NCBI RefSeq assembly: GCF_002075285.3
Contig: NZ_CP021983.2
Location: forward strand, 240,001-272,000
DNA: 32,000 bases
From: Halomicronema hongdechloris C2206
GTDB lineage: Bacteria; Cyanobacteriota; Cyanobacteriia; Phormidesmidales; Phormidesmidaceae
Direction of reading: 5' to 3'
Shown: positions 1 to 32,000 of the stretch, one piece after another
Position numbering within the stretch: position 1 is the stretch's first letter
How the letters are laid out: the number at the start of each line of letters is the position of its first letter
The notes under the pieces: model-generated
Seen by the model: only the letters and a program-made list of their open reading frames with translations
Database searches by the model: none
What the model was told of the DNA's origin: nothing
Translations under genes and position numbers: made by a program

Positions 1-429
1 TTGTCGCCCTTAGAGCTGCCCTCGATAGATTGGCTAGCGTGGCGAGCCGCCCTAACTCAGTTACTCTGGCAAACTGCTGGAATCTGTCGGCATCAGGATC
101 GGCTCGCCCCTGCCATTGATCGAGTGACCCAGTGGCAGACACAGCTCGCCCAGCATCCCCTCAGCCAACTGATCGAGACCCTAACGCCTGCTACGTCCTA
201 CCAGCTGCCAGAAACATTGTCTGAGAACACCCTGCGGCAATGGGGAGAACTGCGAAATCTCCTCGATAGTGCCTGGCTCATCCTTAAGAGTGCTGCTTTC
301 CGGCAGGAAAGCCGCGGGGGGCATTACCGCACTGACTTCCCCCACACCGAGGTATCGTGGCGCACGCATACCCTGGTGCAAGGGACCCGTTGGTGGCGCT
401 CTCAGCCGATTATGGACCCTGATGAATAG
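1..429 (+). CDS. nadB: L-aspartate oxidase, C-terminal fragment (5' end lies outside the window)
   Basis: ORF is open from the window edge. ...FRQESRGGHYRTDFPH... matches the conserved C-terminal region of NadB-type flavoproteins. Stop TAG at 427-429. Confidence 0.8.
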   Translation: MSPLELPSIDWLAWRAALTQLLWQTAGICRHQDRLAPAIDRVTQWQTQLAQHPLSQLIETLTPATSYQLPETLSENTLRQWGELRNLLDSAWLILKSAAFRQESRGGHYRTDFPHTEVSWRTHTLVQGTRWWRSQPIMDPDE

Positions 430-431
430 GT

Positions 432-460
432 GGGAGGACGGCTTGCCCTGGGCGTAGTCG
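432..460 (+). repeat. 28-29 nt dispersed element gggaggacggcttgccctgggcgtagtcg; an inverted copy lies at 4071-4098
   Basis: Direct comparison: the reverse complement of 4071-4098 is ggaggatggcttgccctgagcgtagtcg, 26/28 identical. A neighbouring purine-rich motif gtggatgggg (511-520) also recurs inverted at 4111-4120. Confidence 0.7.
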
Positions 461-615
461 TTTCGCCAAGCGACATGAAAGGCTTTGCCTGCCCGGAGGG
501 CATAGGGAGAGTGGATGGGGGGATGGGTTAGCGTAGGTCGTGCCGCTGAAACTGGGTAAGCAACGCTTGGCAAGGAAAGGACCTACGGAACAGGGGGCGG
601 CAAGACCATCCTAAG

Positions 616-656
616 AAAAAGCTGTCCCCAGTCTCGGACGGACACCTGGGGACAGC
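616..656 (-). terminator. Rho-independent-type terminator read on the minus strand
   Basis: Perfect 11-bp GC-rich stem gctgtccccag (621-631) / ctggggacagc (646-656) with a 14-nt loop. On the minus strand it is followed by TTTTTC (complement of 615-620). It lies about 350 nt downstream of the alpha-E gene stop. Confidence 0.5.
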
Positions 657-946
657 CGACTCACTCTAGCGATTCATTTCATGGGAACCAGCCTGTAGGC
701 TGATAGTTGTCCAGGGGTTAAACGTAACACTAGGGTCGATGCCGCTAATGGTTGCCGTTGCTGCTTTATGCAAGTTTCAATCGTCGGTTAAGCCTGTCTG
801 AGATCTGGGTCAGAATAACCGCCCCATTGCACTAGGCTGGTCTGGAATAGCGGACCGCTCTGGGGCTATTCGCTGGCCTGGAGGCCCCTGATTTCTGAGC
901 ATTGCCCTGGGACGCGGCCATTTTTAGGCGGGACCCATGGAGTTTT

Positions 947-956
947 GGGGGGGGGG
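947..956. repeat. G10 homopolymer tract
   Basis: Ten consecutive G at 947-956 in noncoding DNA, about 50 nt beyond the alpha-E gene stop. Confidence 0.9.
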
Positions 957-1006
957 ACGCAACCATTTTTGACCGGTCCTGCTCTATGGCTGCTACAAGT
1001 GTGATC

Positions 1007-1954
1007 TCAGACTGTCTGCAGCGAAAAGAAATCGTCGAAGATTTTGTGGCCTACGTCGTTGAGGCGGCTTTGCAGGTTGTCTAGGAACTCGTGCATGCCT
1101 GCTTGCACCACTTCGTCGATGGTGGTGTAATCCAATTCTGAGCGCAGTCGACCCAGGGTTCGCTGGCTGCTGGTGCGCCAGGTGCCGGTGACGGTGCCGG
1201 CGATGTTATGCAGCGACTCTTCTGCTTGCAACAGACAAAATTGAATCGAGCGGGGAAATTCGCGGTTGAGAATCAAGAACTTGGTGACGCCGATGGGGGT
1301 GATGCGATACTGGCACTTGCGGTACATCTCGTAGGCACTGGCGGATTTCAGCAGGGCAATCCACTGCAGGTCATCGAGGGGAGAGCCGACGTCGCTGACT
1401 TCCGGCAGCAGAATGAAGTATTTGACGTCTAGGATGCGGGCGGTCTTGTCGGCCCGTTCTAGCAATCGTCCTAATTGGCCGAAGTGCCAACCTTCGTTGT
1501 GGGCCATGGTGGCGTCCATTACCCCGGCAAAGAGATGGCTAGCCATTTTGACTTCCGGGAAGAAGCTGTGCAAATCCGAGAGGGAGCCGTTGTCGGCGGC
1601 CTCTTTCACCATCAGATAAAAGGCATTCACCTGCTCCCACATTTCTGAGGAGATGATCTCACGGACCGAGCGGGCGTTTTCTCGGGCCGCCCGTAGGCAA
1701 GAAATGACCGAGTTGGGATAGCTGCGGTCGAAGGTGAGAAAGCGCAGCACATTGTCGGCGGTGGCCTCGCCATAGCGTTCCTTGAAAATCTTTTGGTCGC
1801 CGGTGATCACCACCAGGGGGTCCCATTGCTGTTGCATGCCGATGGGGGCGTCCATCAGCAAATTGAGATTAACGTCGACAAAGCGGGCCACGTTTTCGGC
1901 CCGTTCTACATAGCGGTTCATCCAGTAGATGGAATCGGCGACTCGGCTGAGCAT
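1007..1954 (-). CDS. alpha-E domain protein (DUF403 family), partner of the circularly permuted ATP-grasp
   Basis: 315-aa ORF starting MLSRVADSIYWMNRYVERAENVARF..., the hallmark N-terminus of alpha-E proteins. It sits immediately downstream of the ATP-grasp gene on the same strand. Confidence 0.85.
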   Translation of the reverse strand: MLSRVADSIYWMNRYVERAENVARFVDVNLNLLMDAPIGMQQQWDPLVVITGDQKIFKERYGEATADNVLRFLTFDRSYPNSVISCLRAARENARSVREIISSEMWEQVNAFYLMVKEAADNGSLSDLHSFFPEVKMASHLFAGVMDATMAHNEGWHFGQLGRLLERADKTARILDVKYFILLPEVSDVGSPLDDLQWIALLKSASAYEMYRKCQYRITPIGVTKFLILNREFPRSIQFCLLQAEESLHNIAGTVTGTWRTSSQRTLGRLRSELDYTTIDEVVQAGMHEFLDNLQSRLNDVGHKIFDDFFSLQTV

Positions 1955-2122
1955 GGCTTAGAGATTGAGTGCAATCGGTGACGTGGGCGGAATCCGGGGG
2001 GTATATTCTGCGGTGGAAGTAATGCCTCTATTGACTAGCGCGGCAAGGCTGCACTTATCGGGATTTTCCTTTCTGCCTTGCCTTCTACCTTTCGTAACTA
2101 AGTGGCCCCCTGTGCGGTCGGC

Positions 2123-3565
2123 TTAGCCTTTGGCGGCTTTCAGGACCCAGGTATCTTTGCTGCCGCCTCCCTGGGAGGAGTTGACCACTAGGGAGCCCCG
2201 GCGCAGCGCTACCCGGGTCAGACCGCCCGGGTTGACGTAGATATCTTTGCCATAGACGATGTAGGGGCGCAGATCCACGTGGCAGCCTTGGAACTGGTCG
2301 CTTACCAGGGTCGGCACCCGCGATAGGCAGAGGGTGGGCTGGGCGATATAGCCGCGAGGATGGGCTTGAATGCGACGGGCAAATTCTTCGCGCTCCTCGG
2401 GGCTGGCTTGGGGCCCCACCAACATGCCATAGCCACCGGAGGCGTTGGTGGCTTTCACCACCAGTTGGTCAATCTGGCTGAGGACGTGATGCTGTTGTTT
2501 GGGCTCTTCGCACAGATAGGTGGGCACGTTGGGAATGATTTGCTCTTCGCCTAGGTAGTAGCGCACCATCTCGGGTACGTAGGCATAGACCAATTTATCG
2601 TCGGCGACGCCGGTGCCGGGAGCATTTGCGATCGCAACCCGGCCATGGCGATAGACCTCCATCAGTCCCGGCACCCCCAGCAGCGAATCCGAGCGCAACA
2701 CCCTCGGATCGAGAAACTCATCATCGATGCGTCGGTAGATCACATCCACCCGCTGCAGACCCTTAGTGGTGCGCATCTGCAAATAGCCATCGGCCACCAC
2801 CAGATCTCGCCCTTCTACCAATTCCGCCCCCATCTGCTGCGCCAAGAACGAATGCTCAAAATAGGCCGAATTGTAGATTCCTGGCGTCAACACAACGACC
2901 CGCGGATCCGACAATGTCGGCGGCGCCAGGTTCAGTAACGCATCCAACAACTGGCTGGCATAGTCATCCACCGGTTCGATATCCATGGCGGCAAACAACT
3001 GGGGAAAGCTACTCTTCATCACCCGCCGGTTCTCTAACACATAGGACACCCCCGACGGACAGCGCAGATTATCCTCCAACACATACCAGCGACCATCCCG
3101 ATCCCGCACCAGATCGGTGCCGGTGACATGGCACCAGACATCATGGGGAGGGTCGAGACCCAGACATTGAGTTAAATAACCCGGCGCCGACTCAATGGCA
3201 TGACTGGGAATGACCCCATCCTGGATGATCTTTTGATCGTGATAGATGTCATGCACGAAGCAGTTGAGTGCCTCCACCCGTTGCTTCAATCCCCGTTGCA
3301 GCCAGGCCCATTCTTGATCAGGCACGATGCGGGGAATCACATCGAAGGGAAAAATTCGCTCCGTTCCCTGGCTATCACTGTAGACATTGAAGGTCACCCC
3401 CAACTTAAACAGGGTATTTTGAGCAGCCTGCTGCCGTTGTTTCAATTCCTCGAGCGAGAGGCCATTGATCCGCTTCACTAACAGCTCAGCTTCGGGGCGG
3501 GGCTGTTCTTTCGCTAAGAACAACTCGTCATAAAAATCCCCTGGTTCGTAGACATCTAATAACAC
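2123..3565 (-). CDS. circularly permuted type-2 ATP-grasp protein (DUF404/DUF407 family)
   Basis: 480-aa ORF. The sequence (..[12 protein letters not shown].., ..[11 protein letters not shown].., ..[11 protein letters not shown].., ..[12 protein letters not shown]) and its pairing with an alpha-E gene are typical of this family. Confidence 0.85.
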
Positions 3566-4135
3566 GGGCAGCGTCTCCCCCAGGTTCTGCGATGGGCAAC
3601 AATGCCTTACTGATATAGGCGTTAGCTGTCCCCATAGACTGTAGCTCCTGTTACAATTCAGGACCGAGTCCTAGAGTGAGTTTGTAGTGCAAGCTTGAGT
3701 CTGCGCCAACGGAATACCGCTTACCCCCCTAACCGCCTGGAAGGGTTTGTCGTTCAGGAGCGGTGGATTACGATCAGGCCACACTTAAATGTCCCGGGTC
3801 AAAGTGCTCACCCGAGGGGATTTCGTTCCCCTCGGACTCCGACGACCAGGGCGAACCGCTTGTGGTGTTCGCAAAGCGGCTCCGCTCGTAGTGAGCGAAG
3901 TCGAACTGCAGGAGCAACGCAGTCGAACTACCGCCCTGGACCCCGCGGAAAAGATGGTCGATCAGCCGTTGTAGATCGCGTCGCATCGGCAGGGACGCAA
4001 TGGACCTTTCTGCTTCCTCCTTCCCCCTTCATCCTTCATCCTTCCCCCTTTCCCCTTTCCGTTCTCCCTTCGACTACGCTCAGGGCAAGCCATCCTCCGT
4101 TTTCCCACCACCCCATCCACCTATCTCTCTAACCC
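3566..4135 (-). other. 570-nt noncoding region upstream of the ATP-grasp operon; candidate structured leader or ncRNA plus repeat copies
   Basis: No convincing ORF; the 145-aa + strand ORF is low complexity and crosses repeats. Stable hairpins are present, e.g. ccgagggg (3812-3819) / cccctcgg (3828-3835) and gcgaac (3851-3856) / gttcgc (3867-3872). There is also a polypyrimidine tract at 4010-4130 with heptamer TTCATCC x2 (4028-4041). Confidence 0.3.
4071..4098 (-). repeat. Inverted copy of the 432-460 element
   Basis: cgactacgctcagggcaagccatcctcc is the reverse complement of ggaggatggcttgccctgagcgtagtcg. A related 14-mer tgagcgaagtcgaa also occurs at 3892-3905 on the + strand, giving an imperfect local inverted repeat. 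Confidence 0.7.
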
Positions 4136-4951
4136 CTAGCCTGCCATAGCCGCCTTCCAGAAAAAGTACACCGCCATCAGCCCCAGGAGTAGGCGAAACA
4201 TGTGACTGACCACGCGCTCGGGCAACTTCGGCAAAAAGCGAGTGCTGATCTGGGCTCCGGCCAGACCACCAACCCCCAGGAGCAAGCCGGTTTCAAACTG
4301 CACGTTGCCGCTGATGGCATGCCAACCACAGGCGGCCAGGGCAATGATCACAATCGCCCCCAAACTCGTCTGCACCGCCAGTTTAATCGGCTCCCCCAGC
4401 AATACAATCTGCAAGGGCACCATGACCACTCCGCCGCCCACCCCAAAGAGCCCCGCTAAGAAGCCGGCGAGGCTACCAATCATCAACCGTGATACTACCG
4501 GCCGCTGTTGCCAGCCAGGCCGCTCTGGCTCCAGGGTCGTCCCCCGGGCAACCACAGTGGAAACCTGCCCCCCATAATGGGCCACCACCTGCTTACGCAG
4601 CCCCACCAGGTAGATATTGAGCAGCAGAAACAGGCCAAAAACCGCCAGCAGCCCATACTCGGGAAACAGATTAGCCAATTCCTGGCCCACCCAAGCCGTA
4701 AAGAGGGCCGGCAGCCCCAGCCAGCAAACCCGCCACAGATTCAAGTAGCCCATGCGCCAGTTCTGCAGACTGCCCTGAGACAGGGACGTGACGACAATGG
4801 CCAGACTGCTGGAGGCCACCGCCTGCACAGCTGGTACCCCCAGGGCCACCATAATCGGCACCAGCACCGTCCCCCCGCCAATGCCCAAGAACCCGGCTAG
4901 GATACCGGCAACCACTCCAGCCCCCAGCAGCACCAACAGACCTGAGTCCAT
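4136..4951 (-). CDS. TauE/SafE (DUF81) family sulfite/anion exporter, membrane protein
   Basis: 271-aa polytopic hydrophobic ORF with the duplicated G-rich helices (GFLGIGGGTVLVP ... GLFGVGGGVVMVP) typical of TauE/SafE. Confidence 0.8.
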   Translation of the reverse strand: MDSGLLVLLGAGVVAGILAGFLGIGGGTVLVPIMVALGVPAVQAVASSSLAIVVTSLSQGSLQNWRMGYLNLWRVCWLGLPALFTAWVGQELANLFPEYGLLAVFGLFLLLNIYLVGLRKQVVAHYGGQVSTVVARGTTLEPERPGWQQRPVVSRLMIGSLAGFLAGLFGVGGGVVMVPLQIVLLGEPIKLAVQTSLGAIVIIALAACGWHAISGNVQFETGLLLGVGGLAGAQISTRFLPKLPERVVSHMFRLLLGLMAVYFFWKAAMAG

Positions 4952-4954
4952 TGG

Positions 4955-6421
4955 CTAGCTCAGCACCCACTGCACCAGGGTGCGCACACCATAGCCCGTC
5001 GCTCCCGGAGGGTGGTAGGGTCCTTCTTTTTCACTCCACACCGGCCCAGCAATGTCTAAATGGGCCCAGTTGGTGTCTTTGACGAATTGCTTCAAGAACA
5101 GGGCGGCAGTAATGGAGCCGCCGGGACGAGGGCCGGTATTTTTCATGTCGGCCACCACCGATTTCATGCCTTCGAAGTATTTTTCCTCGAGGGGCATGCG
5201 CCAGAGCTTTTCCCCGGCAGTTTCTGCTGCCTGGCTCAACGCCTGAGCCAGATCATCGTAGGGACTGAACAGGCTGCCAATGTCATCTCCTAGGGCGATG
5301 ATACTGGCTCCGGTCAGGGTGGCCAGATCCACCATGGCGTCGAGTCCCAACTTCTCGGCAAAGACCAGGGCATCGGCCAGGGTCAACCGGCCCTCGGCAT
5401 CGGTGTTATTGACTTCGATGGTTTTGCCGTTGGAGGCGGTCAAAATATCTCCTGGGCGCAGGGCATGGCCGCTAATCATGTTCTCGGTGGCGGCACTGAT
5501 GAAGTGCACTTCCACATCTGGCTGCAACTCACCGATGGTCTTGGCGGTGCCAAAGGTGGCGGCGGCACCGCCCATGTCGATCTTCATGGTCTCGATGCCA
5601 CTGCCGGACACCTTCAAATTGAGGCCCCCGGAGTCGAAGGTGAGGCCCTTGCCGATGATGGCCAGCTTCCGGCGCGGCGTGCCGTTGGGGCGATAGGTCA
5701 GGTGGATAAACTTGGGCGGCAGATCTGAGGCTTGCGCCACGCCGAGATAGGCTCCCATGCCTAATTTTTCACAGTCTTCTCGCTCCAGCACCTCTAACTC
5801 CATGCCATAGGTGCTGGCAATCTCGGCGGCGGTTTCGGCCAGCTTGGCCGGGGTGACCACGTTAGGCGGGGCCGAGACCAAATCGCGGGCTAAAATTACC
5901 CCGTGACAAACCGCCCAGGCGGTTTGGATGGCCGCCTCTTGCCCTGGTAGCTCCAGCAAAGACACCTGCTCTAGGGGTTTGCTTTGGGTATCGGATTCGG
6001 ATTTGAAGCGCGTGTCTTCGTAGAGAGCCAGGATGATGCCTTCGGCCATGGCTTGGGCGGCCATGGCTGGGTCAACACTGCCCCAGGGTAAACTCAGCCC
6101 TAGCTGGCCACTCTTCTCGGCCTTGGCCAGACGGGCGGCACTGGCCGCTGCCCGCCGCAGGGACTCTGAGGTCACCGTGTCGGCAGCCCCAAGCCCGACG
6201 AGTCCTAGTTTGCGGACGGTACTGCCCACCCGAGTGCTAGCCGTATCGCCGACTTTCCCCTTGAAGTCCACTTCATCGACGAGTTCTTGGATCAGGCCGC
6301 TCACTCGGCCGTCAAGCTCTGCTAAACGACCCGACAGGGGCAAATCTGCTTCGGTGAGGCCGATGGCTAGACAGTCACCGGACCAGGTTAAACACGATTG
6401 ATCTGAGGCGTAAAACTCCAT
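4955..6421 (-). CDS. pepA: leucyl aminopeptidase (M17)
   Basis: 488-aa ORF with M17 signature [14 protein letters not shown] and [10 protein letters not shown]. Confidence 0.9.
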
Positions 6422-6562
6422 GGTTGTCCTACTAAATTGGTGAGCTGATAGGGCTTAGCATTGCTTCGATTGGATCACAGGACGGTGGCTGGGGCAATGG
6501 TGCCACCCAATCCTGCAAAAGTTTGCTAGAACTCTTATCAGGTTTACTGTATACCGTGTCCC

Positions 6563-6972
6563 GTGTTTCGACAGATCAAGGCTAAGGTCCCTCTGCTAGC
6601 TATGGTAGGTGTCGGTGCCCTGTCTTTGGGCATGGCCATGGCATTGCTGTCATCGTTAGGATGGCGGCGCTGGCGTCCCGATATCCTAGGCCTGCCCTAG
6701 AACAGGTCGCTGAGACCGAGTCCACGGCAGTGCTGACATTGGCTGCACTGGCCCCGCAGCAGCGGTCGGCTCGTCTGCAGGCTATGGCCCAGGCCCCACC
6801 CTCTCTCAACCAATATCGGGCTCGCTACCTGTTGGCGGTGGATTTGGTCGCCCAGGGCAAGGCATTGCAAGCCCTGGAATGGCTGCAGGAGCTAGAGCAA
6901 GGGTATCCGGTGCTGGCTCCCTATGTGCTGCAGACAAGGGCCCAGGACCCAAATGGCGGCCGGTCAATCTGA
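6563..6972 (+). pseudogene. 5' portion of the lytic transglycosylase gene, split over other reading frames
   Basis: Frame 2 from GTG 6563 or ATG 6602 gives a signal-anchor-like peptide (FRQIKAKVPLLAMVGVGALSLGMAMALLSSLGWRRWR) ending at TAG 6698-6700. Frame 1 (6661-6972) gives a TPR/Slt-like segment ...ARYLLAVDLVAQGKALQALEWLQELEQGYPVLAPYVLQTRAQ. The long ORF then resumes in frame 2. Confidence 0.55.
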
Positions 6973-8776
6973 GGCCGCGATCGCAACCTGGCAACAGTTA
7001 CGGCAGACCTATGGGGACGATCCGGCAGCGGCAGCAGCCCTCTACCAGCTGGGGCAGCATGATCAGCGCTACCTAGACCAGCTGTTGCAGCGGTTTCCGG
7101 CCCACCCCCGCAGCGTCGAGGTGGCCCTAGCGCGATTATCAACGGCTTCCGCTCCAGAGCAGATCCGCTCCCTGTTGCTGTTGGTGGCCCGCCATGGGCT
7201 CCATCATGCTGAGGCCGAGGCCGTTCTGAAGCGATTGGTGACCGAGTACGGCGCCTCTCTCCGCCCGGAAGACTGGCAAGCCATTGGCTTTGGCTATTGG
7301 AAAAAAGATATCTATGGCCAGGCGGGGCCTGCCTATGCCAAGGCCCCAGCCACGCCCCAAACCCTCTATCGCGCCGCCCGGGGATTGCAGATCGGGCAGC
7401 GCCGTGACGCTGCGATCGCAACCTACCGTCGCCTGGCCCAGGCCTTCCCTAAAGCACCAGAGACGGCCCAGGGACTCTTGCATCTGGCCACGCTGGTCCC
7501 GGCCCAAGACGCCCTGACCATCCTCGACCAGGTGATTCAACGCTTTCCCCAGCGAGCCGCCGAGGCCCTATCCCGGCGAGCCGACCGTCTGGAAGCATTG
7601 AACAGCCCCACCTCGGCTGCCCAGGCCCGCCAGTCCCTGTTGAGTCAATACCCGGAGGCAGAGGCCACCATCGAGTTGCGCCTCAACCGCGCCCGGGCGG
7701 CTGCCGCCCAGCAAAACTGGCAAGCTGCCATCGACTGGGTCGCCCCTATTTCTCAAGCTGACCTCACCACTGAGGCCGCCGCCGAGGCCATCTTCTGGCA
7801 GGGGAAATGGACCTTAAAAGCGGGCCGGAGTGACCAAGCCCAGCAGCTATTCGAGCAAGTCCTGCAAGCGCACCCCGACTCTTACTTTGCCTGGCGCGCG
7901 GCCGTAGCCCTGGGCTGGAACGTCGGTGACTTCACTACCCTGCGACACCAGCAGCCCTCGGTCACAGCGCCACCCCAGCGGGGGCCTCTCCCAGCCGGGT
8001 CTGCCGCCTTAGAGGAACTCTACCGGCTGGGCCAAGATCGCCTGGCCTGGAACCGCTGGCAAGTAGAGGTCGCCGACCCACAGCAGCTCACGGTCGATGA
8101 GCAGTTCACTGACGGTCTGATGCGGCTGGGCACTGGCGATCACCTCGATGGGATTTACCAACTCACTAGCCTGGCTAACCGAGACGACTCCCAGGCCCGA
8201 GTGCAGCAGTTGCAGCAAGCCCCCGACTACTGGCACGGCCTCTATCCGCTGCTATTTAGCAACTTGATCACCCATTGGTCCCAGCAGCGCCAGCTCAATC
8301 CCCTCCTGGTCACCGCCTTAATTCGGCAAGAATCGCGGTTTGAGCCCCAGATCCGCTCCGTCGCCGGGGCCGTGGGGCTAATGCAGGTGATGCCGGCCAC
8401 CGCCGACTGGATTCGCGGTCAGATTGGCCTCAACGACTATCGCCTCGACCATCCCGAGGACAATGTCAAACTCGGCACCTGGTATCTGGACTACACCCAC
8501 CGAGAGTATGACAATCACTCTTTGTTTGCGGTAGCTAGCTACAATGCCGGTCCCGGCAACGTGGCCCGTTGGCTCCGTCGGGGCGGCTTCCGAGATGCCG
8601 ATGAGTTTGCCGAACAAATTCCCTTCGCCGAAACTAAGGGCTATGTCGAGGCTGTCTTCGGCGGCTATTGGAACTATCTCAGGCTCCATGACCCAGCAAT
8701 AGCCCGTCTGCCAGGGATAAATGCCGTAGCCGACTCCTCGTCTGGGCTAATTTCCCACTACAATACTCACCGTTAG
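6923..8776 (+). CDS. soluble lytic murein transglycosylase (Slt70-like); longest intact frame
   Basis: 617-aa ORF. The C-terminal catalytic domain has QESRFEPQIRSVAGAVGLMQVMPATA and AYNAGPGNV motifs, preceded by a helical repeat N-domain. The true N-terminus appears to lie upstream in other frames. Confidence 0.8.
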   Translation: MCCRQGPRTQMAAGQSEAAIATWQQLRQTYGDDPAAAAALYQLGQHDQRYLDQLLQRFPAHPRSVEVALARLSTASAPEQIRSLLLLVARHGLHHAEAEAVLKRLVTEYGASLRPEDWQAIGFGYWKKDIYGQAGPAYAKAPATPQTLYRAARGLQIGQRRDAAIATYRRLAQAFPKAPETAQGLLHLATLVPAQDALTILDQVIQRFPQRAAEALSRRADRLEALNSPTSAAQARQSLLSQYPEAEATIELRLNRARAAAAQQNWQAAIDWVAPISQADLTTEAAAEAIFWQGKWTLKAGRSDQAQQLFEQVLQAHPDSYFAWRAAVALGWNVGDFTTLRHQQPSVTAPPQRGPLPAGSAALEELYRLGQDRLAWNRWQVEVADPQQLTVDEQFTDGLMRLGTGDHLDGIYQLTSLANRDDSQARVQQLQQAPDYWHGLYPLLFSNLITHWSQQRQLNPLLVTALIRQESRFEPQIRSVAGAVGLMQVMPATADWIRGQIGLNDYRLDHPEDNVKLGTWYLDYTHREYDNHSLFAVASYNAGPGNVARWLRRGGFRDADEFAEQIPFAETKGYVEAVFGGYWNYLRLHDPAIARLPGINAVADSSSGLISHYNTHR

Positions 8777-8812
8777 GGTAATGATGCGCATCCCCGGATT
8801 CAGCGAGGTACT

Positions 8813-9697
8813 GTGGCCAAGTTAGTCCCGGCTCAAGTCGAGCAACTGCGAGAGATTGGTGCCTACCTACGTCAGCTGCGGCAACAACAAGGCCGCACCC
8901 TGGAAGAGGTGGCCACTCAAATTTTTATTCGACCGGCTTTACTACATGCCCTAGAAGACGCCAATGCCGAGCTGTTACCAGAACCCGTCTTTGTGCAGGG
9001 GTTTATTCGGCGCTATGGTGATGCCCTGGGAATCAACGGCATTGAGGTGGCCAGCCAGTTCTCAGTCACCCCAGTCGCCGTATTACCAGACCCTGCGGCG
9101 GCAGAGGCTGACGGTGGCAATGGCATCGTCGATAAGCAAACGCAGCATGGCTTGAAGGTGTTGTCTAAGGCTGATCCCCAACCAACATTGACGCGAACTA
9201 AGCTAGCCTGGCTGGGGGGAGGGATAGTTGCGATCGCAGCCATAGCAGGAATCTGGGGATTGACCAGAGCTGGATGGCAGTGGCCCAGTAATTGGAGCGT
9301 GTCCTTACCCGAGCCGAGTCTTCCCGACCCGTCCTCTGAGACTGCCAGTGAGCCACCGGAGCCAACCTCTCCAGACCCGGCAGACTCAGTCACCATCTCT
9401 CCGGCTGAGGAAACCCCGGCCGAGGACCCCACGGCTGCTCCCGTGACCGTTCAGGTGGAATTAACCGCTCCCTCTTGGATGCGAGTCACCGTGGATGGCG
9501 AAACCATCTTCGAGGGGATCATGGGAAGTGGCGAGCAAGAAACCTGGAGTGGCGACCGTGAAGTGAAGCTAGTGGCCGGCAATGCCGGTGGTATCGAGCT
9601 TTCCCTCAATGGCAGTGAGCCCATGCCCTTAGGCGATAGCGGTGATGTCACTACCCTGACCCTGACGCCCACCACCGATCTCAACAGCCTGCGTTAG
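8813..9697 (+). CDS. RodZ-like HTH protein with C-terminal DUF4115-type domain
   Basis: GTG start. It has an N-terminal HTH (LRQLRQQQGRTLEEVATQIFIRPALLHALE), one TM helix, a Pro/Glu/Ser-rich linker and a C-terminal beta domain (VTVDGETIFEG...WSGDREVKLVAGNAGGIELSLNG). Confidence 0.7.
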   Translation: MAKLVPAQVEQLREIGAYLRQLRQQQGRTLEEVATQIFIRPALLHALEDANAELLPEPVFVQGFIRRYGDALGINGIEVASQFSVTPVAVLPDPAAAEADGGNGIVDKQTQHGLKVLSKADPQPTLTRTKLAWLGGGIVAIAAIAGIWGLTRAGWQWPSNWSVSLPEPSLPDPSSETASEPPEPTSPDPADSVTISPAEETPAEDPTAAPVTVQVELTAPSWMRVTVDGETIFEGIMGSGEQETWSGDREVKLVAGNAGGIELSLNGSEPMPLGDSGDVTTLTLTPTTDLNSLR

Positions 9698-9791
9698 TAG
9701 GTGATCCGGTCAGTGGCTGCGGGCTGCAGTCCCCTATCGTTACAATGATTAGCACCTATTTCCTGACCCTTGTGCCCCAGATGCTCGCCCT

Positions 9792-10589
9792 ATGACTCCG
9801 CCCCCTGAGCTAGAGACGGTCGAAGACCGCCCTGCCACTGTCGATCAAGCCCCCAATACCTCTCAGGACAGCGATTGGGACGGTCCCCCTGACGACGTCG
9901 AAATGTCCTTGTTCGATCACCTGGAGGAATTACGCCTGCGTATTTTCCTCTCGCTCATCGCTGTACTGGTGGGGATTATCGGCTGTTTTTTTCAAGTCAA
10001 CCGCATCGTAGAGCTGTTAGAAGTTCCTGCCAAAGGCGCTAAGTTCCTGCAGCTCTCCCCAGGGGAATACTTCTTCGTTTCCCTTAAGGTGGCTGGCTAT
10101 AGTGGCCTGCTGATAGCGAGTCCCTTCATCCTCTATCAGATCATCATGTTCGTGTTGCCAGGGCTGACCCGTCGAGAGCGGAAGCTACTAGGACCCATCG
10201 TGTTAGGCTCCAGTATTTTATTCTTTGCTGGCTTAGTCTTTGCCTACATTGCACTGATTCCAGCCGCCCTAAACTTCTTTATTAGCTATGGCGCTGACGT
10301 CGTCGAACAACTGTGGTCTATTGATCGTTACTTTGAATTTGTCCTGTTGTTGCTATTCAGCACCGGTCTAGCGTTCCAGATTCCGGTGATTCAAGTACTT
10401 CTAGGGCTCTTGGGCATTGCCTCCTCCGACCGCATGTTATCGGGATGGCGCTATGTTCTCTTAGGGGCTGCCATTCTGGGCGCCATCTTAACTCCCTCTA
10501 CCGATCCAATTACCCAAAGTCTTCTGGGTGGAGCCGTGCTGATCTTATACTTCAGTGGCATCGGCATGGTCAAAGCCATCGGTCGATAA
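9792..10589 (+). CDS. tatC: twin-arginine translocase subunit TatC
   Basis: 265-aa ORF. The [15 protein letters not shown] motif and six predicted TM helices are typical of TatC. The start could be an internal Met. Confidence 0.9.
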
Positions 10590-10721
10590 TAGGGCTTTCC
10601 CAGAGGCAATCCTCGAGTAAAACGCCAGCAGGATAACTATGAGGCCATGTAACAAAACCCAGGGAGCCTAGAACATCTTTCCTATAATTGAGATAGCAAG
10701 ACGCTTATGCTCTTCAGAGGT

Positions 10722-10741
10722 CATAGTCAATGTTGACTATG
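10722..10741. promoter_or_regulatory. 20-bp palindrome catagtcaa-tg-ttgactatg upstream of the usp gene (candidate operator)
   Basis: Perfect 9-bp inverted repeat with a 2-nt spacer, in an AT-rich intergenic region about 120 nt upstream of ATG 10860. Confidence 0.35.
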
Positions 10742-10757
10742 GCTAGACGGATTTCTT

Positions 10758-10781
10758 TAGCTGTCTAATTAGCTGTCTAAT
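10758..10781. repeat. Tandem 12-bp direct repeat tagctgtctaat x2 (+tag)
   Basis: Exact duplication at 10758-10769 and 10770-10781, about 80 nt upstream of the usp start. Confidence 0.85.
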
Positions 10782-10859
10782 TAGTAACCTCGACTAGCAT
10801 TTTGAGGCGTCGCTAGAGGTCCGATTTGACGCACACTGCCCCATAGGAGAGGCTCAACC

Positions 10860-11387
10860 ATGTTCCAGAGAATTCTGGTTGCGCTCGACAATTCCGCTTT
10901 GCGGAGCACGGTATTTGACCAAGCCCTATCCTTCGCAGAAAGCACGCAAGCTCAACTCATGCTACTGCATGTATTATCGGCTTACGACGATAGCAGTCCC
11001 GGCTTACCGGTACGGTCTTACCATGCGTATTATCCCGTCCTAGACAGCACTGCTTGGGAAAGTTATCAAAGAGAATGGACCGTCTACGAAGAAGCAGGCC
11101 TAGAGAAACTGCGACAGGAAGCGGCCCGGGCCCGTGAACGCAATATCGACACTGAGTTCACCCAATCAGCCGGGGAACCAACTCAGGTAATTTGTGATTT
11201 GGCGCGCACCTGGAATGCTGATTTAATCGTAATCGGTAGCCGGGGCCGTCGTGGCTTGACAGAACTGCTGCTAGGGAGTGTCAGCAACTATGTGACCCAC
11301 CACGCTCCCTGCTCAGTCCTCGTAGTTCATGGCGGCCAAACCGTTGCTGCCGATAACTCCGAGGAAGCAGTGACGACGACAGCTTAG
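10860..11387 (+). CDS. universal stress protein (UspA family)
   Basis: 175-aa ORF. MFQRILVALDNS... at the N-terminus and ...DLIVIGSRGRRGLTELLLGSVSNYVTHHAPCSVLVV at the C-terminus are the canonical Usp ATP-binding pattern. Confidence 0.85.
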   Translation: MFQRILVALDNSALRSTVFDQALSFAESTQAQLMLLHVLSAYDDSSPGLPVRSYHAYYPVLDSTAWESYQREWTVYEEAGLEKLRQEAARARERNIDTEFTQSAGEPTQVICDLARTWNADLIVIGSRGRRGLTELLLGSVSNYVTHHAPCSVLVVHGGQTVAADNSEEAVTTTA

Positions 11388-11419
11388 CTAGAGCAACCAA
11401 GGCAAACCTCACACCTAGA

Positions 11420-11455
11420 GATATCCTCCCCCAACCTACCCTGGAGGAGGATATC
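11420..11455. other. 10-bp perfect inverted repeat gatatcctcc / ggaggatatc, 33 nt after the usp stop
   Basis: Stem at 11420-11429 and 11446-11455 with a 16-nt loop. No T-run follows, so it is not a canonical intrinsic terminator. Confidence 0.4.
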
Positions 11456-11769
11456 GTCGAGCGCCTTTCCCTAAGCAGCAGCAAAGCAACCAGCACCTCT
11501 GGGCTCAGCGTGTGGCATTGAGCAGTAATATGCCATCTCTATCACTGGGACTGCAGTTGGTCTTTAGGCGGCGTCATCCCGCTCGATATAGAGAAATAGA
11601 AATGCCATTGCAGTGGCAGGGAACACAAGACCTACTAACGGAACCATCACGGACGGCAAAAAGGAAGCAGCCATGGCCTATCTCCACAAAATTATACAGT
11701 TAAAGAATAGACTACTGTGAATTGTCGCCGAATGCTGCATTTTGTTTACACTTTGCGATTTCAGAGTAC

Positions 11770-12198
11770 CTAAGCCTCTGACTGGTAGTGCTTGCAGATA
11801 TGCAGGCAGTTACGATGATCTGCCATGCGCTGATAGGTCATTTGGTCTGCAATCAGATGGATGATTCGCAGGCCCCGCCCCCCCTCGGAATCATGGTTAG
11901 TTGTGCGTAGCTTTCGGGCCAACATGGCCATCAGATCAAATCCTGGCCCTGAATCCCAGATATAAATATCGACCGTGGTTTGGGATATGGTGACCTCGAT
12001 ATCAATCGGGGTGTTCTCGGGTAACCCTTGATGGGCGTGGCGCACAGCATTGGTAAAGCCCTCAATCAAGGCCAACTGACACTGCAACCAGATAGTATGG
12101 GGCAACGATAGCTCTTGGAATTGGTCAAACCAAACTAAGACTGTATTTAGGGCCTTAGGATCGCTCTGGGTGCGAATATCCCGCTTTTGCAACAGCAT
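11770..12198 (-). CDS. anti-sigma regulatory factor / RsbW-SpoIIAB-like serine kinase (HATPase_c)
   Basis: 142-aa ORF with LALIEGFTNAVRHAH (N-box) and WDSGPGFD / GGRGL (G-boxes). Confidence 0.7.
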   Translation of the reverse strand: MLLQKRDIRTQSDPKALNTVLVWFDQFQELSLPHTIWLQCQLALIEGFTNAVRHAHQGLPENTPIDIEVTISQTTVDIYIWDSGPGFDLMAMLARKLRTTNHDSEGGRGLRIIHLIADQMTYQRMADHRNCLHICKHYQSEA

Positions 12199-12226
12199 TA
12201 CTACCTGAGCTACTCGCTATGGTTAA

Positions 12227-12889
12227 CTATGCCCCATCAGTGCGACGGTTGGATCCCGTCGGGGTCATGCCAGGGTGATCACCAGGGGTGGGGATGGTTG
12301 ACTCAACAGTAACCGATAGGGCGGCAGCTACTGCGGCTAAGCAGCGGGAATCACTGACCATCCAAGTATGTCCTAGCACAGGTAGGCTGATGGTTTGACC
12401 TACGGGCACCACAGAACTCTGGGCCGGTAGAATCATCAAATCGAAGGGGGTCCAGAGGGTAGTCATGGCTACATGGGCCAGGCAATGCAGGTCCCGGTTG
12501 AGCTCTTGTAGGAAGCGACTATGGGGTCTTAATTGTTTTGCTCCTCTATTCCAGCGCAAATAGGCGAGGTAGGAGCCTTGGTTAGGCGGCGACAGCGCCA
12601 CAAATCGTTGCACCCGAGTCAGCCCGCCTAGCCGCTGTAAGTAGTAGCGCCCCACGATGCCTCCCATGCTAAAGCCCAGCAGATCAAAGGGTTGCTGGGG
12701 AGGAAGCTGATGCGTGACGTAATCAGCCAGTTGCTGGGCCAATTGCTCTAGTCCCCTATCACCGTTATTGGGGACCAAATCGAATCGATGAAGCGGCCAA
12801 CCCCGGGCTTCCAAATAGGCTGCCATGGAATCGAAGATGGCTTGGGTATCGTCGATTCCGTGAATCAGAATGACCGGATTCTTGCCCAT
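12227..12889 (-). CDS. alpha/beta hydrolase, lipase/PGAP1-like
   Basis: 220-aa ORF. N-terminal PVILIHGI oxyanion-region motif and nucleophile elbow GFSMGG. Confidence 0.7.
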   Translation of the reverse strand: MGKNPVILIHGIDDTQAIFDSMAAYLEARGWPLHRFDLVPNNGDRGLEQLAQQLADYVTHQLPPQQPFDLLGFSMGGIVGRYYLQRLGGLTRVQRFVALSPPNQGSYLAYLRWNRGAKQLRPHSRFLQELNRDLHCLAHVAMTTLWTPFDLMILPAQSSVVPVGQTISLPVLGHTWMVSDSRCLAAVAAALSVTVESTIPTPGDHPGMTPTGSNRRTDGA

Positions 12890-12977
12890 GGGTACAACTG
12901 TGAAAACGATGGCATGAATCCAGGATGCCCCATGGGTTACTCCTCAGTGACGTAACTTGAGCCAGTGGTTGAACTGG

Positions 12978-13241
12978 CTAAGACTGGCGGCTCTCTAGGC
13001 GAAACAGAAAAACCATCAGGGCCACGATCCCGAGCTGCAGCAGAAAGTTGGGCAAGGCCGCGTAGACCTCTCGCCCAGCCAAGATCTGAGTCAAAAAAAT
13101 CACAGCTCCAATGGCACCAGAGGCCCCCACGGCACCATAGACGAACTTACGCAGCCCTCGGTAAGGTGCTTTAACCTCGGCCATGAGCCGGGCATATTTT
13201 TCATCACTCATGCCAGGGGGTTTGGTCGGGCGATCAGCCAT
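12978..13241 (-). CDS. small two-TM membrane protein, DUF3493-like (cyanobacteria/plastid lineage)
   Basis: 87-aa ORF with a charged N-terminus followed by two hydrophobic helices. The family assignment is from memory of the sequence pattern only. Confidence 0.55.
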   Translation of the reverse strand: MADRPTKPPGMSDEKYARLMAEVKAPYRGLRKFVYGAVGASGAIGAVIFLTQILAGREVYAALPNFLLQLGIVALMVFLFRLESRQS

Positions 13242-13382
13242 GGCAGATCTCTGGACGACACCTTTCCATTGTGACAGGTCCAGTTCCCCAGCCCAGATAA
13301 GCTCGCTAAATTCCTAATTTGCCCAGCAACTTTCCCTCCATGACTCCGGACAACCGCAGGGATCTGGGGTAAACTAACTCAC

Positions 13383-13401
13383 TAGTACATATATAGTACA
13401 T
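13383..13401. promoter_or_regulatory. Probable LexA operator: TAGTACAT-ata-TAGTACAT
   Basis: Two exact 8-mers containing GTAC cores, 14 nt upstream of the lexA ATG and overlapping a TATATA (-10-like) stretch. GTAC-containing LexA boxes are described for cyanobacteria, although the spacing here (GTAC-N7-GTAC) differs from the consensus I remember. Confidence 0.45.
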
Positions 13402-13414
13402 TTGATCTGTCTCT

Positions 13415-14041
13415 ATGGTTCTTTCCCTCAATGACCGGCAATTGCTGGAAGGCCTGAAGCATCTTATTGCCCAGCATGGCTATTCGCCCACCATTCGTGA
13501 GCTGGAGACGCATTTGGGGATATCCTCACGCTCGGCGCTTCAGAATACCCTAGAGCGGCTACGGCAGCAGGGATGTCTTACCTGGCAGCTGGGGCGAGCC
13601 CGCACCTACCAATTACTCGCAGCAAATCTACCGTTGCAGGGCACCATCCAAGCCGGCTATCTGGTAGAGCATCCCACCGATACCCTGGAATATGTCTGGG
13701 TTCTGCCGGAGCACCCAGGGCAGCGCTACTTAGCTCAAGATTATGCCCTCAAGGTTTGTGGCGATAGCATGATTGACTTACAGATTTGCCAAGGGGATTT
13801 GGTGGTGATGCGGCCGACCAATGATCTGTGGAGCATAAAGGCGGGGCAGGTGGCAGCAGTCTGGATCGAGGGGGAAGGAGCCACTCTGAAACGCCTATAT
13901 TACCGAGAAGGCGATGCCTCAGTGATTCTAGAGTCAGGGAATCAGCATTGTCCCCGGCGTCAACTGTCCCGACATCAGATCGGCTTGCTAGGGGTATTAG
14001 TCAGTTCTCCTCAGAATTACTGGTATTCTGACCGTGGCTAG
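13415..14041 (+). CDS. lexA: LexA repressor (S24 peptidase)
   Basis: 208-aa ORF. N-terminal wHTH (GYSPTIRELETHLGISSRSALQNTLERL), a potential Ala-Gly cleavage site (IQAGY), catalytic GDSM serine and TLKR lysine. Confidence 0.85.
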   Translation: MVLSLNDRQLLEGLKHLIAQHGYSPTIRELETHLGISSRSALQNTLERLRQQGCLTWQLGRARTYQLLAANLPLQGTIQAGYLVEHPTDTLEYVWVLPEHPGQRYLAQDYALKVCGDSMIDLQICQGDLVVMRPTNDLWSIKAGQVAAVWIEGEGATLKRLYYREGDASVILESGNQHCPRRQLSRHQIGLLGVLVSSPQNYWYSDRG

Positions 14042-14636
14042 GGGACAGCACCCCAGCAAAAGGAACATTGCCGTCAATTTGCCAGCGTTGTCCATCGTGG
14101 CGTAGCAGGGTGAGGTGGGACGCGACAAACTCTGCCTGGAAGGAACGCTGCCGAAACTCAGGCCAGGCCTGTCGAAAGGCCTTGGGTGTGAGATCGCGAA
14201 AGCCCACGGTCAGATGAGGTGTGAAGGCGCGTCGTTTGGATTTCTCGTCGCTAATACCTAGCCGCTCGGCTAATGCCTGCATCACTGCTGGCTGACTGGC
14301 CATGAGTGCCGGGGTCTTAGCCACATGAATAAAAATCACCCGGGGCGGGAAGGCCCCAAACCCGGATAGCTGGATGGGAATCGGAGCATGCTCTTGGGCA
14401 ATGGCACTGAGATGCTCCAGGAGAGACTCGTACCGATTCAAAGGCCAGCGAAAGGGAGGCTGTAGGGTAATGTGGGGTGGTGACCTCAGGGCCGCTCGAC
14501 TCTGGTAGCGATCGCATATCTCCTGTTTGATGGCCGTTATCTGCTCCTGCAACGGCAGTGGTGGCAGCAGGGCAATAAACCATCGCGGGGTATCGTCGGG
14601 CTGCGGGGAATTCTGGATTGGGGGCTGGTGTTCCAT
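14001..14636 (-). CDS. 2H phosphoesterase / 2'-5' RNA ligase family protein
   Basis: 211-aa ORF with two HxT motifs (PHITLQPPF and PHLTVGF). Its 3' end overlaps the lexA 3' end by 41 nt (convergent). Confidence 0.75.
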   Translation of the reverse strand: MEHQPPIQNSPQPDDTPRWFIALLPPLPLQEQITAIKQEICDRYQSRAALRSPPHITLQPPFRWPLNRYESLLEHLSAIAQEHAPIPIQLSGFGAFPPRVIFIHVAKTPALMASQPAVMQALAERLGISDEKSKRRAFTPHLTVGFRDLTPKAFRQAWPEFRQRSFQAEFVASHLTLLRHDGQRWQIDGNVPFAGVLSPSHGQNTSNSEEN

Positions 14637-14735
14637 GTTGGTGGTAGGAGAATCTGGTTTACCCTAGATCTGCTGGTGACGAATAGCGCCCGCTAGGTCT
14701 ACAGAAAGCCTGAGCTTATCCACAGAGGGGACCAC

Positions 14736-15002
14736 ATGCCTTGGTTCGTCAAAATCGAGCGGGGAATTGTCAATAAAGCCATCTTTGATCAGCACGTTCC
14801 GGCTCATATGGCCTATGTTAAGGATCTAGTTGCCAAGGGTCATCAGGCCCGCAGTGGCTATTGGGCCGAGCGCGGCGGTGGCATGCTCTTGTTTCAGGCC
14901 GAGTCTCTCGAGGATGCTGAGGCAATCGTTGCCGCTGACCCCCTAATTGCCAACCACTGTGTCGAGTATGAACTGCACCAGTGGTGCATTGTCGTCGAGT
15001 AA
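14736..15002 (+). CDS. YciI-like protein
   Basis: 88-aa ORF. The HxxY..L...G...SG...... AES.EEA..I...DP pattern is typical of the YCII domain. Confidence 0.7.
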   Translation: MPWFVKIERGIVNKAIFDQHVPAHMAYVKDLVAKGHQARSGYWAERGGGMLLFQAESLEDAEAIVAADPLIANHCVEYELHQWCIVVE

Positions 15003-15010
15003 GAACAGCC

Positions 15011-15481
15011 ATGGCAGACCCCAGTAGCGGCTATAAAGTCATTAGCGATAATCGCCAGGCCCGTTACCACTATGAAATCCTGGAGAGCTATGAGGCCGGC
15101 ATTGCCCTCACCGGGACTGAGGTGAAATCGATCCGGGCCGGCAAGGTGAACCTGCGGGATGGCTTTGCCCAGATCCGCGATGGGGAGGTCTGGCTGCACA
15201 ATGTTCATATTTCTCCCCACAGTGGCACGAATCCGGCCTACAATCACGAGCCCCGCCGCAGCCGTAAGTTGCTCTTGCATGGCTATGAGATTCGCAAGCT
15301 CATTGGCAAGGTGGAGCAAAAGGGGCTGACCCTAGTGCCCTTGAAGATGTACCTGAAGCGAGGCATGGTCAAAGTCAACCTGGCTCTGGTGCGCGGTAAA
15401 AAACTCCACGACAAGCGGGAGACTCTGAAGCGCAAGCAGGCCAAGCGTGAGATTGAACGGGCGCTAAAGGGCAATTACTAA
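15011..15481 (+). CDS. smpB: SsrA-binding protein SmpB
   Basis: KVISDNRQARYHYEILESYEAGIALTGTEVKSIRAGKVNLRDGF... is the conserved SmpB core. I chose ATG 15011 (MADPSSGYK) rather than the upstream in-frame Met at 14981, which overlaps the YciI-like gene. Confidence 0.9.
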   Translation: MADPSSGYKVISDNRQARYHYEILESYEAGIALTGTEVKSIRAGKVNLRDGFAQIRDGEVWLHNVHISPHSGTNPAYNHEPRRSRKLLLHGYEIRKLIGKVEQKGLTLVPLKMYLKRGMVKVNLALVRGKKLHDKRETLKRKQAKREIERALKGNY

Positions 15482-15514
15482 TCGACTACTAATATCGACT
15501 ACTCATCGACTACT
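15482..15514. repeat. Three tandem copies of tcgactact (spacing 13 and 11 nt)
   Basis: Copies at 15482-15490, 15495-15503 and 15506-15514, between the smpB stop and the stop of the convergent ATP-grasp gene. The last copy overlaps that gene's final codons. Confidence 0.85.
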
Positions 15515-17084
15515 CATCAAAGGCTGCTGTTTCCCGATCTAGGGCAGCCACCACCTGGTCGTAGATGGCCCCGGCAGCGGCGGGGGTATTGCCGATGCAG
15601 GTAATGCCCAGCTTGCCGTATTCCGAGAGGCACCCCATGAGGTGAAAGGCGGCCCCAGTGCCGTAACTGGAATTGAAATGCAGCCGATGACTGATGATGA
15701 TATCCATCAAGTCACTCGGGAGCAGGCCTCGATAGGCAGGCTTTTGTAGGTTATCGGAGGCGCGGTAAAATTTGGGCTGGCCGTTGCGGGTGTAGAACAT
15801 ACCGTCCTCTGGCTCGTAGCGCCCCTCGACCAATAGCTTTAGGGCCATGAAGGGGTGGGTGGTGCCGCCCTTTCGCAGGTTGATTTCGATGGCCTGCAGT
15901 TGCCAGGGTTGGGGACTACCGGGGGGTTGGCGTACGGCAATGAAGTCGACCCCATAGCGCTCTAGGGCTCCTTTAGCAGCCAGGGCTTGACCGATGCGTC
16001 GTCCCATTTCCTGGAGTTCCAGGCGGTAGTCGGCGTCGGCAGGAAAGGTGCAGCCCAAGAAGATCTGGCCATCGGGACCGCCTAAGACTTGATCGTGGGT
16101 AGAGAGGATCTCGACCTCGGCCTGGGGAGTAATGCGCCCCTGCACACTGGGGGAGCGTTTGCTGTCACCTTCGATGAAGGCCTCTGCGATCGCACCTAAC
16201 TCCCGCACCTTGGTGTAGAAATGCGCCCAAGTCTCGATGGGGCATTGAAATCGCAGCTGGCTAAAGGCCTGTTGCAGCGCCTCCACCCGCTCCCGCCGGG
16301 AGGCTTCCCCTGGGGCGACTGCGGCCAACGGCGCCAACTCTAGCAGGGCATTGCCTTCCCCCGAGAAGCCCTGGTTGAGTTTGATCACAATCCGCCGGAG
16401 GTGGGGCTGCCGCTGCCACAGATCGGCGGTGACCTCAGCCAAGTCTGCCTGAGTCCACACCAATTCACTGCCATCGGGATGGGGAATGCCACATTCGGCG
16501 AAGATCTCTCGGCTACCGCTCTTAGTGCCCCAGTAGAGCAGATCAGGATCTAGGGCCAAGAGGGGGATGCCTAGGGCTAAGGAGAGATCTCGCTCCAGAG
16601 AGGTGGAGTTGAAGCACACCATGTAAGCCTGATCGGGATCTAGACTCTTGCGGATCTGAGCCAGCAGCCGCGGCCGTTCCAGCAGCTTTTGGGTGAGGGG
16701 TTTTTTGGAGGAATCGTAGGTGGAGAAGAGCTGCAGCCGATCCCGGGCATGGGCACTGGGAATCCCGGGCAATAGCTCTAGATAGTAATCGATGATGCTG
16801 GGATGCAAGGGCTGCGAGGTGACATAGGTCAGTCGCGTCTGGGGATTGCGCAGCCGAATCAGCGCGAACAGCAGCCGCTCTTCATAGTGGTGCACCCCAG
16901 CGATTTTCTCGAGTTCTTGTTGGTCTAAGCTGAGGGATGGCACCACCAGAATCTGGCGTTCCTGCAGATCAAATTCATCAATGGGCCGCCAGCGACTGCT
17001 GAGTTGGGCCTGCAGGCGGCGAAATTCTGATTCCTGAGTCACCAATGGCTTCGGCGATACATTAATGACCATGGCTGCTAGCAC
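15510..17084 (-). CDS. ATP-grasp peptide-ligase-like protein (PGM1-related family)
   Basis: 524-aa ORF. The N-terminal pre-ATP-grasp region (..ILVVPSLSLDQQELEKIAGVHHYEERLLF..) and C-terminal ATP-grasp-like region resemble the conserved cyanobacterial PGM1-like family. The start could be the Met at MVINVSPK. Confidence 0.65.
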   Translation of the reverse strand: MLAAMVINVSPKPLVTQESEFRRLQAQLSSRWRPIDEFDLQERQILVVPSLSLDQQELEKIAGVHHYEERLLFALIRLRNPQTRLTYVTSQPLHPSIIDYYLELLPGIPSAHARDRLQLFSTYDSSKKPLTQKLLERPRLLAQIRKSLDPDQAYMVCFNSTSLERDLSLALGIPLLALDPDLLYWGTKSGSREIFAECGIPHPDGSELVWTQADLAEVTADLWQRQPHLRRIVIKLNQGFSGEGNALLELAPLAAVAPGEASRRERVEALQQAFSQLRFQCPIETWAHFYTKVRELGAIAEAFIEGDSKRSPSVQGRITPQAEVEILSTHDQVLGGPDGQIFLGCTFPADADYRLELQEMGRRIGQALAAKGALERYGVDFIAVRQPPGSPQPWQLQAIEINLRKGGTTHPFMALKLLVEGRYEPEDGMFYTRNGQPKFYRASDNLQKPAYRGLLPSDLMDIIISHRLHFNSSYGTGAAFHLMGCLSEYGKLGITCIGNTPAAAGAIYDQVVAALDRETAAFDE

Positions 17085-17506
17085 CTTCTAACGCTGTGGT
17101 GGATGGCGAAATCCCTAGCAGGAATCTGGTTCGAGTATAGGCGATGGTCAAAGACCTACCCCCCTGCCACTGGGATTTCGTTCATGATGTCATCACGCTG
17201 CACCCCACCTGCTGACGGATATCTTCATGAGTCTATCCTAGGCCGGTGGGGTGATGACAGCCGGTGAAGACGGTCACCTTCTGAAGCTTCAACTTAGAGG
17301 ATCCCGCTTCCGGGAAGTCTCGCCTCTTTCTGCTAGCCCAATTCTATGGCTACCGTCCTCGGCTCGGGGCGATGCTCCCCCAGCTAGCGTAGATGTATTG
17401 AGTATTACAATCTTCGCGGTCAAATCACCTCACCATCAGGAGAAAGCCATGCCCACACCGCCACTGCAGGCAAGAGGGGACTCACTCTGGGAGGGCTGAT
17501 GACACC

Positions 17507-18175
17507 ATGCGAATCCTATTGGTTGAAGATGATCATCACCTAGCGGCCTCCTTATCGGAAGCCCTTGAGGCCCAGCGTTATACCGTGGATGTGGCCCATG
17601 ATGGTGATATCGCCTGGCAGCAAATGACCCTGTTGTCCTATGACTTGATGCTGATGGATATTACCCTGCCCCAGGTGGATGGCTTGACCCTGTGTCAACG
17701 GTTGCGATCGCATGGCGTGGTTTCCCCGGTGCTGATGCTGACCGCCCGCGATACCAGCGGCGATAAAGTAGCCGGTCTTGATGCCGGTGCCGATGCCTAC
17801 ATGGTTAAGCCCTTCGACCTGTCCGAGTTGATTGCTCAAATTCGGGCCCTGCTGCGGCGAGGGCAAATGGCCCCACCCACGACTCTGCAGTGGGAACTCC
17901 TGCAGCTTAACCCAACCACCTACGACGTTACCTATCAGGATATCCCCATTCGCCTGACCCCTAAGGAGTTTGCCATTCTAGAACTGCTGCTGCGCCATGG
18001 CCGCCGGGTGCTCAGCCGTCACTTCATCCTGGAATCGATCTGGCAATTAGACGATCCCCCCGGCGAAGAAACCGTGAAAGCCCACCTGAAAGCCCTGCGG
18101 CAGAAGCTGTGTAAAGCAGGGGCCCCTAAGAACTTTATCGAAACCATGCATGGCTTAGGCTATCGCTTGAATTAG
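17507..18175 (+). CDS. OmpR-family response regulator
   Basis: 222-aa ORF. Receiver domain (MRILLVEDD...DLMLMDITLP...MLTAR...KPF) plus a winged-helix trans_reg_C domain (..LTPKEFAILELLLRH...GLGYRL). Confidence 0.9.
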   Translation: MRILLVEDDHHLAASLSEALEAQRYTVDVAHDGDIAWQQMTLLSYDLMLMDITLPQVDGLTLCQRLRSHGVVSPVLMLTARDTSGDKVAGLDAGADAYMVKPFDLSELIAQIRALLRRGQMAPPTTLQWELLQLNPTTYDVTYQDIPIRLTPKEFAILELLLRHGRRVLSRHFILESIWQLDDPPGEETVKAHLKALRQKLCKAGAPKNFIETMHGLGYRLN

Positions 18176-18342
18176 GAGATGGGCATCTTGATAATCCGTC
18201 TGCTTGGCCAAGTTACACCACCCTTCTGAGCAACACTGATCTCCAAGTGCCTTTGAAACTACTTTAAAGAAAGTATCAACTTAACCTATGTGCTTATAGC
18301 GTGGACTAGCTTAGGGAAATGTGATCTCAAACGCAGTGAAAA

Positions 18343-19722
18343 ATGTCTGATCTGCAAGATACTGCCTTACAGCTACTCCGTACTGCACTAGATAATCCAA
18401 CAGCTACATTTCGTGACAATCAATGGGAAGCAATTGAACAATTGTTGAATCCAGGGACACGCTTGTTAATGGTGCAACGAACTGGATGGGGAAAGAGTTT
18501 AATATATTTCTTAACTACACGTCTCTTACGCAATCGGGGAATGGGGCCAACTCTACTGATATCACCCCTCTTGGCTTTAATGAGAAATCAGATTGCTGCT
18601 GCTGAACGCATTGGACTTCAAGCTGTAACCATTAACTCTACCAATCAGAAAACATGGAGGGATATCCAAGAGAAGTTGCTGGCTGGGCAAGCTGATATAC
18701 TACTAATTTCGCCAGAACGCCTAGCAAATGAAGAATTTCAGGAAGAGATTCTATTGCCGCTGTCTACACAAAATGGCTTATCAGTTTCCCAACTTGAAGG
18801 AAAATTAAATCTTTCAAGAGGAAAAATCGAAAAAGTCTTAACCCTATTATCGGTAGAAGCCCCTTCTCCAGTCACAAAAATTAATGGTCACTGGCATTCT
18901 ACGCCTATTAACTATGAGATAGATCGAGAAAAGGTAGCCAAGCTAACTGAAATCAGAAAACGTGAACAAGCTCGGATGCTAAATTATATCAATACATATA
19001 ATTGCTTGATATTGTTTTTGGCTGAGGAACTAGATGACAATTCTACAACAGAATGCGGACGCTGCGCTGTATGCTTAGATCAGTCTCTAATTCCAGAAAC
19101 CTATTCTCTAAAAAAGGCTCAAGATGCCATATCTTTTCTACGTAGAACCGATCATACCATTACCCCACGAAAGCGTTGGCCTGCAGGTAGCTTTATTTCT
19201 TATTCATGGAGTGGAAATATTCCAATTACGTTACAAGCTGAGACCGGTCTAGCCTTATCACTCTGGGGAGATGCGGGTTGGGGAAGTTTAGTGAAGCAAG
19301 GAAAATATCAAGATAAATGCTTCAATGATCAATTAGTAGATGCTGTAAGTGAATTAATCCAATGCTGGAAGCCTGATCCGTTTCCGACATGGATAACTTG
19401 TGTACCTTCGTTAACTCGTCCTGAATTAGTTCCTAACTTTTCAGAACGTTTAGCCCGTAAGTTAAATCTGCCCTTTATATCTTGTGTCAGAAAAATAAGA
19501 CGTAATCATCCACAAAAAGATATGCAAAATAGTGTTAAACAAGCTCAAAACTTAGATGGGGTATTTGAAATTACTAGCTGGCAAGGAATAAAAGGCCCTG
19601 TGTTCTTGGTTGACGACATGGTAGATTCCCGCTGGACATTTACAGTAGTTACCGCTTTATTACATCAATCAGGCAGTGGTAGAGTCTTTCCATTAGCTCT
19701 AGCCCTCAACTCGCTTAGTTAG
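18343..19722 (+). CDS. RecQ-like helicase N-lobe fragment / winged-helix / Cys-cluster / ComF-type phosphoribosyltransferase fusion protein
   Basis: 459-aa ORF. The N-terminus aligns by eye with RecQ motifs 0/I/Ia/Ib (FRDNQWEAI, RTGWGKSL, LLISPLLALMRNQ, LISPERL). A RecQ-like Zn region follows (ECGRCAVC). The C-terminus is a ComF/PRTase fold (ITCVPS..., PVFLVDDMVDSRWT). No DExH box or motif VI was found. Confidence 0.75.
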   Translation: MSDLQDTALQLLRTALDNPTATFRDNQWEAIEQLLNPGTRLLMVQRTGWGKSLIYFLTTRLLRNRGMGPTLLISPLLALMRNQIAAAERIGLQAVTINSTNQKTWRDIQEKLLAGQADILLISPERLANEEFQEEILLPLSTQNGLSVSQLEGKLNLSRGKIEKVLTLLSVEAPSPVTKINGHWHSTPINYEIDREKVAKLTEIRKREQARMLNYINTYNCLILFLAEELDDNSTTECGRCAVCLDQSLIPETYSLKKAQDAISFLRRTDHTITPRKRWPAGSFISYSWSGNIPITLQAETGLALSLWGDAGWGSLVKQGKYQDKCFNDQLVDAVSELIQCWKPDPFPTWITCVPSLTRPELVPNFSERLARKLNLPFISCVRKIRRNHPQKDMQNSVKQAQNLDGVFEITSWQGIKGPVFLVDDMVDSRWTFTVVTALLHQSGSGRVFPLALALNSLS

Positions 19723-19731
19723 AGAGAATAG

Positions 19732-21039
19732 ATGGCAATACTGACACACATATTACAACCTGACACCCAGGCTATCTTGCTTCTATGCGCGGGGTTCGGT
19801 CAGTCGCGTCAAGTAGAGCCAAAGCCCTTGAGCCTCAGTGAGTATAACTCTCTGGCCCAAAAACTCCAACAGCAGCATTTACGTCCTGCCGATTTACTAT
19901 CCCCAGACGGACAAAGTTGGATTCAAAGCGAAGTTAATGGAAGCCTTAGTCCTCAAAGGATCGTCCATCTGTTAGAACGAGGGGCTATGTTGGCGGTTGC
20001 TGTTGAGAACTGGACTAGCAAGGGTTTGTGGATCTTAAGCCGTAGTGATGAGACCTATCCACAGCGACTTAAGCGTAAACTAAAACACTTCTCTCCTCCA
20101 ATTCTATATGGGGTAGGAAATCTGGCTTTACTATCAAAAGGGGGTTTAGCCGTGGTTGGTTCCCGAAGCATTGATGATGAGGGTCTTGGCTATACCCAAA
20201 GAATAGCTGAAAAGTGTGCTGAGCAAGGTATCCAAATCGTATCAGGTGGAGCAAGAGGTGTTGACCAAACCGCTATGCTAGCGTCTATTAACGCTGGAGG
20301 GACATCAATAGGGGTCTTGGCAGATAGTTTGATTAAAGCAGTTGTATCAACAAAGTATCGTGAAGGACTTCGCCAAGGACGGGTTGCTCTAGTCTCATCC
20401 TATGATCCCTCCGCTGGATTTAATGCTGGTAATGCAATGAACCGAAATAAGTATGTTTATGCATTAGCTGATCATGCTCTTGTCGTAAACTCTTCTTATG
20501 AAAAAGGTGGAACTTGGGCCGGAGCTAAGGAAGAATTAAAGAGAGAAAGCCATATCCCTGTTTGGGTTCGGCTAGAAGAAGACGTACCGCAAGGGAATCA
20601 TCAATTGGTTCAGCTAGGTGCTATACCCTTTCCGATAGAGCCTTGGAATCGTAACATATTAAACTTGCTAGAAGAAGCTAAACAACTTCATCGAGACAAA
20701 GCTCAAAAAAATACTTCAGAACAATTAGAGCTAAGCGAAATAAATAATCAAAAAGAACAACTGAGTAATATTGATATTCAGAAAAAAGAGCAACTTAAAA
20801 AATTTCCAAAAAATGCATATGAAGCAATTCTACCCTTACTTCTTTATCATTTAAGTGAACCTAAAAAAGATAAAGAAGTTGCTGAATTACTAGATGTTGC
20901 CATAGGCCAAGCAAGACTTTGGTTAAAGAAGGCTGTGCAGGAGGATCTTGTTAAAAAGGAGAAATCGAGTTATGCATTGAATCAAAATAATAGTCAATTA
21001 CAATTGTTGAAATTTAATTCAGTCTCTGCCGACATATAG
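19732..21039 (+). CDS. DprA/Smf-family (SLOG/Rossmann) DNA-processing protein homologue with a C-terminal winged-helix extension
   Basis: 435-aa ORF, 9 nt after the upstream stop. The core GGLAVVGSRSIDDEGLGYTQRIAEKCAEQGIQIVSGGARGVDQTAMLASINAGGTSIGVLADSL is the DprA signature. A K/E/Q-rich linker and a wHTH-like tail follow. Confidence 0.85.
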   Translation: MAILTHILQPDTQAILLLCAGFGQSRQVEPKPLSLSEYNSLAQKLQQQHLRPADLLSPDGQSWIQSEVNGSLSPQRIVHLLERGAMLAVAVENWTSKGLWILSRSDETYPQRLKRKLKHFSPPILYGVGNLALLSKGGLAVVGSRSIDDEGLGYTQRIAEKCAEQGIQIVSGGARGVDQTAMLASINAGGTSIGVLADSLIKAVVSTKYREGLRQGRVALVSSYDPSAGFNAGNAMNRNKYVYALADHALVVNSSYEKGGTWAGAKEELKRESHIPVWVRLEEDVPQGNHQLVQLGAIPFPIEPWNRNILNLLEEAKQLHRDKAQKNTSEQLELSEINNQKEQLSNIDIQKKEQLKKFPKNAYEAILPLLLYHLSEPKKDKEVAELLDVAIGQARLWLKKAVQEDLVKKEKSSYALNQNNSQLQLLKFNSVSADI

Positions 21040-21079
21040 TGTGGAGCTCTGGAGAATGCCTAACGGGCGTATTTAGTAG

Positions 21080-21426
21080 TCATGGGAGAAGATAGTGGGC
21101 GGATCTCGAACATGCGGGAATAGGGCCTCAAAGGCGTCCAGTCAAACAATCGGAGACGTGGGCCTGATCGTTCTCGAAGAGCCCAACTGGATCGACCTAG
21201 GCTTCCGATTCGCGCAACAGTTCTGGGGAAGAGGCTTCGCGACGGAAGTGGCCTCAGTGTAGGGCTAGGCCGCGTTCCAGAGACTCGGTCTCAACAAACT
21301 TAGCCTCTCTTCTTGCATCCTGAGAATGGGCCGTCCTTGCGGGTTCTTGAGAAGGCCGAGTTCCGCTTTATGGGGCAACGAGTGGTTCTCGGCATGTTGG
21401 TGGTTTGTTTCACCATGCAGTGGTGA
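21080..21426 (+). pseudogene. GNAT (RimJ/RimL-like) N-acetyltransferase remnant: 5'-truncated, two in-frame TAG stops and a frameshift
   Basis: Frame 2 reads ...IGDVGLIVLEEPNWIDLGFRFAQQFWGRGFATEVASV*G*AAFQRLGLNKL (stops at 21260 and 21266). Frame 1 then reads HPENGPSLRVLEKAEFRFMGQRVVLGMLVVCFTMQW* (TGA 21424-21426). The acetyl-CoA motif-A-like WGRGFATE is present, but the N-terminal ~40-60 codons are absent. Confidence 0.7.
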
Positions 21427-21478
21427 GGCGTCGGGTAGGCTGGATCAGTAGCTGTGATCAAAAGAACTGGCATAACAG

Positions 21479-23320
21479 CTACTCTATTTTGGGCAGCATC
21501 ACTGTGATGCAAGTCCCCCTCCCGGGCTGGCTGTGCACTGTCAAACACCCGTCCTGCAACTCAACACAGGTTTTCACCACCGCTAAACCTAGGCCCACTC
21601 CCGGCACCGATCCCACATTGGCCCCCCGGTAGAAGGCCTTAAATAGATTTTGCTGCGCTGTCAGGGGAATACCAATGCCTTGGTCAATGACTTGGAATTC
21701 CAGAATATCTGACTTGGCAGTCACAACCAACCGAATCAGACTGTCAGCAGCGGAGTATTTCACAGCATTGGAGAGCAAGTTGACCAAAATTGAGTGCAGC
21801 AGCTTCTTGTCCAAGTAGATCTTGGTATGGATAGCGTTACCCGACAAACTGAGCCGTTGATCTACCTGAGGCTGAATCTGGTCAAACACCTGACGACAAA
21901 AGGGGTCCAGCTCCACAATTTCTGGATTGACCTGCAGCTTACCGGCCTCAGCCCGGGTCAGGGTCAAAATATCATCCACTAACTGCCCCATGCGTCGAGC
22001 GGCTGCCTGAATGCGGTCAACCGTATTCATCTGTTGCTGAGGCGTGAGGGCATCACGATTAGCACTTAAGGATTGGGCGGAGATACTAATCACACTTAGG
22101 GGAGTGCGCAATTCGTGAGAGGCCATGGAAAACAAGCGTAACTTGAGATTACTCAGTTCTCGGGTACGCTCCAGTTCCGACTGCCAGCGAGACAAGTAAA
22201 TCAGCAAAATCGCCGTCATCAGTAAGCCGATCAGCACCGTGGCCAAGGCCGCCCAAGGGGGAGGGGAATAGGAGGGGGGTAGAAACAACAGGTGCCACTG
22301 CCGTTGCCCTACAGCTAGAGTTTGACTGCACTCTAAAGGCGTTGGACAGAGGGAGGTAGAGCGGAGCCAGCCAGACGATTTCCCTTCCGGCTCTGACCAT
22401 TTCCTAGCCTCATCCCCATCTGGCAATACTGTCTGGGTATCTCCGTCGTAAAACCCCAATAGCTTTTCGTCAGCCCTGGCGGTCTGATCCAAGATCCAGA
22501 AATCGATCTCGTGGTCCAAATCAGAGAGGGACTCTTCCACCACATCCGCCACCCGAAACACTCCCAGAATGTAGCCCTTCAGCTGTTGTCGTCGGGCTCT
22601 AGGGGTGGTGGCCGGCTGGTGATAAATGGGCAGAAATACCAAAAAGCTGTACTGGTTGTCTGCGGTTTCTTGCACCAGTTGAATACGGCCAGTGGCGGCT
22701 AGGGCGCCTGTGTCTCTGGCCTGCTCTAGGGCGATGCGACGGGTGTCGTCGGAGGCCAGATCGTAGCCCAGCGCCACTTCATTGGTTTGCCAGGGCTCTA
22801 GGAAGGTGACGGGGACATAGCTGCTGCGCTCTGCCGCCGGACGCAAAATCCCCGTAGCAGAGCGCTCGGTAATGCCTAGCTGCGATGGCCCCGAGGGGCC
22901 GGTCTGCGACCATCGCTCCGTCAGGGTTTGCAGCCACGCTTCATAGGCCGCGCGATCGCCATGGAGCACTAACGGCGCCCATTCCAGGGCCTGAATGCCG
23001 GGATAGGTCTGCACCGCCCGCTGCACGAATCGACTAAAGGCTTCGTCGGTGATGTCATTGGCATTGGCGGCATAAAAATCGCCGATAGCCAGCAACAACT
23101 CGTTATAGCGATTGGTAGTGCGCTGTAAGGCCGTGGTCAGGTTGCCGATTTGCCGTTGAAACTCTCCCTGCCGAGACAACTGTTCCCAACGACTGACCCA
23201 TGTCGTCGCCATCATGGTGGGTTCCAAACCCAAAGCCAAGATGAATCCGGCAGGGAAATAGCGGTGCAGGGAAGGCATTGGAGGCCAGTAAGAAATCCAA
23301 TTAAGAATGCCTATTGTCAC
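21479..23320 (-). CDS. sensor histidine kinase with periplasmic CHASE domain
   Basis: 613-aa ORF. It has CHASE-like sequence (..YPGIQALEWAPLV..., SYVPVTFLEPWQTNEVALGYDLASDDTRRIALEQARDTG), a TM helix, the HisKA H-box (SMASHELRTPL) and an HATPase_c domain (N, G1, G2 boxes). The start could be the internal MPSLHRY. Confidence 0.85.
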   Translation of the reverse strand: MTIGILNWISYWPPMPSLHRYFPAGFILALGLEPTMMATTWVSRWEQLSRQGEFQRQIGNLTTALQRTTNRYNELLLAIGDFYAANANDITDEAFSRFVQRAVQTYPGIQALEWAPLVLHGDRAAYEAWLQTLTERWSQTGPSGPSQLGITERSATGILRPAAERSSYVPVTFLEPWQTNEVALGYDLASDDTRRIALEQARDTGALAATGRIQLVQETADNQYSFLVFLPIYHQPATTPRARRQQLKGYILGVFRVADVVEESLSDLDHEIDFWILDQTARADEKLLGFYDGDTQTVLPDGDEARKWSEPEGKSSGWLRSTSLCPTPLECSQTLAVGQRQWHLLFLPPSYSPPPWAALATVLIGLLMTAILLIYLSRWQSELERTRELSNLKLRLFSMASHELRTPLSVISISAQSLSANRDALTPQQQMNTVDRIQAAARRMGQLVDDILTLTRAEAGKLQVNPEIVELDPFCRQVFDQIQPQVDQRLSLSGNAIHTKIYLDKKLLHSILVNLLSNAVKYSAADSLIRLVVTAKSDILEFQVIDQGIGIPLTAQQNLFKAFYRGANVGSVPGVGLGLAVVKTCVELQDGCLTVHSQPGRGTCITVMLPKIE

Positions 23321-23552
23321 ACAGGTTTTGTCAGCAAGAAAGGCAAGATCTGAGCTTTAAAATCTACAAGGCAGATCTTCCCATTTTCTTCCCGTTTTCT
23401 TTCCGAAATTTTGCTGCAGCTACTAGTAAGGTGATTCCTAACTTTCAGACAAAGACGAGACTGGCTTTTCTTAAAGTGTAGCGATTTTTACTCTTTTTTG
23501 AAAAGTATCTGGGAAGCCATTTTTGCCCCCTTCAACACTGACTTTATCTGCC

Positions 23553-23918
23553 ATGAGACGACGACGCTTACTGAAAACCAGCCTCGGCTTAACAGTCGGT
23601 CTAACCCTAGCCAATGGCCTCAAAAGCCTGTAGTTCTCGACCCACAGCCGATGCCCCCTGCAGAATCAACCGCAGCAGGCACCAAGCCCTCGCGACGCCA
23701 GTTGACGGTGGTGCAGGGGGGCGGCTTCCCCAACAGCCTGGACCTGCATCGGTTGGGCACTAAACCGTCCGGCCTATGGTATCTCCTGGGCCATATACGA
23801 CCGGTTGATGACGTTTTCTGGTACCAAGGAGTCAATGGCCCGATGGATCCCTTTCCTATGACTACACGGTGTTGGAGCCTGAAATTGGCGGAAAGCTGGG
23901 AAATGGCTTGAGGACGGC
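23553..23918 (+). pseudogene. Disrupted 5' part of the ABC substrate-binding protein gene (Tat signal plus first ~120 codons spread over three frames)
   Basis: ATG 23553 gives the Tat-type signal MRRRRLLKTSLGLTVGLTLANGLKSL, then TAG at 23631. Protein-like segments follow in changing frames: RRQLTVVQGGGFPNSLDLHRLGT (f2), NRPAYGISWAIYDRLMTFSGTKE (f3), YDYTVLEPE (f1), LAESWEMA (f2), EDGMSFTFF (f3). Confidence 0.6.
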
Positions 23919-25244
23919 ATGTCATTCACCTTTTTTCCTGCGGCAAGATGCACCTTCCACGATGGCACCCCGGTGACGGCCAATGACGTCAAGTGTCCTA
24001 CGACAGGGCCGTGTCCATTGGCGGCTTTCCACACCTTTCAGATGAAAGCCGGTGCTCTGGAAAGTCCAGACCAGTTTGAAGTGGTCGATGACCACACCTT
24101 CCGGGTCAAGTTTCTGCGGCCCGACAAGCTGACCATGATCGACATGGCCGTGCCGATTCCGGTGGTGATCAACGCTGAGTTGGTGAAGCCCCATCTGACT
24201 GAAGCGGATCCCTGGGGGGCCGAGTGGTTAAACAGCAACGATGCCGGCGGCGGCGCCTACACGGTGGCGGAATTTAAGCCGAATGAGCGGATCGTGCTGC
24301 AGCGGTTCGATGACTGGAAGTCTGGCCCGCCGCCGCAGATTCAAGAGGTGATTGTGCTGAATGTGCCGGAGACCGGCAATCGCCGTGCCCTGCTGGAGAA
24401 AGGCGATATCGACATCAACTACGACCTGTCGGAAAAGGACCAGAAAGAACTCTCGGAGATGGGCAAGTTCACCATGGTCTCGACCCCCATTGAGAACTGT
24501 CTGTACTCCGTCGATATGCACGCCAATCCTCAGCTGAAAGGAGCCGAGAACCCCTTTGCCGATGTCAAGGTGCGGCAGGCGGTGGCCTATGCCGTTCCCT
24601 ACGACGCCATCATGGAAACGGCCTGTATGGTCAGGCGGTGCCCATGTACCGCAGAGGGAACTTTCGAGCCCGATGCCACCACGTGGCCTCAACCCACCCC
24701 CTATAAGACTGACTTGGCCATGGCCAAGAAACTCATGGCCGAGTCCAGCTATCCGGATGGGTTCGAGACCACCCTGGCCTTCGATATGGGTACCAAAGAA
24801 TGGGCCGAACCGGCGGTGGTGCTGATTCAGGAAGCTTTGGCGGAACTGGGCATTACAGTCAATATCGAAAAGGTGCCCAATGCCAACTTCCGCTCGGTGC
24901 TGGTGGAAAAAAGCCGTCCCATGATCATCAATAACTTCGGCGGCTGGCTCAACTACCCGGACTATTTCTTCTTCTATGCCTACCACGGCCAAGATGCCAC
25001 TTTTAACGGCAGCTCCTACCAGAACCCGGAGATGGACAAGCTGATCGAGGCGGCCCTGGCGTCAAAACCGGGGGAGCTCGAGTACGAAGAGAATGTCACC
25101 GGCTTCATCCAGATGGCCTGGCAGGAGGTACCGCGAGTGCCGTTGGTGCAGCCGAAGCTATCGGTGGCGATGCAACCCAGTGTTAGCGGCTATCAGTACT
25201 GGTTCCACCGCCAGTTAGACTTCCGGCAGTTGCAGAAGGCGTAA
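23919..25244 (+). CDS. ABC transporter substrate-binding protein, family 5 (peptide/nickel/opine type); longest open frame of a probably disrupted gene
   Basis: 441-aa ORF with family-5 SBP features (FHDGTPVTANDV..., ..RIVLQRFDDW.., ..NNFGGWLNYPD..). It lacks its own signal peptide, which lies upstream in another frame. Confidence 0.75.
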   Translation: MSFTFFPAARCTFHDGTPVTANDVKCPTTGPCPLAAFHTFQMKAGALESPDQFEVVDDHTFRVKFLRPDKLTMIDMAVPIPVVINAELVKPHLTEADPWGAEWLNSNDAGGGAYTVAEFKPNERIVLQRFDDWKSGPPPQIQEVIVLNVPETGNRRALLEKGDIDINYDLSEKDQKELSEMGKFTMVSTPIENCLYSVDMHANPQLKGAENPFADVKVRQAVAYAVPYDAIMETACMVRRCPCTAEGTFEPDATTWPQPTPYKTDLAMAKKLMAESSYPDGFETTLAFDMGTKEWAEPAVVLIQEALAELGITVNIEKVPNANFRSVLVEKSRPMIINNFGGWLNYPDYFFFYAYHGQDATFNGSSYQNPEMDKLIEAALASKPGELEYEENVTGFIQMAWQEVPRVPLVQPKLSVAMQPSVSGYQYWFHRQLDFRQLQKA

Positions 25245-25248
25245 GCCC

Positions 25249-26277
25249 ATGGCTAACCAGTCCACTGGCAAAATTATTGCTCGGCGTATTCTGGGGGCGG
25301 TACCCAGTATCGTTGGCGTGGTGATCGTCACCTTCCTGCTGACCCGGGCCCTGCCCGGGGACCCGGCCGCCTTCTTTGCCGGGCCGGCGGCTACTGCCGA
25401 CGCCATTGACGAGGTCCGTCGCAACCTGGGGCTGGATAAATCTCTGCCGGAGCAATTCTTTCTCTATATCGGCGATTTGGTGCGGGGAGATTTAGGGGTA
25501 TCCCTGACCACGGGGCAGACGGTGGTCTATGACCTGATCACCCGGCTGCCGGCTTCCCTGGAGTTGACCGTAGCTGCCTTGGGGTTTGCGATCGCACTAG
25601 CCCTGCCCCTGGGAATACTGGCCGCCACCCGGCCTAACTCCTGGATAGACCACGGCGTTCGCCTGCTGGCCACTGCCGGCGTATCCCTGCCCACCTTCTT
25701 CACCGGGTTGTTTCTAATTTACATACTGTACTATTTACTGGGCCTGGTGCCAGCACCATTGGGGCGCCTGGATATTCTCTACAGCCCCCCTGACCACATC
25801 ACCGGCTTTTACCTGATCGACAGTCTTCTAGAGGGCGATTTGGACCTGTTCTGGGCCGCCGCCACTCAGCTCTTCCTACCTGCGGTCACCCTGGGGCTGT
25901 TTGCCCTGGCTCCCCTGGCTCGAGTCACCCGCGCCTCCATGCTGGGCATGCTCTCCAGCGACTTTATCCGCACCGCCCGGGCCAGTGGCCTGCCGCCGCG
26001 TCAGGTGTTATTCGGCTACGCCTTTCGCAACGCCATGTTGCCCGTCATCACCACCCTGGGTGTAGTGTTTTCGTTTCTGCTGGGAGCCAATATTTTGGTG
26101 GAAAAGGTCTTCGCCTGGCCCGGTATCGGCTCCTACGCCGTGGAAGCCTTAGTGGCCTCAGACTATGCGCCGATTCAGGGATTCATTCTGACCATGGCGC
26201 TGCTGTATGTGGGACTGAATTTGTTAATTGACTTGCTCTACGTGGTGATTGACCCCAGAGCCGGTGTGGATGCGTAG
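25249..26277 (+). CDS. ABC transporter permease (DppB/NikB-like)
   Basis: 342-aa ORF with the N-terminal RRILGAVPSIVGVVIVTFLL pattern and an EAA-like loop (..FIRTARASGL..). Confidence 0.9.
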   Translation: MANQSTGKIIARRILGAVPSIVGVVIVTFLLTRALPGDPAAFFAGPAATADAIDEVRRNLGLDKSLPEQFFLYIGDLVRGDLGVSLTTGQTVVYDLITRLPASLELTVAALGFAIALALPLGILAATRPNSWIDHGVRLLATAGVSLPTFFTGLFLIYILYYLLGLVPAPLGRLDILYSPPDHITGFYLIDSLLEGDLDLFWAAATQLFLPAVTLGLFALAPLARVTRASMLGMLSSDFIRTARASGLPPRQVLFGYAFRNAMLPVITTLGVVFSFLLGANILVEKVFAWPGIGSYAVEALVASDYAPIQGFILTMALLYVGLNLLIDLLYVVIDPRAGVDA

Positions 26278-26282
26278 AGTGG

Positions 26283-26317
26283 AATTCAAAATTCAAAATT
26301 CAAAATTCAAAATTCGA
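26283..26317. repeat. Heptamer tandem repeat AATTCAA x4 + AATTCGA (STRR-like)
   Basis: Exact tandem copies at 26283-26310 plus one variant copy, in the 117-nt spacer between the two permease genes. Heptameric STRR repeats are a known cyanobacterial feature. Confidence 0.9.
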
Positions 26318-26394
26318 AATACCCTGCGGGAAGCCTCGCTGCACTCGTTTACAGAATCCCCATCACCCTTAAGCTCCCTGTCCTCCGTCCTCCC

Positions 26395-27243
26395 ATGACC
26401 TCCACCACTCTGCAACACACCCGCTACGTCATCAGCGAAAACTGGATCACCTTTGCGGCCTTCGGGCTGTTTCTGGTGTTGGTGTTATTCGCGATATTGG
26501 GCGATGCGGTTGCCCCCTACAGTCCCCTGGCCAGTAATTCTGCCATTGCCCTGCAACCCCCGTCCGCCGCCCACTGGTTCGGCACCGATCAATTGGGGCG
26601 GGATGTGCTCAGCCGTGTCATTGTGGCTACTCGTCTAGACCTGGGCATTGCCGTCATGGCGGTGGCCCTCTCCTTCCTGGTAGGCAGTATCTTAGGCACC
26701 TGTGCCGGTTACTTCGGCGGCTGGGTGGATCGAATTATCTCCCGCTGCATCGATACCCTGATGGCCTTTCCCCTGTTCGTGCTGGCCATGGGGCTGGTGG
26801 CTGCCCTGGGCAACACGGTGGAGAACATTATTCTGGCCACAGCCATCATCAACTTGCCCCTCTACACCCGCGTCATCCGCTCTGAGGTACTGGTGCGGCG
26901 GGAGGCTGGCTTCGTGGAAGCGGCCCGTCTCACCGGCAACGGCGACTGGCGGATCATGGCCAAGCATCTATTTCCCAATGTATTGCCGGTGATGATGGTG
27001 CACATTTCCCTGAACATGGGCTGGGCCATTCTCAATGCCGCGGGCCTGTCTTTCATCGGTCTGGGCGTACAGCCACCGACTCCGGAGTGGGGCATCATGG
27101 TGGCCGAAGGGGCGACTTATATCGTCTCGGGGGAGTGGTGGCTGGCCCTATTCCCTGGAGCCGTATTGATGCTGGCGGTGTTTTGCTTCAACCTGCTGGG
27201 CGACGGCCTGCGGGATTTGATTGATCCGAGGATGAGAACCTAA
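26395..27243 (+). CDS. ABC transporter permease (DppC/NikC-like)
   Basis: 282-aa ORF with the typical HWFGTDQLGRDVLSRV motif and an EAA loop (FVEAARLTG). Confidence 0.9.
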   Translation: MTSTTLQHTRYVISENWITFAAFGLFLVLVLFAILGDAVAPYSPLASNSAIALQPPSAAHWFGTDQLGRDVLSRVIVATRLDLGIAVMAVALSFLVGSILGTCAGYFGGWVDRIISRCIDTLMAFPLFVLAMGLVAALGNTVENIILATAIINLPLYTRVIRSEVLVRREAGFVEAARLTGNGDWRIMAKHLFPNVLPVMMVHISLNMGWAILNAAGLSFIGLGVQPPTPEWGIMVAEGATYIVSGEWWLALFPGAVLMLAVFCFNLLGDGLRDLIDPRMRT

Positions 27244-27245
27244 CG

Positions 27246-28277
27246 ATGACAATCCAACCTCTCCCCAACTCTCCATCTCCCCAGCTCCCCATATCTCTGT
27301 GTTCTCTCCTGTCCGTCGAAAACCTGACGGTGGAATTCCGCACTCGCTCCGGCGTAGTCAAGGCGTTGGCAGCAGTAGACTTTACCGTCCAACCCGGTGA
27401 AACTGTCGGCATTGTCGGCGAGAGCGGCTCCGGTAAGTCGGTGACGGCCTTTACCCTAATGGGTGTGTTAGATCGAGCCGGGAAGGTCACAGCGGGCCGG
27501 GCCCTGCTGCAAACAGAGGCGGTGGCGGTAGATCTGCTGAAAGAATCAGAGGCCTCCCTGCGGCAGATTCGTGGCAGGGAGATCTCGATGATTTTCCAGA
27601 ACCCCCGTACCGCTCTCAACCCGATTCGCAAGGTAGGCAAGCAGATCACCGATGTGCTGCGCTGCCATACGGACCTGCCCCCGAAGGAGTTGCCCGGTAG
27701 AGCCCTGGAACTATTGGCCAGTGTGCGCATCCCCGACCCGCCGAAGCGCTACGATGCTTACCCCTATGAACTCTCCGGCGGTCTCTGCCAGCGGATCATG
27801 ATTGCCCTGGCCCTGGCCTGCTCGCCAAAATTACTGATTGCCGATGAACCCACCACCGGCCTCGATGTCACCACCCAAGCCACGGTGATGACCCTGATCC
27901 AAGACTTGGCCGAGCAGGGACAAATGGCCACGTTGTTGATTACCCACGACCTGGCCCTGGCATCGGAATATTGCGATCGCATCGTGGTCATGCACGCCGG
28001 TCATGTGGTGGAATCGGCCCCCACCCATACCCTGTTCAGCCATCCCCGTCATCCCTACACCGCCAAACTCATCGCCGCCACCCCCGAACCCCATAAATCC
28101 TTCGCCGATCTCACTCCGATTCCGGGTAGCCTCCCTGACCTCAAGGCCACGACATTACCGCCCTGCCGGTTTAGCCAGCGATGCGATCGCTTTGAAGCCG
28201 GAATCTGTGATCAGACCCCGCTGGTCCGGGAGTTTGTGAATGGAGATCACCACGTAGCCTGCTGGAAACCGTTGTAA
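27246..28277 (+). CDS. ABC transporter ATP-binding protein (DppD/OppD-like, with oligopeptide C-terminal domain)
   Basis: Walker A GESGSGKS, signature LSGGLCQR, Walker B LLIADEPTTGLD, and a C-terminal HPYT...C..RC motif. The first ~20 codons (TIQPLPNSPSPQLPISL) look derived from a CT-rich repeat. Confidence 0.9.
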   Translation: MTIQPLPNSPSPQLPISLCSLLSVENLTVEFRTRSGVVKALAAVDFTVQPGETVGIVGESGSGKSVTAFTLMGVLDRAGKVTAGRALLQTEAVAVDLLKESEASLRQIRGREISMIFQNPRTALNPIRKVGKQITDVLRCHTDLPPKELPGRALELLASVRIPDPPKRYDAYPYELSGGLCQRIMIALALACSPKLLIADEPTTGLDVTTQATVMTLIQDLAEQGQMATLLITHDLALASEYCDRIVVMHAGHVVESAPTHTLFSHPRHPYTAKLIAATPEPHKSFADLTPIPGSLPDLKATTLPPCRFSQRCDRFEAGICDQTPLVREFVNGDHHVACWKPL

Positions 28278-28300
28278 TTAGATTTGATCAATGCCATATC

Positions 28301-28894
28301 ATGGCTAAACCGTTCTACTGTCTCCGCCCTTTGATTACTAGTCCTCAGGCTATTATTTGTCCCGGCATGCATCCTCCAGAACTCACGGAGCGATTTTTGG
28401 CCTGCCTCACAACTGATGGTGAGTTATGGGGAAACATTGTCCAAATACTCTGCCCTGATCGCTACCCTCCCTTCTCTGCCCACGCCCTGCGTCAAGGGCT
28501 ACAAGCTTGCTTAGGGGAGCCAGCTAGCGCACCACCAATTATTATGCTGGCCTTTAGTGCCGGTGTGGTGGGAGCAACGGGGCTGGCCTGGTATTGGTAT
28601 CGCAGTGGTGGCCAGGTGTTAGCCTTGTTTGCCGTTGATGGTTGGGGAGTCCCTGTGGTGGGACCATGGGATAGCTATCGGTTGAGCCATGATGCCTTCA
28701 CCCACCATTCGTCCTTGCTCTTGGGTGGAGGAGCCGTGAATTTCTATGCAGATCCAGCAGTAGCCCATCAGGATCTCTGGCAATGGCCAGATCAAACCTG
28801 GGGATGGCAAGTCTCTACCCATAGCCATTCCTCAACCACAGCCCTTAGCTTCTTACGCCAGCACCTGGGGGGCTACGGCACAGCTCAGTCATAG
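28301..28894 (+). CDS. hypothetical protein, possible alpha/beta-hydrolase-like fold
   Basis: 197-aa ORF with coding-like composition and a possible nucleophile-elbow-like AFSAG. No firm family recognised. Confidence 0.45.
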   Translation: MAKPFYCLRPLITSPQAIICPGMHPPELTERFLACLTTDGELWGNIVQILCPDRYPPFSAHALRQGLQACLGEPASAPPIIMLAFSAGVVGATGLAWYWYRSGGQVLALFAVDGWGVPVVGPWDSYRLSHDAFTHHSSLLLGGGAVNFYADPAVAHQDLWQWPDQTWGWQVSTHSHSSTTALSFLRQHLGGYGTAQS

Positions 28895-28945
28895 TCGTTA
28901 ACTTATGTGAAGCCAATCTACCTCGTTTTACTTGCGCTACCCGCT

Positions 28946-29098
28946 ATGAATGCTCTCCTCTGGTACCGTAACGATCTGCGGCTCCATGATCACGATCCGC
29001 TGCAACCTGCCCTAGGGCAGGTTGCAGCAATTATTCCCCTTTACTGCTTCGAGCCCCGGCAATTTAGCCAAACTAGCTTTGGTTTTGTCAAAACAGGG
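28946..29098 (+). pseudogene. N-terminal ~50 codons of a CRY-DASH/photolyase-family gene; the rest is missing
   Basis: MNALLWYRNDLRLHDHDPL...IIPLYCFEPRQFSQTSFGFVKTG matches the conserved N-terminus of DASH cryptochromes/photolyases. Similarity ends near 29098 and the ORF stops at 29128, whereas about 480 aa would be expected. Confidence 0.6.
28999..29028. repeat. 30-bp perfect palindrome gctgcaacctgccc-ta-gggcaggttgcagc
   Basis: 14-bp arms with a 2-nt spacer, verified base by base. It lies inside the photolyase-like remnant. Confidence 0.9.
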
Positions 29099-29112
29099 TG
29101 TGAGGTATTGAT

Positions 29113-29334
29113 CTATTGCTTCTGCTGATGCTGTTGCAACCAATCTGCTAAGGCCACGCCAGTTTGGCGGTAATCCTCCATCGCTTCGAAGACCATAGCC
29201 AGGCTTTGCTTCAGTTCTGAGCCATTATTAGCAAGAGAACTTGCACGTTGTACTGTGCTATTCAACTGGCGAGTGGCTATCTGAAAAGCTTTCTGGCGCT
29301 TGGCTAGTTCTGGTTCATAAGGATCGATTGCCAT
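29113..29334 (-). CDS. hypothetical small protein (73 aa, predicted helical)
   Basis: ORF with moderate coding look and lower GC than its neighbours. It starts where the photolyase remnant breaks off. No family recognised. Confidence 0.35.
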   Translation of the reverse strand: MAIDPYEPELAKRQKAFQIATRQLNSTVQRASSLANNGSELKQSLAMVFEAMEDYRQTGVALADWLQQHQQKQ

Positions 29335-29440
29335 AATGATTCCGCTTCCACAGCTGGCGTCAGGCTCTATGCTCGCCTGTAACGCCGATATTCGTCATCT
29401 TTAAATAAGCTCTGCTAGGCCGGTGCAGTTCTAAATAGGT

Positions 29441-29926
29441 TTACCGCTGAAACCAAGCTGCCAGGGCCAAGGCTAAGGCATCAGCGGCATCATCGGGGCG
29501 AGGACTCTGGGCTAACCCCAGTTCCCGGGCTACTGCTGCCTGCACCGATGACTTATCGGCATTACCATAGCCTGTCAAGGCCTGCTTGACCTGGGCCGGG
29601 GTAAACTCCACCGTAGATAAATCATGCTGGCCCAACACCAGCATCACCACCCCGCGCGCCTGGGCTACCAGGATCGTGTTGCCCATGCGATAGAAGAACA
29701 ATTTTTCAATAGCGACCACATCGGGCTGCACCTGTTGCAAGAGTTGGTGCAAATCGTCATAAATGGTACCCAAACGAATTGGTAGGGGAGTCTTGGCCGA
29801 GGTTTCGATCACGCCAAAATCGACCACAGCAATCCCAGTATCAGTTCGAGCAGCCCCATCGACCTCAATTACTCCGAATCCGAGAATGGCTAGTCCAGGA
29901 TCAAGCCCCAGGATACGTGTAGCCAT
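29441..29926 (-). CDS. ruvC: crossover junction endodeoxyribonuclease RuvC
   Basis: 161-aa [20 protein letters not shown] (catalytic Asp) and the C-terminal [11 protein letters not shown] motif are present. Confidence 0.9.
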
Positions 29927-29938
29927 CCTAAGAGCGAC

Positions 29939-31039
29939 TTAGTGGACTCCAGAGGGCTGTCGGCCGTTCTCCTGGCTGACCCCATCTGGATCCATGACAC
30001 CAAATACTTGACTGAAGGCCTTTTCTACCTTGTAGCCAGAGTCCATGGCTTCTAAAGGATCCTTCCGTAGTCGGTGACGTAGGCACAGCACGATGACACG
30101 ACGAATATCTTCCGCCGTCACCTCAGTGCGCCCCTCAAAAGCTGCTAATGCCTTAGCAGCTCGATTGGTAACAATGTCGCCCCGCAGACCATCGACATTG
30201 AGCTCAGAGCACACTTGAGAAATCTTCACCCGCTTTTCGTGATCAATGGTTACCTGGGGTAACAGGCTCTGGGCCTCGATCAGGCGTTGCTGCAGAGTTG
30301 CCTGGGCGTCCTGATAGTTATCTAGGAAGGCATTGGGATCGTGATCAAATTCGGACCGTTGTTCCACGATCTGCACCCGCAACTCTGGATCTTTGACTGT
30401 GTGGATTTCGGCGTGCATGCCGAAGCGGTCCAACAATTGGGGTCGCAGTTCCCCCTCTTCTGGGTTTCCCGACCCCACCAACACGAACTGAGCCGGATGG
30501 CGAATGGAAATTCCCTCCCGTTCCACTGTGTTCCAACCTGAGGCTGCCGAATCTAGCAACACATCTACCAAATGATCATCGAGCAGATTGACCTCATCAA
30601 CATAGAGAATGCCTCGGTTGGCCTTGGCCAGCAGTCCTGGTTCAAAGGCCTTAATTCCTTCCGAAAGGGCCTTCTCGATATCGATAGTGCCGCAGACGCG
30701 GTCTTCCGTTGCCCCCAAGGGCAGATCAACCATGGCTACCTTCTTTCGGGTCACTGGCACTTCTTGGCCAGCCCGCTCGGCCAGAACATCTACGTCCGTG
30801 GGAGGCCGGTTAAAGGGATCATCCGCTACCACCTCGATCTCAGGCAGCAAATCCGCCAAGGCACGAATCGTGGTGGACTTGCCGGTCCCCCGATCGCCCA
30901 TAATCATCACTCCGCCAACCTTGGGGTCAATGACATTGAGCAATAGGGCTAACTTCATGTCTTCTTGGCCAATAACGGCCGTGAACGGAAAGATAGCCCG
31001 ACGGGGAGCAAGCGGTTTGACGGCAACGGTTGAAGTCAC
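29939..31039 (-). CDS. chlI: magnesium chelatase ATPase subunit I
   Basis: 366-aa [43 protein letters not shown] and the rest of the AAA+ core are near-invariant ChlI sequence. Confidence 0.95.
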
Positions 31040-31104
31040 AGGCGTTCTCTAAGCTTGAAACTACTGTGGTTTGAGACGATCTTCATTGTGCCATACTGCC
31101 TTCC

Positions 31105-31359
31105 CTAGAGCGCCAGCAATTCATCCAGGGCATCTAGAGCCTCACAGGAAGAGCTGGCGGCCCGTGGAGGAGAGGGGGGCATACTATACTGCATTGTCCC
31201 TAAGGCTGTAGAGGGATTGCGACCATGGCGATATTCCTCGCAGTAGCGACGAAATACGGCTTCCACCGCTGCCCGAGTATTTTTCAGCCCCCACTCGGAA
31301 GCAATTTGTTCAGCTTTATCTAAGACGTCTTTGCTCAAGCGGATTTTGTTGTCATACAT
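31105..31359 (-). CDS. small putative ribbon-helix-helix / ParR-like DNA-binding protein
   Basis: 84-aa ORF overlapping the upstream ParM-like gene by 25 nt. N-terminal KIRLSKDVLDKAEQIA suggests a beta-strand followed by a helix, as in an RHH. The assignment is tentative. Confidence 0.4.
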   Translation of the reverse strand: MYDNKIRLSKDVLDKAEQIASEWGLKNTRAAVEAVFRRYCEEYRHGRNPSTALGTMQYSMPPSPPRAASSSCEALDALDELLAL

Positions 31360-32000
31360 AGCTGCTGCTCACTGGAGAGTAGAAATAAACCGCGCACATT
31401 GGCGAATTGGGGGTCACCCATGACCGCGAAAAGAGAGCGTCCGGTGAGTCGATCGGCAATTAGGTGGGACCCTCCACCGGTGACGAGAAAACGAGTGACC
31501 CGGAGCATGTAGGGGGTGTATTGGGCCTTGACGGTCTGGAAGATACCTCTGAACCAAGGATCTAGGTACTCATCTAACCAACCCGCCCAGGATAGGCCGG
31601 TATCGGCATAGATATGGCCTACTCGAAACCCATCCATGACGATGCAAGGATCGGCTGTGGTGCCTAGACCATCCGTGAGACGACGATCGAAACTGATGGA
31701 GGCCGCTAGTTCGTAAGTCCCCCCTCGATCCATGATGTTCTCGTCGATGACTTCACCGTCGGCATCTACCAATCGGGTCAGCCAAGTGCCACCGCCAATA
31801 TCGATGACGATGGTGTAGCCGTTGTCAGGAATGAGTCCCTGGGTTTGGGCGTAGTAGTAGGCCCCGATGCCTTCTCGCTCCACGGTGACCGATTGCACGT
31901 CTACCTGGAAATCAATGCCGTTGCGACAAAATTCATGCAAACCAAGTAGTTCTTCCTGTAATCCTTCCTCGTAACGCCCTGGATCAGGGGTGGAGAGATA
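31335..32000 (-). CDS. ParM/StbA-family actin-like ATPase (5' end outside the window)
   Basis: The ORF continues to the window edge upstream of the listed Met. The phosphate-2-like motif TIVIDIGGGTW and C-terminal FLVTGGGSHL are typical of ParM/StbA actin-fold proteins. Confidence 0.7.
   Translation of the reverse strand, partial: YLSTPDPGRYEEGLQEELLGLHEFCRNGIDFQVDVQSVTVEREGIGAYYYAQTQGLIPDNGYTIVIDIGGGTWLTRLVDADGEVIDENIMDRGGTYELAASISFDRRLTDGLGTTADPCIVMDGFRVGHIYADTGLSWAGWLDEYLDPWFRGIFQTVKAQYTPYMLRVTRFLVTGGGSHLIADRLTGRSLFAVMGDPQFANVRGLFLLSSEQQLCMTTKSA

Follow-up and report, generated by a model that had tools for sequence, protein, structure and literature searches.

The two genes studied here, from the cyanobacterium Halomicronema hongdechloris C2206, probably constitute a horizontally acquired PsyrTA (RqlHI) toxin-antitoxin/anti-phage cassette, the toxin gene of which has been damaged and which probably no longer provides a working defence. 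The PsyrTA/RqlHI pair has already been described and no new kind of protein is encoded at this locus: the first gene is a damaged version of a known gene, because an in-frame deletion of 708 bases took its helicase motor core. The pair was studied within a stretch of DNA of 32,000 nucleotides (the window), and the features discussed are listed here by their positions in it.

18184 to 21064, no strand: psyrTA cassette, a low-GC module most likely acquired horizontally (blastn homology to the relative L002; GC and GC3)
18343 to 19722, plus strand: psyrT/rqlH toxin gene with an internal in-frame deletion (PADLOC PsyrT; 459 aa instead of about 700)
18343 to 18768, plus strand: remnant of a RecQ-like ATPase N-lobe, aa 1-142 (motif 0, Walker A, motifs Ia and Ib)
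18769 to 18779, plus strand: deletion junction (codon and DNA alignments against the relatives L001, L002 and L003)
18769 to 18927, plus strand: RqlH-specific linker, aa 143-195 (helix-turn-helix and beta-hairpin, winged-helix-like, in the AF2 model)
19003 to 19074, plus strand: tetracysteine zinc-binding motif, C221/C238/C241/C244 (invariant in the family, alignments A1 and A3)
19375 to 19719, plus strand: ComF/PurF-like phosphoribosyltransferase (PRTase) domain, aa 345-459 (PRPP-loop motif VFLVDDMVDSRWT at 19600-19638)
19720 to 19731, plus strand: premature TAG and three vestigial codons (TAG AGA GAA TAG) before the psyrA ATG (in relatives the stop abuts the ATG)
19732 to 21039, plus strand: psyrA/rqlI DprA-like antitoxin gene, full length, 435 aa (PADLOC PsyrA; Pfam DNA_processg_A)
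21152 to 21396, plus strand: remnant of a GNAT acetyltransferase pseudogene, 3' half only, abutting the cassette (in-frame stops and a frameshift)

The two co-oriented ORFs on the plus strand (18343..19722, 459 aa, and 19732..21039, 435 aa) are separated by 9 nucleotides and coincide with a GC trough at 18-21.5 kb of the window, which agrees with the earlier note, where they had been described as a closely spaced pair alone in a compositionally foreign island. The module (~2.9 kb) has a GC content of 41.1% versus 56.5% in the rest of the window, and GC3 amounts to 0.30 and 0.31 in the two cassette genes versus 0.65 and 0.63 in the flanking genes. Its extent is delimited by two blastn blocks (18184-18779 and 18770-21064) with 84-86% identity to the metagenomic relative L002. 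The adjoining GNAT remnant is split over two reading frames, with two stops between its pieces, and the rebuilt peptide matches positions 68-138 of the 138 positions of Pfam Acetyltransf_3 (E 5.8e-12). The cassette is flanked by signalling genes in H. hongdechloris and stands alone, not in a defence island. At its flanks, direct and inverted repeats were short and at chance level only, and no tRNA genes were present; a scan of 17400-21600 yielded 7 promoter-like sites versus 6.2 expected, and no terminators. A milder GC dip at 9.8-11.4 kb was considered as a second island and rejected; TatC and a universal stress protein are encoded there. The contig itself is a chromosome-scale sequence of 5.58 Mb. 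The psyrTA cassette was most likely acquired horizontally and in recent times, and most likely is degenerating.

Family identity was established with PADLOC profiles. The product of the first gene matches PsyrT (PDLC03928) with E 3.5e-156 and 519 bits, in two stretches that skip profile positions ~136-368 (aa 135-457 align to positions 369-685 of 689), and the product of the second gene matches PsyrA (PDLC03927) with E 1.9e-139 (aa 8-414 on positions 3-394 of 398). The toxin precedes the antitoxin on the same strand, as in all paired relatives and as published; this order was found in L001, L002 and L003, in 41 of 80 GTDB loci and on the Nostoc plasmid pNPM3. Homologues of gene 1 co-occur with DprA-like genes, as the earlier note had expected: among the 36 best-scoring GTDB loci, all 34 with enough downstream sequence have such a partner, and it is likewise present in the three closest metagenomic relatives and on the Nostoc plasmid. 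The contexts of the relatives are unrelated (one lies on a Nostoc plasmid beside parAB), and no competence genes were found near the cassette in the window or near the pair in relatives, i.e., the pair is not syntenic with competence genes. In phage records a full-length PsyrT is missing; what matched there were generic helicases, over no more than 63% of the query. The former reading of the locus as a defence or conflict module survives in its core, a two-gene pair of PRTase toxin and DprA-like antitoxin in a foreign segment, but neither the family name nor the claim of novelty does. The name DprA-PPRT, which the earlier note had proposed, designates another family, since in DefenseFinder it refers to the ShosTA-like pair from the P2 hotspot; the ShosT profile (PDLC03962) reaches only E 0.048 and 11.5 bits on gene 1, and the ShosA profile matches gene 2 (E 5.3e-31) far more weakly than PsyrA.

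PsyrTA (RqlHI) is known from Sberro 2013, from Russell & Mulvey 2015 (E. coli F11) and, as an anti-phage system, from Millman 2022. PsyrT/RqlH comprises a RecQ-like 3'-5' DNA helicase, a linker, a four-cysteine zinc domain and a ComF-like PRTase, and the PRPP-binding pocket of the latter causes DNA damage, SOS induction and filamentation; toxicity is checked both by the partner PsyrA/RqlI, a protein that binds to the PRTase domain, and by the toxin's own helicase activity. PsyrTA expressed in E. coli protects against phages, presumably by abortive infection, and published accounts of neutralisation of the toxin by the antitoxin and of phage protection are confined to E. coli and to the donor systems of Millman 2022. 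In E. coli RqlH the DIVD663 motif is needed for toxicity (Russell & Mulvey 2015), the exchange D148A in the DEAH aspartate abolishes helicase activity, helicase-dead point mutants are still toxic and are not fully rescued by RqlI, and the PRTase domain alone is not toxic, being necessary but not sufficient. The full architecture was characterised biochemically for RqlH of Mycobacterium smegmatis (Ordonez, Unciuleac & Shuman 2012: ATPase 1-346, linker, tetracysteine zinc domain 435-499, ComF-like PRTase C-domain), and a genetic description of E. coli RqlHI followed in 2015. The extension of the PRTase by a helicase N-lobe, a winged helix and a zinc site, which had been taken as uncharacterised, was thus in print, and the form in the window is a one-off deletion derivative of it. 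The M. smegmatis protein has the same domain plan as the full-length relatives of the window toxin, whereas in mycobacteria and other actinobacteria the RqlH gene stands alone, without a DprA-like partner, and the window copy is paired.

The product of gene 1 is 100% identical to the NCBI entry 'putative ATP-dependent DNA helicase RecQ [Halomicronema hongdechloris C2206]'. The other 119 of its 120 best homologues are 631-738 aa long and have a complete helicase; Pfam Helicase_C is present in all 119 and absent from gene 1, which alone among the 120 shows the internal gap of 236 columns. The protein is colinear with the about 700-aa PsyrT/RqlH, with 76-82% identity on each side of the gap, and DNA alignments against L001, L002 and L003 place the loss of exactly 708 nt (236 codons), in-frame, near 18772. 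The blastn blocks overlap at the junction (18770-18779), and the only microhomology is TGG/ATGG. The missing stretch extends from motif II (VVDEAHCISDWGHDF), with the DEAH aspartate, through motif VI (QQVGRAGR) into the start of the linker, so that half of the first RecA lobe and all of the second are gone; in relatives this region is the most constrained part of the protein (omega about 0.045). In the remaining N-lobe, Walker A (QRTGWGKS, aa 45-52) is intact, Pfam DEAD matches aa 25-129 (profile 2-107 of 167), TIGR01389 recQ matches aa 21-136 (profile 12-123 of 591), solved RecQ structures match aa 4-136, and Foldseek superposes it on RecQ 4q47_A over 138 columns with an rmsd of 4.5 A. Gene 1 does not encode the whole RecQ-like ATPase/helicase domain with its motifs 0 to VI, and the scores stay below the cut-offs for bona fide RecQ (TIGR01389 96.5 versus 640.2 bits; TIGR00614 56.3 versus 219.8 bits). 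The RecQ-like motifs that the first reading had recognised are thus present in the N-terminal part, but the boundary of the 'fragment' is the scar of a 236-codon deletion and not a designed one. We infer that the 459-aa protein is incapable of ATP hydrolysis and of translocation along DNA, and helicase-dependent sensing or regulation would consequently be lost; RqlH-(1-505) of M. smegmatis shows ATPase, translocase and helicase activity, all of which would be impossible for the window copy because motifs II-VI are gone.

Downstream of the junction, the linker segment is the counterpart of what Ordonez et al. 2012 termed the 'RqlH-specific linker', and its AF2 elements (H148-155, H159-170, E177-180, E183-186) have a pLDDT of only about 58-69. 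The zinc site is matched weakly by Pfam RecQ_Zn_bind (aa 200-245, E 0.0035, below the gathering score), and for the PRTase the Pfam and TIGRFAM matches are weak as well (E 0.16 and 0.1). A sequence search of the PDB returned no match for the C-terminal part of gene 1, the RecQ N-lobe alone being matched; in Foldseek the C-terminal ~130 aa align to the PurF PRTase domain 1ecb_C (E 8.5e-4), and neither ComFC nor ShosT was in the top 50 of this search, which found PurF-type PRTases. The acidic PRPP loop VDDMVDS (aa 423-429) is intact, and the family shows no variation at D424, D425, V427, S429, W431 and T432; the loop is the putative counterpart of DIVD663 in E. coli RqlH. The invariant cysteines, the PurF-fold match and the PsyrT profile together corroborate the Cys cluster and the PRTase that had been read from the translation. 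At the end of the gene, the sequence reads AGT TAG AGA GAA TAG ATG, whereas in relatives the toxin ends ..S Q G E *, and its stop codon is followed immediately by the ATG of the downstream gene. A change of CAG to TAG three codons before the ancestral stop removed the last three residues, and the 9-nt gap between the genes exists because the premature TAG leaves the last three ancestral codons untranslated.

The antitoxin gene is of full length (435 aa versus 426-435 aa in relatives). Its product matches Pfam DNA_processg_A strongly (aa 95-297, E 6.7e-39) and SLOG and wHTH profiles (the latter at aa 370-412) weakly, in accordance with the DprA core and C-terminal wHTH assigned previously; it also matches solved DprA (3uqz) and ShosA (9vzo), and the VVGSR, SGGARGVD and NRN motifs are kept. 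The locus therefore shares with the published PsyrTA/RqlHI an upstream toxin with RecQ-like N-terminus, linker, four-cysteine zinc site and acidic-loop PRTase, and an antitoxin with DprA core and wHTH, and it differs by the 236 residues and the last three residues missing from its toxin, by its cyanobacterial host and by its position as a lone cassette between signalling genes.

Private changes along the lineage of the window copy were counted with only four taxa, and the numbers are small: 22N:7S in the C-part of the toxin versus 12N:19S in the antitoxin (excess in the toxin C-part, Fisher p 0.005) and 49N:58S in relatives (p 0.006). The antitoxin shows no relaxation, as might be expected if the remnant had stayed dangerous. 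The pairwise omega of the retained parts is 0.08-0.24, and in these parts 1 of 75 invariant and 3 of 189 family positions conserved to at least 95% are changed (family median 2); the remnant has therefore not been under neutral drift for long, and could still be under selection. Among the 150 best cluster representatives, drawn from a library of 1.84 billion proteins, six are other PsyrT ORFs with independent internal deletions and different breakpoints, and in four other variants with in-frame deletions both the N-terminus and the PRTase are retained. A conserved family of ~460-aa forms was considered and rejected, the short representatives being either fragments that lack the N-terminus or products of independent deletions whose breakpoints differ. 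The premature stop, the excess of private changes, the other deleted PsyrT ORFs and the published natural case of an rqlH disrupted by an insertion element in Shigella sonnei are signals that speak for decay.

We propose that this foreign, low-GC PsyrTA cassette, which abuts a 5'-truncated GNAT pseudogene, was recently acquired and is degenerating. A 708-bp in-frame deletion has taken helicase motifs II-VI of the toxin and a nonsense change its last three codons, and Walker A, the zinc site, the PRTase motif and the whole antitoxin are left intact; the non-motor remnant of the toxin would be kept harmless by the intact antitoxin or would merely be co-resident with it. It is also possible, if rather unlikely, that the locus represents a functional minimal PsyrTA, in which a helicase-less toxin is still genotoxic and neutralised by PsyrA, forming an addiction module and perhaps an abortive-infection defence triggered via the antitoxin. 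This would be in line with the in-frame nature of the deletion, with the intact PRPP loop, zinc site and RqlI-binding PRTase domain, with the preserved conserved positions of the retained parts, with the four other in-frame deletion variants and with undiminished purifying selection on the antitoxin; moreover, lost helicase activity alone is no proof of lost toxicity, because helicase-dead RqlH point mutants stayed toxic. [quoted passage not shown] In Shigella sonnei 53G the helicase part is likewise uncoupled from the PRTase part with rqlI kept, and the authors suggested a modulation of toxicity (Russell & Mulvey 2015), but there an insertion element splits rqlH between domains, whereas the window has a clean in-frame deletion within a single ORF. 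Against a functional minimal system stands that the junction occurs in no other homologue examined, so that there is no evidence of a short form kept by selection; in addition, the PRTase domain of RqlH alone is non-toxic, native folding of half a RecA lobe is unlikely, private amino-acid changes are in excess in the toxin C-part, and a still-toxic helicase-less form is expected to be costly, because RqlI did not fully rescue helicase-dead mutants in E. coli. The four other in-frame deletion variants are the reason to consider the further, unlikely idea that the helicase-less PsyrT might be a naturally minimised genotoxin, reduced to a RecA-lobe stub, linker, zinc domain and PRTase, that is controlled by PsyrA alone and still serves as an addiction or abortive-infection module, and that in-frame removal of the helicase might be a recurrent route to a ShosTA-like system.

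That gene 1 is an uncharacterised fusion by design, of a RecQ N-lobe fragment with a ComF-type PRTase, forming a new defence system with its DprA-like partner, is hardly tenable, although the listed domains are truly present and the NCBI name is merely 'putative RecQ helicase'. The protein is colinear with the about 700-aa PsyrT/RqlH around one clean 236-codon gap, no such family exists among the 120 close homologues or the 150 representatives of the 1.84-billion-protein library, the full architecture is in print, and the alignments refute this reading. A competence module for ssDNA handling is equally hard to maintain: the locus distantly shares with ComFA, ComFC and DprA a SF2 helicase, a zinc-finger plus PRTase-like protein and the DprA Rossmann fold, a resemblance discussed by Russell & Mulvey and visible as remote homology (comF TIGR00201, E 0.1; dprA TIGR00732, E 6.7e-30), but the scores remain far below the NCBIfam cut-offs (12.5 versus 233.55 bits and 103.9 versus 191.15 bits, respectively), competence genes are missing nearby both in the window and in relatives, the composition is foreign, and the family acts as a toxin-antitoxin pair and in phage defence, whereas ComFA/ComFC/DprA serve transformation. 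An assembly or sequencing artefact that hides a full-length psyrT in the real genome also seems very unlikely; the sequence is known from one assembly only (1 member, 1 contig), but the loss is precise and in-frame (708 nt, only 3-4 nt of microhomology), the relatives contain no long internal repeat able to cause an assembly collapse, and the contig is of chromosome scale (5.58 Mb).

With the locus read as a PsyrTA cassette with a damaged toxin gene, the protein named 'putative RecQ helicase' at NCBI is the toxin of a known defence and toxin-antitoxin system and cannot be a helicase, and a census based on HMM matches would count a PsyrTA here despite the lost motor core. The locus also presents a natural experiment, an in-frame allele that has the PRTase, the zinc domain and the antitoxin and is devoid of helicase motifs II-VI, and as such it bears on the question which part of residues 1-508 is needed by the PRTase of RqlH. 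If true, the reading as a minimised toxin would define the minimal toxic unit of RqlH.

Two ORFs 9 nt apart lie in a compositionally foreign segment, as the earlier note had described, and both their coordinates and a sharp compositional trough agree with this. The features are:

18343-19722, + strand: gene 1 ORF, 459 aa
19732-21039, + strand: gene 2 ORF, 435 aa
21152-21396, + strand: 3' half of a GNAT acetyltransferase pseudogene (Acetyltransf_3 profile 68-138 of 138, E 5.8e-12)

GC content is 41.1% in the acquired module that holds genes 1 and 2 (18184-21064, delimited below) versus 56.5% in the remaining window, and third-position GC is 0.30 (gene 1) and 0.31 (gene 2) versus 0.65 and 0.63 in the regulator and kinase genes on either side. 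The domains that the note listed for both genes are also present as Pfam and TIGR matches, several of them weak: in the RecQ-like N-terminal segment of gene 1, residues 25-129 match Pfam DEAD at profile positions 2-107 of 167 only, the TIGR01389 match is restricted to positions 12-123 of 591, and the RecQ_Zn_bind match at the Cys cluster and the PRTase signal are weak. Gene 2 shows a strong DprA domain (E 6.7e-39) and weak matches to SLOG and a C-terminal wHTH.

Using the PADLOC defence-protein models, gene 1 was identified as PsyrT (E 3.5e-156) and gene 2, over its full length, as PsyrA (E 1.9e-139). The locus is almost certainly PsyrTA, the same system as RqlHI, carrying a deletion of the helicase core; it agrees with that system in profile, synteny, Zn site and PRTase motif but lacks, because of the deletion, the complete helicase domain that is one of its defining features. 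Shotgun cloning brought PsyrTA to light as a toxin-antitoxin pair (Sberro 2013), Russell & Mulvey (2015) carried out genetic work on RqlHI in extraintestinal pathogenic E. coli, and phage protection by PsyrTA has been demonstrated (Millman et al. 2022 preprint). The helicase/wH/Zn extension on the PRTase, which the note did not know to be characterised, is a published architecture, since it was defined biochemically on M. smegmatis RqlH in 2012. The label DprA-PPRT suggested there does exist in DefenseFinder output, but it names ShosTA, the DprA+PRTase pair of P2 hotspots, and not this locus: the ShosT model matched gene 1 at E 0.048 and the ShosA model gene 2 at E 5.3e-31, both far below PsyrT and PsyrA, and this identity was rejected. 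A competence module and a true RecQ were rejected because their scores fall well under the curated cut-offs; the NCBI name of the gene 1 protein is 'putative ATP-dependent DNA helicase RecQ'.

The PsyrT profile matches gene 1 in two stretches, with residues 135-457 aligning to profile positions 369-685 of 689. In a search of 5.8 billion proteins, the other 119 best homologues are 631-738 aa long and all 119 possess DEAD and Helicase_C; among these best 120, an internal gap is unique to the gene 1 protein. It is a single clean gap of 236 columns, which begins shortly ahead of motif II (VVDEAHCISDWGHDF), takes in the motifs up to and including motif VI (QQVGRAGR) and reaches into the linker, and both of its flanks are colinear with the relatives at 76-82% identity. 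In the DNA alignment exactly 708 nt are absent relative to each of the three closest metagenomic relatives of the cassette (L001, L002, L003), and the junction, near window position 18772, has microhomology of TGG/ATGG only. These alignments show the 'RecQ fragment' to be a deletion scar. Gene 1 also stops three codons early (AGT TAG AGA GAA TAG ATG versus S-Q-G-E-stop-Met in the relatives), so the 9-nt gap is a CAG to TAG nonsense change plus three vestigial codons. The Walker A motif (QRTGWGKS), four invariant cysteines (C221, C238, C241, C244) and the PRPP loop of the PRTase (VFLVDDMVDSRWT, with D424 and D425 invariant) are retained in gene 1. Its AlphaFold2 model (mean pLDDT 70, pTM 0.38) matches RecQ N-lobes over ~138 residues and PurF-type PRTase domains over ~130, with a low-confidence helix-turn-helix and hairpin in the linker. 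Gene 2 is full length and, aligned to a solved DprA and the solved ShosA antitoxin, keeps the DprA signatures VVGSR, SGGARGVD and NRN.

The note had set co-occurrence with DprA-like genes as a refutation test for its reading of the pair, and homologues of gene 1 do co-occur with them: a PsyrA-like gene lies downstream on the same strand in 41 of 80 loci from species-representative genomes, in all 34 with enough downstream sequence among the 36 best-scoring, and in all three closest relatives. Solo copies among the 80 are mostly from Actinomycetota, with some Chloroflexota and one Halorubrum, and this distribution reproduces the published split into paired Gram-negative and solo Gram-positive copies (Russell & Mulvey 2015). 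Full-length RqlH-like genes (46-47% identity), some plasmid-borne, occur in haloarchaea, namely at locus L052 of Halorubrum cibi, downstream of which no PsyrA-like gene was detectable, and in plasmid matches H6-H8 (Halomicrobium, Halanaeroarchaeum). The genomic contexts of the relatives are mutually unrelated; one adjoins a PD-T7-4-like gene, near a patatin-type effector homologue. A full-length psyrTA pair (L084), whose genes carry just the annotations 'RecQ family helicase' and 'DprA' and which is 68.9% identical to the relative P0003, is located on the Nostoc plasmid pNPM3 (NZ_CP026685.1, 44.8 kb) at 4307-9324, directly downstream of parA-parB, a position that fits a plasmid-maintenance role and plasmid-borne spread among cyanobacteria. 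No full-length copy was found in phage records.

The acquired module, delimited by DNA homology to L002, spans 18184-21064; an OmpR-type response regulator gene stops 9 nt ahead of it, and it ends 25 nt past the psyrA stop. Directly downstream, the GNAT remnant carries two in-frame stops and a frameshift, and the cassette occupies the place of its absent 5' half, suggesting that this gene was destroyed by the insertion or an associated deletion. No integrase, tRNA gene or flanking repeats were found at the cassette. Its neighbours are housekeeping and signalling genes (SmpB, an ATP-grasp protein, the OmpR-type regulator, a CHASE histidine kinase, LexA); no multi-system defence island surrounds the pair, which stands alone among its window neighbours. 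The LexA-type repressor gene (LexA_DNA_bind and Peptidase_S24; 13415-14041, +) lies ~4 kb upstream of the cassette; the family toxin triggers the SOS response in E. coli, and the proximity is probably a coincidence. A family-5 solute-binding-protein ORF (23919-25244, +, 441 aa) begins at SBP_bac_5 profile position 28, without the usual N-terminal region, and the upstream ORF 23498-23911 (+), which has no Pfam match, ends in a stretch like the N-terminal 'LAESWE' region of such proteins; a single gene split by a frameshift, or else an error in the sequence, may account for 23498-25244 (+).

The evidence on decay of the toxin remnant is mixed. Changes at only 1 of 75 invariant and 3 of 189 at least 95%-conserved family positions (family median 2), together with pairwise dN/dS of 0.08-0.24 in every region, count for preservation. 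The private changes of the window lineage in the toxin C-terminal part (22 nonsynonymous to 7 synonymous) count for relaxation; they differ from those of the antitoxin (12:19, Fisher p 0.005) and of the same toxin region in the relatives (49:58, p 0.006), and the antitoxin ratio is indistinguishable from that of the relatives, all on small counts from four taxa. In the relatives, no part of the protein is under stronger constraint than the segment deleted here (omega ~0.045). Among the 150 best representatives in a library of 1.84 billion proteins, none shares the window junction, and six PsyrT/RqlH-like single ORFs (P0126, P0175, P0211, P0254, P0261, P0268) have internal deletions whose breakpoints lie elsewhere; four of the six keep the PRTase as well as the N-terminal helicase stub, and any of the six may be an assembly chimera. 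It seems that the PsyrT toxin gene repeatedly and independently suffers internal deletion, and rqlH of Shigella sonnei, split by an IS, is another natural disruption (Russell & Mulvey 2015).

RqlH toxicity consists of SOS induction, filamentation and mutagenesis and requires the PRTase pocket, being lost in D663A; the PRTase domain by itself is non-toxic, helicase-dead K49A and D148A stay toxic and are incompletely rescued by RqlI, and RqlI co-precipitates with RqlH only when the PRTase domain is present (Russell & Mulvey 2015). In the related pair ShosTA, toxicity is PRPP-dependent, through PRPP binding, and the DprA-like antitoxin works through ssDNA and RecA. Judged from its sequence, the window copy has no motor core and an intact PRTase and antitoxin. 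Its toxin would thus be devoid of ATPase and helicase activity, and the helicase contribution would go with it, whether that is holding the PRTase in check or detecting phage DNA. Since the locus is tolerated by the host, the remnant may be either inert or unstable, or neutralised by PsyrA. We consider it probable that the locus is degenerating and that its defence function no longer works. A minimal toxin-antitoxin or defence pair that still works, with which the intact PRTase and antitoxin and the signs of preservation would be consistent and the private-change excess less so, seems unlikely, and an artefact and other readings share the remainder. The system is already known, and the remaining use of this locus is as a natural domain-deletion allele.

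Follow-up and report, generated by a model that had tools for sequence, protein, structure and literature searches.

An in-frame deletion of the helicase core in psyrT (rqlH) of a horizontally acquired PsyrTA cassette in Halomicronema hongdechloris C2206

In a 32,000-nt stretch of the H. hongdechloris C2206 genome (contig NZ_CP021983.2, positions 240,001 to 272,000; hereafter "the window", in which all coordinates are given), two adjacent open reading frames (ORFs) constitute a PsyrTA toxin–antitoxin pair (synonym RqlHI), and the toxin gene has lost 236 codons that encode most of its helicase core. [quoted passage not shown] The window gene is a helicase-deleted derivative of this known system, most likely a product of early decay and not a new protein design. 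We favor the reading, with a probability of roughly 0.6, that loss of the whole DNA-engaging motor detoxifies PsyrT and that the cassette is in early decay.

Results

Identity of the gene pair and of the cassette

The first ORF, psyrT/rqlH (18343–19722, + strand), encodes a 459-aa protein that is identical in sequence to NCBI ASC69313.1 / WP_080810798.1 of H. hongdechloris C2206 and is listed in the published proteome table under locus tag XM38_002400 with the annotation "recQ". The PADLOC PsyrT profile (PDLC03928) matched it in two stretches (E 3.5e-156, 519 bits), one of which aligned residues 135–457 with positions 369–685 of the 689-position profile. Directly downstream on the same strand, after a spacer of 9 nt, lies psyrA/rqlI (19732–21039, +; locus tag XM38_002410, named "dprA_1"), an intact gene for a 435-aa DprA-like protein. 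Its product matched the PADLOC PsyrA profile (E 1.9e-139; residues 8–414 against profile positions 3–394 of 398) and Pfam DNA_processg_A (6.7e-39). Membership in PsyrTA is indicated by the PsyrT profile matching over both ends of the protein, the RqlH-specific linker (residues 143–194), the tetracysteine module, the ComF-like PRTase and the downstream DprA-like gene. The preliminary description of this DNA had not recognized PsyrTA/RqlHI with its adjoining DprA-like antitoxin.

Homology to the characterized systems, P. syringae PsyrT–PsyrA, E. coli F11 RqlH–RqlI and M. smegmatis RqlH (MSMEG_5935), is unambiguous. Gene order, the linker winged helix, the tetracysteine module, the ComF-like PRTase and the DprA-like partner are all held in common, whereas the window PsyrT is without equivalents of residues 143–378, a stretch that covers motifs II–VI, half of the first RecA lobe and the entire second one. 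Since these residues are missing, the defining helicase/ATPase activity (PMC3378886) cannot be present.

The two genes make up a low-GC cassette (18184–21064, +), delimited by its composition and by blastn homology to a metagenomic relative, L001, which begins 9 nt past the stop codon of the response-regulator gene and finishes 25 nt past that of psyrA. The GC content of this 2.9-kb segment is 41.1%, compared with 56.5% in the remaining window, and its edges are sharp; the background GC around the cassettes of relatives is 39–44%. The low GC of the cassette and the residence of its relatives in DNA of 39–44% GC indicate that it entered H. hongdechloris horizontally and that its composition is still un-ameliorated. 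The cassette has an OmpR-type response regulator on one side and a CHASE histidine kinase on the other, and the surroundings consist of housekeeping genes (LexA, SmpB, ABC transporter) and not of a defence island. No tRNA genes or Rfam families were found within the window, no direct repeats of at least 7 nt common to both cassette edges, and no integrase among the scanned neighboring genes; a promoter and terminator scan gave counts no higher than in shuffled sequence. A full-length psyrTA pair is carried by a Nostoc plasmid.

A single 708-bp in-frame deletion

When the 459-aa PsyrT was aligned with eight full-length homologues, a single gap of 236 columns was observed between T142 and Q143, flanked by ...EEILLPLST(142) and (143)QNGLSVSQLE.... 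The gap takes out VVDEAHC (motif II), TATA (motif III) and QQVGRAGR (motif VI), and in all motifs II–VI, as the preliminary description had read from the window protein by itself. Full-length relatives are 695–730 aa long and up to 82% identical to the window PsyrT outside the gap. The same description had counted about 115 residues from SPERL to the Cys cluster and had asked whether homologues carry an extra ~150–250 aa at residue ~140; both points agree with the alignment, in which L127 to C238 spans 110 residues here versus 346 in the full-length homologue P0005, and 236 aa fall between T142 and Q143. In E. coli RecQ, about 270 residues separate the equivalent of SPERL from the Cys cluster.

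Comparison by blastn with the two closest DNA relatives, the metagenomic loci L001 and L002, gave a loss of 708 bp, or 236 codons, in frame, with collinear alignment on either side of the junction; of the two readings offered earlier, the one in which a longer RecQ–PRTase protein has undergone an internal in-frame deletion is thereby confirmed. Window positions 18184–18779 aligned with L001 133–728 (86% identity) and 18770–21064 with L001 1427–3721 (84% identity); the two HSPs overlap at window positions 18770–18779, and the missing length is 1427 − 719 = 708. The deletion junction, T142|Q143, is placed at 18766–18779 (no strand assigned), where 708 bp present in intact relatives are absent. 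An in-register microhomology of ~3–5 nt (TGG in the relatives, AATGG in the window) was found at the junction, a length typical for illegitimate recombination and much too short for assembly collapse.

It is very improbable that the deletion reflects a collapsed assembly or an error in the published consensus. The genome is a hybrid assembly (MIRA/Gap5) in which joins were made by hand and some PacBio reads were chimeric (PMC6416890), and exact-protein look-ups with both proteins retrieved no independent assembly of the strain from the contig index. Against this, coverage was 72x from three technologies (454, Solexa and PacBio) (PMC6416890), the flanks have nothing in common on which reads could collapse beyond the few nucleotides given above, and the reading frame is kept exactly across the junction, with conserved coding sequence flanking it. 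A split gene was also rejected, because the deleted 236 aa are not encoded elsewhere in the window (no tblastn match better than E 0.5).

Domain content of the remaining protein

Profile searches for a complete two-lobe helicase core returned a partial DEAD match only (residues 25–129, corresponding to positions 2–107 of the 167-position Pfam profile), and no Pfam match to Helicase_C in the 459-aa PsyrT. Regular-expression searches located the Walker A motif GWGKS at residues 48–52 (18484–18498, +) in the lobe-1 remnant, and detected no DExH, DExD or QxxGRxGR in the 459 aa; here the motif and Pfam searches concur with the preliminary description, which had found neither DExH nor QxxGRxGR. A complete RecQ-like SF2 ATPase core, with two RecA lobes and motifs I–VI, is not present in the window PsyrT.

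Four parts remain. The first is a RecQ-like remnant of RecA lobe 1 (residues 1–142; 18343–18768, +) with motifs 0, I, Ia and Ib, defined by the DEAD match and by a match to TIGR01389 (recQ) at residues 21–136. It is followed by the RqlH-specific linker winged helix-turn-helix without its own first helix (18769–18924, +), as judged from AlphaFold2 models of this protein and full-length P0005, and by a RecQ-type tetracysteine zinc module (18925–19077, +). The cysteines of this module, C221, C238, C241 and C244, were invariant or near-invariant in two family alignments, and Pfam RecQ_Zn_bind matched residues 200–245 below its threshold (E 0.0035; 18.5 versus 25 bits). The C-terminal ComF-like/phosphoribosyltransferase region (19078–19719, +) aligns collinearly with full-length homologues as far as the C-terminus and gave a weak match to Pfam Pribosyltran (residues 366–444, E 0.16). 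It includes a PRPP-type acidic loop in nearly invariant columns, VFLVDDMVDSRWT (residues 420–432; 19600–19638, +), and the near-invariant PRTase positions D424, D425, S429, W431 and T432 are kept.

Motifs 0, I, Ia and Ib and the zinc-binding module are shared with canonical RecQ (E. coli, D. radiodurans), but the window PsyrT has neither an HRDC domain nor a second RecA lobe, and carries a PRTase at the C-terminus. Assignment to canonical RecQ was rejected on the scores of TIGR01389 (96.5 versus a cut-off of 640.2 bits) and NF008279 (69.3 versus 1015 bits) and on the lack of an HRDC match. ComF/ComFC (TIGR00201, 12.5 versus a cut-off of 233.55 bits) and DpdF (NF041063, 25.8 versus a cut-off of 550 bits; PADLOC DpdF matches partial and far weaker than PsyrT) were rejected likewise.

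Predicted structure

AlphaFold2, which is insensitive to destabilizing truncations, gave models with pLDDT 93 and pTM 0.76 for the window PsyrT and pLDDT 92 and pTM 0.88 for full-length P0005. The check for a second RecA lobe that had been proposed earlier was negative: none was present in the window model, as judged with AlphaFold2, with Foldseek and by comparison with the full-length model. Foldseek aligned RecQ cores over ~132–141 columns only (rmsd 2.2–2.6 Å) and matched the C-terminal part to H. pylori ComF (7p0h). In P0005 numbering, the elements lost from lobe 1 in the models are strands E146–149 (motif II), E181–186 (motif III) and E206–209; also lost are the whole of lobe 2 (E217 to E346), helix 350–359, and helix 365–376, with which the linker winged helix begins. 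Of the seven lobe-1 strands of the full-length model, the remnant is predicted to have only three, and the segment equivalent to the P-loop strand (E40–44 in P0005) has no strand assignment in the window model. The proposal that the N-lobe is kept as a scaffold overstates what remains, since lobe 1 is itself truncated.

The rest of the linker is modeled as in the full-length protein, with H148–154, H159–170, E177–180 and E183–186 corresponding to H384–390, H395–406, E413–416 and E419–422 of P0005. In the chain, helix 130–141 of lobe 1 (EEFQEEILLPLS) takes the place of HIQEILTTLDQ, the helix lost from the winged helix, and its spacing to the next helix is nearly that of the full-length protein. 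If the models are correct in this respect, such a replacement might aid folding of the product.

The deletion is private to this allele

The window PsyrT forms a singleton cluster. The 119 next-best protein clusters are 57–79% identical to it in the aligned parts and 631–738 aa long (nearly all 695–713 aa); all carry Helicase_C, and none has the window deletion (0/119). A singleton without a single companion among 119 clusters points to a private allele and not to a conserved ATPase-dead architecture. A full-length protein was also used to probe 82 related loci, 80 from species-representative genomes and 2 metagenomic: 71 were uninterrupted and of full length, 7 were frame-changed and 2 were stumps, and the only internal deletion was in L010, one of the 7.

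The second reading in the preliminary description, a stable ATPase-dead architecture, finds no support at this locus in view of the singleton status, the 0/119 count and the truncated N-lobe, and we give next to no credence to a conserved, evolutionarily stable, ATPase-dead RecQ–PRTase subfamily. Many short forms do exist in the family, as such a subfamily would suggest, but their breakpoints vary and do not coincide with those of the window allele, and three proteins that are 75–78% identical (P0322, P0365 and P0380) have a different deletion each.

Selection and age

Three-taxon parsimony with the window, L001 and L002 was used to place substitutions on branches. On the terminal branch, dN/dS was 0.21 for psyrT (0.26 for the lobe-1 remnant, 0.19 for the remainder) and 0.16 for psyrA; the values for intact relatives were 0.13–0.23, and the window branch could not be distinguished from them (Fisher tests non-significant). 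Among the 119 relatives, 177 columns are at least 97% conserved; at these, the window PsyrT has five private changes (G26N, V54I, K167T, M223I and Q399K), compared with 1.6 on average, and five or more are present in 8 of the 119 relatives. Relaxed selection is unsupported, the dN/dS and conserved-column tests both being non-significant. The psyrT remnant contains no frameshifts or stops, and psyrA no lesions.

The "decaying system" of the preliminary description is plausible, but the remaining psyrT and psyrA are free of lesions and evolve at a dN/dS of ~0.2, like intact relatives. From the N:S counts, a rough binomial estimate puts the upper bound of dN/dS at ~0.37, so that a neutral period since the deletion, if any, would occupy at most about one quarter of the terminal branch. 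The open frame and the dN/dS typical of intact relatives indicate, as far as sequence data go, a deletion that is recent or a product that is still under constraint, and the data do not separate the two.

Other psyrT lesions in the family

Genes of the PsyrT family have decayed repeatedly, as L010, L077 and at least 55 proteins with other in-frame deletions show. In L010 (a Microcoleaceae MAG), a deletion similar to that of the window but with another right breakpoint (...ENILLP|DEEITDYF) is accompanied by a frameshift and a stop; this psyrT is a clear pseudogene, and an intact psyrA lies further downstream. In L077 (Nostocaceae), psyrT is an N-terminal stump of the first ~147 residues only. 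Many shortened PsyrT proteins were retrieved from 1.84 billion representative proteins and by a second search seeded with a short form; at least 55 of them contained a total of 58 internal in-frame deletions when mapped onto P0005. In this sample, which is biased by the queries used, left breakpoints ranged from residue 30 to ~430 and right breakpoints from 187 to ~660. A recurrent left breakpoint just upstream of DEAH, considered from the window allele, L010, L077, P0175 and P0261, was rejected on the spread of the 58 deletions, which show modest peaks.

All four deletion alleles whose loci were examined have an intact psyrA directly after them, and one allele, P0353 (176 aa), was seen without change in several samples, on at least 8 contigs. 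Since the first PRTase strand is also absent from P0353 and P0301, an intact psyrA is no proof of an active toxin. These alleles, in frame before an intact psyrA with their PRTase fold broken, are relevant to another explanation, namely that the ORF is kept open mainly so that translation to its stop codon sustains psyrA, with PsyrA having a toxin-independent, DprA-like function related to ssDNA and RecA. In relatives and deletion alleles the two genes either abut or share 4 nt (here they are 9 nt apart), and Russell and Mulvey (PMC4670107) noted that rqlH and rqlI orthologs are not always paired and suggested RqlH-independent functions of RqlI. We regard this explanation as quite unlikely: the in-frame bias is largely one of ascertainment, because the searches sought proteins holding both ends and were blind to out-of-frame deletions, and in the 82-locus set, which is unbiased in this respect, most of the lesions found are changes of frame or truncations to a stump.

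Discussion

The sequence of events that we consider best supported would be as follows. H. hongdechloris would have gained a PsyrTA/RqlHI cassette by horizontal transfer, and a single illegitimate recombination between very short stretches of microhomology would then have removed 708 bp while keeping the frame. The product retains the P-loop part of lobe 1, the linker winged helix for the most part, and the complete zinc module and PRTase region; the loss of motifs II, III and VI and of the whole of lobe 2 leaves it unable to hydrolyze ATP or to translocate along DNA. The truncated PsyrT would probably be a detoxified, non-defensive remnant, and the cassette would be at an early stage of decay with its antitoxin gene still intact. 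The deletion is private to the lineage and would be recent relative to its split from intact relatives.

The enzymatic part of this scheme is the firmest. Judged from its sequence, the window PsyrT cannot be an ATPase or a helicase, since K49A or D148A alone abolishes the ATPase activity of M. smegmatis RqlH (PMC3378886). Detoxification is a separate step. The toxicity of E. coli RqlH requires the PRTase and is abolished by D663A (PMC4670107); the equivalent of D663 falls in the PRTase region of the window PsyrT (19078–19719). Helicase-dead point mutants of RqlH retain PRTase-dependent toxicity (PMC4670107), and loss of the ATPase by itself is therefore no proof of detoxification. What makes a detoxified remnant most likely is that the PRTase segment of E. 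coli RqlH (residues 509–690) is non-toxic when produced alone (PMC4670107). The window PsyrT corresponds to residues 379–700 plus a lobe-1 stump and so retains far more than that construct, which counts against decay, as do the lack of any sign of relaxed selection, the absence of frameshifts and stops, and the intact PRTase motif and psyrA.

The main alternative, which we consider clearly less likely, is that the truncated PsyrT is a working PRTase toxin under PsyrA control, a helicase-less minimal module like ShosTA, in which the deletion would have been neutral or adaptive and the antitoxin would have been kept through addiction. The PRPP-type loop is preserved, as are all conserved positions of the C-terminal part, and the intact psyrA evolves under purifying selection. 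In RqlH it is the PRTase domain that RqlI binds, and helicase-dead forms of RqlH are still toxic (PMC4670107). The intact psyrA beside the 4/4 other deletion alleles and the persistence of P0353 on several contigs point the same way. In the published proteome (PMC6416890), XM38_002410 (PsyrA) is represented by one TMT peptide and XM38_002400 (PsyrT) by none, weak evidence on both counts given that 1816 of 5273 proteins were detected. Against a working toxin, the 509–690 segment is non-toxic, some alleles (P0353, P0301) lack the first PRTase strand, no diverged clade has one deletion in common, and the 90% clusters of short forms that were looked up are all singletons (6/6).

The comparison with ShosTA has two sides. 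Both systems place a PRTase-bearing protein beside a DprA-like protein, PsyrA matches the ShosA profile (5.3e-31), and ShosT toxicity is PRTase-dependent with only a marginal contribution from its other domain; in ShosTA, killing is due to the PRTase activity. By contrast, the N-terminus of ShosT is a pyrophosphatase-like hydrolase and that of the window PsyrT a RecQ remnant, and the ShosT profile matched the window PsyrT at E 0.048 over residues 348–453 only, which does not qualify it as a ShosT. Binding of RqlH to RqlI (PMC4670107) also has no counterpart between ShosT and ShosA. Derivation of ShosT from a PsyrT remnant is ruled out by the pyrophosphatase-like hydrolase N-domain of ShosT.

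A natural lesion that uncouples helicase from PRTase has a precedent in rqlH of Shigella sonnei 53G, where an IS element splits the two parts; the authors read natural rqlH lesions as modulating RqlH toxicity (PMC4670107). The window lesion is of the same kind in its effect but differs in being a clean in-frame deletion that leaves the gene unsplit and encodes one polypeptide. An extension of the working-toxin explanation to the whole family, in which in-frame loss of the helicase is a recurrent selected route to minimal modules of a PRTase (or leader ORF) and a DprA-like protein and the window allele is still a PsyrA-controlled toxin, appears rather unlikely. If it were true, the window allele would be a natural separation-of-function mutant, and the helicase would be dispensable for both toxicity and neutralization.

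The practical value of the finding is mostly the correction of an annotation. The allele is also a natural separation-of-function construct, Δ143–378, and as such a tool for examining the role of the helicase in PRTase-dependent toxicity, in neutralization by the DprA-like partner and in phage sensing. For the family as a whole, the many independent in-frame deletions in psyrT, with psyrA intact at the loci checked, hint that the helicase of the toxin is lost more readily than the antitoxin.

The psyrTA cassette and its 5′ region

The psyrTA pair forms a compact 2.9-kb island (18184–21064) with a GC content of 41%, versus a background of 56.5%. It is flanked on one side by a gene for an OmpR-type response regulator (17507–18175) and on the other by a CHASE histidine kinase gene on the minus strand (21479–23320). 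Neither a tRNA gene nor a flanking repeat was found with the island in the window, and no integrase was seen among the scanned genes neighboring it. The approximately 160 nt located 5′ of psyrT (18184–18342) were approximately 86% identical to positions 133–291 of L001, a metagenomic relative with full-length psyrT, and showed no such identity to L002, a second relative of this kind. In L001, positions 133–291 are called as an N-terminal protein extension, resulting in a 730-aa product (P0003). This segment is probably not coding sequence but part of the cassette itself, as its promoter or a conserved 5′ region. The TMT-based proteome that has been published for H. hongdechloris (PMC6416890, supplementary file 3) contained one peptide of PsyrA (XM38_002410, 19732–21039) and zero peptides of the truncated PsyrT (XM38_002400, 18343–19722); the single PsyrA peptide hints that the antitoxin is expressed.

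psyrT deletions in other genomes

Public genomes and metagenomes yielded at least 55 members of the PsyrT family (P0126, P0175, P0211, P0271–P0385 and others) with in-frame internal deletions, 58 deletions in total, in a sample that is biased towards in-frame events. The breakpoints varied widely: P0322, P0365 and P0380 share 75–78% identity, yet carry three different deletions. P0301 and P0353, which are 57% identical alleles, have a common join at “SPERLA|”. The peptide ERLA is found in the SPERLA motif of helicase lobe 1 as well as in the PRTase part (FSERLA), and this repeat may act as microhomology for recurrent deletion. At least some of the “deletion variants” in databases may stem from poor assemblies; the short form P0261 terminates in “LIHISEPTRR”, which we take to resemble a translated sequencing adapter. 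P0353, a 176-aa allele, was found unchanged on at least eight contigs from several samples, thereby indicating that it is a real allele in its population and not an assembly artefact.

Intact DprA-like psyrA lies directly 3′ of each of the psyrT deletion alleles of 207, 441, 428 and 176 aa (L083, L084, L085 and L086–L089), with a junction that is either abutting or a 4-nt overlap. Two further loci carry broken psyrT. In the Microcoleaceae MAG MO_207.B10 (L010, 5457–9442), psyrT has an independent helicase-core deletion (join “ENILLP|DEEITDYF”), together with a frameshift near 6520–6536 and a stop at 6832; psyrA is intact but longer (550 aa), and approximately 950 bp of DNA separate the two genes. 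In a Nostocaceae MAG (L077, 5989–6480), psyrT is reduced to its first ~147 residues, ending just before motif II, and neither the PRTase part nor psyrA is present downstream of this stump. The scattered in-frame deletions in psyrT may reflect recurrent decay or recurrent selection.
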